Origin: Myxococcota bacterium
GTDB lineage: Bacteria > Myxococcota > XYA12-FULL-58-9 > JABJBS01
Length of the DNA: 64,000 nt
Direction of reading: 5' to 3'
Assembly: GCA_036339465.1 (NCBI GenBank)
Contig: JAYZAY010000059.1
Location: forward strand, 46,471-110,470
Shown here: in pieces, positions 1 to 64,000 of the stretch
How positions within the stretch are numbered: position 1 is the stretch's first letter
Layout: every line of letters begins with the position of its first letter
Position numbers and translations under genes: made by a program
Notes under the pieces: model-generated
The model's database searches: none
What the model was told of the DNA's origin: nothing
Seen by the model: only the letters and a program-made list of their open reading frames with translations

Positions 1-1077
1 TGTGCGGTGCCGGTGGCTCCCTTGCCGTGCATCCGTATTCTCAAGGATTCGTTGCATCATTTGATTGAGCATCGGGACTGATGCTTTTGGTTCAGCTAGG
101 GCCTCGAAAGTGAAGAGGCCTTCAATGAGTAGAATACCATCTGGATTTGCCTCGGCATCAAGTGTGCTGACGGCGACTCGATTAAGGGGCCCGGTTCGAT
201 AAAGCCACGACTCGACTTTACTTTTTTGAATCTTAAGAAATGGTGCCTTGGCGAGCTCTCGTAAACTGTCTTCCTCGTTGAGGCCCAGTTCAAGACTGGT
301 TTCTACCAAGCTTTCTTGATTACCTATGCCTAGATTCATCGTATTGTTTTGCGCCTCTTCCTTCAAGGCGATCCATTTTGTGCCTAAGACGACGAAATGC
401 TTTGATTGTAGCCAATCGAGAAATTGCGCGTATGTTTGGTATTGGTGATTGTTCTCCTTTTCTGCTTGCGCGTAAAATGTTTTTGCACATTTTGTGAGCG
501 AATCTTGCATGCTGGGATAGTCGAGAACGGAAAGTTGGATTTGTTTTAGCCGGGCCGAAATACATTCGACAATGCTCTTTTGTCTTTCGAGTAAGTTCTC
601 ACCTTCAATTTCAGCCCAGAGGAAAGATTCGGGCTCTTGATCTTCGATTCCTAGCCCAGTGATTCGGCCGGAGGATGTTTCTCGACGAACGGGGATGATC
701 GTGTTGAAACTTCTGAGGATTTTAACGCTTTTCCATTCGAGGGCCAGGCGAATCACAGAGATAATAAATGGCTGATCTTTGGATGCAGTGATCAAGATAG
801 CGCGTGTATGTGTTCCGTCATCGATGGGCTTCATTTGAACGATGATTTCTTCATCACGTCGATCGAGGCAGGTTACAAGTAGTTGCTCGATCGCTGGTAG
901 GAGTTCCTTTGGGGGGTGTTTTTCTAGATAACGGCCATCGAGCGATCGGGATAGTTGTCTTGCAAAAAGAGGATATAGGTCTTCTAGTTCCTCGGCCTTT
1001 GCCGGAACATAGGTGTCGACTGCAGCTAGATAGGCTACGACTTTATCGGAAAATCTATGTGATGAGTTCTCTATCAT
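1..1077 (-). CDS. gdhB: Large NAD-specific glutamate dehydrogenase, N-terminal part; runs off the window edge
   Basis: Hand translation gives an open minus-strand frame from ATG 1077 to position 1 (MIENSSHRFSDKVV...). Motifs DQPFIISVIR, QFLDWLQSKHFVVLG, NLGIG, KSKVESWLYR, GLFTFEA and GSH match the N-terminal region of large bacterial NAD-GDH. Not in the ORF track because there is no stop in the window. Confidence 0.8.
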   Translation of the reverse strand, partial: MIENSSHRFSDKVVAYLAAVDTYVPAKAEELEDLYPLFARQLSRSLDGRYLEKHPPKELLPAIEQLLVTCLDRRDEEIIVQMKPIDDGTHTRAILITASKDQPFIISVIRLALEWKSVKILRSFNTIIPVRRETSSGRITGLGIEDQEPESFLWAEIEGENLLERQKSIVECISARLKQIQLSVLDYPSMQDSLTKCAKTFYAQAEKENNHQYQTYAQFLDWLQSKHFVVLGTKWIALKEEAQNNTMNLGIGNQESLVETSLELGLNEEDSLRELAKAPFLKIQKSKVESWLYRTGPLNRVAVSTLDAEANPDGILLIEGLFTFEALAEPKASVPMLNQMMQRILENTDARQGSHRHRT

Positions 1078-1246
1078 GGTGTATCATTACCTTGAGGTTG
1101 GAATCCTATTCTATTTTACCGCACCTCCACTTCTAAGCCAGTATTGTAATATTTTTTCATCTGTTTTGAGGCGAGATGGGTGTCTTTATAGGGGATTGGG
1201 CATGGTTGTGGTGAGGGGGACAAGGAGAATTTTGTGACTTGAGAAC

Positions 1247-2713
1247 CTATAAATCTTCAGGAAGCGCATATACCAAGGAGATAGGGGGATTTTCGGTCAT
1301 TTTACTGATCGCCTCGAACCAAGGGGTGATTTGTAGCCCCTCTACGACCCAAAGTATCGGACTTTTTGGGGCCAAACTTAGAACCAGATGCGCCAAGACT
1401 CTCTCTTGGAAGAGTTTGACGATATGCCCATGGAATCCTCCAAGAATTGATTCCGGTAGGGTGAGTGTGACTTCGTCCACCTGGATTTCGTTGATATTTT
1501 GGGCGCCTTGGAGAATACCTGAAAAGGTTTCTACCAGTTGATGGTGGTGAAATTCACTGTCGCTTAATTCATAGCCAAGCTCGTCCGAAATGGTAGGGAT
1601 GAGGGTTTTTCTGAGTTGAAGAAGTAGTTGTTCAATGGAAAGCTCAGGGAGCCTGAGGGAGATCCCAGGGGCTTGTGGTGTATCAGCTGAATATTGATAG
1701 GCGCTAAATTCCCATAAACCTTGTCGAATATAAGTATAACCGTCCTTCTTTTCCCTGTTTCCACCGAATTTCTCAAAAGCATATCGGCTCTCGGGAATGG
1801 CTGTGAGCCTAGGGTCACCAAAATCTAGAGTGTTGAAATTTTCGAGTTCAAAGTCAGGAACAATGCATTTGATTTGTAGATTGGTCTCGGTCGTTGACGA
1901 TGGGAGTAATTGGGGCAGAGCTTCGTATGAGAATTGTTGTGTTCGCCCGTTTCCTAGGGCTTCGAAGACAGTGGTTGAAACCAGCTCTGGTTGTTCCCGG
2001 GTCAACAAACCGCAGTTTAAGAGTCGCGGCCCAAAAGTGCAGTCGAATTCAAGGATATTTGGAGTATCGCTTGCCAATGCTTCGGGTTCAGTTGTTCCCA
2101 GTGATTCAGCAGGTTCTTCTGCCTGGGAAAGCATTTCTTTGCTCTCTTGAGTGTGGCACGAGGTCTTTTGTTCGTGAGAGATTTCTGATTCGAGTTTTTC
2201 CTTCTGCATCAAGATTTCGAGGTCATTTGATGGGATTTTTTCTTCGATATTCCTGCGAAGACTCACAGGTTCATCTTGTTCTTCGAACAGTTGTCCGTAG
2301 AGGTCGGTCAGACTCTCTGCTTCGAATCGCGCGAGGTCGGGATTGGCCTCTCTCACCCCCCCTCCTGTGGCTTTGGGGAGATGAGCAATGAGATATCGCT
2401 CGATGTGGCGGGAAGCCTTTCCTGCGAATGATGAAAAATGGAGTCCGATTCCACTTGGTTGTCCGCTTTCATGGGCTTCGGAAAGATTTCGGAGCCAGTG
2501 AACGATTCCTATCCCTTGTATTTTCTCCTTGGGACGTTCCAACTCGAAGTTAAACCGAACGCTATCGCCGATTCGGGGTAATTCTCTGGTTTGAACAAAC
2601 ATTCCCGTGGCGGAGAGATCACGAATTGTGGCGATGACCACGACCTGGCGATCCGGATAGCGCATGGTAATTGATATTGCGACAGGCACGCGCGGTGCCC
2701 CGGTTTTTTCCAT
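1247..2713 (-). CDS. PilZ-domain protein with long uncharacterised C-terminal region
   Basis: N-terminal PRVPV...IRDLSATGMFVQT...GIGLHF is a PilZ fold of the myxobacterial type; the remaining ~370 aa were not recognised. Confidence 0.8.
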   Translation of the reverse strand: MEKTGAPRVPVAISITMRYPDRQVVVIATIRDLSATGMFVQTRELPRIGDSVRFNFELERPKEKIQGIGIVHWLRNLSEAHESGQPSGIGLHFSSFAGKASRHIERYLIAHLPKATGGGVREANPDLARFEAESLTDLYGQLFEEQDEPVSLRRNIEEKIPSNDLEILMQKEKLESEISHEQKTSCHTQESKEMLSQAEEPAESLGTTEPEALASDTPNILEFDCTFGPRLLNCGLLTREQPELVSTTVFEALGNGRTQQFSYEALPQLLPSSTTETNLQIKCIVPDFELENFNTLDFGDPRLTAIPESRYAFEKFGGNREKKDGYTYIRQGLWEFSAYQYSADTPQAPGISLRLPELSIEQLLLQLRKTLIPTISDELGYELSDSEFHHHQLVETFSGILQGAQNINEIQVDEVTLTLPESILGGFHGHIVKLFQERVLAHLVLSLAPKSPILWVVEGLQITPWFEAISKMTENPPISLVYALPEDL

Positions 2714-2717
2714 GGTG

Positions 2718-5699
2718 TTAATCCGTTGTGGATGCTTTTTCCTTTACGAATCCTTCGACTGCTTCAAAGAGGTTTTTGGTCTTTTCTGGGGTTGTCCCAC
2801 CCCCTTGGGCTAAGTCTGGTTTTCCGCCACCTCGCCCACCTACGATGGGGGCAAATTCCTTCATCATTTTTCCGGCATTAAACGTTTTCATAGCATCTTT
2901 GGTTACTCCAATTAAGAGACCTAGCTTGCCATCATTCTGGCTCGTTAAGCAAATCACCGACTTTGATAGTTTGGAGCGCAGGCCGTCGGCGAGTTCACGC
3001 ATGTCTTTGGAAGGGATCTCGCCGAGTTCGACCATAATGAGCTGATAATTATGTACTTGTTTGGCTTCGCCCAAAAGTTTGTCAGCGAGTGAATTAAGTT
3101 CTGAGCTTTGATTTTGCCGTTCTAGTTTTTCGTTTGCTCGGTTCGTCTTTTGAATGGTTTGGACCGCCCCCAAAAAGTTGCGGCTGGTATCGGTTTTGAG
3201 TTGAACGTCACCGAAATCTTGCCCGTTCATGAGGCGCGTTAGAGCAACCCACGTGTTCCTAATTTCTTTGGCTTCCGGAAATGCAAATTTTTCAGATTGG
3301 GGAAATGGGGTTGTTTCATAATTTGCTGATTGGGGAGTAGTCCCTATCTTTTCGAGTTTCGTTTTTCGTTCTTGGTAGTTTTGCATCAAATTGCGAACCG
3401 CGGTGACGATGGTGTCACTATGGAGGGGCTGATCGTGGGTCGGGTTTTCGAGATACTTTTGAAGCTCTTGAAGTTTCTTGTGTAGGGAAAGGATACGTTT
3501 TTGGGCAGCATCGCCCACTTCGGCTTCGATTCGGCGCACGCCACTCGCGATAGCTTCTTCTTTTTGGATGAGAAGTAACTCTATATCTTTGGTGTTATTG
3601 ACATGGGTTCCACCACAGAATTCGATTGAATTTCCCATGGTGATGATGCGAACCAAATCGCCGTATTTTTCTCCAAAGAGCGCCATGGCACCCTTTTCCT
3701 TTGCTTTTTCAAAAGGGAGGATATCGGTACTGACAGGAAGTCTCGCTTGTACCGCCTTGTTGACGATTGCTTCTACATGTTCGAGAGATTCAAACGGTGT
3801 TGATTCAAAGTGTGAATAATCAAAGCGTAGTCGTGATGATTCAACTAAAGATCCAGCTTGGGCTACATGATTTCCGAGAACGTCTCGAAGTGCTTCATGT
3901 AGTAGGTGAGTCGCCGAGTGGTGGGCTCTTAGTTGGCGGCGTTCATGGACCGCATATCCAGCCCAGACGTGGTCATCCGGGCGGAGGTTCTCGGTATTGG
4001 TTTCTCCCCGACCCACAGTAAGTTCAGAGATGGGCTTTCGGGATTCGCTAATGGTGACAATTGGTTTGCCGTCTAAGTCAAAGATCATGCCCCGGTCGCC
4101 GAGCTGTCCGCCGGATTCCCCATAGAATGGAGTCGGATTCAGAACAACTTCGATGGAGCCCGGTTGGGAATTTTCGGTTTCCTGGTTCCGCTGAATGATG
4201 GATTTTATTTGAGTTTTGGTGGTTAGGTATTCAATTCCGTCAACTTCGAATATCTGCCATTCACCACTACGCTCAGCCAACGGGACTTGTTCATCGGGAT
4301 AGCCCACAAAAGAAATTTGACCGAGATTTTGGGCGATTTCCATGTAAACATCGGCCACCGCTTCTTCGCCTATTTTGGAGTTTCGGCTACGTGAGCGCTG
4401 TTGTTCCATGGCGGCATCGAAACCTGCATGGTCGATGGATAGAGAGTGCTCCGAAGCGATTAGCTCTGTGAGATCTTTGGGAAATCCGTAGGTATCGTAA
4501 AGCTTGAAAATAGTTTCGCCGGAAAGTGTTTTTTCTCCATCGGGTAAATGACGGATCTCTTCGGATAGGATTCTAAGGCCGGAATCCATCGTTCGACGGA
4601 AGTTTTGCTCTTCTAGATCCACTACTTTTTGGATTAAAGAGGAAGCTTCTTTGAGTTCGGGATAGACAGGACTGAGTTGCTCCACAACGTCTTTACATAT
4701 TTTACTGAGGAATAGCTTGTCGAAACCCAGGCGATGTCCATGGCGAATCGCGCGGCGCATGATTCGCCGCATGACATAGCCCCGACCTTCATTTGAAGGC
4801 TGTAGGCCATCAGCAATCAGAAAAGCACTGGTCCGAGCATGATCGGCAATGACGCGCATTGAGACATCGTCTTCGGCATTACTCGACTGATATTTCTTGC
4901 CGACAAGCTCACTGGTTTTATGTATGAGCTCCTTGAAGGCATCGGTATCGTAGTTTGTATTGAATCCAGAGATAACCGCAGCCAATCTTTCTAGTCCCAT
5001 ACCCGTATCCACGGATGGTGCAGGAAGAGGGTTTAGAAGACCGTCGGCACTTCGCTCGAATTGCATGAAGACGTTATTCCAAATTTCGATGACTCTACCG
5101 TTTTCGAAATCGTCTGGAGTAGGGTCCGAACCTGTTTCGGTATCAAAGTGTATTTCTGTGCAAGGTCCACAGGGACCCGTGTCTCCCATCATCCAAAAAT
5201 TGTCTTTCATTCCCATTTCAATGATTCGATGATCTGACAGTCCAGAAATTTTCTTCCACAGGGACTTAGCTTCGGCGTCTGGGGGGATATCTGAGGTGCC
5301 CTCAAAAACAGTCACCCAAAGCTTGTCTTTTGGAACCTGGAGTTCTTTGGTTAAGAATTCCCAGGCAAAGTGTATCGCTTCTTCTTTGAAATAATCGCCA
5401 AAAGAAAAATTTCCAAGCATTTCGAAGAACGTGTGGTGTCTATTTGTGCGTCCAACTTGTTCGAGGTCGTTGTGTTTACCAGATACTCTAAGACATTTTT
5501 GAGAAGTTGTGGCGCGACTGTAGGCGCGTTTTTCGCGGCCGACAAATAGGTCTTTGAACTGAACCATACCAGCGTTGACAAACATCAAAGTTGGGTCGTT
5601 CGCTGGAATCAGGGGCGAGGATTTTACAATGGCGTGGTTTTGTCGCGCAAAATAATCTAGGAAAGCTTGTCGAAGCTCAATTGTTGTTTTTATTGTCAT
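2718..5699 (-). CDS. alaS: Alanine--tRNA ligase
   Basis: Motifs DPTLMFVNAGMVQFK, RHHTFFEMLGNFSFGDYFK, GPCGPC and DTGMGLER; editing motifs HSATHLLH and EFCGGTH; C-Ala GGRGGGKPDLAQGGG. ATG 5699 preferred over TTG 5798 because homology starts at MTIKTT. Confidence 0.98.
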   Translation of the reverse strand: MTIKTTIELRQAFLDYFARQNHAIVKSSPLIPANDPTLMFVNAGMVQFKDLFVGREKRAYSRATTSQKCLRVSGKHNDLEQVGRTNRHHTFFEMLGNFSFGDYFKEEAIHFAWEFLTKELQVPKDKLWVTVFEGTSDIPPDAEAKSLWKKISGLSDHRIIEMGMKDNFWMMGDTGPCGPCTEIHFDTETGSDPTPDDFENGRVIEIWNNVFMQFERSADGLLNPLPAPSVDTGMGLERLAAVISGFNTNYDTDAFKELIHKTSELVGKKYQSSNAEDDVSMRVIADHARTSAFLIADGLQPSNEGRGYVMRRIMRRAIRHGHRLGFDKLFLSKICKDVVEQLSPVYPELKEASSLIQKVVDLEEQNFRRTMDSGLRILSEEIRHLPDGEKTLSGETIFKLYDTYGFPKDLTELIASEHSLSIDHAGFDAAMEQQRSRSRNSKIGEEAVADVYMEIAQNLGQISFVGYPDEQVPLAERSGEWQIFEVDGIEYLTTKTQIKSIIQRNQETENSQPGSIEVVLNPTPFYGESGGQLGDRGMIFDLDGKPIVTISESRKPISELTVGRGETNTENLRPDDHVWAGYAVHERRQLRAHHSATHLLHEALRDVLGNHVAQAGSLVESSRLRFDYSHFESTPFESLEHVEAIVNKAVQARLPVSTDILPFEKAKEKGAMALFGEKYGDLVRIITMGNSIEFCGGTHVNNTKDIELLLIQKEEAIASGVRRIEAEVGDAAQKRILSLHKKLQELQKYLENPTHDQPLHSDTIVTAVRNLMQNYQERKTKLEKIGTTPQSANYETTPFPQSEKFAFPEAKEIRNTWVALTRLMNGQDFGDVQLKTDTSRNFLGAVQTIQKTNRANEKLERQNQSSELNSLADKLLGEAKQVHNYQLIMVELGEIPSKDMRELADGLRSKLSKSVICLTSQNDGKLGLLIGVTKDAMKTFNAGKMMKEFAPIVGGRGGGKPDLAQGGGTTPEKTKNLFEAVEGFVKEKASTTD

Positions 5700-5818
5700 G
5701 GGCGCTTGGGTAACACAAGGGGGTGGCGGACGGCAATCCGCACAGTTGAGTTCGGTGGCTCTCGTTGCCCGAAGTGGTACTTCCGTTGCCCAAGACAAAA
5801 CTGCGAGGGTACGGGTAC

Positions 5819-6001
5819 CTACTCGTCTAAGAGGCCCTTATCGACGTTGAAGTAATGGCCATCATCGTCTTTGATTAGATAATGATTTTCCCAGGTTTCT
5901 AGGATTTCGATTTCATCGCCGGCCGAAAATTCTGCTTCCTCTACGTCCCCATCCTTAGTGGTGATAAACTTCAGAGTGGTATCTGTTTTGAAATTTGCCA
6001 T
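5819..6001 (-). CDS. Small acidic protein (60 aa), SH3-like pattern
   Basis: ATG 6001 preceded by GAGGAG SD; FSAGDEIEILETWENHYLIKDDDGHYFNV resembles an SH3 beta-barrel pattern. Confidence 0.65.
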   Translation of the reverse strand: MANFKTDTTLKFITTKDGDVEEAEFSAGDEIEILETWENHYLIKDDDGHYFNVDKGLLDE

Positions 6002-6166
6002 TTCTAGGGTCTCCTCGAAGATCTTCGTGATTGAAACTCGGTAATCCACTTGGGGAAAAAGCGCAAGAAATCCCAAGGTTCTTTTTTATCGACATGGGAC
6101 TAAAGTGTTTAATACCAGACACTTAAGGTTTTTTAGACAAAGGCTAAATTGGCTTCATTTTTTTTC

Positions 6167-6194
6167 TTGACACCATGACGCGTTGTGTTATAGC
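6167..6194 (+). promoter_or_regulatory. Putative sigma70 promoter of the phasin-like gene
   Basis: TTGACA (6167-6172), 16-nt spacer, then TATAGC (6189-6194) with a TG extension, preceded by a T-rich tract. Confidence 0.5.
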
Positions 6195-6266
6195 GTCTGT
6201 TGACGCAGAGCAGCATTTCGGTGTCGGGGGAGGTCTTAAAGCAGTGGCTTCCCCAAAAATTAGGAG

Positions 6267-6776
6267 ATGACGATGTCAGCAACAAAATCTACAGCTAAAA
6301 AGGCGCCCAAGAAGAAATCAGCGTCTGATACACAAAAAACTAAGCAAACGCCTACCTTTAAGGCCATTGATTCTAGAGCTAAAGCTACAGAATCGGCCAA
6401 AGAGTGGTTGAACATCCTTCAAACGAAAATAAAAAGCTTTGCCGAAGCCGAAGAGGGATTGGTCGCGGCGGTTAAGGACATGGTCGAAGAAAAAGGTTTG
6501 AATGCTTCAGAGGTAAAGAACTCTCTGGATCAATTTATGGGTCGACTGAAAGCCAATGAGCTTTGGGAGCAAGTGCGAGGTAGCGGCACAGTTGTGACAT
6601 TGAGCGACTACCGGAACGAGCTGGAGCAGCAAGTTGAGAATATTGTAACGCGCGTTTTGTCTGCTTTCCAGATTGCCAAGTTGTCAGACGTAGAAAGTGT
6701 TTCTAAGCAATTTAAGTCCTTGAATCGCAAGGTCAATGAGATGAACCAGCGACTCAAGACCCTTGAGACCGAATAA
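6267..6776 (+). CDS. Phasin-like (PhaI/PhaF-type) granule-associated coiled-coil protein
   Basis: AGGAG SD; Lys/Ala-rich N-terminus; C-terminal VTRVLSAFQIAKLSDVESVSKQFKSLNRKVNEM matches the PhaI/PhaF-type C-terminal helix pattern. Confidence 0.65.
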   Translation: MTMSATKSTAKKAPKKKSASDTQKTKQTPTFKAIDSRAKATESAKEWLNILQTKIKSFAEAEEGLVAAVKDMVEEKGLNASEVKNSLDQFMGRLKANELWEQVRGSGTVVTLSDYRNELEQQVENIVTRVLSAFQIAKLSDVESVSKQFKSLNRKVNEMNQRLKTLETE

Positions 6777-6969
6777 TTTGATTTTCCTCGGAAACATCGC
6801 TTTTCCCAGCAAGTTTCCTTGGTGATGCGCCGACATGGTAGTTTTCCCCCTTCCCCAAAGTTGCTTTATGTCGGCGCGTCTTTTCCTCTTGATATCCCTT
6901 TCTTGTTCGTGAAAATACAGTCGTATCTGCCCACCCCAAAAACCGATCGGGTAACGGAGAACTTATTTC

Positions 6970-7356
6970 ATGTTAGCGACCAAGACCACAGAGGGAATCG
7001 AAGTTCAGGGAGAGTCTTTTTTTGTTCCTGAGCGATCAGCACCGCAGCGAAATGTCTATTTTTTCGCCTATAGGATCCGCATATTGAATCATAGTTTGAA
7101 AACGGTTCAGTTATTAACTCGACATTGGGTGATTACCGACGGTGCTGGCGTGGTTCAAGAGGTTCGCGGTGCTGGCGTGATTGGAGCTCAGCCAACCCTA
7201 GGACCGGGGGACAGTTTTTCCTATACTTCCGCTTGTCCATTGGGGACTCCAGTGGGAACCATGGAAGGCTCCTATCGGATGGAGATCGAGTCGGATTCCT
7301 TTCTGGATGTTGCGATTCCTGCGTTTACTTTGGCGGCACCAAATTCGTTGAATTAA
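6970..7356 (+). CDS. apaG: ApaG / DUF525 protein
   Basis: YFFAYRIRI, VQLLTRHWVITD, EVRGAGVIGAQP, FSYTSACPLGTPVGTMEGSY. Confidence 0.96.
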   Translation: MLATKTTEGIEVQGESFFVPERSAPQRNVYFFAYRIRILNHSLKTVQLLTRHWVITDGAGVVQEVRGAGVIGAQPTLGPGDSFSYTSACPLGTPVGTMEGSYRMEIESDSFLDVAIPAFTLAAPNSLN

Positions 7357-7367
7357 CGGATTTTCTC

Positions 7368-9041
7368 TTATTCTCTGGTCTCGTTAAACAGCGCGCATGA
7401 GCCTAGGAGCAAGCCTTCGAATAGGGTGGCGATTTGTTTATCTCTGATGCACTCGTTTTGGGTGTGTCCGGTGTATTGATCTTCGGGAAGGGAGGGCCCG
7501 AAGTTGATGGCACCCGGAAAGAGTTTTGCATAGGTTCCACCCCTGACCGATTTTGCTTTATTGATTTGGTCGTTACTCACTTTTCGGTATGCCTTCAACA
7601 GAATTCTGGGGAGCGGAGAGTCTGGGGATGTAAAAGTGGCTTCTCCGACGTACGGCTCACGAACCATTTTGAGCTGCCAACCGAAATTATCTTGAAGGTT
7701 GTGTTTGACGGATACCAGCTTGTCTTTAAAATTTTCAGAGGATTCTCCTATGGGGCGGCGAATGTTAATGCCTACTAGAATCGTTTTTTCTTGATGCTTT
7801 AGAATTGTCGGCGCAATGACGAGTTTTCCCATGAGTGGGTGTGTCGTTGAGATACCAAGTTTTGCTCCGTAGTGGTCATTGGTCAAAAACTTATCGATGA
7901 ATGTAAGGGCATCTAGGGTCGGGGATGGGTTGACGCCTAAAGACGTTACTAAGGAAGCTAGAAACCATATTGGGTTGCTACCTTCTTCTGGGGTTGAGGC
8001 ATGGGCCGCCCGGCCCTTCACACGGACCATCAGCCATCGTTCCAAGGAATTTGATTCTAGAGAAACTTCGAACGCATCCGCAGGAAACGTTTTTGATATT
8101 TTTTCAATGTGATCTCGAACCATTTCATTGGCTTTTTCTAGTGATAGAGGGGCGTCAATGCCGATTCGGATGATTCCATCGGGTGGGATTTGATTCAAAG
8201 TTTGGCCAGCGCCAGCAAAGTCAAGATTGAATGGTGATGTCTTTGGAAGGGTTAAGCCGGTTTGTCCGAATTCGAGATACCAAGAGACATATCCAAATTC
8301 GCCATTAACGATTGGAAAGCTGGAATCGAGAGAGATCGGAAACGGGATCCTTGGAGTTTTTTCCGCGAAGGTCTCCATGCCCTTCCAATTGGTCTCTTCA
8401 CCCGTACCGATGAGAAGTGAAATATTCTTTTTGTAATGGGCCGCTGTGGTTTTTAGTATTGGGAGTAAGGTCATGGCGACAGCGATTGGCCCTTTGTTAT
8501 CCTCGCTCCCTCGGGCACACCAGCGGTCCGATTTTCGTACCAATTGAAAGGGGGTGGTCATGCTATTGGTGGCGGGAACGACATCAGCGTGGGTTATATA
8601 AGCGATATCCCTGGGACCCGAGCTTGTGGATATTTCCCAAACTTCATCATCTTGGTAGCTGGTGAATACTAGATTGAAGTGATTTGCCCAATCCATCAGG
8701 AATTGCTTCATTTTTAGAAATCCGCCATGTTCATTGGGGCTTTCATTTATTCGTACGGTACGGAATTGGACGAGTTGTTTGAGATAATGCAAGATTTGGG
8801 CTTTCCAGCAGGGGTGCTTGAGTGGGAAGGCATGTAAATCTGCGGAGGTAACAAGGGGGTGATGGGTATCGACGGAGGTACAGCTAGGGATGGACTGGGG
8901 GTTCCATTGGCTTTGAACATTCGCTGCTTGTGGGGAGGATGGTGTTTGTGCGTAAAGAGGAGGGGGCTTAAGGCTGTTGTGGGCCAAGGGGACCAATAGC
9001 AAGGCCCCTATCCCAAAATTTCGCGCGAGGAGTTTGTTCAT
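7368..9041 (-). CDS. M20-family metallopeptidase (PepV-like dipeptidase), probably exported
   Basis: HADVVP, ARGSEDNKG, GEET, AAHASTPEEG, GGTYAK, FGP and GHTQNE motifs; hydrophobic N-terminal signal-like segment. Start is ATG 9041 or TTG 9047. Confidence 0.88.
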   Translation of the reverse strand: MNKLLARNFGIGALLLVPLAHNSLKPPPLYAQTPSSPQAANVQSQWNPQSIPSCTSVDTHHPLVTSADLHAFPLKHPCWKAQILHYLKQLVQFRTVRINESPNEHGGFLKMKQFLMDWANHFNLVFTSYQDDEVWEISTSSGPRDIAYITHADVVPATNSMTTPFQLVRKSDRWCARGSEDNKGPIAVAMTLLPILKTTAAHYKKNISLLIGTGEETNWKGMETFAEKTPRIPFPISLDSSFPIVNGEFGYVSWYLEFGQTGLTLPKTSPFNLDFAGAGQTLNQIPPDGIIRIGIDAPLSLEKANEMVRDHIEKISKTFPADAFEVSLESNSLERWLMVRVKGRAAHASTPEEGSNPIWFLASLVTSLGVNPSPTLDALTFIDKFLTNDHYGAKLGISTTHPLMGKLVIAPTILKHQEKTILVGINIRRPIGESSENFKDKLVSVKHNLQDNFGWQLKMVREPYVGEATFTSPDSPLPRILLKAYRKVSNDQINKAKSVRGGTYAKLFPGAINFGPSLPEDQYTGHTQNECIRDKQIATLFEGLLLGSCALFNETRE

Positions 9042-9203
9042 TGGCAAGCCATGCCCAGACTTTCTGTGAAAATCAATGATTTCGAAATACTGGTTACGGA
9101 TGACATTGGCTGAGCTTTTCGTTATGAGTCTTAATTTTCAGAGGGGTGCCATGTTGGTTCTGGTTGCTATGTATTTCACTGAGACCCATAGGCGAGCAAT
9201 CGG

Positions 9204-10982
9204 GTGATAAATAGAGATTCAGACTTGCCGGTGAATTCAATGCACGGGCTTTTGCATATTGTCTATATCGGTTTGCTGGGACTTGGGGGCTGGTTTCTGC
9301 TTTTTATGATTCGAGACTTGCTACCGGGGCGATTTGAGCCATGGCAGCAGGGTGGTGAGTTTGTTAGTGTATTGGGCTTGGTTACATGTGCTCGCTTGTT
9401 GGCCTTCCGGTATATGGGCTCGGCGCGCATAGCGTTGGATTCGGTCTTTTATATCGCAATGGTTTTCATTTGGGGGACGTTGGTGGCCGCTTCTCTTGCC
9501 GCTTTAACGCTCACTATTGACGCGATTCTTAGGAACCCTGTGGAGCGCAGAAGTCGTGCGGTGACATATTATCCGCGCCTTCAGCGAGTCGCGGGGATTT
9601 TGTATAAGGGTGGCTTACCGGTTTTGGTGCTTATTTTCATGGGGGCCTTATTCAGTGATGGGTGGATGCTGGGCTCCGACAACGTTTCACTTATCTGGAT
9701 GCTCTTTATTTTCGCGAGCGGTTTTGTTTTTGTTCATTATGTTTTGGTTGGATGGGGGCACTGGTTGGAAGGCGTAGAAACCGAAGCACTTGGTGATTCG
9801 ATACCAAAGCTCATTGGGCAAGAAGTTTTTTTGATGCCTTTAGCTTTGGCCATGGTGTTGGCCTACCGGTACCAAGGACTTGGCTTTTTTCTCTTGTTGG
9901 GGGGCGTCGCTTTGATGATCAATGGGGTGATTCGTCGCCTGGTTATCGTGAGCGAAAAATCAATTCGAAGGGCTTCTGATTTACAAGCGCTCTATGAGGT
10001 TGGGCGATCGATGTCTTCGAGTCTTGAGGAAGATAAAATCGTTCGAAATTTGGCTGCTTCGGTACAAAAGTTGGTGGGTTCTAAATCATACTTTATGCTG
10101 GGGCGACTCTCTCAGGGGCGAGATACGGTTCATTGCGTGGTTTTTGATGGCCGTGGTGATGTGGAAGGAGAGCACTGTTTGCCTGTGGGCCTCAACTTGC
10201 CGACGAGAGTGCTCGAGTCTGGTTCACCGATCTTGATCGACGATCTCAGATACGAATATGTGCGTTTTGTGGGAGGTGGTTCCTATGGAGACGGACGGTT
10301 TTTGTCGTGGCTGGGGGTTCCCATGAAGCTTTACGATGAAGCCATTGGGCTGATGGCTGTGAAGGGTAAGGTGATGGGGGCTTTTACGAAGGCTGATACA
10401 ACGGTGTTGTCGGCGATTGCGGATCAGGCAGCCGTGGCACTCGAAAATGCCCGACTATATGAAATGGCAACCGTAGACGGGCTCACAAAATTGTTTGTAA
10501 GGCGTTATTTTGACCAAAGGCTTCTAGAGGAGTGGCAAAGATCACTTCGGTATGAGGCTTGTTTTTCAGTGCTACTATTTGATCTAGATAATTTTAAGAG
10601 AATGAACGATCAATATGGCCACCAAGTTGGCGATCAGGTTTTACGGATGGCGGCTGGGGTAGTTCGGCAAAATATGAGGAGGATGGATACGGCGGCTCGG
10701 TATGGGGGGGAAGAATTTGCTTGTATTTTGCCGGGAACTCAGGCTGGAGACGCCTTTCAGGTTGGAGAACGTATTTGTGCCGAACTTGCTGCAACTGAGA
10801 TTACCACAAGCGTAGGTACCTTGAACGTTACGGCTTCGATTGGTATCGCGTCTTCGGATTTAGAGGAAATGAGTGAGCCGGATAAGCTGCTGACACTTGC
10901 AGATGTGGCTTTATACGAGGCAAAAAACCGTGGAAAGAACCAAGCTAGGTTGTATTCTAAGAAACTTAACAAGTTTGCTTAA
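9204..10982 (+). CDS. Membrane sensor diguanylate cyclase (multi-TM, GAF, GGDEF)
   Basis: Multiple N-terminal TM segments; GAF (SWLGVPM...AAVALENARLY); DGLT, DLDNFKRMNDQYGH, RRMD I-site and RYGGEEF. Confidence 0.95.
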   Translation: MINRDSDLPVNSMHGLLHIVYIGLLGLGGWFLLFMIRDLLPGRFEPWQQGGEFVSVLGLVTCARLLAFRYMGSARIALDSVFYIAMVFIWGTLVAASLAALTLTIDAILRNPVERRSRAVTYYPRLQRVAGILYKGGLPVLVLIFMGALFSDGWMLGSDNVSLIWMLFIFASGFVFVHYVLVGWGHWLEGVETEALGDSIPKLIGQEVFLMPLALAMVLAYRYQGLGFFLLLGGVALMINGVIRRLVIVSEKSIRRASDLQALYEVGRSMSSSLEEDKIVRNLAASVQKLVGSKSYFMLGRLSQGRDTVHCVVFDGRGDVEGEHCLPVGLNLPTRVLESGSPILIDDLRYEYVRFVGGGSYGDGRFLSWLGVPMKLYDEAIGLMAVKGKVMGAFTKADTTVLSAIADQAAVALENARLYEMATVDGLTKLFVRRYFDQRLLEEWQRSLRYEACFSVLLFDLDNFKRMNDQYGHQVGDQVLRMAAGVVRQNMRRMDTAARYGGEEFACILPGTQAGDAFQVGERICAELAATEITTSVGTLNVTASIGIASSDLEEMSEPDKLLTLADVALYEAKNRGKNQARLYSKKLNKFA

Positions 10983-11027
10983 TCCCTTATTTTGATGTTG
11001 ATGGATATTCGGAAAGTTAGGTGAAAA

Positions 11028-13790
11028 ATGGTAAAGAAATCTGAGGCAACGCCAGAAATTTTGGAGGTGGTTGATACAAAGGCCAATGCATTGGTGAGGT
11101 TGGCTGATCAGCCTCCAGTGGTGATTCCTGCCATTGTCCAGACCGAATTGGTCCCTTTTCCCGGTCCGATGGTACCGATTCTCCTGGACACGAAAATGCG
11201 TCAGCAAGCAGTTCTTCATGCCAAAAGTAATGCGGGCTTTTTCTTGTTGATCAATCGAATTCGAAAAGGTGATGAGTCGGAACACCCTCGGGAATTACTC
11301 GATATTGAAGGAATCGGGCACGGTTCAGAATTGGCGCGTGTAGCGGCAGATTTTGTGGCAGAGGAGGCAGTGCATCCTTCTGATGCGATGGAATTAAAGA
11401 TTGTTGGTGGTGGGGAGGAAGACGACGATGCTTTCGAAGAAGTTGGGGACGAAGAAAAAGAACTAGAAGATGATGATGAATATCCGATCGAAGAACTTTC
11501 AGAGTTGAGTCGAGTGGGAATTCTAGCCAGAGTCCTGAAGGTTTTCAGGCTCCCCGATGGTCGTATGTCGGCGCTTGTGCACCTTCTACGGCGTGCACAG
11601 CCACTTGAGTTGGTCAGAATCCAACCGTTTCCAGTTTTTCGTGTGACTTACCCGACAGAGATAGTCTCCGATGAGGCGTCTTATGAAGCGACCTATCGGC
11701 AGGTTAAATTGACACTGCAATCTTTCTTTGATGCACATAGTGGAATTCCTGAGGAAGTAAAAATTACGGCTTTGTCTATCGAGTCTCCAGGCATTCTCGC
11801 TGATTTTGTAGCCCAGCATTTGTCTCGAGATTTTAGGGAACGGCGAGGATTTTTGGAGGAGCTGGATTTAGCCAATCGTATGCGATTGGCGCTGGAAGTA
11901 TCAATTCGTGAATTAGATATGCTGACGGTTGGCAATCGAATTAGCCAGGAGATTCGTGAGAAGGTCGAAAAGCATCAGCGAGAATTTTTGCTCCGAGAAC
12001 AGCTTAAAGCGATACGAGTCGAGTTGGGAGAAGAAAAGGACCCCACTGCTTTAGCAGTAGAAGAACTTAGAGAAAAACTTGAAGCTGCTGGCTTACCCGA
12101 ACATGCAAGTCATCGAGCAGCAGAAGAGATGAAGCGACTCCAGCTGATTCCTGCTGAGTCTCCCGAGCATAATCTTATTCGCTCTTATTTAGAATGGATT
12201 GCGAGTTTACCCTGGTCAAAGGTCAGTGAGGAGTTGATCGATATCTCTAGAGCAAGAGAGGTCTTGGATGAAGACCATTATGGTTTGAAAGACATTAAAG
12301 AGAGAATTCTTGAATACTTGGCCGTACGAAAATTGAACCCACAAAATAGGGGGACGTTACTGTGTTTTGCCGGACCGCCTGGGGTGGGCAAAACTTCTTT
12401 GGGACAATCCATTGCCCGAGCGCTTGGAAGAGAGTTCTATCGCTTTTCCGTGGGGGGCATGAGGGATGAAGCTGAGATCAAGGGGCATCGGCGGACCTAT
12501 ATTGGAGCAATGCCTGGTCGTTTGATACAGGCTCTTAAACATGTGGGAACGTCTAATCCGGTGGTGATGCTAGATGAGTTAGATAAAATGGGGAGCGATT
12601 GGAGGGGGGATCCATCCAGTGCAATGTTGGAAGTGCTAGACCCTTCGCAAAATGAGAATTTCCTTGATCATTATATCGATCTTACCTTTGATCTAAGTCA
12701 GGTCATGTTTATTGCGACTGCCAACGTGAAGTCCCAAATACCAGGTCCACTTTTAGACCGTCTGGAAGTTATCGATTTGCCTGGATATATTCCAGAAGAG
12801 AAGGTCGAGATTGCCCACCGATATTTACTCAAGCGGCAGCGCAAAGAACACGGCCTCACGAATCGACAAGTTTCGGTTGGAAAGCGTAGTATGAGGCAGT
12901 TGATTGAGCAATATACCCATGAGGCAGGGGTTCGTGAGCTCGATCGTCAAATTGGAAAGCTTTGCCGAAAACGAGCGGTTGAGGTTGTTGGTGGGACCGA
13001 GTTTAAGGCTGGTATTGTACCAGATAGCCTTTCTCAATATCTGGGCCGGCCCAGAGCTTACGATGATCGCTTAAAGCGCAAGGGGAGTCCCGGATTGGTG
13101 ACGGGACTGGCCTGGACTCCAGCTGGTGGTGCGGTTCTTTTCATTGAGGCGGCGCGCATGCCGGGTAAAGGAGTCCTAAAAACGACAGGTAAGCTTGGGG
13201 AAGTGATGACCGAATCGACTAAGATTGCCTTGTCTTATGTTAAGAACCAAGCTGAGGAATTGGGCTTGCCATTGGAGTTTTTCCAGAAAAGCGATATTCA
13301 TGTTCACTTTCCTGCCGGAGCGGTTCCCAAGGATGGGCCATCAGCGGGTATCACAATTACGACAGCGTTGCTTTCATTGCTTACCGAAACACCAGTGGCG
13401 CCGCGGCTTGCGATGACTGGGGAAATCTCGCTGGGAGGTGAGGTTCTGCCTGTGGGGGGGATCCGAGAGAAAGTTGTGGCAGCACGTGCGGAAGGTATCA
13501 ATACGGTGATTCTGCCTTTGGCAAACGAAGTCGATGTTGAGGAAATTCCCATTGAAGTTTCTCGAAAGCTCACGTTTGTTTTTGTTTCTAACTATCAAGA
13601 TGTCATGGAAGTTGCTTTTCCACAGGGATTACACTTACCTGTCCGGGCGTCAGAGGGTAGTTGTGAAACCAAAACAGCACAGAAGAAACCAAGCACTAGA
13701 CGAGTCTCGAAAAAAGTACCCACGAAAAAGAAAGTACAGACTAAACGCAAAGCTGGTTCTCGGCGGCGTGCAGCATCTTCCAAAACTTAA
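11028..13790 (+). CDS. lon: ATP-dependent protease La (Lon)
   Basis: GPPGVGKTS Walker A, LDELDK Walker B, HRRTYIGAMPG, catalytic KDGPSAG and GGIREK. Confidence 0.98.
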   Translation: MVKKSEATPEILEVVDTKANALVRLADQPPVVIPAIVQTELVPFPGPMVPILLDTKMRQQAVLHAKSNAGFFLLINRIRKGDESEHPRELLDIEGIGHGSELARVAADFVAEEAVHPSDAMELKIVGGGEEDDDAFEEVGDEEKELEDDDEYPIEELSELSRVGILARVLKVFRLPDGRMSALVHLLRRAQPLELVRIQPFPVFRVTYPTEIVSDEASYEATYRQVKLTLQSFFDAHSGIPEEVKITALSIESPGILADFVAQHLSRDFRERRGFLEELDLANRMRLALEVSIRELDMLTVGNRISQEIREKVEKHQREFLLREQLKAIRVELGEEKDPTALAVEELREKLEAAGLPEHASHRAAEEMKRLQLIPAESPEHNLIRSYLEWIASLPWSKVSEELIDISRAREVLDEDHYGLKDIKERILEYLAVRKLNPQNRGTLLCFAGPPGVGKTSLGQSIARALGREFYRFSVGGMRDEAEIKGHRRTYIGAMPGRLIQALKHVGTSNPVVMLDELDKMGSDWRGDPSSAMLEVLDPSQNENFLDHYIDLTFDLSQVMFIATANVKSQIPGPLLDRLEVIDLPGYIPEEKVEIAHRYLLKRQRKEHGLTNRQVSVGKRSMRQLIEQYTHEAGVRELDRQIGKLCRKRAVEVVGGTEFKAGIVPDSLSQYLGRPRAYDDRLKRKGSPGLVTGLAWTPAGGAVLFIEAARMPGKGVLKTTGKLGEVMTESTKIALSYVKNQAEELGLPLEFFQKSDIHVHFPAGAVPKDGPSAGITITTALLSLLTETPVAPRLAMTGEISLGGEVLPVGGIREKVVAARAEGINTVILPLANEVDVEEIPIEVSRKLTFVFVSNYQDVMEVAFPQGLHLPVRASEGSCETKTAQKKPSTRRVSKKVPTKKKVQTKRKAGSRRRAASSKT

Positions 13791-14456
13791 GTGATGTTAA
13801 GATATTGCTCTTCGGTCAATGCAGGTACGTTTGTAATTTTCTGCCTCATATTATTTTTTCCGGGTGCCGTGTTGGCTAAGGCCGTGGAGCAGCTAAAGAT
13901 TGCGCCGTCATTTACATTGAAACTCATCTCACCGGATTCTCGTTCTACCTTGGTCTCTTTGGAGAAAGATATTTCATTGGGGACTGAACCTAGTCTTGGT
14001 TACGAAGGTGATACAATTCTCATCTTATTGGGAAAAATGGATGTTACTTGGGATAGGGAGTTTGCGTTTTGGAGCGCCCTAAAACGGTCTTTTGCGGGAG
14101 CTTCTATTCGAATTATTTGTGTTTTGTTGGGGCCAAACCCACAGGGTTTGAGATGGCTTCAACAACATCGGAAAACCTTAGAAGATTACCCGCTTCAATT
14201 GCTGTATGACCGTTATGGACTGGTTCGTTCTCGATACCATCTGGATGGCCGAAACTTTGCGCTTTTTATTGTAAACAATGCCAGGAGAATTCTCTGGTCT
14301 AAGTTTGAATTTTCTGATCAGACCCGAATGGAATTTATCGAGCATTTGGGTTATCGATTGGGGCGTCCCATTGTAGGAAGAACTCCCGCTCCTTTGGTTG
14401 CTTGGTTCAAGAATGAAATGGAGGACCAAGGCATCAAGGTTCTTCCATCACAGTGA
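13791..14456 (+). CDS. Exported thioredoxin-fold (redoxin-like) protein lacking CxxC
   Basis: Signal-like N-terminus; APSFTL...ILILLG...LLYDRYGLVRSRY...LFIVNNARRILW follows the redoxin/TlpA pattern, but no CxxC is present. Confidence 0.55.
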   Translation: MMLRYCSSVNAGTFVIFCLILFFPGAVLAKAVEQLKIAPSFTLKLISPDSRSTLVSLEKDISLGTEPSLGYEGDTILILLGKMDVTWDREFAFWSALKRSFAGASIRIICVLLGPNPQGLRWLQQHRKTLEDYPLQLLYDRYGLVRSRYHLDGRNFALFIVNNARRILWSKFEFSDQTRMEFIEHLGYRLGRPIVGRTPAPLVAWFKNEMEDQGIKVLPSQ

Positions 14457-15894
14457 TCCTTCTTTTTTTGAAATCAATTGTTACTTTGTGAGGGTTGGCT
14501 GTTAATATCTCAACCTCGCTGGATAGGGTGCGCAATTTCGGATGCGATGCCTCGATATGGTGTTTTCCTTTTTCTAGATGAAGGGGAAGGAATGTTGGAG
14601 CTGTTCCTATGGCTCTTCCGTCGACGAACACATTGGTATGAGCTGGAGCATTTAAAGTTGTGGCGGTTTTCGTGGGGACCAGGGTGGGTATGGCAAGGCT
14701 CGAAGACGGGGATTGGTTGAGCCATATTCCCGACGCCAAAGCCACGAGTGCAATGAAAGCAATTAGAAATAGGCTTTTAAACGCAAAATTTCTTTCCAAT
14801 GGGGCTTCGATATCATGGATGTTTTCCAACCGAGTTTGGAAGCCTTGGCTAAATGCCACCGCATCGGGGTCATCGGGAGCCAGTGCTCTTAATTGATTTC
14901 TGATTGCATCCACCCCAATGAGTTCTCCTTGAGCCAATTTATTGCGAAGTAGGATTTTTGTGGATGCGATTCTTTTGTAACGGTCGTTGTCTTTAAAGCG
15001 GTGGGGATTTTCAACAAATTGTTCCAGGAGTGGTCCCCAATCTGGGTAGTCTAATTTGGAAAGCTGTATTCGGAGTGTCTCGTGAATTGTGCTCATTGAG
15101 GATGGTCGCATACTTTCGTTGTATGAGAGACAATCCTGAATCAATTTCGAAAATTCATGGGAGAATTCGGGACGGTATTCAGTGATTGGTACGGGACGGG
15201 TTTCCCTCATTGCTTGCATAAGGGCGTAGGGACTGGTGCCGGGGTATGCCAGTTTACCGGTTGAGATGAAATAGAGGAGGGCCCCCAGCGCAAAGATGTC
15301 TGTTTGTGCAGAGAGTTGAGCCTGGCGGAGTTGCTCTGGGGCCATGAAGCCGGGTGTACCTACTATTTCTGTGGGGGTAGCCGCGTCTTGTCCCATGAAG
15401 CCGTTGGCCTTGAAGCCTTTGGCAATTCCAAAATCGGCGAGAACGACGCGTTGACCGCTGATAAAAACATTTTCGGGCTTTAGATCTCGATGGACGATCC
15501 CAGCCACGTGTGCATGGGTGAGGGCTGAACTCAAACTTAATCCGATGATGGCAATGGTTGTTTCCGGAAAAATTGGGATATCCCGGTGCAGGTCCCCAAT
15601 ATTTTTCCCTTCTAAGTATTCCATGACCAAGTAGTGGTGGTTTTCATTGGTGGTTCCGTGGTCAATACATTGAACGATATTGGGGTGTTCGAGGAGGGAA
15701 ATGGCTTGGATTTCTCGTTGAAACCTGAAGTTGGCCCGTGTATCTTGCAGATGGCTTGGTTGAAAAACTTTGATGGCCACTTTGCGCTGAAGCTTTTCGT
15801 GGCGCCCCAGATAGACAAGCCCCGAGGAACCTCTGCCTAGACCGGATTCAACGATGTATTCTCCAAATTTCTTGATGGTAGGTAGTTTCGACAC
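14434..15894 (-). CDS. Hanks-type Ser/Thr protein kinase with TM helix and C-terminal PEGA-like domain
   Basis: GRGSSG, VAIK, HRDLKPEN, DFG and GTPGFMAPE motifs; TM SLFLIAFIALVALASGIWL; PEGA-like VFVDGRAIGTAP...LEKGKHHIE. Confidence 0.95.
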   Translation of the reverse strand: MSKLPTIKKFGEYIVESGLGRGSSGLVYLGRHEKLQRKVAIKVFQPSHLQDTRANFRFQREIQAISLLEHPNIVQCIDHGTTNENHHYLVMEYLEGKNIGDLHRDIPIFPETTIAIIGLSLSSALTHAHVAGIVHRDLKPENVFISGQRVVLADFGIAKGFKANGFMGQDAATPTEIVGTPGFMAPEQLRQAQLSAQTDIFALGALLYFISTGKLAYPGTSPYALMQAMRETRPVPITEYRPEFSHEFSKLIQDCLSYNESMRPSSMSTIHETLRIQLSKLDYPDWGPLLEQFVENPHRFKDNDRYKRIASTKILLRNKLAQGELIGVDAIRNQLRALAPDDPDAVAFSQGFQTRLENIHDIEAPLERNFAFKSLFLIAFIALVALASGIWLNQSPSSSLAIPTLVPTKTATTLNAPAHTNVFVDGRAIGTAPTFLPLHLEKGKHHIEASHPKLRTLSSEVEILTANPHKVTIDFKKRRITVMEEP

Positions 15895-15908
15895 TGAGCT
15901 ACTTTGAG

Positions 15909-16214
15909 TTATTTCGTTGTTTGAGGCAATGACGCTGATTTTAGGTCGAGGACGATTTCGCCCCGGTTTACGAGCTGAAGATGGTCTCGGATAATCCGTT
16001 TCTGGACATTGGGTCTCGATTTAAAGGCCTTAATATCTTTTTCTAGCGCGTCTACTTCGAGTACCAAGTTTGATAAATATTCTTCCTTTTCGTGAACAAC
16101 TTTCCTGAGGGTTCTGTGTTTTTCTAGGCCATCTGGTCGCACAAGGGAGTTGCCGATCCAATAAGAGCCCAATGCGATGCACGCCATGATGTAGATGGAG
16201 CGAAGAAAAGACAT
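15909..16214 (-). CDS. ftsB: Septum formation initiator (FtsB/DivIC family)
   Basis: Single TM, DG motif, coiled coil, C-terminal RIIRDHLQLVNRGEIV. ATG 16214 preferred. Confidence 0.75.
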   Translation of the reverse strand: MSFLRSIYIMACIALGSYWIGNSLVRPDGLEKHRTLRKVVHEKEEYLSNLVLEVDALEKDIKAFKSRPNVQKRIIRDHLQLVNRGEIVLDLKSASLPQTTK

Positions 16215-16344
16215 GATTGGTAGGATAGAATTTTCAATTTGCAAGAGCAAGAAAGTGTCGCCTTGCTTGTATGATTTCCTGAGAATTAATTGAAGTAAGA
16301 GAGCGAGCTAAATGGTGGGCCGATCGGACTTGGCTTAGAATTGT

Positions 16345-16746
16345 TTAGTCTGTGGCAATGGCAAGGCTTTGAAACCCTATTTCCTTTGCCAAATCCATAA
16401 TTGAAACCACGATACCATGTTGGGCTGTAGAGTCGGCTTCGATAATAAACACTTGTTCAATTTTTTCCTTATAGAGCCCACTTAATTTCTTTTGGAGCTC
16501 ATTTTTTGACAAAGCCTCGCCTTCATAAACCATTCTACCCTCGGCTGTTACTGTCACCACAATTTGATGGTTGGTTCCAGTGGGGTTTGACTGATTCGCT
16601 CGCGGCAACTCCACTTTGATTCCAGAGTCTTGCACAAAAGTAGAGGTAATAAGGAAGAAAATCAGCAGGATGAAAACAATATCGATTAAGGGGGTAAGGT
16701 TGATTTCCGCATCTCTTTTACGGATTGCGCGTATCGAGAAGTTCAT
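16345..16746 (-). CDS. exbD: ExbD/TolR family biopolymer transport protein
   Basis: INLTPLIDIVFILLIFF and ADSTAQHGIVVSIMD; ATGA overlap with the upstream exbB stop. Confidence 0.93.
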   Translation of the reverse strand: MNFSIRAIRKRDAEINLTPLIDIVFILLIFFLITSTFVQDSGIKVELPRANQSNPTGTNHQIVVTVTAEGRMVYEGEALSKNELQKKLSGLYKEKIEQVFIIEADSTAQHGIVVSIMDLAKEIGFQSLAIATD

Positions 16747-17351
16747 GGGTGGGCGCATACCTTGTCGATCAGTTTAAGGGCTCGCTCCTCCATCTCCAAC
16801 AGAAGAAGATCTACGCGACCTTGGAGATATTTGTAGAAGATGTAAGCGGGTATTGCGACACTGATTCCTACGGCAGTTGTAATGAGCGCCTGCCAAATAC
16901 CGCTGGCGAAGAGAGATGGGTCACCGAGCCCATTGACCTCGACTTGCTGAAAAACACTCATCATTCCAATAACTGTTCCAAGAAGGCCAAGCAGTGGCGT
17001 GATGGCAGCACAGGTCCCCAGTATTTCGATATATTTTTCCAGTTGAGCTGCTTCGTATTTGCCTGTTTCTTCTACCAGCTCTTTGATTTCAGCCCGTTGT
17101 AGGGATTTTTGGCTCAGGGCAGCGGAGAAGACGTTGGCCATGGGGTTTGAGCTTTCCTGGCAGAGTAGGAGAGCATCCGATACCCGACCATCTACAATGA
17201 GGCTCTCAATACGTTTGGTAAAAGTTTCCGGGATAATCCGGGACTTCTGCAAGTGCCAGAGGCGTTCGATGAATACAGCGACAGTGACAAGGGAGCACAG
17301 GCCGATCGGATAGATCAGAACGCCCCCCCTCGTTAATAGATCCCACAACAT
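16743..17351 (-). CDS. exbB: MotA/TolQ/ExbB proton channel protein
   Basis: TPLLGLLGTVIGM and GIWQALITTAVG; ATG 17351 with GAGGT SD. Confidence 0.93.
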   Translation of the reverse strand: MLWDLLTRGGVLIYPIGLCSLVTVAVFIERLWHLQKSRIIPETFTKRIESLIVDGRVSDALLLCQESSNPMANVFSAALSQKSLQRAEIKELVEETGKYEAAQLEKYIEILGTCAAITPLLGLLGTVIGMMSVFQQVEVNGLGDPSLFASGIWQALITTAVGISVAIPAYIFYKYLQGRVDLLLLEMEERALKLIDKVCAHP

Positions 17352-17601
17352 AGTACGTACCTCGTGTGATACTGTGTACCCAATAATCATACCTGCTCAC
17401 AACTCTTTCTGCTTATTTTCTCCCGAAGACTGAGTCTTCTGGCTTTTCGACTCCGATTACCGGTTCTTTTGGGGCTCAAGGCTGCCCCTTTTTTTGTTGG
17501 TGTGTGGGTAATTGTCTGCATGTATTTGTCCATGCAAAACCTCATCTCTTGATGCATTGCGTCTTATAAGTGCTTGAAACGGGAGATTTTTATTTTTTAA
17601 G

Positions 17602-17631
17602 TTGACAGTTTTGAGTTGGGAGACGTAACAT
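17602..17631 (+). promoter_or_regulatory. Putative sigma70 promoter of the MshEN-repeat gene
   Basis: TTGACA, 18-nt spacer, TAACAT, with an AT-rich tract immediately upstream. Confidence 0.5.
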
Positions 17632-17675
17632 TCTAGGTGGGGAACGTTTGCAATAAATAGGGTGCTGAGGTCAGA

Positions 17676-18080
17676 ATGAGTCATGAGTCATTCGATAGGT
17701 ATTTGGCTTCCAGATTTCACTTTGGTGAAGGTGTCATGGAGCAGGCCGCGGAGCGGCAAAACGAATACTCTCGAATTTTGATTGGCGCCATATTGTTGGA
17801 AATTGGCATGGTAACCCAAAGGGATCTCGATAGGGCCCTTGAGATCCAAATCAGGGAGGTTTGTCAGGCGGTGGTTGCTCGCCCCCGTCGTTTAGGAGAA
17901 TTACTCATTGAGCAGGAGGTTGTTTTAGAAGAACAGTTGCAACGAGCGTTAGCAATCCAACGCCGTCGACGGCACATGGGATTGAGTGACATATTGGTTG
18001 AAATGGGAGCTCTCTCGCAGGAGAACTTGGATGAAGCAAAAGCCCAGTGGAACCAAGGTGGAGTCAGTTCAGTCGCATAG
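17676..18080 (+). CDS. Stand-alone MshEN-repeat protein (candidate c-di-GMP receptor)
   Basis: Three repeats of the RLGxxLxxxGxVxxxxLxxALxxQ pattern: LIGAILLEIGMVTQRDLDRALEIQ, RLGELLIEQEVVLEEQLQRALAIQ and GLSDILVEMGALSQENLDEA. Confidence 0.8.
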   Translation: MSHESFDRYLASRFHFGEGVMEQAAERQNEYSRILIGAILLEIGMVTQRDLDRALEIQIREVCQAVVARPRRLGELLIEQEVVLEEQLQRALAIQRRRRHMGLSDILVEMGALSQENLDEAKAQWNQGGVSSVA

Positions 18081-18548
18081 ATCGTGAGGCGAAATAGTTG
18101 TTTGACGAAGTGCTTCGTACGTTGCAACGCCGACGCTTGTAGAGAGGTTTAGAGAACGTAGTTGTTTATTGTATCGTGGGATGGTGACGCATTTTGCGTC
18201 ACCAATCCTTACGTGCAACCATTCGGGAGTTCCTGTTGTTTCTTTCCCAAAAAGAAGCCCATCGCCGCTTTTATAGGATACGTCCCAGTAGGATTTTTCT
18301 GTCTTTGTTGTGAAAAGCCATAGCCTGTCTGGCTTGTGCTCACTCTTTTCGAAGTTCTCCCAGGATTCGTGTTCGTGCACGTCTAGGGAATACCAGTAGT
18401 CCATACCGCTTCGACGGATCTGTTTGTCGTTGATTTGAAATCCCAGAGGATGGATCAAATGCAGGCGGCATTGGGTGACTGCGCACAGTCTACCAATATT
18501 GCCTGTATTTTGTGGAATGTCGGGTTGAAAGAGGACGATATGGATCAA
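18069..18548 (-). CDS. trmL: tRNA (cytidine/uridine-34 2'-O)-methyltransferase (SPOUT)
   Basis: PDIPQNTGNIGRLCA, HLIHPLGF, RSGMDYW, LFGKET, RSLNLS. Confidence 0.96.
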   Translation of the reverse strand: MIHIVLFQPDIPQNTGNIGRLCAVTQCRLHLIHPLGFQINDKQIRRSGMDYWYSLDVHEHESWENFEKSEHKPDRLWLFTTKTEKSYWDVSYKSGDGLLFGKETTGTPEWLHVRIGDAKCVTIPRYNKQLRSLNLSTSVGVATYEALRQTTISPHDLCD

Positions 18549-18588
18549 GTGGGCTCCTTTATCTCAAGCCGCCATAGTTGAGTGATAC

Positions 18589-18636
18589 AAGGATCGTCAA
18601 GCATCTCATTTGAAGGATCGTCAAGCATCTCATTTG
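18589..18636. repeat. Perfect 24-bp tandem duplication
   Basis: AAGGATCGTCAAGCATCTCATTTG at 18589-18612 and 18613-18636, in the divergent trmL/ALDH intergenic region. Confidence 0.95.
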
Positions 18637-18711
18637 GACAGGGGCTGAGGGGTTGACCTCCCCTAAACTCCCCGGCATTGGGCTCCCAACATTTACTCTG
18701 AGGTGAGAATT

Positions 18712-20235
18712 ATGCGTGAAGAGGTTTTGGGAGCACTGGGTCTGGGGCTCGAGAATTCTGGCGTTTTGTGCGGAGATTATAGTGAAGCGAATGGCGAGTG
18801 GCTTGAGAGTATTTCGCCCATTGACGGCAAGTTGATTGCCAAGGTTCGCATGGCGTCGGCAGAGGATTATGAAACCGTCGTCCAGAGGGTCCAAGGCAGT
18901 TTTACCGAGTGGAGAATGTTACCAGCGCCTCAGCGTGGTGAGATCATTCGTCAGATTGGGATGAAATTGAGGGAGAAGAAGGAAGCTTTGGGCCGTTTGG
19001 TTGCCTTAGAGGTTGGGAAAATTACGGCTGAAGGCGAAGGCGAAGTCCAAGAGATGATCGATATTGCCGATTACGCTGTAGGACTTTCACGCCAGCTTTA
19101 TGGATTGGATATCAAATCAGAACGGCCTCTACACCGATTGGTGGAACAATGGCATCCGGTAGGACCTATTGGCATTATTTCGGCCTTCAATTTTCCCGTT
19201 GCCGTGTGGGCGTGGAATGCGTTTGTCGCTGGGGTTTGTGGGGATACGATGATTTGGAAGCCTTCGGAGAAAGCATCACTCTGTGCTCTGGCTGTTCAAC
19301 GAATCGCGCAAGAAGTTCTGAGCGAGAATGGTTACGGCGACGTGATGGGGCTGACGGTTGGGACAGCAAACCCCATTGGTGAAACCATGATTCACGATAA
19401 GCGACTGCCGCTGATTTCAGCCACTGGCTCGGTGCGCATGGGGCGCCGTGTGGGTTCGGTTGTAGCTGAGCGATTTGGTAAGTCCTTGTTGGAGCTAGGT
19501 GGCAACAATGCTTTGACGGTGATGGACGATGCGAATCTTGAACTCGCCCTAGGCGGGGTCCTCTTCGGTGCGGTTGGAACAGCCGGCCAAAGGTGCACGA
19601 CGACTCGGCGGTTACTCTTGCAAGAGGGTATTGCCGATGACTTTGTGGCGCGTTTGGTCAAAGCCTACGGTCAAGTACGGATTGGTAACCCTCTGGAATC
19701 CTCAACGCTTATGGGGCCGCTGATCGACACAGATGCAGCACAAGCCTATGAAAAGGCCCTCGTTCAGGCAGTTGAGCAGGGCGGGGAACTTCTCTATGGT
19801 GGTAAGCGACTCACCGGTGAGCAATATCCCGGTGGCGGCTATGTGGAGCCAGCAATCGTTAAGGCCAACCCCGAGATGTTGGTTACTCAAGAAGAGACAT
19901 TTGCTCCAATCCTTTATGTGATGACTTTCAAAAAATTGGAAGAAGCTATCGCGATTCAAAACGGGGTGGAGCAGGGGTTATCGAGTGCTATTTTCACCGA
20001 TTCCCTACGCAATGCGGAAACGTTTGTTTCGGCCATGGGTTCTGACTGTGGTATTGCAAATGTGAATGTAGGTACCAGTGGCGCTGAAATTGGCGGGGCC
20101 TTTGGTGGGGAAAAAGAAACCGGTGGTGGTCGTGAATCTGGTTCAGATTCCTGGAAAGCTTATATGCGCCGACAGACACAGACAGTTAACTACTCAAAAG
20201 AGCTTCCATTAGCTCAAGGGATTCAGTTTGGATGA
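18712..20235 (+). CDS. ALDH7-family aldehyde dehydrogenase (antiquitin / piperideine-6-carboxylate dehydrogenase-like)
   Basis: EGEGEVQEMIDI, SAFNFPVAVWAWN, LELGGNNA, GTAGQRCTT, GSDCGIANVN, GGRESGSDSWKAY and C-terminal LPLAQGI. Confidence 0.93.
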   Translation: MREEVLGALGLGLENSGVLCGDYSEANGEWLESISPIDGKLIAKVRMASAEDYETVVQRVQGSFTEWRMLPAPQRGEIIRQIGMKLREKKEALGRLVALEVGKITAEGEGEVQEMIDIADYAVGLSRQLYGLDIKSERPLHRLVEQWHPVGPIGIISAFNFPVAVWAWNAFVAGVCGDTMIWKPSEKASLCALAVQRIAQEVLSENGYGDVMGLTVGTANPIGETMIHDKRLPLISATGSVRMGRRVGSVVAERFGKSLLELGGNNALTVMDDANLELALGGVLFGAVGTAGQRCTTTRRLLLQEGIADDFVARLVKAYGQVRIGNPLESSTLMGPLIDTDAAQAYEKALVQAVEQGGELLYGGKRLTGEQYPGGGYVEPAIVKANPEMLVTQEETFAPILYVMTFKKLEEAIAIQNGVEQGLSSAIFTDSLRNAETFVSAMGSDCGIANVNVGTSGAEIGGAFGGEKETGGGRESGSDSWKAYMRRQTQTVNYSKELPLAQGIQFG

Positions 20236-21416
20236 ACGATATTCCCAACATCGAACAACTCGCTCTGAGTGGACGTAATGTGTTTTTACGCCTTGATTTG
20301 AATGCCCCGATTCGAGACGGCATCGTCACCAGTGATGCTCGTTTGAAAGCGGCCATTCCCTCTATCAAGTATGCAATGGAACAAGGAGCTCAAGTCGCTT
20401 TAGGGTCTCATTTGGGCCGACCCAAAGGAAAGCGGAACCCGGATTTCTCTTTAGAGCCGATTGGGCAAAGGTTGTCGGAGTTGCTCGAGACCGATGTTGC
20501 TTTAGCGGATTCATGTATTGGCGACGGTGTTGCCGGTTTGTTGAAGCAGGTGACTCATGGTGTCGTTCTTCTGGAGAATCTTAGATTTCATGCCGGTGAA
20601 ACCGGCAATGATTCCAATTTTGCTAGGGAGCTGGCACGTCCTTTTGACGTGTATGTGAATGATGCTTTTGGGGCGTCGCATCGCTCCCATGCTTCCATTG
20701 TTGGCATGCCGCGGCACCTAACCGAAACTGGAGCCGGATTCCTGGTTTCACGCGAGGTGAAAGCTTTGAATAAGCTTCTCCACGAGCCAGCCCGACCTTT
20801 TGTCGCAGTTGTGGGAGGTGCAAAAGTTTTCGACAAACTGGGTGTACTGAATGCTCTGCTTCAAAGAGTTGACACGCTTTGCATAGGTGGGGCAATGGCC
20901 TATACGTTTATGAGAGCCAGTGGTGTGTCTGTGGGGTCTTCCATGGTTGAAGAGGATTGTCTCCGCTTGGCCACGGATGTACTTGGGAGGGCCCGAATGA
21001 GAGGCGTGAAGATCCTCTTGCCCGTGGACCATGTGGTGGCCGACCATTTTGGTGAAGATGCTTCTGCCAAGGTCTTGCCTGAAGCGGCTATCGCAGCGGG
21101 GTGGATGGGGCTAGACATTGGGCCGGATACCTGTGCGCTTTATGGAGAGCAAATTGCGGGAGCTGGTTCTGTCTTTTGGAATGGTCCTATGGGTGTTTTT
21201 GAGTGGCGCCAATTTTCGAAGGGGACCATGTCCTTGGCGGCTGCGTTGTCCAATTGCAGTGGTTACACCGTGGTTGGTGGTGGTGATTCTGTCGCAGCGG
21301 TTGAAAAGGCGGATATTGTTTCAAAGATAGATCACGTATCCACTGGTGGTGGTGCGAGTCTTGAATTTTTGGAGCACGGTAATTTACCCGGTATTGACGT
21401 CCTAAGCCGTGGTTAG
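20232..21416 (+). CDS. pgk: Phosphoglycerate kinase
   Basis: RLDLNAP, SHLGRPKG, LLENLRF, NDAFGASHR, GGAKV, WNGPMGVFE, STGGGASLE. Confidence 0.98.
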   Translation: MNDIPNIEQLALSGRNVFLRLDLNAPIRDGIVTSDARLKAAIPSIKYAMEQGAQVALGSHLGRPKGKRNPDFSLEPIGQRLSELLETDVALADSCIGDGVAGLLKQVTHGVVLLENLRFHAGETGNDSNFARELARPFDVYVNDAFGASHRSHASIVGMPRHLTETGAGFLVSREVKALNKLLHEPARPFVAVVGGAKVFDKLGVLNALLQRVDTLCIGGAMAYTFMRASGVSVGSSMVEEDCLRLATDVLGRARMRGVKILLPVDHVVADHFGEDASAKVLPEAAIAAGWMGLDIGPDTCALYGEQIAGAGSVFWNGPMGVFEWRQFSKGTMSLAAALSNCSGYTVVGGGDSVAAVEKADIVSKIDHVSTGGGASLEFLEHGNLPGIDVLSRG

Positions 21417-21613
21417 CACGACCCTGAGCTTGAATGCTGCCATTTATCGTTTCTATTAAAATCCATGCCTTAATTATCTGTTCTATGGGTGTGCCCTTCT
21501 TTCGGCGAAATCTAGTGGGTTGGACTTGAAGTGGTTCCAGGGATCGGTTTAGGAGCCTTCTGGTGGGGCGTTGATGGATTGTTCAATCCTTTTTGAATGT
21601 GGAGGTGCTCATC

Positions 21614-22369
21614 ATGGGACAGAAGCGTTATTTGTTTGCCGGTAATTGGAAGATGCATAAAACTTCGGCTGAGGCAGCCGAAACGGGCCGAGAGTTAATG
21701 AATGTTGTCTCCAGATTCCGAGACCGGGACATTGCAATTTTTCCACCTTATCTGGCTTTAGAGGCCCTGATCAAAGTTTTCGACGGTTCTCACTTGGAAG
21801 TGGGGGCGCAGAATATGCACCAGGAGCTTAAGGGAGCCTATACAGGAGAAATAGCCGCTCCCATGCTGTCGGCTCTCGGATGCCATCGGGTGTTGATTGG
21901 CCATTCCGAGAGACGAGAATATTTCAATGAGACCGATGCGTCGGTGGCCCAGAAGCTTAAATTGGCCCTTGACCACGGATTGAGACCGATTCTATGTATT
22001 GGTGAAAAACTTGAGGATCGAGAAGCCGGTCGTACAAACGAGCTGGTGGGTGGCCAATTAGAGGCGGCCATAGCTCAATTATCCCTTGAAGAGTTGGCGA
22101 AGGTCGATGTGGCTTATGAACCGGTTTGGGCCATTGGGACGGGGAAAGTTGCGAGCCCCCAACAGGCGCAAGAGGTTCATGCCATATTACGAGAACGGCT
22201 CAGATACCGAGATCGTACCCTCGCGGAATCCATGAGAATCGTTTACGGCGGTAGTGTTAAGCCAGACAATGCGGCGGAGTTGATGAACAAAGACGACGTT
22301 GATGGTGCCTTGGTCGGGGGAGCCAGTCTCAAGGCAGAGTCATTTAAGGCCATTATCGAATCAATTTGA
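21614..22369 (+). CDS. tpiA: Triosephosphate isomerase
   Basis: AGNWKM, GHSERR, AYEPVWAIGTG, YGGSVKP, LVGGASL; ATG 21614 with GGAGGT SD. Confidence 0.98.
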   Translation: MGQKRYLFAGNWKMHKTSAEAAETGRELMNVVSRFRDRDIAIFPPYLALEALIKVFDGSHLEVGAQNMHQELKGAYTGEIAAPMLSALGCHRVLIGHSERREYFNETDASVAQKLKLALDHGLRPILCIGEKLEDREAGRTNELVGGQLEAAIAQLSLEELAKVDVAYEPVWAIGTGKVASPQQAQEVHAILRERLRYRDRTLAESMRIVYGGSVKPDNAAELMNKDDVDGALVGGASLKAESFKAIIESI

Positions 22370-22468
22370 TACTTAACTGGGCGTGACTCGAAACCTCAGG
22401 CGGCAGCCAACGAGTTTGGTGGTAGAACACCTCGTTTTGCGCGCCCGATGGTCATTTGCGAAGGCGTG

Positions 22469-22924
22469 TTATTCTGTTTTGGGCGCTTGTTCCGCGTTTG
22501 GCGCTTCAGTATTTGGTGCTCCTGTTGCAGCGTCCTCGGCTTTGGCGGGGGCCTCCACCTCCGCTTTTGGAGTTTCGGCTGAAGTGTCTTCACCGTCTGC
22601 TTTTGGTGTCTCTGTGTCAGCGGCAGGTTCATCCTTTATTGCACTGGCAGTCTCTTTGGCTTTTGCTGACTTAACCAAAGAATCCTGGGTTGAAGAACTC
22701 ATGATTGACAAGCCCAGGGACGTGAGAAAAAATATGATCGCTGAGCCTGTGGTTACCTTGCTGAGAAAGTCGCCGGCCCCTCGGCCACCAAAGACTTGAG
22801 CGCCCGCGCCACCAAAGGCGGCGCCCATTCCACCACCCTTTCCGGATTGCAGTAAGATAGCGAGTATCAGCAAGATACAGACAAAAATATGAGCAATATA
22901 AAGGAGGGTCTCTAGGACTTCCAT
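22469..22924 (-). CDS. secG: Preprotein translocase subunit SecG
   Basis: LILAILLQSGKGGGMGAAFGG...VFGGRGAGDFLSKVT, followed by an acidic Ala/Pro-rich tail. Confidence 0.95.
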   Translation of the reverse strand: MEVLETLLYIAHIFVCILLILAILLQSGKGGGMGAAFGGAGAQVFGGRGAGDFLSKVTTGSAIIFFLTSLGLSIMSSSTQDSLVKSAKAKETASAIKDEPAADTETPKADGEDTSAETPKAEVEAPAKAEDAATGAPNTEAPNAEQAPKTE

Positions 22925-22978
22925 TCGGCCACCCTATTGTGTTGAGGAATAATCGAGCAGGTTTCTTAAGTTACCGCT

Positions 22979-23065
22979 TGGTGCGGCGGGGGAGACTCGA
23001 ACTCCCACAGTATTGCTACCGCCAGCCCCTCAAGCTGGTGCGTCTACCAATTCCGCCACCGCCGC
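22979..23065 (-). tRNA. tRNA-Leu(GAG)
   Basis: Reverse complement GCGGCGGTGGCGGAATTGGTAGACGCACCAGCTTGAGGGGCTGG...GTTCGAGTCTCCCCCGCCGCACCA: 87 nt, anticodon stem CCAGC/GCTGG around TT-GAG-GG, long variable arm, encoded CCA. Confidence 0.97.
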
Positions 23066-23077
23066 AAAAGCGGACTG

Positions 23078-23106
23078 GGTCTACCAAGTGAGCATAATCC
23101 TGTCAA
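23078..23106 (-). promoter_or_regulatory. sigma70-like promoter for tRNA-Leu and secG
   Basis: Minus strand TTGACA (23106-23101), 17-nt spacer, TAGACC (23083-23078) with TG extension, ending 12 nt before the tRNA 5' end. Confidence 0.65.
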
Positions 23107-23199
23107 TTATTCCTGCAAAAAACCTCGTGATTCTCTCGTTGTTGAGATCTGCTCTCTGCGTAGAGATTTGTCGACACACTCCCTAGAAATCAGTAGGAT

Positions 23200-24543
23200 G
23201 TGTTTACAAGGAGTTTCGTGGGACTAAGGCTCAAAATTGGCTTGGTGATTGTTGGCTGTGTGGCGGTGCTCCAGTTTTTGGTGACCCACTTTCGTGTGGA
23301 GACCGAGCGCGAGATTATCCGCCAGGAGTTGGTTGAGCGGGGGACTGCACTTCTACAAGTCCTTGCTCTTCCCTACGGCATTGCTTTGGCCAATGAGGAT
23401 AATCCGACCCTCGATACCTACATCGCCAATTTAGTGGATTCACAGGATGCTTTAGAGTTGGAGTTTCTTTCGGTGCTCGACAACAATGATCGGGTGGTGG
23501 CGCATACCGGCGCCTCCCAAAGAGGGACGCAGCTCAATACACAGTGGCTAGGCCAGCACGCACAAGGGCAAGGTCCAAAATGGCGTCTCCATTTTGCGGG
23601 GAATCAAGAAATTATAGAGATCGCCGTACCGGTGGTGCGTGGTCTTCGTTTCGGTACTTTGGTCGCGGGTTTTTCCTTGGTGCAGTCAGAAGCTAAGCTT
23701 GAAGGCAGAAAGACCCTGGCCCTTCTCAGTGGACTTTTGGTGGCGGTTTTTACGGGCACTGTTGTGTTTAAGGTGCTTTCGTTCATGGTCGTAAACCCCG
23801 TTTTACAAATGCAGCAAATGGCGCGACGATTTGCTGATGGTATTCATGACGTTCGGGCTATTGAGTGTCCGGGGGGTGGAGAATTGGGGGCGTTGGCCAA
23901 GGAGCTCAATTCCATGGCCGATGAAATCCAGACGTATTCGACAAATATGGAGAACTTGCTGATGACGCGGACCACCGAATTGGTGGACTCGAACCTGAAA
24001 ATTCGGGATGCCAATGTTCAATTGGAGCAATTGGCGCGAACAGATCCCTTGACGGGTTTATCCAACCGCCGACACTTTATGGAGCAATTTCAATTTGAGA
24101 TTGCCAGGGGTTCGCGGACACCTCATAATTTCACCCTCATTCTACTCGATGTGGATTGTTTCAAGCACTACAACGACACCCACGGACACCCCGCAGGCGA
24201 TGCTCTTCTGGTTCGTTTGGGGAAGGTATTTCAGGGGTGTTTTAGGAACACCGACGTTATCGGTCGTTATGGAGGCGAAGAGTTTGGGGTGATGTTGCTG
24301 GATACGCCACCCAAAGACGGGTCTTTGCTGGCGGAACAACTCCGCAAGACCGTAGAAGAAGTACAATTTGACAATGAAGACAGCCAGCCAAATGGTAAAT
24401 TGACGATCAGCGCCGGCGTTGCGTTCTACCCCAGTGATGGAAGTGAGGTTCGTGATTTGCTTGCTCGCGCAGACCAAGCTCTTTATGCCTCAAAAAACTC
24501 AGGCCGAAATCTGGTAACGCTTTGGACAGAAATAGTGACGTAG
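23200..24543 (+). CDS. Diguanylate cyclase (TM, periplasmic sensor, HAMP, GGDEF)
   Basis: Two TMs, HAMP (GELGALAKELNSMA), DPLTG, DVDCFKHYNDTHGH, RNTD I-site, RYGGEEF. Confidence 0.95.
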   Translation: MFTRSFVGLRLKIGLVIVGCVAVLQFLVTHFRVETEREIIRQELVERGTALLQVLALPYGIALANEDNPTLDTYIANLVDSQDALELEFLSVLDNNDRVVAHTGASQRGTQLNTQWLGQHAQGQGPKWRLHFAGNQEIIEIAVPVVRGLRFGTLVAGFSLVQSEAKLEGRKTLALLSGLLVAVFTGTVVFKVLSFMVVNPVLQMQQMARRFADGIHDVRAIECPGGGELGALAKELNSMADEIQTYSTNMENLLMTRTTELVDSNLKIRDANVQLEQLARTDPLTGLSNRRHFMEQFQFEIARGSRTPHNFTLILLDVDCFKHYNDTHGHPAGDALLVRLGKVFQGCFRNTDVIGRYGGEEFGVMLLDTPPKDGSLLAEQLRKTVEEVQFDNEDSQPNGKLTISAGVAFYPSDGSEVRDLLARADQALYASKNSGRNLVTLWTEIVT

Positions 24544-25156
24544 AAACAGGGCCAAGCTCCTAGGCATTCATAACCAGGACAGATTCAAAGGAATGCATCC
24601 TGAGGAGCGGAAGGTAGATGGAGTCAAAAGCCAGATTTATCGTCTTGATAACTGCTATTTTCTTTGGCGCTCTTTCGATGGGGCGAGAGTGAGGGGCGTT
24701 TGTGCTGGTCCCGTAGAAATAGGTGCGACAAGAAGTCTCTCCTGCCAACCAGACCCATGGGTCGGTTGCGTTTGTTAAGAAACCGTCGATGCTTTGATTT
24801 GCTTCATCTTCCTTGGTTGCGGGGGAACCCGGGCTTGAAGAATTTCTGGGTGTTTGTCAGAAAATAGCGGAGCCACCCGGACCGCCTGCCAAAGTTAAGG
24901 GATACGGGAAATATGAGAATATTGCCGGGTGGGCTGTTTTCGGGATCGAAATCTCCACGGTTGAGAGGAGATGTCGATTGCACAATACCCACAATGTGAA
25001 TGGTTTCTCCATGGGCGGCGATTCAGAACATGATGATGTACGGCGCGTGTTGAATAATGACAAATATTGAGTTAATAGTGTAGCAGAGAGCGGCGCGCAT
25101 GAGAAAGCGATGCCTTCATTTGATGGCTGTATTTTGATCGGAAGGATGAGATTACC

Positions 25157-25447
25157 ATGGCAACAATGATTACCGAAGAGTGTATTAATTGTGGGGCATG
25201 TGAGCCTGAATGTCCCAACGAGGCGATTCGAGAAGGCGACGAAGTTTATGTCATTGATCCCATGAAATGCACAGAGTGCGTAGGGCATTTTGAGGAAGAA
25301 CAATGCGCTGCGGTTTGTCCTGTGGATTGTTGTGTGACAGATCCGAATAATGAAGAAGCTGAAGCGCCTCTTTTGGGAAGAGCGAAGGCCCTTCACCCTG
25401 ATCGGGAGTTTGCGGAAGATTTTCCATCTCGCTTTAAGGCTTCTTAG
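25157..25447 (+). CDS. YfhL-family 2x[4Fe-4S] ferredoxin
   Basis: CINCGACEPECP and CTECVGH...QCAAVCP. Confidence 0.95.
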   Translation: MATMITEECINCGACEPECPNEAIREGDEVYVIDPMKCTECVGHFEEEQCAAVCPVDCCVTDPNNEEAEAPLLGRAKALHPDREFAEDFPSRFKAS

Positions 25448-25465
25448 GGAGTTTGCGGAAGATTT
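25404..25465. repeat. 19-bp direct repeat at the ferredoxin 3' end
   Basis: GGGAGTTTGCGGAAGATTT at 25404-25422 and 25447-25465. Confidence 0.9.
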
Positions 25466-25486
25466 CTTGATGGTCGTTAGGCTGTG

Positions 25487-26116
25487 CTAGAGAGGTCTGG
25501 CAAACTGCATCACGAGTTTTCCAGCCGGGAATGAATTAATTTTGCCAAGAATGTCATCCTGAGACACATTTTTCGTGACGGGCCATTTAAACGTGATTCG
25601 TTTGGGGCCCCCTAGAAAATATCCGACCACCCCAACCAATCCATTTTTTTCGACTGTTTCGACCAGGCCTACTTGGTGCATCTTTTGAGAAGCAGATACT
25701 TTTTCTGCAAAAAAGACGAGATCTGCGGGTTGGGGCGTGTTCCTATGAAAACTTCGTCTCACTTTGGTTGAACGGTAGAGGATTTCCATACCCTTCAGAG
25801 ATTTTTGTTCGTATAGATTTTCGTCGAAGAGGTCGATGCCTGCTTGCCAGTATGCGGCGCGAACAAAGCCGATGGGATTAGCCTCAAAAATATAACCATT
25901 GGCTTTGGGGTTTTTTCCGTCCATGAATTCTTGGGCCGCGCCTAGGATATTTTTTCTCAATTGGGCGGGACTGTTTTTACCTAGGTGCTCCTTGAGCATA
26001 ACCAGGGGGCCGTCAGCTCGGCTTAGAGCTCGTGTGCTGCTGGGGCCGGCACAGCTTATCGCCAAGAGGATAAGACTAAGAATATAGTAAGGGAATCGAG
26101 GGTTTAGCATGGGCAT
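25487..26116 (-). CDS. Lipoprotein with degenerate NlpC/P60-like domain
   Basis: Lipobox LAISC; ANPIGFVRAAYWQAGIDL, PQPADLVFF and HQVGLV align to the NlpC/P60 DCSGFV / PGDLVFF / HVGI motifs. Confidence 0.65.
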   Translation of the reverse strand: MPMLNPRFPYYILSLILLAISCAGPSSTRALSRADGPLVMLKEHLGKNSPAQLRKNILGAAQEFMDGKNPKANGYIFEANPIGFVRAAYWQAGIDLFDENLYEQKSLKGMEILYRSTKVRRSFHRNTPQPADLVFFAEKVSASQKMHQVGLVETVEKNGLVGVVGYFLGGPKRITFKWPVTKNVSQDDILGKINSFPAGKLVMQFARPL

Positions 26117-26129
26117 TTTCTATCTTGTT

Positions 26130-26777
26130 TTATGGTTTAGGCAAATCTTTGGCCGTGCGGAGGTTTTCGGGGCATATTTCCACGGGTTGATACTGACCTT
26201 CGAGACTGTTCTTCTCTGTGGTTATGGGCGTGGGGTGATGCATGGCGACTGTGGGATTTAGAATGTGAAGAGATGTTCGAGATTGCATTTTGGCCACCAC
26301 CTTAGGGGTATAAAAGTAACTGCAGTTGGGCAGTACTTTGGGTTGGCCCCTATCCGGGGGTAGGGGATAGCGTCGGCAGAGTAGTGGACGGCGCCAGTAG
26401 ATGCTGCAAGAGCCATCATTTCGCAGGTGGCCACACTTAAAAACAATTTCGCGATTGGGTCCCCGATAGTTGACAGAAAAATTGTGCGCCAATTTATGGA
26501 AGCCGACGTAGATGCGTAATCCCAGGCCTTGGGTGAGTATTTTTGGGGGAGTGCTTACGATGTGTTCGCAACAATCTCCACAACGTTGGCACAGACCTTC
26601 TTGGATAAAGTCTCCCCCTGTCGGATGATAGAGTATTTTTTCGGTGGTTACTTGGAAGTGGGCCAAGAGGGTTTGTACCACTGCCCAAGCCAATCTCATT
26701 GTGGGGAAGCGAAAGAGTATCTCCAGGCAGAAGGCTAGGCTCAGAGCTTGGAAAAGGCTGATGTGGGTCATGTCCAT
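26130..26777 (-). CDS. YkgJ-family CxxCxxCC cysteine-cluster protein
   Basis: CQRCGDCC and CGHL...CSIYWRRPLLCRRYP. Confidence 0.85.
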   Translation of the reverse strand: MDMTHISLFQALSLAFCLEILFRFPTMRLAWAVVQTLLAHFQVTTEKILYHPTGGDFIQEGLCQRCGDCCEHIVSTPPKILTQGLGLRIYVGFHKLAHNFSVNYRGPNREIVFKCGHLRNDGSCSIYWRRPLLCRRYPLPPDRGQPKVLPNCSYFYTPKVVAKMQSRTSLHILNPTVAMHHPTPITTEKNSLEGQYQPVEICPENLRTAKDLPKP

Positions 26778-26784
26778 TGGTGGT

Positions 26785-27561
26785 TTATCTCGATTGCGGT
26801 GCTTTGCGTAGTAGAACCAGTAGCGCGCCTGTGCCGCCTAATTGAGTGGGGGCACTGGTGAAGGCCAATGATTGAGCACCTAATTTTTCTTTACTTAGCC
26901 ACTCTGGGACGTGGTCACGAAGTCTTCCATGGGAAAATTCTGAGTGTTGTCCTTTGCCGGTGATAATCAGAACGCAGCGCTCGCCGTCGCGTCTGGCGTC
27001 GAAGAGAAACCGTTGAAGCAGGCGAAATGCTTCGCTTAGGGTGAAGCCATGGAGGTCAAGTTTCCGGTTGACGGGCCACCGGCCCTTTTCCAGGTCGTCT
27101 AAGAGTTGTTGATTCACGCCATTTGCTCTCCCCGAAATTTTGTCGTCTTCAGATTCAATTTCCCATGTTCTCTCTTTTTCAACCAAAGCTTGCAGTTGAG
27201 CGACCACCATCGCGTTTTCATTTTCGACATACTGACCCGCTTTGGATTTATTTATTTTTTCCAGGCGGCCTTCGATGGGGCTCGTGCCTATGATCGCAGA
27301 TAAAAAGAGAGAGGTTTCATTGGGGGCCACTGGGAGTTCTTCTGGTTGGTTTTTGGGAGTAGAAACCTGTTGACTTGATTTTGTCGCAGATTTTGTCGCA
27401 GATGTTATCGTTTTCTTTGGGCCTTCTACTTTAGCGTCTCTAGAGGTATTCTCTTTTTGAGATGGCAATTTGAGGTTTGCAAAGGGCCGATTGAATGGGG
27501 CCAACCCCGTTTTGTCTGAGGGTGGAGATGAGGATGATGAACGCTTTTTCTTCTTTGCCAT
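26785..27561 (-). CDS. Smr-domain protein
   Basis: LDLHGFT...ERCVLIITGKGQHS...GGTGALLVLLRK. Confidence 0.93.
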   Translation of the reverse strand: MAKKKKRSSSSSPPSDKTGLAPFNRPFANLKLPSQKENTSRDAKVEGPKKTITSATKSATKSSQQVSTPKNQPEELPVAPNETSLFLSAIIGTSPIEGRLEKINKSKAGQYVENENAMVVAQLQALVEKERTWEIESEDDKISGRANGVNQQLLDDLEKGRWPVNRKLDLHGFTLSEAFRLLQRFLFDARRDGERCVLIITGKGQHSEFSHGRLRDHVPEWLSKEKLGAQSLAFTSAPTQLGGTGALLVLLRKAPQSR

Positions 27562-27594
27562 GCTCTTGTTGCTCTCATTTGATCCGACGACCCG

Positions 27595-30372
27595 TTAGTG
27601 GGCCTCTGCCCAATTGATACCTGTGCCGATAGCGACATCCAATGGTACATGAAGTTGTACCACTTGGCTCATTTCTCTCTCAACCAGTTGTGATACCACT
27701 TCCAATTCTTCGTTGGGAACCTCAAAGACCAGTTCATCGTGGACTTGAAGCAGTATACGGGTTTTGAGGGATTTTAGCCTAAGCCCCTCGTCGACGCGGA
27801 GCATGGCCATTTTTATGATATCGGCGGCACTTCCTTGAATGGGGGTATTCATGGCGATCCGCTCTGCGGCACGTCGTACGTTTTGATTATTACTGTTGAT
27901 ATCGGGTAAGGCCCGTTGGCGACCTTGGAGTGTGGTGACGTAACCAGTTTCTCGTGCGTCTTCGATGCAGTTGTTTAGGAAGTCCTGAATCTTTGGGTAT
28001 CGAGAGAAATAGAGCTTGATGAAGTCCCTGGCTGTTTCGCGCCCTATTCCTAGCTGTTTTGCCAGTCCGAATTCACTCAAACCATAGAGGATCCCAAAGT
28101 TGATAGCCTTGGCCTGACGACGGTCGTCACTGGTGGGGCTTTCTCCATTGGTGAGGATTTCCATGGCGGTTCGTGTATGAATATCCTCACCGCGTTTGTA
28201 GGCATCGATGAAATTGGGATCTTCGCAAAGATGGGCCATGACACGAAGTTCGATTTGGGAATAGTCGGCGGCCAATATTTGATACCCCGGTGCGGCGATG
28301 AACGTTTTTCGAATCCTTTTTCCGTCTTCGGTTCGAATCGGGATATTTTGCAAGTTGGGATCTGTGCTCGAAAGTCTACCGGTGGCGGTGCCGGTCTGAT
28401 TGAAATTGGTGTGGATACGCTTGGTTTTGGGGTGAATCATCTGGGCAAGGGAGTCTACATATGTGGACTTCAACTTACTGAGCATACGATGTTCTAGGAT
28501 CACTTTTGGAAGTTCGTAGTCTTTTGAAAGCGTTTCGAGGACTTCTTGATCTGTGGAATAACCGGTCTTTGTCTTTTTGATAACGGGGTAATTCAATTTT
28601 TCGAAGAAGAGATGTGAGAGTTGTTTGGGAGAGGCTAGGTTAATGGTGTCGCCTATTAAATCGTATGCGCGATCTTGGATTTCGCGAAGCCGTTGCCCAA
28701 ACTCTGTGGTGAGGCTTTGGAGTTGCTTAGTATCGACCAGGATACCGGCCTGCTCCATTTTGGCAAGTACACCCATAAGGGGAAGTTCAAGCTCACGATA
28801 AAGGGCTTCCTGACCTTTCGATTTTAACTCTGAATTCAAAGTTCTTGCGAGTTTTCTACTAACTTCAGAGTCCTCTGCGGCATATTCGCCAGCTTGCTCT
28901 ACTGCGACATCCGCGAACGCAATTTTGTTTTTCCCCGTACCGGTGAGTTCTTTATAGGTGATGGTTTGATGGCCTAAGTATTCCCTGGCCAAATTATCCA
29001 TCGAATAGGAAGCTTTTGTGGTTTCTAGGGCGTACGCAGCCAGCATGCTGTCGTCGTGAATGCCGTTAACTTCAATATTATAGCGGGCCAGAACATTGAG
29101 GTCGTATTTTAGATTTTGTCCTATTTTGCCTATGGAAGCATCTTTGAGGAGTGGTGATACCTTCTCGAGGACTCGGTCTAGAGGGATTTGTTTGGGGACG
29201 CCTAGGTACAAATGAGAGATGGGAATGTATGCGGGGATGATACCATCGGCGGCAAATGACATGCCTACAATATCGGCTTGATGTGCATTGAGTGAGGTTG
29301 TTTCTAGGTCAAAGGCGAATTGGGTCGTCGTTCTTAATTCGTCAAGGAGTGTATTGAGGCTCTCCATATCGAGAATGAGTCGATAATTCTTTGTTTCGAT
29401 GGCCTCTGGCGTAGGGCTTGGTGCGGGTGTGGGGTTTGTGGAAATGGCTGAGCCAGCCGTTGCTGTTTCGGAAGTGTTCGCTTCTGTCGTGATACTTTCT
29501 GTCGTGATACTTGTACTGGTGAGATCTCGGAGGAGTCGGGGTGCTTCAATTTTTGTGAGGAAGCCTTCAAGTTTTGGGGTATCTATGGGGCGCCGTTTAA
29601 GCTCGTTGGCAGAAAATTCCACAGGAGTGTCCAAATTGAGGACCGTGAGTCGTTTGGATAGAAGTGCGAGGTGGGTATTTTCGAGGATCGATTTTTCGGC
29701 GGCTTTGAGCTTTGTGCGGTTGGGTAATTTCGCCAAAAGTGTATCAAAGTCTCCGAATTCGGTGAGGAGTTTCGCTGCGGTCTTGGGGCCTATTTTTGGT
29801 ACGCCGGGAATATTGTCACTGGTGTCGCCGGCGAGAGCGAGTACGTCGGCTACGAGATGGGGTGGGACACCAAATTTTTCCTGGACTTGCTCTGGCCCAT
29901 ATTCTTCTTCCTTCATGGGATCGTAGAGTGTGATGTTGTCGGTTACCAATTGCATCAGGTCCTTATCCCCACTGACCACGACAACTTTAAAGCCTGCTTG
30001 GCTAGCTCCGGTGGCGAGGGTCGCTATGACATCGTCGGCTTCGAAGCCGGGTCGGGCAATATTGGGCATGTTCATGGCATCGACAAATTCATGAATTAAT
30101 GGAAATTGGGGGATGAGATCTTCAGGGGGGCTGTCTCGATTGGCTTTATATTGGTCGTAGATGTCGTGCCTAAAGGTTTTTTCTTTGGCATCGAAAATCA
30201 TCGCCAAATAACTAGGCTTTCTTTCCTTGAGCAATCGGCCCACCATTCTAGCAAAGCCTATCACGGCATTTTTGGGGATGCCGTCGCGGGTGGAGAGTGG
30301 GCGAATCCCGTAATATGCTCTGAAAATATAGGCGCTTCCATCGATTAGGTAGATGGTTTTATCTTCCGTCAT
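27595..30372 (-). CDS. polA: DNA polymerase I
   Basis: 5'-3' exonuclease (LIDGS, EADD, GDKD, GDTSDNIPGV); 3'-5' exonuclease FAFDLETT; polymerase TGRLSS, DYSQIELR, AKAINFGILYG, QVHDEL. Confidence 0.99.
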   Translation of the reverse strand: MTEDKTIYLIDGSAYIFRAYYGIRPLSTRDGIPKNAVIGFARMVGRLLKERKPSYLAMIFDAKEKTFRHDIYDQYKANRDSPPEDLIPQFPLIHEFVDAMNMPNIARPGFEADDVIATLATGASQAGFKVVVVSGDKDLMQLVTDNITLYDPMKEEEYGPEQVQEKFGVPPHLVADVLALAGDTSDNIPGVPKIGPKTAAKLLTEFGDFDTLLAKLPNRTKLKAAEKSILENTHLALLSKRLTVLNLDTPVEFSANELKRRPIDTPKLEGFLTKIEAPRLLRDLTSTSITTESITTEANTSETATAGSAISTNPTPAPSPTPEAIETKNYRLILDMESLNTLLDELRTTTQFAFDLETTSLNAHQADIVGMSFAADGIIPAYIPISHLYLGVPKQIPLDRVLEKVSPLLKDASIGKIGQNLKYDLNVLARYNIEVNGIHDDSMLAAYALETTKASYSMDNLAREYLGHQTITYKELTGTGKNKIAFADVAVEQAGEYAAEDSEVSRKLARTLNSELKSKGQEALYRELELPLMGVLAKMEQAGILVDTKQLQSLTTEFGQRLREIQDRAYDLIGDTINLASPKQLSHLFFEKLNYPVIKKTKTGYSTDQEVLETLSKDYELPKVILEHRMLSKLKSTYVDSLAQMIHPKTKRIHTNFNQTGTATGRLSSTDPNLQNIPIRTEDGKRIRKTFIAAPGYQILAADYSQIELRVMAHLCEDPNFIDAYKRGEDIHTRTAMEILTNGESPTSDDRRQAKAINFGILYGLSEFGLAKQLGIGRETARDFIKLYFSRYPKIQDFLNNCIEDARETGYVTTLQGRQRALPDINSNNQNVRRAAERIAMNTPIQGSAADIIKMAMLRVDEGLRLKSLKTRILLQVHDELVFEVPNEELEVVSQLVEREMSQVVQLHVPLDVAIGTGINWAEAH

Positions 30373-30419
30373 GTTCTACACTTACCCTTAGCTGAAGTTA
30401 TGTTGAACCCACTTGGGAT

Positions 30420-31409
30420 TTGGTGCATCTCATGTCGAACACTATTGGGAAAAAATCAAGGGTTGAGGCCACTCCTAATCACTATCGTACAGCCCTCGGG
30501 CAGGCGATTGAAGCGGTTAAGAAAGCTGTTTGGGGGAAGGATACTTCGATTCATCAGGCATTTGCGACCATTTTAGCGGGTGGCCACCTTCTAATCGAGG
30601 ATGTTCCAGGGGTTGGAAAGACCACACTGGCTACGGCGCTGGCCAAGGTGATTGGGGCCGGATTTGGGCGGATCCAGCTAACTTCGGATTTATTACCTTC
30701 GGATATTACGGGGATGGTAAGACCGGATTGCACCGGGCAGCTGAGTTTTGTGCCCGGCCCGATTATGAATCAGGTTGTTTTATTGGATGAGCTCAACCGC
30801 GCGTCCCCCAAGACTCAATCTGCGCTCCTCGAAGTCATGGCGGAGGGAGTGGTGACCGTTGATGGTTTTCGCCATAAAGTGCCTCAGCCATTTGTGGTGA
30901 TTGCGACCCAAAATCCCTTGGAGCATCACGGAGTTTATCCGTTGCCGGAGAGCCAGCTCGACCGATTTATGCTTTCGCTGGAGCTGGGTTATCCATCGGT
31001 TGATGTTGAAGCGCGCTTGCTGTCTGAGGGCTCTGCGATTGAAGGTTTTTTATCAGAAATGGCCTCGGTATTAACGCCGGGGATGATGGTCGCGATGCGC
31101 TGTGAGGTCGATAGGATTTTCATGGATAAGGATCTGGCGCAATACGTGGTTCAGATTATGGAGGTAACACGTAATGCGTCTGAGATCGCTTTAGGTTGTT
31201 CAACCAGAGCTGCGATGGCCTTGGCCGCCTTGGCCCGCTCCTCCGCTTGGATGGATGGCCGGGATTACGTCGCTCCCGATGATGTCTATGGTATGTTGAT
31301 TCCCTCTTTGGCACATCGAATTCGCCTCAATGGTTTGGGGGCCCAAAGTCTTGAAGACAAACAAAATATTCTCTTCCGTTTGATTAAGACCGTCAGGATA
31401 CCAAGATAA
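30420..31409 (+). CDS. MoxR-family AAA+ ATPase
   Basis: GHLLIEDVPGVGKTT, RIQLTSDLLPSDITG, DELNRASPKTQSALLE, LPESQLDRF. Start may be ATG 30432. Confidence 0.95.
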   Translation: MVHLMSNTIGKKSRVEATPNHYRTALGQAIEAVKKAVWGKDTSIHQAFATILAGGHLLIEDVPGVGKTTLATALAKVIGAGFGRIQLTSDLLPSDITGMVRPDCTGQLSFVPGPIMNQVVLLDELNRASPKTQSALLEVMAEGVVTVDGFRHKVPQPFVVIATQNPLEHHGVYPLPESQLDRFMLSLELGYPSVDVEARLLSEGSAIEGFLSEMASVLTPGMMVAMRCEVDRIFMDKDLAQYVVQIMEVTRNASEIALGCSTRAAMALAALARSSAWMDGRDYVAPDDVYGMLIPSLAHRIRLNGLGAQSLEDKQNILFRLIKTVRIPR

Positions 31410-31415
31410 ATAGAT

Positions 31416-32495
31416 ATGAGTTTCCTAACAAGATTCTTGTCTGCTCCTGGTCGCCGCTTGATAGTGCGGAAAGAGGGGAAAACAGCTATGGGGATCTCCC
31501 TCTTTGTCGGTCTGGCTGCTGTGAATTCAGGAAACAATCTCCTCTATCTCGTTTGGGGAATATCCTTGGGGTTAATCTTGGTCTCCGGTGTTATGAGTGA
31601 AATGACACTGCGGAAAATTATCATGGAAATAGATAATGCTCCCATCGCTAGGGTGGGGCGTGAAGTTTCTTTACGGTTTAGTCTTTTTAACCCCTCGAAA
31701 TATTGGACTTGTTTTTCGGTTGGGGTGGAGATCCTTCTGCGTGAAAAAAACCAGGAGGAGCACCGGATCGCAACTTGGGAATCAAGTATCAGTCCAGAAG
31801 CGAAAATGACTTGTTATTTGGATACTTCGTTCAACGAGCGAGGGTGTTTTACGTTGGAAAGGGTTGCGTTTTCGACGGCTTTCCCTTTTGGCTTCTTTAT
31901 CAAGGAACGGTTTTTTGGTTTCTCAACTGGTTATGAGGTCTTGGTGGCCCCGCAGTCTTATCGATATTGCGGAGAGAGGCGGTCTTTATCTGGATTAGAG
32001 GAGGTTTCAGATATCCCCCAACGAGGGATAGGGGCCGATTTTTGGGGGCTTAGGTTGTATCGAGATGGCGATGACATTCGTTGGGTCCACTGGAAAAAAA
32101 CGATGCAATTGGGGCGCTTTGTGATTCGTGAATTTGCGCGTGATGTTGGTGGTGCGGTTTGGCTGAGTTGGGACCCCTTGGATACCCACGCCTCGAATTT
32201 TAAAATGGAAAAGGTTGTCGCTTTGGTTTGTGGCTTCACTGAATACTTGTATCTAAATGATATTTTGTCGGGTTTTTCTCTTCCTGGCATATCTTGTCGT
32301 TTTGAGTCACATGGGAAAGATGTTTATCAGCTACTTCGCGTTTTCGCTCAATTGGACCCCTCTGCCCCGACGAGGAGAGAGTCATTTTCCAGCAATATTT
32401 CGATTTTGCATATTGGCACTGAGATTAAGGACAATACCACCGGGCATTTCATCGATATAGGCCTGCTCGACGAAATGATGGAACCAAATATATGA
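31416..32495 (+). CDS. DUF58-domain protein
   Basis: AAVNSGNNLLYL, FPFGFF, DFWGLRLYRDGDDIRWVHWK; classic partner of MoxR. Confidence 0.9.
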   Translation: MSFLTRFLSAPGRRLIVRKEGKTAMGISLFVGLAAVNSGNNLLYLVWGISLGLILVSGVMSEMTLRKIIMEIDNAPIARVGREVSLRFSLFNPSKYWTCFSVGVEILLREKNQEEHRIATWESSISPEAKMTCYLDTSFNERGCFTLERVAFSTAFPFGFFIKERFFGFSTGYEVLVAPQSYRYCGERRSLSGLEEVSDIPQRGIGADFWGLRLYRDGDDIRWVHWKKTMQLGRFVIREFARDVGGAVWLSWDPLDTHASNFKMEKVVALVCGFTEYLYLNDILSGFSLPGISCRFESHGKDVYQLLRVFAQLDPSAPTRRESFSSNISILHIGTEIKDNTTGHFIDIGLLDEMMEPNI

Positions 32496-34567
32496 GCACG
32501 AACTTATGGCTCTATGGTTCTCTTTACCTGAATGCTTTTCTCGGGATTTGTGCGGTTGTTTTGTCTGCTGGTGTTCCGGACGCCTACGAACTTTTGATGA
32601 TCGGTCCGTTGATGGGATTTTGGATGCGGAGAAAAGGGGTTCACGCACATTCATGGATTGGTGTGGTTTTAGGCGTTGTGGGTTTTTTCGGGGGCAGTAT
32701 GACACTTGTGCAATTCGGCGTTCAGGACATTGGTAGGGCTTTTGCTGAATCTGTCCTATGGCTTTTACTGGGACGAATGGTTACGGCAGATAGCGTGAGG
32801 CACGATTATCAGGTGCTTCTCTTAAGTTGCGGGCTAATCTTGCTTGGAGGGGTGCTTAATTTTGATTTAAGTTACGGTGTCTTTTTGGCCCTCTATACGG
32901 TGTTGCTCATTTGGACCCTGGTTGCCCTGCATTTTGAGACGTCGAATTCAGGAATTGAAGGTTCTGGTGCCAATGGAGGCGCGTCTGCTGAGTATTCCGA
33001 AAATATGTCTTGGACCTTGGCTGGCTATTTAACGCTTATATCGGTGGTGGTGTTTATGGTTGCGGGGAGTGTCTTTGTGGGTTTCCCTCGTTTTGGAAGT
33101 CCTGCATGGGGATTTCTACGGGGCAAGTCCGTCAATATGAAAGAGGATGTTTCTCTCAAGCAATCATTCCTAGATCCAAGTGAGGACAATTATGTGTTGG
33201 GCCGGGTCTACGGTTTGGATGAAATGATATTTTCTAAGGGACTTTACTTGAGAGGGAGTATTTATGACCGGATATCACCCATTGGGTTTAGCAGGAGCCC
33301 CGCCTCGATTTTTCGCTCTTTTGGATCTGCTGGTCGGATGAAACGTAAGTTGGCAAGAGACGAGTACGAATATGAGGTGTACGCTCAGCCGACATTGTCG
33401 CGGGCGTTATTTGTGTTGGGGGAACCTTCAATGGTTCAATTTCTAAAATACGGTGTTAAAGGGGGTGTGAGTCGTCTCGGGTGGAAAGAGGGTGTGTTTG
33501 GAGAGATTGAGAGTACCGAAGCTTTAATTGCGCCGGTCAAGTATGGTGTTAGAGGAGAGATTTTTGCCAATGGTGACGTACTTGGCTCATTAGGGGATCA
33601 GGTGTGTCTGTCGAATCCTTCTTGTCCTTTCTTAAACCATCACCGTGTCATTTCGGAAGCGTCAAAGAATCTTGTTCAACCGATTATCGAAGAGCAAGAT
33701 CTCGAAGCGCAGAGTCCCGAAGTGATAGTCAAAAAGGTGATCGCGTTTTTGAATCGATATTTTGTGTATTCACTGGAATCAGAGAATCGAAAATCTTCGG
33801 AGCCGCGGAGGTCTTTCCTTTTTGAGAATCGGACTGGGCATTGTGAGTATTTCGCTCTTTCTCTGGTCACCATTTTACGGGCCCTTGAAATACCGAGTCG
33901 TATCGTGGGTGGATATTATGGCGGCAGTTGGGATGGGGAAGACAACATTGTTGTTTTTATGGGCAGAGATGCTCATGTCTGGGTAGAATGGTTGGATGAA
34001 GAGGGGCATTGGCACTTGGCTGATCCAACGGTTGCGGGCGACCAAGGCTTGATTACTTTGAGCGGAAGCGAGTATCTCATTGAAAAGATGAGGCGTTATT
34101 GGGACGAGTATATCCTTGATTTTGGGATTGGGAATCAGGTCTCTATGTTGGAGATGGGCAGTGATTGGTTAGGAGATTCTAAGACCTACTTGGACGGAGC
34201 GAAAGAAAAAATACCCGCTCTTCTTATGTGGAGTGTTGTTGTAGGATTGATGGCAATTGCTTTTTGGGTCGTGGTCAATAATGTTGGTTTGTCACAGGAA
34301 AAAAGATTACGACGTCATTTAGAATCCTTTATCGGACGCAGGTTGGGACGGCCATTGTTACCCCATGAGAGTTTTCTAAATTTGGCACAATCTGAAGAAA
34401 TGCAACGAAACCTGGGCGCCACAGCCCAAAAACGACTCATTGCTTTACTCAAGGATTTTGAGGAAATATCTTATGGCGATGATGTGGCCGATAAGGAAAG
34501 CCTTGTTGGGTGGCGCCGAAAATTTATGGATTGGTCGAGGCAGAATCGGGGCCGGCACTCCGTTTAA
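32492..34567 (+). CDS. Membrane transglutaminase-like protein (DUF3488 / TgpA type)
   Basis: Multi-TM N-terminus, FPR motif, catalytic triad motifs GHCEYFA, DAHVWVE and ADPT. Confidence 0.9.
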   Translation: MSTNLWLYGSLYLNAFLGICAVVLSAGVPDAYELLMIGPLMGFWMRRKGVHAHSWIGVVLGVVGFFGGSMTLVQFGVQDIGRAFAESVLWLLLGRMVTADSVRHDYQVLLLSCGLILLGGVLNFDLSYGVFLALYTVLLIWTLVALHFETSNSGIEGSGANGGASAEYSENMSWTLAGYLTLISVVVFMVAGSVFVGFPRFGSPAWGFLRGKSVNMKEDVSLKQSFLDPSEDNYVLGRVYGLDEMIFSKGLYLRGSIYDRISPIGFSRSPASIFRSFGSAGRMKRKLARDEYEYEVYAQPTLSRALFVLGEPSMVQFLKYGVKGGVSRLGWKEGVFGEIESTEALIAPVKYGVRGEIFANGDVLGSLGDQVCLSNPSCPFLNHHRVISEASKNLVQPIIEEQDLEAQSPEVIVKKVIAFLNRYFVYSLESENRKSSEPRRSFLFENRTGHCEYFALSLVTILRALEIPSRIVGGYYGGSWDGEDNIVVFMGRDAHVWVEWLDEEGHWHLADPTVAGDQGLITLSGSEYLIEKMRRYWDEYILDFGIGNQVSMLEMGSDWLGDSKTYLDGAKEKIPALLMWSVVVGLMAIAFWVVVNNVGLSQEKRLRRHLESFIGRRLGRPLLPHESFLNLAQSEEMQRNLGATAQKRLIALLKDFEEISYGDDVADKESLVGWRRKFMDWSRQNRGRHSV

Positions 34568-35688
34568 TCTTCTTCGTAAACTTTCAGACCAAGATTTTGG
34601 ATGCTGTGATAGGCCACCACCAATTTTCCTTTAGGGCTAATGGCGATGGCAATGTGGTCGCCCTCGGGGCCATACTGGTCGATGGTGGTTAGTTTGACGG
34701 TCTTTCCTTTTTTACGCAGCAAACGCAGAGGGCTTGGCTCGTTGTAGGCGGTGCTAAGATCCTCGTATGCTACAACAAGTTCTCCATCGGGGCTGACTGC
34801 GGCATCGAAGCTTAGGGCAAAGGGAATCAATGGGTTTTCGGTCACCCAACCTTCGGGTCCGAAGTGGGAGAGATGTATCTGTTTTTTTCGATTCACTGAA
34901 TAGAGGAGCTTGATGCCGTCTGGAAGCATAAGGAGCTTGCTGGTCCAGCCGGGGCCGTTTTTTTCCGTTACGATACCTATTTTGAATTCCGACTTTGCAT
35001 TGTCGCGAAGGCCCATGTGGAGGATTGTGTCCTTGAAGTTCCAATCGATAAAGCTGACCCAAAGTTTTTCGTGGTCAAAGAGGGCGCTGGTTTTGACGTA
35101 GTAACTGCCGGTGGATTCCATAAGGACGCTTTTAGACCAGGTGCCATCGACTTGTCGGGTGGCGTATACAAATTTTCCGCTTGGGAGATAATAGAAGGCT
35201 ACGGGCTCTTTTTTGGGGTTAAAGAGAAGTGTGTTTCCCATACCTGCTTCGATACCCCAGGCGACGTTCTCATGTTTCCAGACTTCATCTTCGATTTGAT
35301 AGGAGTATTTTAGGTACTTCATGGTTTGGTCGTAGTAGAGGAGGGCGGCGCGATTGTTGGGATCGATGCTCAGGGATATATATTTTCCGACCGCACCAGC
35401 GGTGACGAGTGGTTTGGTAATCCAAGTCCCATTACTTTTGCGCTTTGCGTACATTAAGTTGCCATGGTAGACGTCACAATAGGCGAGATGAGGTTGCTCA
35501 TCCTTGTCAAATTGAACTCGGGGCCACCATCCGGTTTTGCGGTCTTGCCCCAAGGCGTCAAGAATCGTGAGCTTTCCCGTGGCCTGTGTTGATTTGGGAA
35601 GCTCCGGATATTTTTCACAGGCGCTAAATAGACAGGTGCTAAAAATGAGGGTGAGCACCAAGGTGAGTCTTATTTTGATTGCAGGCAC
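34564..35688 (-). CDS. Hypothetical lipoprotein, beta-propeller-like repeats
   Basis: Lipobox LFSAC; repeated [S/A]l.ld....p.l.Y...l.Ya....g.W units. Confidence 0.7.
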   Translation of the reverse strand: MPAIKIRLTLVLTLIFSTCLFSACEKYPELPKSTQATGKLTILDALGQDRKTGWWPRVQFDKDEQPHLAYCDVYHGNLMYAKRKSNGTWITKPLVTAGAVGKYISLSIDPNNRAALLYYDQTMKYLKYSYQIEDEVWKHENVAWGIEAGMGNTLLFNPKKEPVAFYYLPSGKFVYATRQVDGTWSKSVLMESTGSYYVKTSALFDHEKLWVSFIDWNFKDTILHMGLRDNAKSEFKIGIVTEKNGPGWTSKLLMLPDGIKLLYSVNRKKQIHLSHFGPEGWVTENPLIPFALSFDAAVSPDGELVVAYEDLSTAYNEPSPLRLLRKKGKTVKLTTIDQYGPEGDHIAIAISPKGKLVVAYHSIQNLGLKVYEED

Positions 35689-35689
35689 G

Positions 35690-36688
35690 TTACGATTCCT
35701 CGCCGATTAATTTGAGAAGACCTTGTTCCATAACGAGGCTGGGGCTGAGTCGTGTAGACTTTAGGGTATAATCCATATCTCCGAGAACGGTCAGGGCTTT
35801 GAGGAGTTGGGTTTGTGAGTAGAATTTAACTTGCTGTAGTAGTGATTTGACGACGAAGGGTTGAACCCCCAATTCCCGAGGAAGTTCTCTTTGGGGGCAG
35901 GAATTCTCCAAAAGTGTGTGGGTGCTGAGGAGCAGTCGGATTTGCCGCGCCATCATGACCACCAACATTAGGGCGTTGTCGCCAGCATCGAGCAGTTGAA
36001 TCACCAGCTGGCTGGCTCGAGGAAGGTCTTTTTTACCAAGGGCATCTGTGAGTTCGAAGACATTATGAATTTTTGTGAGACGGAGGGCATCGGCGACGTC
36101 GGTCTCGGTAATTTCATGGCCCACCCCAACATATGTTTGGAGTTGGTCAAGGGTTTGATGCAGGGTGCCCACATTTGTGCCGATGCATTCCCCCAGAATT
36201 TGTGCGGCAGGCCCTCGAATTTGAACGTTATTCGCTTTGGCGTGAAGTAGGATCCAGCCGGTGACCTCTCGGCGGGTGGGAGGATTGGCTGAAAAAATGG
36301 CATTTTGCTTCTTAAGCCATTTTCCCAATTGACTTCGAAGGTCGAGTTTCTCACCCGATAAACAGAGATAGGTTGAGGGCGATGGAGAGGCGGCGTATTT
36401 CATCAAAACTTCTTGGTCGGCCTTGGGGAGGAGATGAATATTTTCGAGTTGGATCCAGCGAAACCTCGCCATCATGGGGAGGGTTTGTGCGGCCTGAATC
36501 ACGTCGGTGATTGCAGATTTTTTGGCCTGAAAAATAGTGGTATTAAAATCTTGCGCTGCGGGAACGGCCAAGTCGAGGCCTTGCTTGAGGTTGGATTGTA
36601 ATAACCAGCTATCTGTACCTATCAACGCGAATAGAGACGGAGCTTGCTGGTTTTGGATGAGTTTGAGGAGTTCGTGACAGGGTTTCAT
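35690..36688 (-). CDS. holA: DNA polymerase III delta subunit
   Basis: DFN...AQTLPMMARFR, ITETDV, NVFELTDAL, LGVQPF, DYTLKS; directly downstream of lptE. Confidence 0.9.
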   Translation of the reverse strand: MKPCHELLKLIQNQQAPSLFALIGTDSWLLQSNLKQGLDLAVPAAQDFNTTIFQAKKSAITDVIQAAQTLPMMARFRWIQLENIHLLPKADQEVLMKYAASPSPSTYLCLSGEKLDLRSQLGKWLKKQNAIFSANPPTRREVTGWILLHAKANNVQIRGPAAQILGECIGTNVGTLHQTLDQLQTYVGVGHEITETDVADALRLTKIHNVFELTDALGKKDLPRASQLVIQLLDAGDNALMLVVMMARQIRLLLSTHTLLENSCPQRELPRELGVQPFVVKSLLQQVKFYSQTQLLKALTVLGDMDYTLKSTRLSPSLVMEQGLLKLIGEES

Positions 36689-37242
36689 GGGTTTCCAGGC
36701 TTTCGTCCTTCGCGGTTTAGGGTGTCGATAACTCTCCGTGCTAGCACATGGTTCATACGGATCAAAGACCGTTGTCGTCCGGTTTCTGTATCGATAATGG
36801 GATCAACCTTAGAGCCTACGGCGCGCAAGAAGTCCTCGTTGGTGGTAAACGTTTTTTTCCAGAGGATTTTTCCGTCTTTTGTTTCTAGGGTGACTCGAAC
36901 TTTCATATTGATGGTGTAGCTCTTAAATGAGCGATCGGCATTGGCGAGAGAGGTGGCTCGGGTGTTGGAGTTAAGTATTTCACAGTGCAAAGTGCCGACC
37001 TGATCTGATGGACTGGATTTTGGGATTCCGATTCGGTTCAACTCCCGTTGGAGTTCGAGGGTTAGGTGGGCGCTTGTCCCGACGATGGCTTTTTCTTTGA
37101 CGGGGAGGACCTCGATGGCTTCCAAGCCGTGGGGTTTATGCTGGTATCCCCATTGATAGCTACAGGCAGACACACATAGAACCAAGGTGAGCACCAGTGT
37201 TCGTGCCGGAATCATTTTCAGCCGCAATTGTTTGTGAATCAT
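36685..37242 (-). CDS. lptE: LPS-assembly lipoprotein LptE-like
   Basis: Lipobox VSAC-SY, size, DGKILW motif and the conserved lptE-holA adjacency. Confidence 0.75.
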   Translation of the reverse strand: MIHKQLRLKMIPARTLVLTLVLCVSACSYQWGYQHKPHGLEAIEVLPVKEKAIVGTSAHLTLELQRELNRIGIPKSSPSDQVGTLHCEILNSNTRATSLANADRSFKSYTINMKVRVTLETKDGKILWKKTFTTNEDFLRAVGSKVDPIIDTETGRQRSLIRMNHVLARRVIDTLNREGRKPGNP

Positions 37243-37802
37243 GAGCGATTTGTTTCGGTGAGAGGGCTGGTTTGGTTTGGGGTGACCTCTTCATTGACGA
37301 GTTTTGAGAGTGAGCGAAAGACTTCATTTTCTAGCAAATGTCTTTGGCGGGGGGTGGTATTGATGAATTTGAATCCGATCCGATTCATTTCAGGGGCATG
37401 CCAGATAAGTTTGGCTTGAAGCTCTAGGGTTTGTGGCACAAAGAGTTGATGCCACCGTAGGTGTTGGAGTTTGAATTCTAGATTTGAGATTGCCTTGGGC
37501 TGGAGATCCGTATCGTATAGAATACACGCGCCGGCCATACAAATATCCCGAATGGCGATGGGATGGCATTTGTCTTCGTCTCTTAATTGACCGGATCTCT
37601 TGACTGGTATCCGGATATATTGCCGGTTTTCAAACGCAGGCTGCTTCACATCATATAAATAGGTGATAAACTCGAGATAAAGTTCATGCCAGCGTGCATT
37701 TTCCGGCGGGACTAATCTTGTTTGCGCGTTTTTACGCTCAAGACAGCGCAATTCTTGGAGGGACTTTCTTCGGTCGGCACTGGTGATTTCAGGTGTATCC
37801 AT
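37239..37802 (-). CDS. PilZ-domain protein
   Basis: RQYIR (RxxxR), RDICMAGA (D-x-S-x-x-G variant), LIWH...RIGFKF. Confidence 0.8.
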   Translation of the reverse strand: MDTPEITSADRRKSLQELRCLERKNAQTRLVPPENARWHELYLEFITYLYDVKQPAFENRQYIRIPVKRSGQLRDEDKCHPIAIRDICMAGACILYDTDLQPKAISNLEFKLQHLRWHQLFVPQTLELQAKLIWHAPEMNRIGFKFINTTPRQRHLLENEVFRSLSKLVNEEVTPNQTSPLTETNRS

Positions 37803-37842
37803 CTAGCCCTTGGATCGGCTTCGAGCCTCACAGACTTTTGCC

Positions 37843-39078
37843 TTATTTCGTTTTACTTTGGTTGAGAATCACACCATGGGCTTTTAGTCTCATGGCGTTG
37901 ATTCGAATAAATCCTCGGGAGTCAGTTTGGTCGAATCCACCGGCGATGTCCATACTGGAAAGGTCCTGATTGTAAAGACTGCTTGGAGATTGTCGCGCTA
38001 CCGCCATGGCTGAGCCCTTGTAGAGGTTGAGGGTTACCACGCCGTCGATGAGCTCGCTACTTTTGGCAATCGCGGCTTGGAGGAAGTCCATTTCGGGGCT
38101 GAACCAGAATCCATTGTAAATGATTTCAGCCAGTTTCGGAGCGAACATATCTCTTAGCCGCAGAACTTCTGCATCCATGGCGATGCCTTCGATATCTCGA
38201 CGGGCGATATGGAGAATGGTGCCTCCGGGGGTTTCGTAGATGCCTCGGCTTTTGATACCGATGAAGCGGTTTTCGACAATGTCAATTCGGCCGATGCCAT
38301 GCTTTCGGCCCAGTTCGTTTAGAAAGAGAAAGAGGGGGAGTGGGTCTGTTTCTACGCGGCCGCTTTCCTGGCTTTTGACCCGAATTGGGATACCATCCTT
38401 GAACTCAATTTCGATGGTTTCTACTTTATCCGGTGCCTTGGTTGGGTTGGTGCACACGGTGAAGATAGCATCATCGGCGATGTGATTTGGATCTTCGAGG
38501 AGTCCCGATTCATAGCTTTTATGCATCAGGTTTTCGTCGGTGCTGTAGGGTTTTTTCAGGGTGACGGGGATATGGATGCCGTGTTCTTCGGCGAAATTAA
38601 TGAGGTCGGTCCGACCCTGGAATTTATCGAGGAATTCTTGGTCTTTCCAGGGGGCATAGACTTCGAGATCGGGGGCGAGGGCCGCGTAGCCCAACTCAAA
38701 TCGAATTTGGTCGTTTCCTTTGCCTGTAGCGCCGTGGGAAACATGTGTCGCGTTGTATTCCCGGGCGACTTCTACCTGAGCCTTGGTGATAATCGGACGG
38801 GCGAGGGCAGTTCCCAAGAGATAACGGTTTTCATAAATCGCATTGCCGGCGATGGAAGGGTAGATATAGTCTTCCACAAACTCGCGCTGGACGTTACGAA
38901 GCACCACAGCATCGGCGCCGGTGATTTCGGCGTTGCGTTTGACTTGCTCGAAATCCTCCTCTTGTCCCACGTCGGCAATGAAGGCGATGACGCGGAAATC
39001 CTTGAGCTTTAGCCACTTAAGGATACAGCTTGTATCAAGGCCACCCGAATAGGCTAAGACAATGGTTTTTTCAGTCAT
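37843..39078 (-). CDS. argG: Argininosuccinate synthase
   Basis: [47 protein letters not shown]. Confidence 0.98.
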
Positions 39079-39286
39079 GGGTAGAGACCTCCGGTGCTAA
39101 GTCATCATTACATTTCGAAAGGGCTTCATCTCTGACCTGGTCCGTCTCCGTCAAGTAAAAGTTTCTAAATCATTGATTTACCTCGATGAGTTGACGGGCA
39201 AACATGGGGGAATTCAAGTGTTCGATGGACTCTCTTTTCGTGGCTTGCCCCTTGATGATGTTGCGCTGGGTGATTACTAGAGACTT

Positions 39287-39982
39287 ATGAAAAAGAGCGA
39301 CAAAGCAGCCAAGATTGTTGATATCCTGCAGGAAAAGTTTCCCGAGCCCCCCATTCCCCTGAATCACGAGGATGCCTTCACCCTTTTGGTGGCGGTTTTA
39401 TTGTCTGCCCAATGCACCGACGAGCGCGTGAATAGGGTGACACCGGGGCTTTTTCGGTTGGCCAATCATCCCAAGGCCATGGCTGAGATATCCGAGGGGG
39501 AAATCCTCTCCGCTATTCAGTCCTGTGGTTTGGCGCCCACCAAAGCAAAGAATATCAAGAAGCTCTCCATCACGTTGGCGAAGGAGTACGGTGGGGTGGT
39601 GCCAAAAAACATGGCCATCTTGGAAAGCCTTCCGGGGGTTGGTCATAAGACGGCGTCGGTGGTTATGAGTCAGGCTTTTGGGGTGCCTTCTTTTCCGGTG
39701 GATACTCACATTTTTCGATTGGCCCGGCGTTGGGGGCTGTCTCGGGGTAGGAATGTGGACCAGGTGGAAGTGGACTTGAAAAAGACATTCGTTGAGGATT
39801 TGTGGAATGACCTGCACCTACAAATTATCTATTTCGGTCGAAAGTATTGTCCGGCCCGTGGTCATGTCCCTGAGGACTGCCCGATTTGCTCTTGGGCGGG
39901 GGTGAAAACGATTTTGGCCGAAGAGGCGAAAAAATCGAAGCGTCCGAAAAAGGCTAAGAGCCGAGAAGTTCACGCGTCTTAG
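39287..39982 (+). CDS. nth: Endonuclease III
   Basis: LLVAVLLSAQCTDERVN, HhH LPGVGHKTA, VDTH, C-terminal Cys cluster. Confidence 0.95.
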   Translation: MKKSDKAAKIVDILQEKFPEPPIPLNHEDAFTLLVAVLLSAQCTDERVNRVTPGLFRLANHPKAMAEISEGEILSAIQSCGLAPTKAKNIKKLSITLAKEYGGVVPKNMAILESLPGVGHKTASVVMSQAFGVPSFPVDTHIFRLARRWGLSRGRNVDQVEVDLKKTFVEDLWNDLHLQIIYFGRKYCPARGHVPEDCPICSWAGVKTILAEEAKKSKRPKKAKSREVHAS

Positions 39983-40002
39983 GGCGTGATGGTGCATTTG
40001 GT

Positions 40003-40995
40003 ATGCCTTCCCCACTGATTCGAAGAGCGATTTCAATTTTCACTGTGGTCACCGCTTTTGGGGTGATCCTCATGACGGGGCCCCTGTTGCTTTTGATAGC
40101 GGTGGGTGTGGATTTTCTCATGAATCGGGAAAAATTTCCCCGAAGCCGGTTTGTGGTGTTCATCGCTTGGTTTCTTTTTTGCGAGTTGGGGGGAGTGGTG
40201 TGTGCTTTGGTGATTGGCGGACTTTGCTTTTTTCCAGGGACCTCAGAAAAGACGTACGTCGCGTGGAATTTAGCTTTGCAGCGATGGTGGTCTGGTTCAA
40301 TATTCTCTGGGTTGAAACGTATTTTTTCGCTCAAGATGGAGGTTGAAGGGGTGGAGGCGACAGCCGAGGGGCCCCTGGTTGTGCTGACCCGCCATGTGAG
40401 CAGCGCCGACAGTCTTTTGCCTTCGGCACTGGTCGCCAATCGCTATCACCATAATCTCAGATTCGTCATGAAGGAAAGCCTACAATGGGACCCATGTTTG
40501 GATATTGTGGGAAACCGATTGCCCAATGCCTTCATTCCCAGGAATACGAGAGGCTCCCCTCAAGCCCTGCGCGCCATTGAAAAGGTGGGAATGGATCTCG
40601 ACTCCTCATCGGGCGTGGTGATTTTTCCCGAAGGCACGAGATTCACGCGGAGTAAGCTTGAGGTCTTGCGGACAACTTACACCAAGGGTTCCGGGCGGGC
40701 CGATCCCCATCTCTATGAACACGTGTTGCCGCCAAAGTTTGGAGGTACGGTGGCTCTATTGAAGACCGCCATTGACGCGGATATTGTTTTTTGCGCCCAC
40801 ACTGGTTTGGAGGCGGTGGGCAATATTTGGGATTTGGTCTGTGGTGATTTGATTCATCGTACCATTCGTATCCGTTTCTGGCGCGTCTCCCGGGCTGAGG
40901 TACCTGTGGATGAAGAGGCGCTCCTAAATTGGTTGGTGCAATCTTGGAAAACGCTCGATAGGGCTGTGGGGCACTTGCTGAGCCTGGGGGAATAA
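40003..40995 (+). CDS. PlsC-like lysophospholipid acyltransferase
   Basis: RHVSSAD (HxxxxD), FVMKESL, IFPEGTRFT. Confidence 0.9.
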   Translation: MPSPLIRRAISIFTVVTAFGVILMTGPLLLLIAVGVDFLMNREKFPRSRFVVFIAWFLFCELGGVVCALVIGGLCFFPGTSEKTYVAWNLALQRWWSGSIFSGLKRIFSLKMEVEGVEATAEGPLVVLTRHVSSADSLLPSALVANRYHHNLRFVMKESLQWDPCLDIVGNRLPNAFIPRNTRGSPQALRAIEKVGMDLDSSSGVVIFPEGTRFTRSKLEVLRTTYTKGSGRADPHLYEHVLPPKFGGTVALLKTAIDADIVFCAHTGLEAVGNIWDLVCGDLIHRTIRIRFWRVSRAEVPVDEEALLNWLVQSWKTLDRAVGHLLSLGE

Positions 40996-41012
40996 AGTTA
41001 AGTGAAGAAGAC

Positions 41013-41831
41013 ATGGATATAACTGCGATGATTGAAAATATGAACGCTGTGTGGGAGCAGGCCGCGGGGCCGGCAGGCATGTGGGTGCTCGGTAGTATGA
41101 CGCTTCTCTGGCTGGTTAGTTTGCCCCTGCGGGACGCGAGCATTGCCGATCTTTATTGGGGATTTGGGTATTGCATGGTGGCGGCTTTGGGGCTCCATGC
41201 TTTGGAGCAACCTCTTTTTCGGCATTGGGTTCTTGTGGCTTTGGTGGTGATTTGGGGTATGCGACTTAGCCTCTATTTAGCGATTCGCAATATCGGCCAC
41301 GGTGAGGATTTTAGGTATCGGGCTTTTCGGCGTCATTGGGGGGATAAATATCCTTTCGTGAGTTTTCTCCAGACCTTCATGCTTCAGGGTTGTTTGGTCC
41401 TTATTATTTCGTTACCGGTACAAGCTGGCCTTGTTTCCACCGCTCCGGGATTTGGACTGGTTTCCATATTGGGCTGTGTGGTGTGGGGCATTGGTTTTTT
41501 CTTTGAAGCTGTGGGCGACGCTCAACTTCGGGCTTTTAAGAAAGACCCCACCAACAAAGGCAAAATCATGCGTACGGGGTTGTGGCGCTACACCCGCCAC
41601 CCCAACTATTTTGGCGATACCTGCATTTGGTATGGGGTTTATTTGGTGGCCTGTGGTGGCGGCGGAGCGTGGTGGACTTTGCCAGGACCTTTTCTGATGA
41701 TGTTCTTTCTTTTGCGGGTCTCAGGGGTGCCCATGCTTGAGCATACCATGTCGAAACGGCCTGGCTACGATGATTATGTAGCGACCACCAGCGTATTTTT
41801 CCCCTTACCGCCCAAGAAGGTCACCCAATAG
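41013..41831 (+). CDS. DUF1295 membrane protein (steroid 5-alpha-reductase-like)
   Basis: DASIADLYWG, WGMRL, EDFRY, EAVGDAQL, GLWRYTRHPNYFGD. Confidence 0.9.
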   Translation: MDITAMIENMNAVWEQAAGPAGMWVLGSMTLLWLVSLPLRDASIADLYWGFGYCMVAALGLHALEQPLFRHWVLVALVVIWGMRLSLYLAIRNIGHGEDFRYRAFRRHWGDKYPFVSFLQTFMLQGCLVLIISLPVQAGLVSTAPGFGLVSILGCVVWGIGFFFEAVGDAQLRAFKKDPTNKGKIMRTGLWRYTRHPNYFGDTCIWYGVYLVACGGGGAWWTLPGPFLMMFFLLRVSGVPMLEHTMSKRPGYDDYVATTSVFFPLPPKKVTQ

Positions 41832-41945
41832 GAAGTGATCGATTCCCTGCTTGCTTATATTGGGATGCCCAAATAAACCAAGGCTGCGTAAAACCACAAT
41901 CCATTCTAGGATTGAGCTGATATAGCTTAGGAAGGTATAAAAACG

Positions 41946-42908
41946 TTGACCATCCGATTTGCACAGATTGAGCCCACCACACGGTGCAATTTCACCTGTG
42001 GATTTTGTACTGGCCGAAAGATGTCCCAAGGAGATCTCTCCCTTGATAGTTTCCGAAGGATTCTCGAGTTGCACCCTCAATTAGAGCATATCGAACTTCA
42101 GGGGGAGGGGGAGCCTCTTCTCAACAAGAACTTTGTTCAGATGCTTGAACTGGCCCGAGAAAGAAATATCCGTGTTTCTCTGATCACCAACGGAAGTTTA
42201 CTAACCACCGAAATGATTGATGCGATCCTACGCCTCGAAGTGATGAGCATTCATTGTTCAATGGAGTCGGCGGAGCCTCGAATGTTTCGAGAGATCAGAG
42301 GAGGTAAACTGGAAAAAGTAAGAAAGGGTCTCATGTTGCTCGTCAAGGAGCGAAATAAGAGAGGTCTTAAGTTTCCAACCATTGGGCTTGCCGTTACGGT
42401 TCTACGAAAAACAGTTGATGCTATGCCGGGTATGATTGAGCTTTATGGTGAGATGGGCCTCGATGCGGGGATCTTTGTCCAGCCCTTACAAAAGATGGCT
42501 GTCTACACACGTGCCTATGATGAGGATATGAAACGCCAGCTTCTCAGCCACGAGGATTTACACGCCTACAACAATACCTTGCGCGGAATGGATGGGTTGC
42601 AATCAATCCTCAGAAACAAGAAAAATATTTCGTCGTTTTATCGTGCCTTGGGCAAAAGTATCCAGCCCGGTGAGTCGGGGTGCCCATGGCTTTTGCACGG
42701 TACCTATATCAATTACGCTGGCGACGTGATGCCTTGCTGCACCATCAAGGATACGACGCTGTCTGGTTTGGGCCATATTCGTAACACGCCGCTTTCAAAA
42801 CTCGACGAAGGCCGCAGAAAAATGAATCAACAGATTGTTGAAGGGGCTATCCCGATGGCTTGTGAAGGATGCGGAATTGCAAATAAATTCCAGCGAAAAA
42901 AAACATAA
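41946..42908 (+). CDS. Radical SAM protein with SPASM/twitch domain
   Basis: CNFTCGFC, GEGEPLL, ITNGSLL; C-terminal CPW...GDVMPCC...CEGC. Confidence 0.9.
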   Translation: MTIRFAQIEPTTRCNFTCGFCTGRKMSQGDLSLDSFRRILELHPQLEHIELQGEGEPLLNKNFVQMLELARERNIRVSLITNGSLLTTEMIDAILRLEVMSIHCSMESAEPRMFREIRGGKLEKVRKGLMLLVKERNKRGLKFPTIGLAVTVLRKTVDAMPGMIELYGEMGLDAGIFVQPLQKMAVYTRAYDEDMKRQLLSHEDLHAYNNTLRGMDGLQSILRNKKNISSFYRALGKSIQPGESGCPWLLHGTYINYAGDVMPCCTIKDTTLSGLGHIRNTPLSKLDEGRRKMNQQIVEGAIPMACEGCGIANKFQRKKT

Positions 42909-42941
42909 AGAAGTAACCGACCATGGCAATAGCAATCTTTG

Positions 42942-43889
42942 TCAGTGTATCCCCATGGGCACCCACCCTGGGGCGGGCAGCCTAAAGGTCGCAATTTTCC
43001 CTCTTGGATATTCCAAACTCAAACACCAGGCGTGAAGGCAGAGTTTGTGTTTGCCCGTGACCATTTCAGGAGCATCGTTGGCCTCCAACCCATAACCTGT
43101 GTCCCCCACGATTGGATGGCCCACGTGATTGGCGTGGATTCGGATTTGATTGGTACGGCCTGTGACTGGTTGCGCCATCAAGATGGACTCGTTTTTGGGT
43201 AGGGATGCTACCCAGGTGAAGTGGGTTAGGGCTTCCACCCCAAACCTCTCCGACACCTCTCGCCGTCCGTGTTTGCCTGGTTTGTTCTCGATGCGGGCGT
43301 CCACCGAAAAGCGCAGTGCTTGGGGATACCCTCGTACTTTTAGTAAATAGGCTTTTTTCACCGCTCGGCGTTGAAATTGTCCCTGGATGAAGCGGGCCGT
43401 TTCTTTGTCTTTGGTCAATACCTGAATGCCGCTGGTATCGGCATCCAAGCGGTGGGCCGGCAGGAATTTCTCTCCAGGGCAGACAGCTTCCAAGAGTCGC
43501 ACCAGGGTGTGTTTCTCGAATCTGCCACTGGGGTGGACTGGCAAGGGCGCTGGTTTGGCGACCACGACCACCCTTTCGTCTTCGAAGAGCACCCGAATGT
43601 CTGGCGAGATGAGTGGCTCGGTTATTTGGCGTTTGGTGTAGTAGACGATGGCTCCGGCGCCGATGGGGGTATCCAAGGCGCATTTCCGGTGATCGACCTC
43701 CAGGTCTCCGGCGGCATAGGCTTCTACCCAGCGTTCGTTTGGTATGTGGGGGCAGAGGGCCTGCAAGCAGGTGAGCACCGTTTTCCCGTGGAGTCGACCT
43801 GGCACTCGAATCATACGGGTGCCATCGTGGGCTGTGGCTCCGGGTTGGGTCTGGGCTAAGGCCCGAACTTTGGCTTCCAGTTCGCTCAT
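42942..43889 (-). CDS. RluA-family pseudouridine synthase
   Basis: AKPAPLPVHP, HRLDADTSG, TGRTNQIRIH, GHPIVGD, LCLHA. Confidence 0.95.
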   Translation of the reverse strand: MSELEAKVRALAQTQPGATAHDGTRMIRVPGRLHGKTVLTCLQALCPHIPNERWVEAYAAGDLEVDHRKCALDTPIGAGAIVYYTKRQITEPLISPDIRVLFEDERVVVVAKPAPLPVHPSGRFEKHTLVRLLEAVCPGEKFLPAHRLDADTSGIQVLTKDKETARFIQGQFQRRAVKKAYLLKVRGYPQALRFSVDARIENKPGKHGRREVSERFGVEALTHFTWVASLPKNESILMAQPVTGRTNQIRIHANHVGHPIVGDTGYGLEANDAPEMVTGKHKLCLHAWCLSLEYPRGKIATFRLPAPGWVPMGIH

Positions 43890-43913
43890 CCCTCTCGCCT
43901 AGCTGAGTGATAG

Positions 43914-45128
<1,215 letters not shown>

Positions 45129-45168
45129 GCGTAGACAGTCATTCATACGTCGGCACCGAGACGTCATT

Positions 45169-46017
45169 TTGGTGGGTGCTATCCTGGTGGCGATTGGCGT
45201 CTTCGTTTCGGCGAAGTGGGATAGCCGTGCAGGGGAGAGTTGGCTCGGTCAAGTTGTCGAAACGGTTACCTACCCTTTTCATCTTATTGTTGATCGCACC
45301 TTGAATGGCATGAATTTTGTTTGGGATCGTTATGTCTATTTAGTTGGTGTCGTGGAAAAAAACGAGCAACTCGGTTCCGAAAATACAGCCTTGATACGAG
45401 AGCTGTCGGTGTTGAGTGAAGTTCGTGAGGAAAATAATCGTCTTCGGGAATTGTTGGCTCTTACCAAGCGATTGCAAAATTCACGGGCATATGTGGCCAG
45501 GGTTGTCGGCTTGTCGGTGAATCCTCTTTTTCGTTCCATCCGGATCGACATTGGTGAGTCCCATGGCGTTTTGGTGGGAGACGCGGTGGTGGTAGCCGAG
45601 GGCATTGTGGGGCGGGTCGCCGAAATTAATGGGGATGTTTCGGAGGTCATTTTGCTCCTCGATGCGAACCATTCAGTTGATGTTTTGGTGCAGCGGACGC
45701 GAGCTCGCGGTAGAGTGAAGGGACGGGGCGGCAATACTCTTGGCATCGAGGTGTCTCGTCTTTCGAGAACCGCAGCAGTTCAACCTGGTGATTTGATCGT
45801 GACCAGTGGCATCGGTAAAGTTTTCCCCCAAGGACTTCCAGTGGCGGTGGTGACCGAGGTCAAAACCAAAGGCTATGGGGTGCATAAAACCGTCGATGCT
45901 CGACCCCAGGTTGATTTTAGCAAATTGGAAATGGTGCTGGTGATTCTTGGGAGTGGTGACTTCACGGAAACGAGTGAGTCGCCCTCACCTTTGGCCGAGG
46001 GGAGTAAGGTCCGGTGA
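45169..46017 (+). CDS. mreC: Rod shape-determining protein MreC (true start may lie upstream)
   Basis: EENNRLRELL, IDIGESHGV, GIVGRV, GDLIVTSG...FPQGLPVA; operon position. Confidence 0.95.
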   Translation: MVGAILVAIGVFVSAKWDSRAGESWLGQVVETVTYPFHLIVDRTLNGMNFVWDRYVYLVGVVEKNEQLGSENTALIRELSVLSEVREENNRLRELLALTKRLQNSRAYVARVVGLSVNPLFRSIRIDIGESHGVLVGDAVVVAEGIVGRVAEINGDVSEVILLLDANHSVDVLVQRTRARGRVKGRGGNTLGIEVSRLSRTAAVQPGDLIVTSGIGKVFPQGLPVAVVTEVKTKGYGVHKTVDARPQVDFSKLEMVLVILGSGDFTETSESPSPLAEGSKVR

Positions 46018-46526
46018 AGCATGGTCTTGTCATTTGGTTGGCTTGGACATGTGTGGCTCTTCAATCCACCTTGGGTATTCGCTGGAACATCGCTGGCGTC
46101 ATGCCCGATGTTGCGGTTGTCTTCGTTTGTTTTTGGGCGCTTCAACGTTCCTTTCTCTCTCTGAGCTTTGCCGCCCTTGGCCTGGGCGTAGCATGTGATG
46201 TCTTTAGTGGGGCCCCCTTGGGATTTCACGGCCTGAGTCTTTGTCTATGTGCTTTTGGAGTCAGGCAGACCACGGGTGCGTTTTCTAGGGGGGGGATTGT
46301 CTTTTTTGGAAGCGTGGTGGCATTGGTGACGGTGGCCCATCATGGGCTGATGTATGGGATGTTATGGGGTGGTCGGGGTGATGCGTTTTTTTCGAGTTGG
46401 GCCACTGCAAGTTTGTTGCCGACTGGCTTTATCACGGGCTTGGTGGCAGTTTTATCTTACCCTGTGCTTTGTCGATTGGAAGCTTGGGTTCAACCTCCGC
46501 GTTCCGGAGCGTTGTTGTGGAACTAA
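46014..46526 (+). CDS. mreD: Rod shape-determining protein MreD
   Basis: Hydrophobic 170 aa, MPD motif, GxxxD...GAPLG; lies between mreC and mrdA. Confidence 0.85.
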   Translation: MKHGLVIWLAWTCVALQSTLGIRWNIAGVMPDVAVVFVCFWALQRSFLSLSFAALGLGVACDVFSGAPLGFHGLSLCLCAFGVRQTTGAFSRGGIVFFGSVVALVTVAHHGLMYGMLWGGRGDAFFSSWATASLLPTGFITGLVAVLSYPVLCRLEAWVQPPRSGALLWN

Positions 46527-48538
46527 GTCACGATTTGCCAGCTAGAGCCGGGCTCAAGTTCTTTCGTACCCGCCTTTTTGTCGCAGTGGCTATCGTGGTT
46601 TTGGCGACGCTCGTACTGGGTGGGAGGCTTTATTGGTTACAACTCCTTCGCGGAGAAGAGTTGGCCAATAGAGGGCGGTCCAATTTTGTGCAGGGTGTCG
46701 TGGTGTCTCACGATCGTGGAATTATTTACGATCGAGACGGTCAGATTTTGGTCGACAACCGAGCCTCTTTCGATTTGGCCGTGACCCCCTACTTTTTGGG
46801 TGATGCTGAGCAAGTGCTATCGACTCTAACCACCCTTGGTGAACGGTTGAAGGTGGATTCGGAGGAGGTCAAGTGGTTTAGTGAGCAGGTGAAAAAACAG
46901 CGAGGTCTAAACCGATTTCGTCAGCTGGTGTGGCTCAAAGATTTGAATCCCGCCCAAATGGATTTTGTGGAAACCGAGCGTAGTTTATTGCGTTTGGACG
47001 GGGTTGAAATCGTGGATGGGCGTCGTCGTGCTTATCCCAATGGCTCTTTAGGAGCCCATATCCTCGGGTACGTGAACGAGATTGACCGAGGGTGGTTGGA
47101 GCGAGAAAGAGCGCGGGGTAATCCAGGGGGATACCGTAAGGGTGCTATCCTGGGGCGGGCTGGTTTGGAACGCGAATTGGAAATGGAATTGCGTGGTCGG
47201 GATGGTTCCCGAAATATTATGGTGGATGCTAAGGGACGGTTGCTTTCCCAAAGTGCCTTTGGTGATGAATATCTAAAGCTTGGGGAAGAGGAACCAGAGC
47301 CTGGAAACAATCTTTACCTCACCATTGATAGAGAGCTTCAGGCGATGACCGAAGCAGCTTTTGATGGGGCCGCAGGCAGTGTGGTGGTGATGGATATCAA
47401 AACCGGTGCCATTTTGACCATGGTCGCTGTGCCTTCTTTTGAGCCGAACCTTGTGAGTGGGGCTTTGGAGGCCGATGAAAAAAGGGTCCTGGATGAAAAT
47501 CTACTCAAGCCTTGGCTGAATCGCAGTATCCAAGGTCTCTATGCGCCAGGGTCGACGTTTAAGATTGTGACGAGTTTGGCTGGGCTCGCTTTGGGAGCCA
47601 TTACACCGGAAGAAAAAATCTATTGTCCGGGTCACTACAAATTGGGTCGGCGTAGATGGCGGTGCCATAAGGATGCGGGGCATGGCTATGTAAATCTAAA
47701 GGACGCCCTGAAGGTTTCCTGTGATGTCTATTACTACGATGTATCCATGCGTGTGGGAATCGACAAGATTGCCGAGTGGGGTCGAGCCCTCGGACTCGGA
47801 CAGAAAACGAAGTTGGGGTTGCCCAATGAAAAGTCGGGTGTCATGCCTGACCGTCGATACCACAATCGCGCCCATCGACGCAGTGGAGGCTATCAAAAGG
47901 GGATGGCGTTGAACACATCCATTGGTCAGGGCGATGTTTTGGTGACCCCACTTCAGTTGGCGGTGGCTTATGGCGCCATTGTGAATGGGGGGAGAGTCGT
48001 TGAACCTCATCTTGTGAATCGAATTGAAACTGCGGATAAACGCGTCACGCGAACGACTCTCCAGACAAATGAAATCACAGGCTTGACGTCTCTCTTGGCG
48101 AAAGTTGAAGGTGAAGCCCCAAAGATTAAAGATATTCGTGATACTCGGATCTTGCGAACCCTCGATGTGGATCCAGAAATTCTTCAATTCATCAAAGATG
48201 GATTGGTGGCGGTAGCGCAAGAACCAGGGGGCACCGCCTATTGGCGTCGGTCTAGGACTGTCACCATGGGGGGCAAAACAGGGACTGCGCAGGTGGTACG
48301 GCTGGGAACCGAACGCGAGAAAGCCGAGGATATGGCGTATGTGACTCGCGACCATGCATGGTTTGTGGGTTTCGCACCAGCGGATTCACCTCGTATTGTG
48401 GTGGTGGTCCTCAACGAGCACTCCGGGCATGGTGGTTCGAAAGCCGCACCCATTGCTGTCAAGGTCATCGATGGGTGGGAACGTTTACGGACCCGTCAAA
48501 TGGTAGCCCGTGACCATGGCCCGAGAGCGAGCGAATGA
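46517..48538 (+). CDS. mrdA: Penicillin-binding protein 2
   Basis: RGIIYDR, PGSTFK (SxxK), SCD (SxN variant), GKTGTAQ, DHAWF; GTG 46517 with GGAG SD. Confidence 0.96.
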   Translation: MELSHDLPARAGLKFFRTRLFVAVAIVVLATLVLGGRLYWLQLLRGEELANRGRSNFVQGVVVSHDRGIIYDRDGQILVDNRASFDLAVTPYFLGDAEQVLSTLTTLGERLKVDSEEVKWFSEQVKKQRGLNRFRQLVWLKDLNPAQMDFVETERSLLRLDGVEIVDGRRRAYPNGSLGAHILGYVNEIDRGWLERERARGNPGGYRKGAILGRAGLERELEMELRGRDGSRNIMVDAKGRLLSQSAFGDEYLKLGEEEPEPGNNLYLTIDRELQAMTEAAFDGAAGSVVVMDIKTGAILTMVAVPSFEPNLVSGALEADEKRVLDENLLKPWLNRSIQGLYAPGSTFKIVTSLAGLALGAITPEEKIYCPGHYKLGRRRWRCHKDAGHGYVNLKDALKVSCDVYYYDVSMRVGIDKIAEWGRALGLGQKTKLGLPNEKSGVMPDRRYHNRAHRRSGGYQKGMALNTSIGQGDVLVTPLQLAVAYGAIVNGGRVVEPHLVNRIETADKRVTRTTLQTNEITGLTSLLAKVEGEAPKIKDIRDTRILRTLDVDPEILQFIKDGLVAVAQEPGGTAYWRRSRTVTMGGKTGTAQVVRLGTEREKAEDMAYVTRDHAWFVGFAPADSPRIVVVVLNEHSGHGGSKAAPIAVKVIDGWERLRTRQMVARDHGPRASE

Positions 48539-50160
48539 AGAGACGCACCAGCACCATTGGGAATTTGAACTGGTTTTTGGTAGGGCTTGTTTGCATGATT
48601 GCCGTACTTGGGGTTTACAATCTCCATTCCTCGGCGGCCACTAAAGAACCCACTCTCTATCTCACCCAATTGGCTTGGCTGCTCTGCGGTTCGGGCGTGA
48701 TTGTCTTGATGTTGTTTCCCGATTACAGGCTCTATGGTAGTACGGCATATTTCATCTTTTTTGTGGTCTGCGGATTCTTGGTGGCCGTTCTTTTATTGGG
48801 ACATTCCGCTGGTGGGGCTCAGCGATGGTTGTGGATCGGGCCCCTCAGGTTTCAGCCTTCCGAGTTGGCTAAATTGGCCACAATATTGTGTTTGGCCCGA
48901 TATTTCTCTCACAGGGTGCCCGAACAAGGGTATTCTTTGACGCTTTTATTTCGACCTTTGAATCCGTCGCGGCCGTTGGCGCTTTTGGGTGCCGTCGTTT
49001 TCTTTTGGGAGCGTCCTGGTTTCGCCGATCCCATTGGAACTCTAGCCCGCTCGATTCGAGAAAGAGTTCAAGTTTTGCCCGATCCGACTCTGGGAGTCCA
49101 GTGGTTTAAGGTTTGTCTCTTGAGTCTGATCTTTCTGTGCGCCATTGGAACCGGTTTCTTGGTGGTTCGTTGGGCACAGGCACAGGCCCTACTCGAGCCT
49201 TGGCCACCGAAAAGGAAAAACCGCTTACTTACTTTTATCAGCGTGGTGGCGTTGTCGGCGGTAAGTGGCATTATTTTTCAGTGGGACGAAGTTTGGCTGA
49301 GTGATCCACTCAATGCCATTTTAGTTGGTCTTTATGAAGGTGCGGCACCCGGAAATATCTACGGGGAATTCAAAGCACAAATTCTTTATCGTGGAGTATC
49401 GTTGGTGGTGGTGCTGGGCTATTTGGTGGCGTCTCTACACAACACCAAAACTCAGGCTCCGTTTGGGGATTCGTTGATTGCTCCCGTTGATTTATTAGGG
49501 GTCCCTGTGGTTTTGGTTTTGGTGGAGCCTGATTTGGGAACGGCGGGGGTGATTGCGCTCATTGGGATGTCTATGATCATGGTGGTGGGGATTCGGGCTC
49601 GTTCCATTTTGGTTCTGGGTGTTTTGGGAATTGCTTCATCGGTGGTGGGCTGGTTCGTCGTATTGAAGGACTACCAGAAACGTCGAATTCTAACGTTTCT
49701 CGATCCGGAGCACGATATTCATGGCGCAGGCTGGAATGCGGTCCAGTCGATGATAGCTGTGGGTTCTGGGCAGTTTTGGGGAAAAGGTCATCAGGGCGGT
49801 ACCCAAACTCAGCTTTCTTTTCTGCCTGAACAGCATACGGATTTTGCTTTTAGTGTTTGGGCCGAAGAGATGGGTTTTTCTGGTTGTGTGGGACTCTTGG
49901 TTTTATATACGGTCCTTTTGATTGTTTTGATCAACGTGGCAGCATTGGCTCGGGATACCCATGGAGCGTTGATTGCTGTGGGTGTAGCGGCGATGATTTT
50001 CTGGCAATTTGTGATCAACATTGGAATGGTGATCGGTATGTTTCCGGTGGTCGGTCTGACCCTCCCATTATTTTCCTATGGTGGGTCGAGCCTACTTACG
50101 ATTTTACTTGGGATTGGTTTGGTCTTGAATGTGGATCTAAGGAGCGGGAGAAGAACCTAG
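48535..50160 (+). CDS. rodA: SEDS glycosyltransferase RodA with large internal insertion
   Basis: GAQRW, QPSELAK, EPDLGT, YQKRRI, LPEQHTDF, LPLFSYGGSS; 541 aa versus roughly 370 aa for typical RodA. Confidence 0.95.
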   Translation: MKRRTSTIGNLNWFLVGLVCMIAVLGVYNLHSSAATKEPTLYLTQLAWLLCGSGVIVLMLFPDYRLYGSTAYFIFFVVCGFLVAVLLLGHSAGGAQRWLWIGPLRFQPSELAKLATILCLARYFSHRVPEQGYSLTLLFRPLNPSRPLALLGAVVFFWERPGFADPIGTLARSIRERVQVLPDPTLGVQWFKVCLLSLIFLCAIGTGFLVVRWAQAQALLEPWPPKRKNRLLTFISVVALSAVSGIIFQWDEVWLSDPLNAILVGLYEGAAPGNIYGEFKAQILYRGVSLVVVLGYLVASLHNTKTQAPFGDSLIAPVDLLGVPVVLVLVEPDLGTAGVIALIGMSMIMVVGIRARSILVLGVLGIASSVVGWFVVLKDYQKRRILTFLDPEHDIHGAGWNAVQSMIAVGSGQFWGKGHQGGTQTQLSFLPEQHTDFAFSVWAEEMGFSGCVGLLVLYTVLLIVLINVAALARDTHGALIAVGVAAMIFWQFVINIGMVIGMFPVVGLTLPLFSYGGSSLLTILLGIGLVLNVDLRSGRRT

Positions 50161-50180
50161 GTCTTGGGCTAGATTTGAGG

Positions 50181-50510
50181 TTAGCCGACGTGCTGGGTTA
50201 TCGCTTCATTGAGTTTGTCTTTGGTGACGAGTCCAACCAATTGCTCAACGACTTCTCCGCCTTTAAAGAGTAAAAGAGTGGGGATGGCACGGATTGCATA
50301 TTTGCTTGGTGTATTGGGGTGCTCATCGATATTCATCTTGCAAACCTTGACCTTACCGTCATTCGAATCAGCAAAGTCCGCGACCACAGGCGCCAAGGTT
50401 CGACATGGGCCACACCATTCCGCCCAAAAATCGACCAAAGTGGGAATATCGGACTGTAGAACCTGATTATCAAAGTCCGCATCTGTCAGCGTATGTACTT
50501 TGTCACTCAT
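50181..50510 (-). CDS. trxA: Thioredoxin
   Basis: VDFWAEWCGPC, IPTL; 109 aa; AGGAG SD. Confidence 0.97.
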   Translation of the reverse strand: MSDKVHTLTDADFDNQVLQSDIPTLVDFWAEWCGPCRTLAPVVADFADSNDGKVKVCKMNIDEHPNTPSKYAIRAIPTLLLFKGGEVVEQLVGLVTKDKLNEAITQHVG

Positions 50511-50686
50511 TTCAGAACTCCTTATAAATTAATGAGGTAGGTGCTCTCACTCATGAGAGTCAAATCGAGGCCAATATGGGCGGCCACTAGGGATTTTGCA
50601 AGGTCTTGATTTGAATTTTATTATTTTCGGATCATCTTAAAGACGAAAGACAATAAAAAACTTCTATTATTATGGTGCCTTAGTGA

Positions 50687-51439
50687 CTATTCTGGCGCTT
50701 TCTGTGGGCTCGATGGGGTGAGCTTCCACTCCAGCTCGGCTTTGCCTAGGGCGCTCACAATTCGCATTTTTAAAAATTCACTTTTAGGGGTCGCAATCAG
50801 TCGGTTCATGGGATCTGTGAGCCGAAATCGTACGAGGTAGCCCATATCAAACGCACCAATGTACGGGTAAACGGCTTTAAGGTTGGCATCTATTTTCACC
50901 TGAATAATCTCGTTTGGGGACACAATGACCCCATTGGAGCCCTCGAGTTCTAGCCGCCAGATGGAATCCTCCTTTGCCAAATCGTTCCAGCGAACTTTGT
51001 GGGTATAGGCGGATACGAAAAAATTGAGGTAGTGTTCTACGCCACCGCTGAGTTCCACTAATTCGCGTCGGGTTATTTCACCTCCATGGCCATAGATGTC
51101 GGGAAAGGCCAAGGCAAATACCCTTCGAAATTCGGGGGCGTGAAAGGTTGCGGTTAGAAACATTTTGGAGTCCAAGTCCCGATAAATCTTCGCACTCCGG
51201 GTCCAGGTATCGAGGACCTCTTGGTAATCACCGGTCTTTAGAAGTTTGACTGGCCCGAAGAGATTTACCTGCCTAACGGGTGTGGTGCAGCTTCCCATAA
51301 GTGCCATAAGCAGCACCACACCGATGAAGATGAGCCAATTAGCATCCGGGAACTTGATGGATTCTTTTGAAGTACCATTCTGTGGCGTTGTAAATGTCAT
51401 AAATATAGATTCATCCTTCAATACCCTGTGTTTGGTCAT
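50687..51439 (-). CDS. Hypothetical lipoprotein
   Basis: Hydrophobic stretch ending LMGSC (lipobox-like); long uninterrupted ORF. The start is probably downstream of 51439. Confidence 0.7.
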   Translation of the reverse strand: MTKHRVLKDESIFMTFTTPQNGTSKESIKFPDANWLIFIGVVLLMALMGSCTTPVRQVNLFGPVKLLKTGDYQEVLDTWTRSAKIYRDLDSKMFLTATFHAPEFRRVFALAFPDIYGHGGEITRRELVELSGGVEHYLNFFVSAYTHKVRWNDLAKEDSIWRLELEGSNGVIVSPNEIIQVKIDANLKAVYPYIGAFDMGYLVRFRLTDPMNRLIATPKSEFLKMRIVSALGKAELEWKLTPSSPQKAPE

Positions 51440-51800
51440 CTACTAGGAGCAACTTGCCTTGGAAGGTAGCCCCGTCGCTGATATCCACTTTAGGAGCCAT
51501 CAAATCGCCATGCACGGTGGCTCCCTTAATGAGCTGAATCTTTTCCCGTGCCTGAATGGTTCCCCAAACCCGTCCTTCAATGATGACGATTGCGCCGTGA
51601 ATGGGACCTTCCACAATAGCTGAGTGCGCAATTGTTAATTTAGCTTGGCTTCGCAGTCGGCCCCTGACGATGCCTGCCACTAGAAGATTTTGGTCGGTAT
51701 TAACTTCTCCATCGATCACCAGGGACGGACCCAATTGCGCCGTGGGGATGTCGGGGTTAGGTAGGGCCTTTGGTTTTGCTTGCTCACCGGTTTCATGCAT
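51411..51800 (-). CDS. Bactofilin (polymer-forming cytoskeletal protein)
   Basis: LGPSLVIDGEV...LLVAGIVRG...IIEGRVWGTIQA...VHGDLMAPKVDISDGATFQG beta-helix repeats. Confidence 0.92.
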   Translation of the reverse strand: MHETGEQAKPKALPNPDIPTAQLGPSLVIDGEVNTDQNLLVAGIVRGRLRSQAKLTIAHSAIVEGPIHGAIVIIEGRVWGTIQAREKIQLIKGATVHGDLMAPKVDISDGATFQGKLLLVDDQTQGIEG

Positions 51801-52201
51801 ACTTGAACCTAGCGATTCTTTGTTAAATTGGCTAAATTTTGGCGCTGGAAAAGCGCCTACCCGTGGTTTTTGGACGTGAAACGATTTTCGCACTTCAAAA
51901 TTGGCGAAATCCCGTCCTCATGGGCCTTTGGTCCTACCGAAACAGCGATTTATTTCAGTTTTGGCACGATTTGGGGCCCCACGGGTCGATGTATGGGAAA
52001 TTCGTTTTGATTTTAGATTTTCCGTCTAATTTTCGTTTGATGGGGCTCTATTCACTGAATAGGGATTCGGAATATAGTTCGCACTTTAAATAAGTTGTTT
52101 GTATTCTTGGTGCCCAATTCAATAGCCCAAAATAGACGCCCTATCAGACACTTACCTACACATTGTTCTGAGGCGCCGAGTTTTTTGGGGGAGCTAAAAG
52201 A

Positions 52202-52217
52202 TGGCATGCTTTGTGCG
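52202..52217 (+). promoter_or_regulatory. Possible sigma54 (-24/-12) promoter upstream of the PKS
   Basis: TGGCATGCTTTGTGCG, i.e. GG-N10-GC close to the TGGCACG-N4-TTGC consensus. Confidence 0.35.
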
Positions 52218-52487
52218 TGCTTGGCCCCATTACCATAGGAGGGTTTCCATGAGAATGCATGGTCAAACTGAGATAGATTCACCGAGAAGTACCCAAGAAC
52301 TCCCGCAATTAATTAAGGCGACTAAGTCGGAAAAGGATGACACTGAAGGTTGGCGAAACAAGTCGTGGCGACGTCAGAGTCTCTCTTGGTCGAGAGAATG
52401 GGGCCAAGCTCGAGGCTGTCACCAGCACTAATCCACTTCATTTTGTTCAATTGCTCCGGGTGGAGTCCAGGTTTTTCGAGGATATCA

Positions 52488-55400
52488 ATGTCTAGACCTA
52501 ACACAAATACTGTCCGTGAACCCATTGCCATTATCGGACTAGGGGGCTGCCTTCCAGGAGCCTCCAATATAGAGACCTATTGGAAAAATATATGTGAGGG
52601 TCAAAGTGCCATTCGTGAAGTACCCGCTCAACGATGGAACCCAGACGACTACTATTCCGAAATCAAGACTGAACCCGATAAAACATACAGCAAGATCGGT
52701 GGGTTTTTGGATGAAGTCCCCTTTGAATCCAAGCGTTTTCGAATCCCTCCCAAAACAGCGGATTTTGTCGATAATGTTCAAAAATTGGCATTGACGGCGG
52801 TGGCGGATGCCCTAGAGGATGCGGATCTCCAATTGCGCCAAGATGCTAAAATCGGTCGAAGTTTTGATCGTGAACGCACGGCAGTGATTTTGGGTAATTC
52901 CATGGGTGGGGAGTTCGAGGACAAAACGAATCTAAGGGTTTGGTTTCCCGAAATGCGGAATTTGATTTCCAATAGTCTTGAGAAAAAGAACCTGTCCGAT
53001 TCGGAGGTGAAGTCCATCGTGGAGGAGATTGAATCCACATACAAGCAGAGACTTCCCCCGATTACCGAAGATTCTATGCCCGGTGAATTGTCCAATTGCA
53101 TTGCCGGGCGGGTGGCCAATGCTTTTGATCTATGTGGTCCGAATTTTACGACAGATGCTGCATGTGCTGCTTCAATGGCCGCGGTCAAAACAGCCTTTGA
53201 TGGTCTCCAGCTCGAAGAATTTGATATGGCGGTGGTCGGTGGGGTGGATCAGCAGATGGATCCGCCAACTTTCGTTAAGTTTTCAAAAATAGGTGCATTG
53301 TCGGCAGAAATAAGTGCGCCGTTCGATGCCCGTGCCAGTGGTTTCGTGATGGGAGAAGGGGTTGGGATTCTTGTCTTAAAAAGAGTCTCCGACGCTCTGG
53401 CCGATGGCGACAAAATTTATGCGACCATTCGCGGTATTGGCTCAGCCAGTGATGGCAAGGGTAAAGGGCTTACCGCACCTAATCCTCGGGGGCAAAAGCT
53501 TGCGGTTGCACGTGCCTACGAAAAAATAAACTTCGACATTGATTCGGTTGGATTATTTGAGGCCCATGGTACTGCGACGCCTGTGGGTGACAGGGTCGAA
53601 CTTTCGGTGTTAACGGATTTGCTACGGGAGTCTGGTATGAGTCCCAAGGAAATTCCAATTGGTTCCGTTAAGTCCATGATTGGACACCTTAAAGGTGCCG
53701 CGGGGGCAGCAGCGCTTATCAAAACAAGTCTCGCGCTCCATCACAAAGTGTTACCGCCGAGCACCAATTTCCAAAGACCTACTTCTGGGTCTCCCCTTCA
53801 TGAGAAGTATCTGTCTGTAAATACCAAGACCCAAGTCTGGAATGACTCCGAGTGTCCTCGTCGGGCCGGTGTCAGCGCGTTTGGATTTGGTGGAACGAAC
53901 TTTCATGTGGTTCTCGAAGAGCATTCAGAAAAATCACAAGAATTAAATACTAAGATAAGCCAAGAGAAAGACGAAAAAACCATGGTGACCCCCCGTAAAT
54001 CCGCGCAGCCTACATCCGATCTCAAGGGTCTTATTGTCAGTGTTCAAGAGATCTTTGCTCAGGCGACAGGGTATGAGGCCAATGAATTAGAACCGGATTA
54101 TCTCCTGGAGGCCGATCTCGGTATTGATACGGTGAAGCAGGCAGAGATTATGGCTCAGATACGTGAAACTTACTCCTTACCAAAAGAGGAAAGTTTTAAT
54201 CTATCGGAGATTCAGACGATTTCCGCGGTGGCTCAATACGTACAATCCAGAGTTTCGGTGGCTTGGGGCCAAGGGATTGGCAATGCCCCGGTTAAGGCCA
54301 CAACGGCGGTGGATGCGACCTTGCCAGCGAAAATGTTTCCTTATCTTGCGGTTGAAGGTGTGGATAAAACCGCTTTATTGAATAAGCTTACGGAGATTGA
54401 GTATGCCGATGCCTCCGCTGAGGCGAAGATTTCCTTAACCGGCCAGGTAAGACTCGTCGCTGCCGCACCAACCAAAGAGAGTTTAGATAAAAAGCTCGAG
54501 GGTATCGAAAAAGGAAGTCCTCGTATTCTGCGCAACAAAGGTGTCTATTTCTCTGCGGCGGATTCAGATTTAGACAATGGAAAGATTGCATTTCTCTTTC
54601 CTGGGCAAGGTTCACAGTATTTAAATATGTGTAAGGACCTCGCTGAGGATTATCCCGTTGTCATGGATACATTCCTGGAGGCTGACGGGATTTTAGAACC
54701 GATGATTGGTCGTAAGCTGACTGAGCTTTGTTGGCCAGCGGACATGAGTGATCCGGTACAACGCGATCTTGATTTACGGCAAACCGAAATTTGTCAGCCC
54801 GCCATGCTGGCAGCGGATATAGCACTCATGAGGCTACTTCTCGCCCATGGGATTAGGCCTGATTATGTGGTGGGCCATTCGTTGGGTGAGTATGCGGCGT
54901 GTGTGGCTGCGGGTGTTTTGAGCTTTGCGGATGCAATTTATGCCGTTAGTGCTCGCGGTCGAGAGATGGCGAGTGTGAAAGTGGATGATTGTGGATTAAT
55001 GGCGGTGGTCTTGGGGGGCGTAGAGGAAGTTGAGCCGATTATTTCCTCTGTTGAAGGGTATGTGGTGTCTGCGAATAAGAATTGTTTTAAGCAAACCGTT
55101 ATCGCGGGGGAAACCAAAGCGGTGAAACAGGCGATTGAAAAATGCGTCGCTGCTGGTTTTAATTCTCGGACCATTCCCGTCTCTCACGCTTTTCATACTG
55201 AGATCGTGGCGCCGGCCACGATGCCAATGAGAAAAGTCCTCGATAATTTGGATATACGTTGTGCCGGTATTCCCATTCTTTCGAATGTAACGGGTGAGGA
55301 ATATCCCGAGTCCCCTGAGGAGATCCGGGCTCTATTGACCAAGCAGCTTGCGAGTCCTGTTGAATTCATTAAGCAGGTGGATAGCCTCTATACACGGGGG

Positions 55401-58400
55401 GTTCGGACGTTTATCGAAGTTGGTCCCAAAAAGGCAATCACTGGTTTTGTGACGAACATTTTGGAAAACCGAAAACACGTAGCTCTTTTCACCAATTACC
55501 ATAAGTTGGGTGGTCAGGAGTGTTTTCTCAATTCACTGGCCTATTTGTCCAGTCGTGGGATGACGATCGATTTTGCGGGGACTCAGCCTTCGGAAGTGCA
55601 GCGACGCCCAGAAGTTGCACCTTCGGTAAATTCGCAGCCTCTCAATCTAGCCACAGGCTCTAGCCAAACAAAGACTGTGGTCAGTGGTCTCGGTGTGGCC
55701 TTGCCGAGGGAGGATGCCTGTGGTGGTGTTGATGAGGATCTCTTTGATGAAATCCTGCGGGGAAAGAATTTCATTCGTCATTTGACCCACAAAACCCGTA
55801 CTGAGATGGCAAGCCTAAATATCACCCGAGTTGACAAGGCCAATGGTACCTTCGAAACCATGACCTCCAGTGACGAAGTGATTCAATTGTGTGGTCAGTT
55901 GAATTTGCCAGACTTGGTGGAAGATTATGGTGTGGATGCGGCACTAACTAGCGCCATTGATGCCACAACTAAATTGGCGATTGCCACTGGGATCGAAGCC
56001 TTACGAGACGCAGGGCTTCCCCTCGTACCGCGATACCGAACGACTTCCACAGGTAAAAAACTTTTTGTCGGTTATCGACTTCCTGAAAAAGTAGGGAAGC
56101 GAACCGGCGTTATTTTTGCCTCAGCCTTTCCAGGCTTGGATGAGCTAATCGCGGAGGTGACGAAATTCAATAAACAAGCCGCGAAAAACGAATCGAGCGG
56201 TGAGTCCGTCGCTTATCAATTCGACCGGAAATTTCTTTTTCGGATCCTATCGCTGGGTCATGCTCAATTTGCACAGGTGGTTGGAGCCATGGGGCCCAAT
56301 ACCCAAATAAACGCCGCCTGTGCAGCGGGAGCGCAAGCTATTGGCATTGCCAGTGATTGGATTACTTTGGGGCGTTGTGATCGAGTGGTTGTTCTCTCCG
56401 CTGACGATGCAACAAATGAATCGAGCTTTGCGTGGCTCGGTGCAGGATTCCTCGCCACTGGTGCGGCCAGTGTTGCTACGGATGCGACCAAAGCTGCGGT
56501 TCCTTTCGGAAAGAATCGCAACGGTATGATTATGGGCTGCGGTGCTGCGGCATTTGTGGTGGAAAAGGATGCAGAATGTAGAGCTCGGGGAATCTTACCT
56601 TTGGTGGAAATATTGGCGTCTAGGTTCGCCAACAGTGCCTTTCATGCCACACGATTGGAATTTGGCTCCATTCGAGAGAACTTCAATGAGTTCATCGATA
56701 CCCTTTGTTCTAAAGTTGGAATTAGCCGTGCTGAATTAGCGCGTCGTTGTTTTTTTATGTCCCATGAAACCTATACCCCCGCGAGGGGCGGGAGTTCAGC
56801 GGCCGAAATGGACGCACTCCGCGATGTCTTCGGCGACGAAGTGGGTAAAGTTCTTATTAGTAACACCAAAGGCTTTACCGGCCACCCCATGGGCGCATCC
56901 CTTGAGGATGCCGTGGCGGTGAAGGGGCTGCAGCGGGGGCTTGTTCCACCGATTGCCAATTTCACCGAAGTGGATCCAGACTTCTCAGACTTACATTTTG
57001 CTCGGGGACAAGAGGATCAGAAGCGAGACATCGGTATTCGATTTGCGGCCGGTTTTGGGTCCCAATTGGCTCTTAATGGCTATCGGCGCATCGCCACTTC
57101 GGAAAATCGGTGGCTCGATAAAGTACGATTTATGGAATGGAGCAAGGAGATGTCAGGGCTTGAAGAGCCGGCTTTCTTAATCGAGCATCGCCAATTTCGG
57201 ATTGTTGAGAAAGCGGGGAAGCCTTTGGATGAGATGAAGTTGTGGCGGGGTTTTGATCCAGGTGCGGAGGCCGTTACTGAAGATAATGCGGGTTTTGTTG
57301 TTCGTGGCGACCAGAAACCCTCGAGACAACGTTCAGAACTTCTTACGGAGATAGTGTCTCTTTTTGTGACAGAAACGGGCTATGAAGAAAGTGAATTAGG
57401 TCCCGGATTTGACCTGGAAAGTGACTTAGGAATCGATACCGTCAAGCAAGCTGAGATACTGGCCATGGTCAGAGATCGATACCCACTTGTCGACGGCGAA
57501 CTGAAACCACTGAGTGAATTGAATACGATTGATCGGCTGGTGGATTTCATCTTTTCAAAGCTTTCTGACACAGCCCATGAGTATGGCTCAGCCGCTCCTA
57601 TTGATAGCCAAGCTCCCTTATCTCGTTCGCATATTGCCTCCTTTCAATATTCCGAAGATGCAATTCGAGCCCGTGTTCTGACTATCTTTTGTGAGCAGAC
57701 TGGTTATACGCCGTCTGATTTCGAGGACGACCATCTTCTCGAAGAAGATCTCGGGATCGACACGGTGAAACAAGCAGAGGTTTTTAGTCTCTTAACGGAA
57801 GAGTTTGGTTTAGAACGGGACGAAAATTTCATTTTGGCCGATTTGAATACCGTAGGTCGAATCGTTCAGTTTGTGCAGACCTTTGAATCCATCGAGAAGT
57901 CCGATGACTTGGTGTATTCATCCGCCCAAAGTGTCTCGATGAAAATCGATTCCACCGACTACATGACCAATATTAAAATGATTTTCGCCGCCGAAACGGG
58001 CTATGAGCCAGAGGAACTCGAAGATGATTTATTACTGGAAGCGGATTTAGGAATCGATACCGTTAAGCAAGCTGAGGTTATGGCTCGCGTGCGAGAGGCC
58101 TATGGGTTGGCTCAAAGTGAAAGTTTCAATCTTTCCGATTATCAAACCTTGGAACAAATTACGCAATATGTTGCAGCCAAAGTCGATTTAAGTACCCAGG
58201 CCGATTCTCTAGAAACCGTTGCGAAAATTCCAACTCCCATTGAAGATGAGGCTTTAACCGAAACGGTGAATAACGTTAAAGCTCCGAAATTAGACCTTGG
58301 CTCATTCTCAGTTAGGCCTGTGGCGTTTGGTTGGACTGAAAATCTGACGGACATCACCTCTATTTGGAAAGGGAAAAAGGTATGGCTCTTGGGAGGTGAC

Positions 58401-61400
58401 AGCCGAATTCAGCAAGAGCTTAGAAAGGAATTTGAATTAAGTGGAGCACAAGTAAATAACGCAGACGGAAATGCCCTTGTTACCGATGATACAGGTATGG
58501 AGGGTGCCGGCCTTTCTCCAGTCCACGGGATCTTCCTACTCGATAGTCCCACTTGGCACTGTGACTCTTACCAAAGTCGTCGGAATCAAGCGCAACGTTT
58601 CATTGCCATGATCCGGGAAATATTGAAGTCGCAAGCTTGGACAAACAAGCTAGAGGCCGTTGGCGTTCTATCACTCGGTAATGGTGACCGCGGATTTGGT
58701 TATACTCCGAGTATTCCGGTTGATATTGGTGGACTCTTTTCGGGGTGGCTAAAGTCTTTGAATCGAGAATTGGCAGCCGTTCGTTGTGTGCATATTCAGA
58801 CTGAATCGTCCTTTCTCGCAACCCACGAAGGTAGGCGGGCGCTCCTAAGTGAAATGGCTTTGGGGGATAGTGCAGAAGTTAGCTATTTTCTGGGGAGGCG
58901 CTGTGTGTCCTACCTAGAGGATTCTAAAGAGCTTTCAAATCTTGAAGTTGTCATTCCTGAAGGTCTTACTGTGGTGACGGGGGGGGCGCGAGGTGTTACT
59001 TACGAGATCGCAAAGAGACTGGTCGAAAAAGGAATTAGAAGACTTGTTTTGGTGGGGCGAACTTCGTTACCGAGTCCGGAAACGGTCGAATTTATGGCGC
59101 TGAGTGAGGCGGAAAAGAAACGTCAGGCTAAGACATCATTGTCGGAAGCTTGCGGCAAGGTCACACCACTGATGGTGAAGGATTGGATTGCCGCTAAGGC
59201 AAAGCAGGTTGAAATAGCTGAGAATGTTTTGTGTTTGAATGAGATGGGTGCCGACACCAATTACGTTTCTTGTGATTTAGGCAATGAACAATCCATCGAG
59301 GGCTTGGTCAGGAATATCCGAACGAAATATGGTGAAGTAGGGCTCTTAATTCACGGTGCAGGTATTGAAGAATCTAAGTTATTTGTGGACAAAGATGATG
59401 ATTCTTTAATGCGTAGTTTTGCGCCGAAGGCCGAGGCGTTTCGGATACTTGTGGATGAACTTCAACCCAGCCGCACCCTCACCATGGGGTCTGTCGCGGG
59501 TCGTTTTGGAAATGCCAGCCAGACAGATTATGCCGCTGCCAACGATGCCTTGGCCCCTTGGAGCCGTAATTCACATAACAATGCAGTCCATGTTGATTGG
59601 ACGGCATGGGGCGACGTCGGTATGGCGATGAAATCCGGTGTGAAGGCTAGCCTAGAGAGTACTGGCGTTGAGTTTCTCCCTGCGATTTTGGGTGCTGAAA
59701 TAGGGGCCCGATTGGCTTTGAGCTCGGTGGGCGGTGAGTTTGTTGTGGCGGGGGAGTTGGGTGGCTTTACTCCTGCCCCTTCCAGTTACCGTCCCATGGG
59801 TCATCTCGATTTAGAGGAGATCGTGGAGCGTTCTCCATTTGATTCAGCGGTGATTGATGGACAGAGATGTGTCTTTCGGAAAGTGTTTCACCCAGAAGAG
59901 GACTTAGGGTTGGCGCACCACAAGATTGATGGGGTGGCTGTTTTTCCTGGCGTTTTGGGTGTGGAGTTTGGTGTTCAAGCTGCCGAACACTTTATTGGTA
60001 AACCCATGGTTGAAATAACGGAGGTTGAGTTTAAGGCTCCAATTAAGTTTCATCACGGCAAGGAACTGACTGTTGAATTCTCTGTGGAGAAAATATCGGA
60101 AACGCAATTTGATATTCAAGTGCTGTCTGTTTTTAAGACACCTAAGGGACTTGAACGAACCAAGTCGCATTTTGAGATGAAGTCGTCCATCTCTTGTCTG
60201 TCGCCTTCTGAACTCGTTCGATACCCCGTTGCCGAGTTTTGTACGCCTACCCGTAAATCGATTTACGACCTCTATTTTCATGGCGAGAGTTTTCAAGTGA
60301 TAGATTGGGTCGAGAGCTTGGCCGCAAATGGTGCGGTTGCACATAGCTTTGATTTTAAGTCTGGGTGGGTTCGCAATTTTCCGGCGGAATCCATGACAAC
60401 TTCTCCTGCTGCTCGGGAACTTGGTTTTCAAACCGCGGGTGTTTGGGAAATGAACACCACAGGCAAGATGAATTTGCCGGCGCGAATTGCGAAAGTTCAG
60501 CGGCGCAGTGCAGTGGTGGGCGAATATGCCGTTCGTGCAATTGTTAGTCAATCTCTAGAAGGCTCTGGCGCGATCGATGTTTGGGTGTACGATACCTCCG
60601 GTAATCTTTGCGATACGATGATAGGCTACGAGACCGTTGAGCTTCGCGAATTGAGTAAAGATGAATCGGCGAACTTTACCCCTTGGGATCTAGGTGGCGA
60701 TGCAACCTTGATTCATATTCAGGAAATTAAGAGGTCTATTACTCTTGACGGTGGTCGAGCTTTACTCGGTTATTTGTCGGATAAGGAGATGGCGACATAC
60801 TCTGAAAAGAAGTCAGAAAAACGTCGATTGGATTGGTCTGCGGGCCGTATTGCCTCGAAAGTGAGTCTGCAAAGACGTTTGTTTCAGGAGGAGAATATAT
60901 GGGTTCCAGCCCATCATATTTCCGTGGAGCCCAATGCGTTGGGCGAGCCGCAAGTTCTTATTGGAGGAGAGCTAAACCGGGCATGGTCGATTTCTATCAC
61001 CCATAGTGCGGGGTGGGCTTTGGCTCAGGTTGGTGAGTGTAGTAAAGAGAGATTGGGTCTTGATGTTGAATCCGTTGAATCTCGGCACCCGTCTTGGGGG
61101 AAGACCTACTTTAGTGAGAACGAACAAAAGGTTGCTTGGGAGTCAGGAGGTACTTGGCTGTTGACTGCCTGTTGGGCGGTTAAGGAGGCCTTGATGAAAG
61201 CCTTAGGGATAGGTGCCCGGGTAGATTTCAGGGAGATTGAAGTTCAGAAACACGAAGGAATTTGGAGTGTCACCCTCGCTGATTCCCTCAAAATGAGGTT
61301 GTTGGAATTGGGTGCAGGGGTTTCAGAGGTGACTGTACATCTCTTTGGGGACCGAGTTTTGGCCCGAGTGAAATTGTCGATGATTGAATCGACGGGTACG

Positions 61401-61484
61401 GTTCGGCCGAAAACAACAGAGGAGATGCCGGTGGGGCATTTCACCTCGATAGTCGCAGGTACGCGTTATGAGATAGGAGAATAA
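52488..61484 (+). CDS. Iterative type I PKS/FAS-like megasynthase: KS-ACP-AT-KS-ACP-ACP-ACP-KR-DH-PPTase (2998 aa)
   Basis: KS1 DAACAAS / EAHGT / GHLK; AT FPGQGSQ / GHSLGE / SHAFH; KS2 NAACAAG / SHETYT / GHPMG; four ACP-like repeats LGIDTVKQAE; KR TGGARGV and DYAAAN; DH HKIDGVAVFPG; PPTase SITHS / GLDVE / WAVKEALMKA. ATG 52488 with GAGG SD. Confidence 0.95.
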   Translation: MSRPNTNTVREPIAIIGLGGCLPGASNIETYWKNICEGQSAIREVPAQRWNPDDYYSEIKTEPDKTYSKIGGFLDEVPFESKRFRIPPKTADFVDNVQKLALTAVADALEDADLQLRQDAKIGRSFDRERTAVILGNSMGGEFEDKTNLRVWFPEMRNLISNSLEKKNLSDSEVKSIVEEIESTYKQRLPPITEDSMPGELSNCIAGRVANAFDLCGPNFTTDAACAASMAAVKTAFDGLQLEEFDMAVVGGVDQQMDPPTFVKFSKIGALSAEISAPFDARASGFVMGEGVGILVLKRVSDALADGDKIYATIRGIGSASDGKGKGLTAPNPRGQKLAVARAYEKINFDIDSVGLFEAHGTATPVGDRVELSVLTDLLRESGMSPKEIPIGSVKSMIGHLKGAAGAAALIKTSLALHHKVLPPSTNFQRPTSGSPLHEKYLSVNTKTQVWNDSECPRRAGVSAFGFGGTNFHVVLEEHSEKSQELNTKISQEKDEKTMVTPRKSAQPTSDLKGLIVSVQEIFAQATGYEANELEPDYLLEADLGIDTVKQAEIMAQIRETYSLPKEESFNLSEIQTISAVAQYVQSRVSVAWGQGIGNAPVKATTAVDATLPAKMFPYLAVEGVDKTALLNKLTEIEYADASAEAKISLTGQVRLVAAAPTKESLDKKLEGIEKGSPRILRNKGVYFSAADSDLDNGKIAFLFPGQGSQYLNMCKDLAEDYPVVMDTFLEADGILEPMIGRKLTELCWPADMSDPVQRDLDLRQTEICQPAMLAADIALMRLLLAHGIRPDYVVGHSLGEYAACVAAGVLSFADAIYAVSARGREMASVKVDDCGLMAVVLGGVEEVEPIISSVEGYVVSANKNCFKQTVIAGETKAVKQAIEKCVAAGFNSRTIPVSHAFHTEIVAPATMPMRKVLDNLDIRCAGIPILSNVTGEEYPESPEEIRALLTKQLASPVEFIKQVDSLYTRGVRTFIEVGPKKAITGFVTNILENRKHVALFTNYHKLGGQECFLNSLAYLSSRGMTIDFAGTQPSEVQRRPEVAPSVNSQPLNLATGSSQTKTVVSGLGVALPREDACGGVDEDLFDEILRGKNFIRHLTHKTRTEMASLNITRVDKANGTFETMTSSDEVIQLCGQLNLPDLVEDYGVDAALTSAIDATTKLAIATGIEALRDAGLPLVPRYRTTSTGKKLFVGYRLPEKVGKRTGVIFASAFPGLDELIAEVTKFNKQAAKNESSGESVAYQFDRKFLFRILSLGHAQFAQVVGAMGPNTQINAACAAGAQAIGIASDWITLGRCDRVVVLSADDATNESSFAWLGAGFLATGAASVATDATKAAVPFGKNRNGMIMGCGAAAFVVEKDAECRARGILPLVEILASRFANSAFHATRLEFGSIRENFNEFIDTLCSKVGISRAELARRCFFMSHETYTPARGGSSAAEMDALRDVFGDEVGKVLISNTKGFTGHPMGASLEDAVAVKGLQRGLVPPIANFTEVDPDFSDLHFARGQEDQKRDIGIRFAAGFGSQLALNGYRRIATSENRWLDKVRFMEWSKEMSGLEEPAFLIEHRQFRIVEKAGKPLDEMKLWRGFDPGAEAVTEDNAGFVVRGDQKPSRQRSELLTEIVSLFVTETGYEESELGPGFDLESDLGIDTVKQAEILAMVRDRYPLVDGELKPLSELNTIDRLVDFIFSKLSDTAHEYGSAAPIDSQAPLSRSHIASFQYSEDAIRARVLTIFCEQTGYTPSDFEDDHLLEEDLGIDTVKQAEVFSLLTEEFGLERDENFILADLNTVGRIVQFVQTFESIEKSDDLVYSSAQSVSMKIDSTDYMTNIKMIFAAETGYEPEELEDDLLLEADLGIDTVKQAEVMARVREAYGLAQSESFNLSDYQTLEQITQYVAAKVDLSTQADSLETVAKIPTPIEDEALTETVNNVKAPKLDLGSFSVRPVAFGWTENLTDITSIWKGKKVWLLGGDSRIQQELRKEFELSGAQVNNADGNALVTDDTGMEGAGLSPVHGIFLLDSPTWHCDSYQSRRNQAQRFIAMIREILKSQAWTNKLEAVGVLSLGNGDRGFGYTPSIPVDIGGLFSGWLKSLNRELAAVRCVHIQTESSFLATHEGRRALLSEMALGDSAEVSYFLGRRCVSYLEDSKELSNLEVVIPEGLTVVTGGARGVTYEIAKRLVEKGIRRLVLVGRTSLPSPETVEFMALSEAEKKRQAKTSLSEACGKVTPLMVKDWIAAKAKQVEIAENVLCLNEMGADTNYVSCDLGNEQSIEGLVRNIRTKYGEVGLLIHGAGIEESKLFVDKDDDSLMRSFAPKAEAFRILVDELQPSRTLTMGSVAGRFGNASQTDYAAANDALAPWSRNSHNNAVHVDWTAWGDVGMAMKSGVKASLESTGVEFLPAILGAEIGARLALSSVGGEFVVAGELGGFTPAPSSYRPMGHLDLEEIVERSPFDSAVIDGQRCVFRKVFHPEEDLGLAHHKIDGVAVFPGVLGVEFGVQAAEHFIGKPMVEITEVEFKAPIKFHHGKELTVEFSVEKISETQFDIQVLSVFKTPKGLERTKSHFEMKSSISCLSPSELVRYPVAEFCTPTRKSIYDLYFHGESFQVIDWVESLAANGAVAHSFDFKSGWVRNFPAESMTTSPAARELGFQTAGVWEMNTTGKMNLPARIAKVQRRSAVVGEYAVRAIVSQSLEGSGAIDVWVYDTSGNLCDTMIGYETVELRELSKDESANFTPWDLGGDATLIHIQEIKRSITLDGGRALLGYLSDKEMATYSEKKSEKRRLDWSAGRIASKVSLQRRLFQEENIWVPAHHISVEPNALGEPQVLIGGELNRAWSISITHSAGWALAQVGECSKERLGLDVESVESRHPSWGKTYFSENEQKVAWESGGTWLLTACWAVKEALMKALGIGARVDFREIEVQKHEGIWSVTLADSLKMRLLELGAGVSEVTVHLFGDRVLARVKLSMIESTGTVRPKTTEEMPVGHFTSIVAGTRYEIGE

Positions 61485-61486
61485 CA

Positions 61487-63007
61487 ATGTCTTCACTATT
61501 GAATACTAAAGACAAGAAGGAAGTTGAGGATAAACCTGTTCTAGCGCGGGGGGCGGAGTTAACGGCTCGGGGTCGCTTAGAGCAGCTATTTGATGCTGGT
61601 ACCTTTATGGAACTGGATAAGAACATCCATCATCGATCACGGTCTTTTGGGATGGATAAGAGAGAAATTCCAGGTGATGGAGTTGTGTGTGGTTTTGGGG
61701 AAGTGAATGGTCAAACCGTCTATGCTTATTCGCAGGATCGAAACGTGCTGGGTGGTTCCCTTGGTGAGGCCCATGCCCAAAAGATTGTCAAAATTATGGA
61801 TATGGCCGGAAAATCAGGTTGTCAAATTGTGGGTATTAACGACTCTGGTGGTGCTAGGATTCAAGAAGGAGTTGAGGCTTTGGCGGGTTACGGTGAGATT
61901 TTCCGCCGAAATGTGGCATATTCAGGCGTGATACCGCAAATATCCCTGATCATGGGACCTTCGGCCGGAGGCGCTGTCTACTCACCAGCGCTTACCGATT
62001 TTGTGGTGATGATTGATAAAAAGAGTTATATGTTTGTGACCGGGCCAAAGGTTGTTGCTGCAGTTACCAGTGAGAATGTCGACACGGAAACACTTGGAGG
62101 CGGGCGAGTTCATGCAGAGAAGAGTGGGGTTGCCCATTTCTTGACCGGTAGTGAGGTTGAGGCACTCGAGACTGCTCGCGAAATACTTTCCTATCTACCG
62201 GCGAATAATTTTGGGGATGCCCCTTTTCTCCCCACCGACGATCTGCCGCATCGGAAGGTTCCTGAATTGGAATCGATTGTCCCAAAAGAAACGAATCGTC
62301 CCTACGATGCTCAATTGGTCATTGATGCCGTATTTGACCGCGATAGCTTCTTAGAGGTTCGAGGCAATTGGGCGCAAAATATTCGCGTGGGTTTCGCGAG
62401 GCTTGGTGGGTATCCGGTTGGTGTTGTCGCAAATAACCCGATGTTTATGGCAGGTGTTGTGGACATCGATGCGGCTCGTAAAGGGGCGCGTTTCGTTCGG
62501 ACCTGTAATGCTTTTGGTATTCCTCTTGTGACTTTGATCGATGTTCCCGGTTTTCTCCCAGGAAAAGAGCAGGAGCACGCGGGGATTATCGATCATGGTG
62601 CGAAATTAGCCTATGCCTATTGTGAAGCCACGGTGCCCAAACTAAGTGTTATTTTGCGGAAGTCCTACGGTGGTGCTTATATTGTGATGAGTAGTAAGCA
62701 TGTGGGTGGAGATATCAACCTCGCTTGGCCTCAAGCTGAAATTGCGGTGATGGGAGCAGGTGGTGCGGTTGAGATTTTGCATTCGAAAGAACTCAAAAAT
62801 CATCCTGAACCAGCGAATCGCTCCAAGGAACTCAGTGATGAGTACAATGAGCGCTTTGCAAATCCTGGGGTCGCAGAGGCTCGCGGTTTCCTAGACGCTG
62901 TCATTCAGCCGGCCGAGACCCGCTTTACGCTTTATCGCAGTTTGAGAGCAGTGCTAGCCAAAAGAGAGTCGCTGCCAGAAAAACGCAACGGTAATGTACC
63001 CATGTAG
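61487..63007 (+). CDS. Acyl-CoA carboxylase carboxyltransferase (beta) subunit, PccB/AccD-like
   Basis: GDGVV, GGSLG, DSGGARIQEG, AGGAVYSPALTD, DVPGFLPG, HGAKL, RKSYGGAY, AEIAVMGA; starts 2 nt after the PKS stop. Confidence 0.95.
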   Translation: MSSLLNTKDKKEVEDKPVLARGAELTARGRLEQLFDAGTFMELDKNIHHRSRSFGMDKREIPGDGVVCGFGEVNGQTVYAYSQDRNVLGGSLGEAHAQKIVKIMDMAGKSGCQIVGINDSGGARIQEGVEALAGYGEIFRRNVAYSGVIPQISLIMGPSAGGAVYSPALTDFVVMIDKKSYMFVTGPKVVAAVTSENVDTETLGGGRVHAEKSGVAHFLTGSEVEALETAREILSYLPANNFGDAPFLPTDDLPHRKVPELESIVPKETNRPYDAQLVIDAVFDRDSFLEVRGNWAQNIRVGFARLGGYPVGVVANNPMFMAGVVDIDAARKGARFVRTCNAFGIPLVTLIDVPGFLPGKEQEHAGIIDHGAKLAYAYCEATVPKLSVILRKSYGGAYIVMSSKHVGGDINLAWPQAEIAVMGAGGAVEILHSKELKNHPEPANRSKELSDEYNERFANPGVAEARGFLDAVIQPAETRFTLYRSLRAVLAKRESLPEKRNGNVPM

Positions 63008-63153
63008 GTAGGTGCCTACCCAGGCTACCACTTGACTCCGATGTAGGTCGGTGGCTCGATCGATTTCCTCCTCATTTTCATCTTTATACCTCACTTCATA
63101 AACATTGCGTTTTTCTGATTTGGATGTTGGGGAAAGAATAGGTATGATCAGGA

Positions 63154-63714
63154 ATGATGATCGACAAGTTTCAGTTAAAAGCACCGGCCCTTCTGATTGC
63201 TGTACCGCAGTTGGCAGATCCTAATTTTTTTAGGGCTTTGGTATTGTTGGTGGAACATAGCGAAGAGGGATCCATGGGATTGGTCATCAACCGACCCATC
63301 GAACTGAGCATGGGAGAATTTTGCAAATCCCAAGAAATGTATTGTCGAAGTGATAGGTCTCAGTCCCTTTATCAAGGAGGCCCGGTTCAAACTGACCGAG
63401 CCTTTATTTTACATAAATCGGGGCAGATGGGGCCTGAGACAGAAGAAGTGTTTGACGGTATTTGTCTTAGTTATTCATTGGAGTCAGTGACGATGTTGGT
63501 GGAGGAGCCGCCTTTGGATATGAATGTGTGTGTAGGATATGCCGGTTGGGGACCTGACCAATTGGTGGAGGAAGTAACATCGGGTTCATGGTTGGTTACC
63601 TACCCCGAAGAAGACCTACTTTTTTCGATAGCGTCCGATGCTGCTTGGGAGCATTCCCTGAACCAAATGGGAATTGCACCACTCCAATTAATGCATAGTG
63701 GCGCGGTGCATTAA
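63154..63714 (+). CDS. YqgE/AlgH (DUF179) family protein
   Basis: LLIAVPQLADPNF, GLVINRP, GGPV, GYAGWGPDQL, GSW. Confidence 0.95.
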   Translation: MMIDKFQLKAPALLIAVPQLADPNFFRALVLLVEHSEEGSMGLVINRPIELSMGEFCKSQEMYCRSDRSQSLYQGGPVQTDRAFILHKSGQMGPETEEVFDGICLSYSLESVTMLVEEPPLDMNVCVGYAGWGPDQLVEEVTSGSWLVTYPEEDLLFSIASDAAWEHSLNQMGIAPLQLMHSGAVH

Positions 63715-63772
63715 CTCTACTGGTTCGAAGCGGTCTTATTGGATGATTGTTGGGATTTGCTAAATGCTCGAA

Positions 63773-64000
63773 CTAATCGTTGTTGCCATCGTCGGGAATA
63801 TAGTCGCCACCCTTGAGGTGCAGGACGCCCCTTGGGATCAGGAGCCAAATGGTACGGCCATTCCTTTTCAGTTTTAGACTTAATTGAGTCCCTTTTTTTC
63901 CTCTGATGCGGGTGATGACATCTCCAAATGAGAGGCCCTTGGTAATCTCTTCGTTGATGGCAATGATTTTATCACCAGGGAGAATACCCGCTCCAGCGGC
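63773..64000 (-). CDS. C-terminal PDZ domain of a gene that starts beyond the window
   Basis: Hand translation AAGAGILPGDKIIAINEEITKGLSFGDVITRIRGKKGTQLSLKLKRNG...TAG (63775-63773) is a typical PDZ signature. Not in the ORF track. Confidence 0.8.
   Translation of the reverse strand, partial: AAGAGILPGDKIIAINEEITKGLSFGDVITRIRGKKGTQLSLKLKRNGRTIWLLIPRGVLHLKGGDYIPDDGNND

Follow-up and report, generated by a model that had tools for sequence, protein, structure and literature searches.

The window, i.e., the whole 64,000-nucleotide stretch of DNA analyzed here, carries a megasynthase gene with the Pfam domain order KS-ACP-AT-KS-ACP3-KR-DH-PPTase (Table 1). The true start of this gene is likely ATG 52488, which has GAGGA just 5' of it. 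The top NCBIfam match was PfaA (TIGR02813), with a score of 862 bits that lies below the cut-off of 1010.1. Catalytic sites, which a first-pass annotation of this DNA had described as intact, were seen in the translation: Cys/His/His in KS1, GHSLG and HAFH in the AT, Tyr in the KR, and HxxxGxxxxP in the DH. Neighbors of the synthase comprise mreBCD, pbp2, rodA, genes for a bactofilin and AlgH, and the gene for a carboxyltransferase subunit, which probably supplies malonyl-CoA for the synthase. A carboxyltransferase gene adjoins the synthase in loci L034, L035, L036, and L040 as well, and carboxylase genes are linked to it in 6/8 relatives' loci. None of the annotated neighbors in the window corresponds to pfaB, pfaC, or pfaD. 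One ORF of the NMO family lies elsewhere on contig C35.

Table 1. Coordinates of the megasynthase gene, its encoded domains, and the adjoining carboxyltransferase gene (window positions).
Feature	Position	Strand	Remarks
Megasynthase ORF	52350..61484	+	3044 aa, counted from TTG 52350
KS1, ketosynthase, residues 57-474	52518..53771	+	PF00109 and PF02801; Cys/His/His motifs in translation
ACP1, residues 553-639, between KS1 and AT	54006..54266	+	Acceptor Thr594, codon ACG 54129-54131 (read directly)
AT, malonyl-type acyltransferase, residues 748-1039	54591..55466	+	PF00698, E 2.4e-41; GHSLG and HAFH
KS2, residues about 1120-1610	55707..57179	+	Cys and both His retained
ACP2, residues 1656-1743	57315..57578	+	Acceptor Thr1697, codon ACC 57438-57440
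ACP3, residues 1764-1850	57639..57899	+	Acceptor Thr1805, codon ACG 57762-57764
ACP4, residues 1863-1949	57936..58196	+	Acceptor Thr1904, codon ACC 58059-58061; domain used for modeling
KR, ketoreductase, residues 2206-2421	58965..59612	+	PF08659, E 4.3e-26
PKS-type dehydratase (DH), residues 2504-2768	59859..60653	+	PF21089 and PF14765; HxxxGxxxxP motif
Sfp-type 4'-phosphopantetheinyl transferase (PPTase) domain, C-terminal, residues 2802-3011	60753..61382	+	PF01648
Acyl-CoA carboxylase carboxyltransferase subunit	61487..63007	+	PF01039, E 2.5e-179; start 3 nt past synthase stop

A domain HMM picked up all four carriers, and the match to the PP-binding family PF00550 reached 70.3 bits (cut-off 20.8), with three stretches passing on their own. 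In 4/4 carriers, the Ser acceptor of the (D/E)xGxDS motif is absent and Thr is found instead. Translation of positions 54018-58185 and of the whole ORF gave the reading DLGIDTVKQAE for each of them (LEADLGIDTVKQAEI, LESDLGIDTVKQAEI, LEEDLGIDTVKQAEV, and LEADLGIDTVKQAEV), as the first-pass annotation had claimed, and the Thr codons are those it had listed (ACG 54129, ACC 57438, ACG 57762, and ACC 58059). Its statement that the protein holds no Ser-type carrier was borne out by a domain-HMM scan of the protein, which found none. In phmmer alignments to solved ACPs, the Thr is paired with the Ser that bears the cofactor in PigH and AcpM. An AlphaFold model of ACP4 (pLDDT 88.5) shows the canonical ACP fold, in which helix II begins with Thr41 of the domain, and Foldseek comparisons with solved ACPs yielded TM-scores of 0.74-0.86 and rmsd values of 1.4-2.2 Å. 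ACP1, ACP2, and ACP3 are 54, 39, and 42% identical to ACP4 and therefore do not represent recent copies; together with the differing codons, this rules out a recent duplication, in line with the earlier assessment. A sequencing or assembly error was likewise rejected, as the codons differ and hundreds of independent assemblies contain the motif.

We then inspected the acceptor column in homologs, almost all of which are metagenome-derived. Cultured organisms that encode a member are, for example, Bradymonas sediminis, Microvenator marinus, and Desulfoluna butyratoxydans. Among 1025 carrier domains from 233 homologs, 998 carry Thr, 24 carry Ser, and 3 carry something else. The word-index sample of homologs was chosen via shared five-residue words and is biased towards Thr because the selecting words include the motif. 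The bias was corrected by one further sample and by a motif-blind HMMER scan of the whole library with the KS2 domain as the query. The motif-blind sample comprised 130 representatives with carriers (116 all-Thr, 5 all-Ser, and 9 mixed) and 372 domains, with Thr in 347, Ser in 18, and another residue or a gap in 7. The check proposed in the first-pass annotation, on whether Thr is invariant and goes together with this architecture, was thus positive: Thr prevails in both samples, always within a KS-AT-KS-ACPn-KR-DH architecture; a majority of DS-type homologs combined with decay of the locus, which the first-pass annotation had named as grounds against its proposal, was not observed. The family is large (3544 word-index matches; 503 representatives with a KS2 domain at E <= 1e-30), and 10/11 loci from related genomes are Thr-type. 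The acceptor position tolerates hydroxyl residues only. Every one of the four Thr codons occurs among 44 family sites (ACG 24, ACC 15, ACA 3, and ACT 2), which indicates selection on the amino acid.

The helix-II motif of 13 residues is near-invariant across the carrier domains of the family. Its Ser form, DLGIDSVKQAE, occurs in orthologs at five separate places of the KR-DH tree, and one of these clades adjoins that of the window synthase. Four in-array domains without a hydroxyl residue (Q, D, G, and P) are also devoid of VKQAE. No conserved Ser or Cys that could act as an alternative nearby acceptor was found in the 1025 domains, the highest Ser frequency of any column being 0.26. We also considered a free-standing class of Thr-type ACPs. 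The search returned 13 short proteins, and most of the nine inspected resemble pieces of arrays, with three sharing one contig and some ending mid-motif; they were not treated as a class of their own. A scan of genome contigs revealed only distant relatives of 28-41% identity, which are Ser-type (DLGIDSIKKAQ) and were therefore placed outside the family, as its sister group. Judged by these comparisons, Thr is a trait of the family and not a sign of decay, and its family-wide occurrence points to an undescribed mode of cofactor attachment.

The C-terminal domain of the synthase matched PF01648 with 40.9 bits (cut-off 25) and a family PPTase HMM with 238.5 bits, compared to 46.9 bits for the other Sfp-type PPTase of the same genome. 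Seven residues (H2885, D2905, E2907, W2942, K2945, E2946, and K2950) are 98-100% conserved in 112 fused domains of all-Thr synthases and can be aligned with Sfp at its segments NISHS, GIDIE, and WSMKESFIK. Five of them (H2885, D2905, E2907, E2946, and K2950) correspond to Mg/CoA-site residues of Sfp, with Sfp numbering as given by the alignment. The label "cognate PPTase domain" in the first-pass annotation was therefore correct with regard to the Pfam match, the catalytic residues, and the alignment to Sfp. Similarity to Bacillus subtilis Sfp itself (PDB 1QR0, 4MRT) is weak (E 0.026, aligned over Sfp residues 87-185), and the fused domain differs from it in belonging to a distinct clade and in being joined to its own substrate. 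The PPTase is fused in 125/233 homologs and linked in 8/8 relatives' loci (five fused, three adjacent). The same PPTase family serves the Ser-type sister enzymes, and a comparison of family PPTases found no residue by which Thr-type and Ser-type systems could be told apart cleanly; the Thr is therefore without a visible enzymatic counterpart. Positions 2888, 2907, and 2912 are weak candidates that differ in some Ser-type systems, albeit inconsistently. Elsewhere in the genome, eight other PP-binding domains were identified with Ser in 8/8, and free Ser-type carriers include AcpP (contig C27) and the products of small ORFs (C54 and C51). The genome's second Sfp-type PPTase is a stand-alone protein that presumably serves these eight Ser-type carriers.

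We compared the synthase to known systems. Enediyne PKSEs are self-priming iterative PKSs of the order KS-AT-ACP-KR-DH-PPTase; their one ACP is Ser-type, and they are not known to contain a second KS. By domain order, the window synthase resembles them in its C-terminal KR-DH-PPTase within one iterative polypeptide that lacks an ER, and differs in its second KS and its several Thr-type ACPs. With PfaA, it shares the tandem ACP array placed after KS-AT and before KR-DH, and the motif frame of its carriers is that of a PfaA from a related genome (locus L029), in which the Ser reading that the first-pass annotation had quoted as typical of PfaA, DLGIDSIKRVEILG, was indeed seen. In contrast to PfaA, the acceptor is Thr, the motif continues with VKQAE instead of IKRVE, a second KS is part of the same polypeptide, the TIGR02813 score is below the cut-off, and pfaB/pfaC/pfaD are missing nearby. 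The closest counterpart in architecture is the Type R group of secondary lipid synthases from Koribacter, Solibacter, Elusimicrobium, and Roseiflexus (Shulse and Allen 2011; PMC3098273), which are described as having a single pfaA homolog, KS-MAT-CLF-ACP(3-6)-KR, with a PPTase gene alongside; in Koribacter, the two are separated by an acetyl-CoA carboxylase gene. As far as domain order and linked genes as described there go, the window architecture matches these uncharacterized synthases: KS, AT, a second KS, three tandem ACPs, KR, and DH follow in this order, the PPTase is fused, and the carboxyltransferase gene follows directly. Differences from that description are the fusion of the PPTase, the extra carrier between KS1 and AT, and the Cys/His/His retained at the KS2 position, which Shulse and Allen labeled "CLF" (PMC3098273). 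The word threonine does not occur in their paper (PMC3098273).

Taken from sequence and model comparisons, the carriers are probably functional, with their Thr acceptor phosphopantetheinylated by the synthase's own PPTase, in an iterative PfaA-like "secondary lipid" synthase. The Sfp-type domain (or the neighboring gene where it is unfused) would take 4'-phosphopantetheine from CoA and attach it to the hydroxyl of the Thr that lies at the helix-II N-terminus, yielding O-phosphopantetheinyl-threonine in place of the Ser-linked cofactor. All four domains would then work as acyl carriers, and the holo-carriers would pass malonyl and growing acyl thioesters among AT, KS1/KS2, KR, and DH, with malonyl-CoA coming from the adjacent carboxylase. 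The Thr modification itself and the dedicated PPTase as its enzyme are what we infer here. For the family as a whole, we lean towards O-phosphopantetheinyl-threonine being natural and widespread, with Sfp-type PPTases of one co-inherited clade priming the Thr-type carriers of a large group of lipid megasynthases. The same residue change at the same structural position has been made in E. coli AcpP, and ACP(S36T) is reported to be non-functional and not modifiable by 4'-PP (PMC3340395). At least one PPTase therefore accepts Thr poorly; unlike this mutant, however, the family has Thr as its conserved natural state, along with its own PPTase.

The E. coli result, together with the free Ser-type carriers in the genome, would fit a reading in which the Thr domains are never loaded and act as scaffolds or docking modules, while KS, AT, KR, and DH are served in trans by a distinct Ser-type ACP. 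We consider this option, which the first-pass annotation had offered as its alternative, unlikely. It is weakened by the linked and catalytically conserved PPTase, which would be left without a substrate in its own operon, and by the lack of any small ACP gene among 20 neighboring ORFs scanned in the window and eight relatives' loci. A scaffold role would also not keep Thr or Ser at the acceptor site in 1022/1025 domains or the helix-II recognition motif near-invariant, and domains that have lost the hydroxyl residue have lost this entire motif, too. Moreover, the throughput carriers of PUFA synthases come in this form, as arrays of 3-8 copies (PMC3098273).

It is more doubtful still that the Thr bears a different group, such as a CoA-derived phosphodiester or a regulatory phosphate, with a thiol arm other than canonical phosphopantetheine. 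The uncommon acceptor and the exceptional rigidity of the 13-residue motif could be taken in this sense, but the transferase linked to the synthase is of the ordinary Sfp type and has every presumed CoA/Mg-site residue, Ser-type sister enzymes use the same PPTase family, and the identical motif occurs with Ser. Finally, the missing Ser by itself might suggest that the carriers are inactive relics of a decaying or repurposed synthase in which Thr is tolerated as a neutral replacement. We give this hardly any credence, as the 9.1 kb are free of stops and frameshifts, all catalytic motifs are intact, and conservation of Thr together with the motif around it extends over many phyla and both prokaryotic domains, while the synonymous codon variation at Thr argues for purifying selection.

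As for the preferred reading, i.e., priming on Thr, no report of Thr-linked phosphopantetheine was found in the literature searched, most subscription journals being outside its reach. All known carrier domains bear their cofactor arm on Ser, and carrier-protein biochemistry regards this acceptor as universal. PROSITE-type patterns and genome-mining rules require Ser; annotation of this kind would score Thr carriers as inactive and would therefore miss a widespread lipid pathway. A PUFA-synthase paper from 2026 checks for "the conserved Ser residue required" (PMC13291983), and the E. coli study uses the Ser-to-Thr change as a dead control (PMC3340395). If priming on Thr holds true, it would add to the known protein modifications as well as to the known specificities of PPTases. 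Thr would make the carriers orthogonal to housekeeping PPTases, possibly also to ACP hydrolases, and would provide a ready-made carrier/PPTase pair for engineering; we speculate that its role is to shield the carriers from such enzymes or to stabilize the phosphodiester. It would also bear on which organisms make fatty-acyl lipids and offer a handle on the uncharacterized lipid synthase of many uncultured marine and sediment lineages, archaea included. By source names, the family spans Myxococcota/Bradymonadia, Desulfobacterota, Bacteroidota, Chloroflexota, Calditrichota, and Proteobacteria among the bacteria, and Thermoplasmatota and Heimdallarchaeota among the archaea; the closest named relatives are MAGs of Myxococcota/Bradymonadia.

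The four carriers lie within a single ORF that encloses positions 54018–58185 and comprises 3044 aa when counted from a TTG codon. The true start is probably the ATG at 52488, since it is preceded by GAGGA and agrees with the N-termini of homologues; the TTG probably lies too far upstream. The product would then comprise 2998 aa and have only about 10 residues ahead of the first KS, much like the homologues. The Pfam domain scan revealed neither an ER nor a thioesterase domain in the synthase, and its KR-DH-PPTase tail is one that we take to resemble enediyne PKSE. At the second KS, which corresponds to the "CLF" position of Type R synthases (Shulse and Allen), the active-site Cys and both His are retained in the window and in every aligned relative. 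Judged by these residues, the domain is probably a second working ketosynthase and not a chain-length factor.

Domains of the synthase in the window and genes beside homologous synthases in related loci (L037, L040, and L041)
Feature	Position	Strand	Source or remark
Synthase ORF	52350–61484	+	counted from TTG
KS1	residues 57–474	+	Pfam
ACP1	residues 553–639 (54006–54266)	+	domain HMM built from window; extra Thr-type carrier between KS1 and AT
AT	residues 748–1039	+	Pfam
Second KS	55707–57179	+	Pfam; after AT, before tandem PP-binding domains
ACP2	residues 1656–1743	+	domain HMM built from window
ACP3	residues 1764–1850	+	domain HMM built from window
ACP4	residues 1863–1949	+	domain HMM built from window
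KR	residues 2206–2421	+	Pfam
PKS-type DH	residues 2504–2768	+	Pfam
ACPS-family PPTase	C-terminal, after DH	+	Pfam
Single-chain carboxylase	L037:1934–7597	-	directly beside Thr-type synthase
Single-chain carboxylase	L041:14359–19932	+	directly beside Thr-type synthase
Acyl-CoA dehydrogenase-family gene	L037:16093–17901	-	directly upstream of synthase
Acyl-CoA dehydrogenase-family gene	L040:2401–4050	+	directly upstream of synthase
Acyl-CoA dehydrogenase-family gene	L041:3021–4700	+	directly upstream of synthase

The first-pass annotation had claimed Thr instead of Ser at the phosphopantetheine site of all four ACPs. Re-reading returned exactly the same motifs, with the Thr codons ACG (54129), ACC (57438), ACG (57762), and ACC (58059). 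A phmmer comparison with solved structures placed the carrier Thr opposite the serine that bears the cofactor in PigH ACP and AcpM. ACP4, to which the three other carriers of the window are 54, 39, and 42% identical, was modelled with AlphaFold from a 28-sequence alignment (mean pLDDT 88.5; helices at residues 5–20, 41–55, and 71–83), and Foldseek matched the model to type II ACPs (TM-scores 0.74–0.86, rmsd 1.4–2.2 Å). Since Thr41 of the modelled domain opens helix II as its first residue, Thr occupies the exact phosphopantetheine site of ACPs. One defining ACP feature, the serine, is missing from the carriers, and those of sequence profile and fold are present; most likely, they function as ACPs in which the acceptor residue is a new one.

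Homologous proteins were collected in three samples. Sample (a) came from a word-index search that used the triple-ACP region as query and matched 3544 proteins (E ≤ 0.001). Among the best 120, 116 contained exclusively Thr-type carriers, a count biased by the fact that the words shared with the query include the carrier motif. Sample (b) used the KR-DH region as query, which is blind to the motif, and added 112 new proteins; carriers were detectable in 110, with 101 being all-Thr and seven having some Ser. For sample (c), 1.84 billion representatives were scanned with the KS2 domain using HMMER (503 matches at E ≤ 1e-30). Carriers were present in 130 of the best 150 matches, of which 116 had Thr throughout, 5 had Ser throughout, and 9 had both, or, by domain, 347 Thr, 18 Ser, and 7 other residues or gaps (n = 372). 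With samples (a) and (b) and the window combined, the acceptor column of 1025 domains held Thr in 998, Ser in 24, and other residues in 3. By these alignments, Thr at the acceptor position is a family trait, and the Thr-acceptor reading has survived the test proposed in the first-pass annotation, as Thr predominates across homologues including the motif-blind samples. The block E-A-D-L-G-(I/V)-D-T-V-K-Q-A-E is conserved to 88–100% per column (I and V pooled), and the remaining domain is variable. Outside the acceptor column, Ser never exceeded 0.26 in any carrier domain column and no notable Cys was found. Thr codons at 44 sites of the window and 12 relatives' loci were ACG (24), ACC (15), ACA (3), and ACT (2). 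Named sources among the matches include Desulfoluna butyratoxydans, Bradymonas sediminis, Lujinxingia vulgaris, Microvenator marinus, and Candidatus Chloroploca, next to MAGs bearing the labels Saprospiraceae, Calditrichaeota, Woeseiaceae, Myxococcota, Alphaproteobacteria, Thermoplasmatota, and Heimdallarchaeota. The triple-ACP query matched in 30 of 41 genomes (40 related ones and the window's own); ten of the best 11 relatives' loci are Thr-type, and the remaining one encodes a canonical PfaA that reads DLGIDSIKRVEILG.

Ser versions appear at five separate placements in the KR-DH tree, which is unrooted and hence gives no direction of change. Three homologues (P0134, P0136, and P0145) carry DLGIDSVKQAE or DLGIDSIKQAE in every carrier and form a small clade adjoining that of the window, and the all-Ser P0225 from Heimdallarchaeota stands beside the Thr-type P0233. 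In P0097, P0055, P0141, and P0217, the first array carrier is Ser and the others are Thr. In-array domains with neither residue are few (Q, D, G, or P), and these have lost VKQAE too, which argues that the acceptor site tolerates hydroxyl side chains only; in the aligned domains, loss of the hydroxyl accompanies decay of the partner-recognition helix. One decayed carrier (e.g., DLGQDEEALA or DLGVKDADLQG) was seen between intact Thr-type copies in P0233, P0245, P0257, and P0260; such copies would be dead spacers within otherwise working arrays. Furthermore, three short ORFs on one 36.9-kb metagenome contig (P0369, P0370, and P0372) encode a single Thr-type carrier apiece, and may represent a frameshift-split tandem array or truly discrete Thr-type ACPs.

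Of 233 family proteins, 125 include a homologous PPTase domain as part of the same chain; 113 of these are all-Thr, 4 all-Ser, and 6 mixed, and in 2 no carrier was detected. Among eight relatives' loci of 9–20 kb, all Thr-type, five have the PPTase as a fused domain and three as a separate gene next to the synthase. In this sample, every protein with a carrier between KS1 and AT also had the PPTase fused, namely those of all five relatives' loci with the fusion as well as P0134 and P0136; in P0141 and P0217, one Ser-type carrier precedes the Thr array. The extra upstream carrier may be a separate loading carrier. The PPTase residues H2885, G2903, D2905, E2907, W2942, K2945, E2946, and K2950 are 98–100% conserved and, when aligned with Sfp, fall on its segments NISHS, GIDIE, and WSMKESFIK. 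In the family PPTase comparison, no residue cleanly split Thr-type from Ser-type systems. A second PPTase of the window's genome, encoded by a stand-alone ORF of the Sfp type on contig 62, scored 46.9 bits with the family PPTase HMM versus 238.5 bits for the fused domain. All eight other PP-binding domains of this genome have Ser. They reside in AcpP, in a second megasynthase ORF of 2343 aa with ordinary Ser-type carriers (G000:C22:13110–20189), in an NRPS/PKS cluster whose ORFs measure 1103, 858, and 603 aa and have likewise ordinary carriers (G000:C33:73160–80567), and in small ORFs on contigs 54 and 51.

Direct observations cover the motif and how strongly it is conserved, the fold and where the Thr sits in it, the linked PPTase, the exchange between Ser and Thr, and the lack of another acceptor. 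Beyond these, we consider it likely that the domains are working carriers whose Thr the dedicated PPTase would prime, for which we infer both the modification and the enzyme responsible, and which would then serve AT, KS1, KS2, KR, and DH iteratively. A Thr acceptor would break, throughout a very large family, a rule that textbooks treat as invariant. Serine is named as the acceptor in PMC4882568 and PMC13291983, passages in PMC11744666, PMC8007912, PMC3995230, and PMC5945825 had no bearing on the question, and the full-text literature searched, most subscription journals and supplements aside, yielded no report of Thr as an acceptor for phosphopantetheine.

Two points argue against priming on Thr: E. 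coli ACP(S36T) is reported to be unmodifiable (PMC3340395), and no matching change was found in the PPTase. An alternative is that the Thr domains are unloaded scaffolds with an ACP acting in trans; against it stand the hydroxyl-only site and the coupled helix decay, the pattern predicted for a true acceptor residue, and we regard it as unlikely. That Thr carries a different prosthetic group seems more improbable still, and a relic is scarcely credible for a residue this prevalent. As for Thr-primed carriers, one may speculate that Thr was selected for insulation from housekeeping PPTases or hydrolases, or for a more stable phosphodiester.

Since the window's genome has its own bona fide fabF (570 bits) and AcpP, the megasynthase is a secondary synthase and not the housekeeping one. 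It scored 862 bits as PfaA, below the NCBIfam cut-off of 1010, and is thus not PfaA by that cut-off. According to PMC3098273, Type R synthases follow the order KS-MAT-CLF-ACP(3–6)-KR, are accompanied by a PPTase and, in Koribacter, by an ACC gene as well, and have no known product; by that description, the synthase of the window is alike in architecture and in its PPTase and carboxylase neighbours. The word threonine is absent from that paper.

Upstream of the synthase, the window contains mreBCD, a PBP2-type transpeptidase gene, rodA, and a bactofilin gene in divergent orientation; on the other side, a carboxyltransferase gene lies 3 nt past the synthase stop and is followed by an AlgH-like gene. 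The same carboxyltransferase follows the synthase in four relatives' loci (L034, L035, L036, and L040). In two others, the gene that follows encodes a single-chain carboxylase (1858–1888 aa) with biotin carboxylase, biotinyl, ACC_central, and carboxyltransferase domains; an ACC_central region is a typical feature of acetyl-CoA carboxylases of the eukaryote style. The adjacent carboxylase would feed the iterative cycle. Immediately before the synthase, three relatives' loci carry an acyl-CoA dehydrogenase-family gene (550–603 aa), whose product may act as the partner for enoyl reduction or desaturation that is otherwise missing; no such gene adjoins the synthase in the window. Regarding other lipid-related genes, a PlsC-type acyltransferase, a DUF1295/steroid-reductase-like membrane protein, and a radical SAM/SPASM enzyme are encoded about 10 kb upstream (40003–42908).

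Follow-up and report, generated by a model that had tools for sequence, protein, structure and literature searches.

A giant fatty-acid-type synthase of the Type R family, with threonine at its carrier attachment sites, from an uncultured marine Myxococcota-like class

The window considered here (the whole stretch of DNA that was analysed, 64,000 nucleotides in length) contains one very large gene in which two KS domains, four carrier domains, an acyltransferase (AT) and KR, DH and PPTase domains are joined, and it raises the question of whether such a gene is genuine, to which family of synthases it belongs and what it might be making. In the ORF listing, the gene lies within a single open frame without interruption (52350-61484, + strand), and its start codon is likely the ATG at 52488, giving a protein of 2,998 aa. 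Domains were assigned by Pfam, which was run on the entire 2,998-aa protein as well as on eight pieces of it. The domain order previously proposed for this gene (viz. KS-ACP-AT-KS-(ACP)3-KR-DH-PPTase) was recovered unchanged, its approximate boundaries all differ from the Pfam ones by some tens of bases at most, and an ACP between KS and AT, as well as two KS domains sharing one AT, are likewise seen in the Pfam domains. The features of the region are:

52488..61484, + strand: whole synthase gene, 2,998 aa (KS1, carrier 1, AT, KS2, carriers 2-4, KR, DH, PPTase)
51894..52487, no strand: gene-free region of 594 nt separating the divergent bactofilin gene from the start of the synthase; presumably the site of promoter and leader
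52518..53966, + strand: KS1 (aa 11-428) and KS C-terminal extension (to aa 493), from Pfam; PfaA/PKS-type, Cys226-His360-His400
54036..54251, + strand: carrier 1, aa about 517-588, within the KS-AT linker; PP-binding 25.8 bits (cut-off 20.8)
54591..55484, + strand: AT, aa 702-999; Acyl_transf_1 147.8 bits
55662..56984, + strand: KS2, aa 1059-1499; Pfam ketoacyl-synt 50.9 bits (Pfam boundaries aa 1064-1492); Cys1278-His1426-His1466
57330..58187, + strand: carriers 2-4 in tandem, three PP-binding stretches within aa 1581-1940 (about 1615-1900)
58965..59612, + strand: KR catalytic subdomain, aa 2160-2375; KR 97.2 bits
59859..60653, + strand: DH, PKS-type double-hotdog, aa 2458-2722; PKS_DH_N 47.3 bits (aa 2458-2547), PS-DH 30.9 bits (aa 2596-2722)
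60717..61343, + strand: fused two-lobed (Sfp-like) PPTase, aa about 2744-2952; ACPS 48.6 bits (aa 2856-2923)
61487..63007, + strand: acyl-CoA carboxylase carboxyltransferase (beta) subunit; Carboxyl_trans 597.5 bits

The source is a metagenome-derived assembly in 102 contigs, and one contig from run X3 lacks 520 nt of the gene (53359-53880), with merely 20 letters on one side of the joint; both points could be taken to mean that the synthase is a mis-assembly or a chimera of two synthase genes. However, full-length collinear homologues are present in 18 of the 22 genomes of the window's class, collinear ones occur in many phyla, carrier 1 and the fused PPTase are both found in three class relatives (G052, G055 and G059), and the branching of the KS1 subtree agrees with that of the KS2 subtree. 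Further, four public runs (marine or seawater, belonging to four studies) yielded contigs that match the gene (74/76 at >=99% identity), with no insertions or deletions relative to it. In runs X1 and X2, 30/30 bins of the gene are covered, and single contigs span the junctions KS1/carrier 1, carrier 1/AT, AT/KS2, KR/DH and PPTase/carboxyltransferase. Due to the collinear class homologues and the independent contigs bridging the junctions, an assembly chimera, which the preliminary description had named as something that would refute it, is rejected as having a negligible chance of being correct, and the synthase is a real, intact, giant, fatty-acid-type enzyme.

The catalytic residues of KS1, AT, KS2, KR, DH and PPTase are all intact. 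The Cys-His-His triads of KS1 and of KS2 are each invariant in 24/24 aligned family members. Invariant in the family alignment are also the AT residues GHS798LGE, Arg823 and H900-A-F-H903 and the KR residues Ser2335, Tyr2348 and Asn2352, and the DH motifs His2478-x3-Gly-x4-Pro and Glu2644-x3-Gln2648 are conserved in it. The sequence HAFH in the AT of a PKS is a mark of malonyl specificity; against the FabD model this AT scores 223 bits, the strongest FabD-like match genome-wide, and it shows 35.8% identity to E. coli FabD. The PPTase retains the His, GxDxE and WxxKExxxK motifs, which are conserved in 69 deduplicated Thr-type family PPTase domains (from 92 detected), and weak alignments to solved PPTases cover both of its lobes (E 0.004 for AcpS; 15.8 bits and E 0.07 for Sfp); a second, stand-alone PPTase is encoded elsewhere in the genome. 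For KS2, the top PDB hit is FabF (1j3n), whose Cys-His-His triad lines up with that of KS2, the top NCBIfam model is also FabF (139 bits), and in the tree KS2 forms a separate clade (SH-aLRT 100). This domain (the "CLF" of the Type R description discussed below) is a divergent, deep-branching and catalytically intact KS.

The KS1 domains form one group in the tree, adjoining the PfaA, PfaC and PKS KS domains, and KS1, when scored by itself, has the PfaA KS as its top NCBIfam model (431 bits). Since PfaA (TIGR02813, 862 bits) is also the best NCBIfam model for the whole protein, and tandem carriers are present, the synthase could be interpreted as a PfaA orthologue, i.e. the first subunit of a polyunsaturated fatty acid synthase. 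However, the score is under the PfaA cut-off of 1010, and the six true PfaA KS domains form a clade from which KS1 is excluded (SH-aLRT 96). In addition, pfaB, pfaC and pfaD are absent near the synthase in the window, a PfaD-type ER was not found in the own genome (tblastn, E<=1e-5), no FabA-type dehydratase/isomerase domain was found by Pfam in the whole protein or the eight pieces, and the carriers of true PfaA proteins from the same phylum read DLGIDSIKRVEIL, with Ser. It is therefore very improbable that the synthase is a PfaA orthologue.

A better match is provided by the 'Type R secondary lipid synthase', given in the text of Shulse & Allen 2011 (PLoS One 6:e20146; PMC3098273) as KS-MAT-"CLF"-ACPn-KR + PPTase and reported there from Roseiflexus, Koribacter, Solibacter and Elusimicrobium, with an ACC-complex gene interposed in Koribacter. 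The window synthase is a member of this family, in a variant of its clade in which the KS-AT linker holds one more carrier and the PPTase is fused. The preliminary description had viewed the architecture as unusual and as a mosaic of PfaA and PksE features; neither view holds, as the combination of KS-MAT-second KS-ACPn-KR with a PPTase is, by the text of that paper, the Type R known since 2011, and it is not rare. At least 690 relatives are present in species-representative genomes (pattern scan; 690/693 matches listed were confirmed), with 507 clusters at 50% identity (E<=1e-30). Of 7,995 sequences scored against the KS2 region, 2,714 are homologues at E<=1e-3, and proteins of Roseiflexus, Myxococcota, Anaerolineae and Asgard origin are among those sharing the same Pfam set. 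Among 149 near-full-length family proteins the PPTase is fused in 54 and a carrier precedes the AT in 29, and a PF03060 ER domain is fused in 11/120 homologues, one protein (P0048) having the order ER-KS-AT-KS-ACP-KR-DH-PPTase. The family is widespread but uncharacterised, and the form described here is the usual one in the uncultured marine Myxococcota-like class of the window. The Thr carriers, the intact KS2, the enoyl-reductase/carboxylase gene context and the FAS II pattern described below were not found in print.

The most unusual feature of the synthase, which the preliminary description overlooked, is that Thr replaces Ser in its carriers, Ser being the residue to which the cofactor arm is bound in all carrier proteins known so far. 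The attachment-site residue of carrier 1 is Thr548 (codon ACG at 54129-54131), and those of carriers 2-4, all three with the motif DLGIDTVKQAE, are Thr1651, Thr1759 and Thr1858 (codons ACC, ACG and ACC); these Thr residues align with the Ser that bears phosphopantetheine in PigH and AcpM, carriers for which structures are solved. In an HMM census of 640 carrier domains from 196 family proteins, this site is T in 616, S in 15 and a gap or other residue in 9, and the family motif is DLG[IV]DTVKQAE, with D, L, G, K, Q, A and E each present in >=623/640. All four Thr codons are in use at this site family-wide (ACC 101, ACG 91, ACT 16, ACA 11, and AGT 2, across loci), which together with the near-invariant flanking motif points to selection on the Thr itself. 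In the Ser-type members every carrier has switched together (4/4, 4/4 and 3/3), and within the same genome AcpP and two other PKS carriers have Ser. We infer that phosphopantetheine is attached to the Thr, with the fused PPTase as the probable dedicated partner. Alternatively, the Thr could be a family quirk, the carriers being inactive, structural or modified elsewhere. This alternative is consistent with a full-text literature search, in which no precedent for Thr phosphopantetheinylation was found, and with the comparison of PPTases from Thr-type and Ser-type members, which gave no clear specificity determinant but one weakly discriminating column, differing in 3/4 Ser-type sequences. However, besides the selection noted above, the Thr carriers are the sole carriers of a synthase in which KS, AT, KR and DH have all kept their catalytic residues, carrier 1 has no alternative Ser within its motif, and a PPTase is either fused, as noted above, or adjacent (28/58 loci); hence this alternative is considered unlikely.

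The gene surroundings bear on the product. As the preliminary description stated, the neighbours in the window are of housekeeping type (mreBCD-pbp2-rodA, thioredoxin, bactofilin and AlgH), and no tailoring, transport or resistance genes were found near the synthase; the order rodA, bactofilin, synthase, carboxyltransferase is retained in class relatives. The carboxyltransferase gene begins 2 nt past the synthase stop codon, scores 680 bits against an mmdA/PccB-type model (under its cut-off of 999), and also follows the synthase in class relatives (73-74% identity) and in loci L007 and L012. In the 594-nt upstream region, one weak sigma-70-like site is present (52051-52078), sites being fewer than in shuffled sequence, and Rfam gave no match at E<=1. 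Of 80 related loci surveyed, 58 had enough upstream flank and 55 had both flanks. An ACAD gene is immediately upstream of the synthase in 38/58 loci, and among the same 58 loci genes occur for Fe-S oxidoreductase (18), ETF-alpha (16), ETF-beta (15) and PfaD-type ER (5); a single-chain ACC is downstream in 25/58 and any carboxylase gene in 35/58. An ACAD or a PfaD-type ER occurs in 40/55 loci with both flanks. The cassette contains no conserved thioesterase or acyltransferase. The context in relatives, viz. an ACAD/ETF/Fe-S set or PfaD-type ER plus an own acetyl-CoA carboxylase, is of lipid type.

Within the class, the synthase (KS2) is present in 18/22 genomes and in 12/13 high-quality ones, and the gene is vertically conserved. 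FabD above cut-off is found in 2/22 class genomes, these assemblies being incomplete except for G059 (100% complete), and in 0/1 for the own genome (92.8% complete), which encodes FabF, AcpP, FabG-like, FabZ-like and two FabI homologues. Since the MAT domain of PfaA is reported to replace FabD in vivo (abstracted from PMC8174602), and FabD has been lost in the class, the synthase AT may in addition provide malonyl-ACP for those FAS II enzymes that remain. Among 42 host genomes, a stand-alone FabF-like KS is present in 38 and FabD in 25, and due to this the synthase is regarded as accessory, rather than core FAS, in most lineages; in 4/42 (Heimdallarchaeum, Anaerolinea, Leptolinea and Avelusimicrobium) its own domains are the sole FabF-like and FabD-like matches, AcpP being present in three of these four.

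Based on this vertical conservation, the syntenic housekeeping context, the own carboxyltransferase and the ER and acetyl-CoA carboxylase genes of relatives, the earlier suggestion of a core or secondary lipid over an antibiotic is supported. With moderate confidence, we infer an iterative type I fatty-acid/polyketide-type megasynthase that most likely makes a long acyl chain destined for a lipid of the membrane or envelope. An iterative PKS like PksE or RerA, making a conjugated polyene (a pigment or secondary-metabolite precursor), is a considerably less probable interpretation. It would account for the C-terminal KR-DH-PPTase order without an ER domain and for the absence of an ER gene nearby in the window and in three class relatives, and as the own genome also yielded no PfaD-type ER, a non-reduced polyene product is conceivable for this clade; a precedent, as excerpted from PMC11563203, is RerA (KS-AT-ACP2-KR-DH), which with RerB (PPTase-Y-TE) forms polyenes up to C22 nonaenes. 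However, the window has neither tailoring genes nor a partner thioesterase of RerB or SgcE10 type, the synthase has a second KS and three to four carriers, ER genes or domains with an own ACC occur in relatives, and neither the class-wide conservation nor the sole-system genomes fit this interpretation well.

For the long acyl chain, the carboxylase would provide malonyl-CoA, from which the single AT would load malonyl onto all four carriers. Condensations would be split between the PfaA-like KS1 and the separate KS lineage of KS2, probably over different chain-length ranges, and KR and DH would convert every beta-keto group as far as the enoyl. Enoyl reduction would occur in trans; neither the ACAD/ETF/Fe-S set nor a PfaD-type reductase adjoins the gene here, and the two FabI homologues are the candidates. 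In the own genome the best ACAD shows 31% identity without the C-terminal extension of the family, and tblastn at E<=1e-5 found no Fe-S partner. As no thioesterase is present, release is probably by acyl transfer, which is a guess given that the cassette conserves neither a thioesterase nor an acyltransferase.

Of the known systems, the fungal and CMN-type FAS I are similar in being a single large synthase with a PPTase integrated at the C-terminus, the yeast-type FAS alpha PPTase domain (4v58) being a weak PDB match to the window PPTase (E 0.058). In these FAS I, one transferase serves for both malonyl loading and product off-loading. However, their scaffold and domain order are unrelated to those of the window synthase, and they have their own ER inside and a Ser carrier. 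PksE and RerA/RerB, in the account of PMC11563203 consulted here, share the ACP-KR-DH-PPTase order, the lack of an ER domain and the iterative logic, but have one KS, one or two Ser carriers, and a partner thioesterase and secondary-metabolite cluster that are both absent at the window synthase. In PfaA, the KS1, AT, tandem carriers and KR are homologous to those of the window synthase, and its MAT has the FabD-replacing capacity cited above, whereas the window synthase carries another KS in cis, together with a PKS-type DH, a PPTase and Thr carriers, and differs in its missing Pfa partners, model score and KS1 placement. The closest system is Type R, with one pfaA-like gene, KS, MAT, a second KS-like domain, tandem ACPs, KR and a PPTase gene. 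The text of the 2011 paper, whose figures may show more, treats the second domain as a chain-length factor, whereas Cys-His-His is kept here and family-wide, and the portions of it consulted make no mention of DH, Thr carriers or the ACAD/ETF/Fe-S and ER partners. Type R proteins from Roseiflexus (45% identity over the KS2 region) and the Korobacteraceae and Elusimicrobiota loci (L078 and L079) are collinear and homologous with the window protein, to which the window's clade has added the KS-AT-linker carrier and the fusion of the PPTase.

The synthase is encoded by a single, unbroken open frame on the + strand (52350-61484), in which the first ATG with a preceding GAGGA-like site lies at 52488, giving a protein of 2,998 aa. 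When the whole protein and eight pieces of it were scanned with Pfam, the domain architecture read from the sequence in the preliminary description was confirmed, and the boundaries given there proved accurate against the following calls.

Domains of the window synthase (gene 52488-61484, + strand), all from Pfam
aa 11-428, + strand: first KS (KS1)
about aa 517-588, + strand: PP-binding domain, a carrier in the KS-AT linker (weak match, yet above threshold)
aa 702-999, + strand: acyltransferase (AT)
aa 1064-1492, + strand: second KS (KS2), divergent
within aa 1581-1940, + strand: three PP-binding domains
aa 2160-2375, + strand: KR
aa 2458-2722, + strand: PKS-type DH
aa 2856-2923, + strand: PPTase, ACPS family

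The genes upstream of the synthase are mreB-mreC-mreD-pbp2-rodA, a thioredoxin, a hypothetical gene and a bactofilin; downstream of it, a carboxyltransferase gene begins 2 nt past the stop codon and is followed by an AlgH-like gene. The 594-nt gene-free leader before the synthase (51894-52487) gave no Rfam match at E<=1, and a promoter scan of it found one weak sigma-70-like site, with fewer sites than in shuffled sequence. Further upstream by 10 kb (40003-42908, + strand), a PlsC-type acyltransferase, a DUF1295 membrane protein and a radical SAM/SPASM enzyme lie adjacent to each other and may constitute a lipid-modifying set.

The concern that this gene could be a mis-assembly or a chimera is answered by homologues from the same class and by independent metagenome contigs that span its junctions, both of which indicate that the synthase is genuine. 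KS2 homologues within ORFs of 2,800-3,180 aa are present in 18 of the 22 genomes of the window's class, and the three of these synthases that were read (from class genomes G052, G055 and G059) have the linker carrier between KS and AT, Thr carriers and a fused PPTase, as in the window. The order rodA, bactofilin, synthase, carboxyltransferase, AlgH is partly kept in the same three genomes, where the carboxyltransferase is 73-74% identical to that of the window; its nearest named relatives are from Myxococcota and 'Deltaproteobacteria' MAGs (71-74% identity), followed by those from cultured Bradymonadales (Lujinxingia, Persicimonas; about 60%). In the synthase of G059, which belongs to the same order as the window (locus L104, 10966-19464), the third carrier is found at aa 2216-2291, far beyond the first tandem carrier (aa 1648-1723) and just before the PPTase, and the placement of carriers therefore varies inside the class. 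Matching contigs were obtained from four public marine/seawater runs belonging to four studies, 74 of the 76 at an identity of at least 99% and none with indels; the runs that contain the sequence are marine or seawater metagenomes. Coverage of the synthase was 30/30 bins in each of two of these (X1 and X2), and five domain or gene junctions are each spanned by single metagenome contigs. In one contig from run X3, which has unrelated loose ends, 520 nt of KS1 (53359-53880) are skipped; because there are just 20 letters on one side of the joint, this skip was given no weight, and it probably represents another strain or an assembly artefact. A scan of metagenome contigs with the synthase as the single query found only four loci, all distant (29-40% identity) and uninformative on the window's own clade.

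The conservation of residues was assessed in an alignment of 24 full-length members of the family, viz. the Type R secondary lipid synthase relatives of the window synthase. Residues Cys226, His360 and His400 of KS1, GHS798, Arg823 and H900-A-F-H903 of the AT, Tyr2348 and Asn2352 of the KR, and His2478 of the DH are invariant in these members. In the usual usage, a chain-length factor (CLF) is a KS-like domain without the active-site Cys. However, in KS2 the triad Cys1278, His1426 and His1466 is invariant in 24/24 members, so that the domain called a CLF is in fact a condensing enzyme with an intact active site. Among solved structures it is closest to FabF 1j3n (89 bits, with the triad aligned), and among curated models to the FabF model TIGR03150 (139 bits). 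In a quick IQ-TREE analysis of 59 KS domains, the KS1 domains form one group (SH-aLRT 86) beside the KS of true PfaA, PfaC and PKS proteins, with a joint support of 99, and the KS2 domains form a separate clade with a long stem and a support of 100, which joins neither the PfaC KS/CLF nor FabF. Because the subtree of KS1 is congruent with that of KS2, the arrangement with two KS domains is old and has been inherited as a unit.

Another distinguishing characteristic of the family concerns its carriers. In PF00550 carriers the conserved Ser of the D-S-L motif bears the 4'-phosphopantetheine, and both annotation tools and PPTase-based labelling methods depend on this site, which, to our knowledge, is regarded as common to all acyl, peptidyl and aryl carrier proteins. 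The window carriers match PF00550 at the level of the fold (Pfam), but the conserved Ser is replaced by Thr in all four of them, each with the motif DLGIDTVKQAE; this Thr takes the alignment position at which the PigH carriers and AcpM have their phosphopantetheinylated Ser. A family carrier HMM recovered 640 domains in 196 proteins, with T at this position in 616, S in 15 and a gap or some other residue in the remaining 9, and the D, L, G, K, Q, A and E surrounding it are each present in at least 623 of the 640. The attachment-site codons in the family loci with DNA are ACC (101), ACG (91), ACT (16), ACA (11) and AGT (2); in view of this spread, and with Ser one base change away, Thr is kept at the protein level. 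If a member is of the Ser type, then Ser is present in every one of its carriers, as seen in the metagenome proteins P0006 (4/4), P0030 (4/4) and P0042 (3/3), the first two of which are sisters in both KS trees. Within the window's own genome (G000), AcpP and the carriers of two other loci, on contigs C22 and C33, have Ser at the attachment site, and true PfaA carriers of the same phylum have DLGIDSIKRVEIL.

The locus on C22 (G000:C22:12555-19571; L081 4556-11572) is a second megasynthase, with FAAL, KS, AT, DH-like, ACP (Ser type) and TE domains in that order, and on its flanks are a KAS III-like gene, an AMP-ligase, a cupin and an NAD-epimerase; the KAS III-like gene is the best FabH-like match of the genome (187 bits vs a cut-off of 292). 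That on C33 (G000:C33:74974-79241; L083 2975-7242) is an overlapping gene pair, KS-ACP and AT-ACP, with a Ser-type carrier, after which there are two genes without a family match. A family locus from Candidatus Heimdallarchaeum aukensis (L021; CP084166.1 479140-504123) contains, side by side, two ORFs that resemble the synthase, with KS and AT duplicated; its carriers are mixed (2 S and 1 T), and an identical PPTase sequence is present in it twice, fused and as a separate ORF.

Exactly two PPTase-family matches are present in the window's genome, viz. the one fused to the synthase and a stand-alone gene on contig C62. The fused PPTase is highly divergent from solved PPTases (best E 0.004), and the His, GxDxE and WxxKExxxK motifs are kept in it. 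Among 149 near-full-length family proteins, a sample biased towards relatives of the window's KS2, the PPTase is fused in 54, a carrier precedes the AT in 29 and both features occur together in 25. A comparison of the PPTases of Ser-type and Thr-type members, in which the Ser-type sequences are few and partly of one clade, yielded one weak column, four residues past GxDxE, where 81% of the Thr-type sequences have Glu and P0006, P0030 and P0042 have Ala, Thr and Ala, respectively. The full-text literature searched, mostly outside subscription journals, contained no report of a Thr-linked phosphopantetheine or of a DLG[IV]DTVKQAE-type motif. From these sequence characteristics we infer that phosphopantetheine would be attached to the carrier Thr by the dedicated fused PPTase. 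A large family selecting Thr at this site would change the rule of a universal Ser, and if Thr is the true attachment site, then the carrier and its PPTase would form an orthogonal pair for engineering.

Members of the family occur in two archaeal phyla and, among bacteria, in Acidobacteriota, Actinomycetota, Chloroflexota, Myxococcota and Elusimicrobiota. A homology search with the KS2 region gave 2,714 proteins at E<=1e-3 among 7,995 scored; most of the best 120 of these 2,714 have the same Pfam set, and the named sources among the best 120 are Myxococcota, Roseiflexus, Anaerolineae, Actinomycetota and Asgard MAGs. When one genome per species was scanned with a pattern derived from a profile, at least 693 stretches matched, at least 690 of them confirmed relatives, and the 80 loci among the matches listed are from Acidobacteriota, Actinomycetota, Chloroflexota, Myxococcota, Elusimicrobiota, Rhodothermales, Heimdallarchaeota and Thermoplasmatota. 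An exhaustive phmmer search with KS2 against 1.84 billion cluster representatives returned 507 clusters at E<=1e-30. The family is among the most widespread megasynthases without a known product.

The neighbours of these 80 loci, which are those among the matches listed, were clustered and then identified by Pfam and NCBIfam, upstream genes being counted in the 58 loci with a flank of at least 2.5 kb, downstream genes likewise in 58 loci, and both flanks in 55. Directly upstream of the synthase, a 561-aa acyl-CoA dehydrogenase (ACAD) is present in 38/58 loci, its best model being an ETF-dependent acryloyl-CoA reductase (below cut-off), and before it are found ETF-alpha (16 loci), ETF-beta (15) and a CCG/4Fe-4S oxidoreductase (18 of the 58). 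Downstream, a single-chain acetyl-CoA carboxylase of about 1,870 aa occurs in 25/58 loci and any carboxylase gene in 35/58, a separate PPTase gene in 28/58, and a PfaD-type enoyl reductase (ER) in 5/58, all from Anaerolineae. Either the ACAD or the PfaD-type ER is present in 40 of the 55 loci with both flanks. Further, 11 of the best 120 homologues contain a fused PF03060 ER domain, as in P0048, whose order is ER-KS-AT-KS-ACP-KR-DH-PPTase; this count is from Pfam, and blastp with the PfaD-type ER of Anaerolineae misses these fused domains. The clustering of neighbours at the 80 listed loci revealed no conserved thioesterase or acyltransferase. The two unrelated solutions for a reductase, together with a private supply of malonyl-CoA, point to a reduced acyl chain and a high flux. 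A paralogous carboxyltransferase in the window's genome (G000:C85:15696-19177; 56% identity to that of the window) adjoins biotin carboxylase and BCCP genes, which are likely partners of the synthase-linked carboxyltransferase.

The interpretation of the synthase as the primary fatty-acid synthase (FAS) in all of its hosts was rejected, as a stand-alone FabF-like KS (E<=1e-75) is retained in 38 of 42 host genomes. With FabD above the cut-off in 25 of the 42, the synthase is therefore accessory in most lineages. However, in four genomes (a complete Heimdallarchaeum, an Anaerolinea, a Leptolinea and a 1.5-Mb Avelusimicrobium) nothing but the domains of the synthase itself gives a FabF-like or FabD-like match, and here the synthase is most simply interpreted as the fatty-acid synthase of the cell. 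AcpP is present in the three bacteria among these, and no match to it was found in the complete H. aukensis genome. In the window's genome (92.8% complete), FabF (570 bits) and AcpP are present, as are one gene resembling FabG, one resembling FabZ and two homologues of FabI, which are 46.5% and 43.6% identical to the E. coli enzyme. Among its FabD-like sequences the AT of the synthase scores best (223 bits), and this AT is 35.8% identical to E. coli FabD. A canonical FabD above the cut-off is present in 2 of the 22 class genomes, and nothing other than the synthase AT matches FabD in G059 (100% complete) or in G057 (92% complete). True FabF was observed in 5 of the 22, confined to the window's taxonomic family. 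The MAT domain of PfaA is reported to take the place of FabD in vivo (PMC8174602), and it is therefore plausible that the synthase AT fills the FabD role in the window's class.

The synthase is of interest for its Thr carriers, for a second KS that is intact, and for the cassette of reductase and carboxylase, by which the family is framed as an alternative FAS. The conserved ACAD/ETF/Fe-S proteins or PfaD-type ER and ACC, together with the genomes in which the synthase is the sole condensing system, lead to a hypothesis that can be tested, in which the family is a complete FAS of an alternative kind, and which bears on how fatty acids are made in some Chloroflexota, Elusimicrobiota and Asgard archaea. 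In its fullest form, which we advance tentatively and consider somewhat more likely to fail than to hold, the Thr carriers and their PPTase would be a natural, self-contained pair with Thr as the residue that bears phosphopantetheine, a chemistry that is not known to have been described in any carrier protein, and would operate inside a widespread fourth kind of FAS (with two KS domains, an ACAD/ETF or PfaD-type ER in trans and its own ACC) that has replaced FAS II in some Anaerolineae, Elusimicrobiota and Heimdallarchaeia and has taken over the function of FabD in the window's class.

For the window synthase itself, the nature of the product would depend upon enoyl reduction. No ACAD/ETF or PfaD-type ER adjoins the synthase in the window or in its three class relatives (G052, G055 and G059), no PfaD-type ER or Fe-S partner was detected in the window's genome at tblastn E<=1e-5, and the best ACAD of this genome is 31% identical to that of the family. 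Enoyl reduction in the window's clade would be carried out by FabI in trans, or else the chain would be left unreduced. An unreduced chain, with which this lack of a reductase beside the gene agrees, would favour a polyene like that of RerA, the iterative polyene synthase of Rhodococcus (PMC11563203), whereas the relatives of the synthase carry enoyl reductases. Because of these reductases, the vertical conservation of the gene, its own carboxyltransferase and the lack of thioesterase and tailoring genes, a lipid is rated above a polyene as the product.

In comparison with known systems, the synthase scores 862.1 bits against the PfaA model TIGR02813, below its cut-off of 1010.1, and the PfaA partner genes pfaB, pfaC (KS-CLF-DH2) and pfaD (ER) are absent from the window. 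It also differs from PksE, which has a single KS (KS-AT-ACP-KR-DH-PPTase) vs two KS and four carriers here, and in place of the adjoining thioesterase and enediyne cassette of the PksE type, the neighbours are mre/rodA, thioredoxin, bactofilin, carboxyltransferase and AlgH. The resemblance is to Type R, described by Shulse & Allen 2011 (PMC3098273) as a single pfaA-like gene, KS-MAT-CLF-ACP(3-6)-KR, with a PPTase gene after it, from Koribacter (where an ACC-complex gene is interposed), Solibacter, Elusimicrobium and Roseiflexus, its product being uncharacterised. A search for relevant follow-ups on Type R or on the gene cassette found none in the literature covered, which mostly excludes subscription journals. 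The order KS, MAT, second KS-like domain, tandem ACPs, KR of that description is also that of the window synthase, with three tandem carriers and one extra, and the PPTase, which the description assigns to a separate gene downstream, is here fused at the C-terminus. Two proteins from the Type R genus Roseiflexus (P0107 and P0114) are full-length collinear matches that fall inside the KS1 and KS2 tree groups, and loci from Korobacteraceae and Elusimicrobiota were recovered as relatives, the comparison with the named members being at the level of these taxa. The label of chain-length factor for the second KS-like domain does not apply, as Cys1278-His1426-His1466 is kept; however, this contradicts the label and not the membership of Type R, because the Roseiflexus members keep the triad too. 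Based on these matches to Type R as it is described there, the architecture is known and common, and the window synthase, which had been thought unusual in its combination of domains, is not unique but a clade variant of the known, uncharacterised Type R family (PMC3098273).
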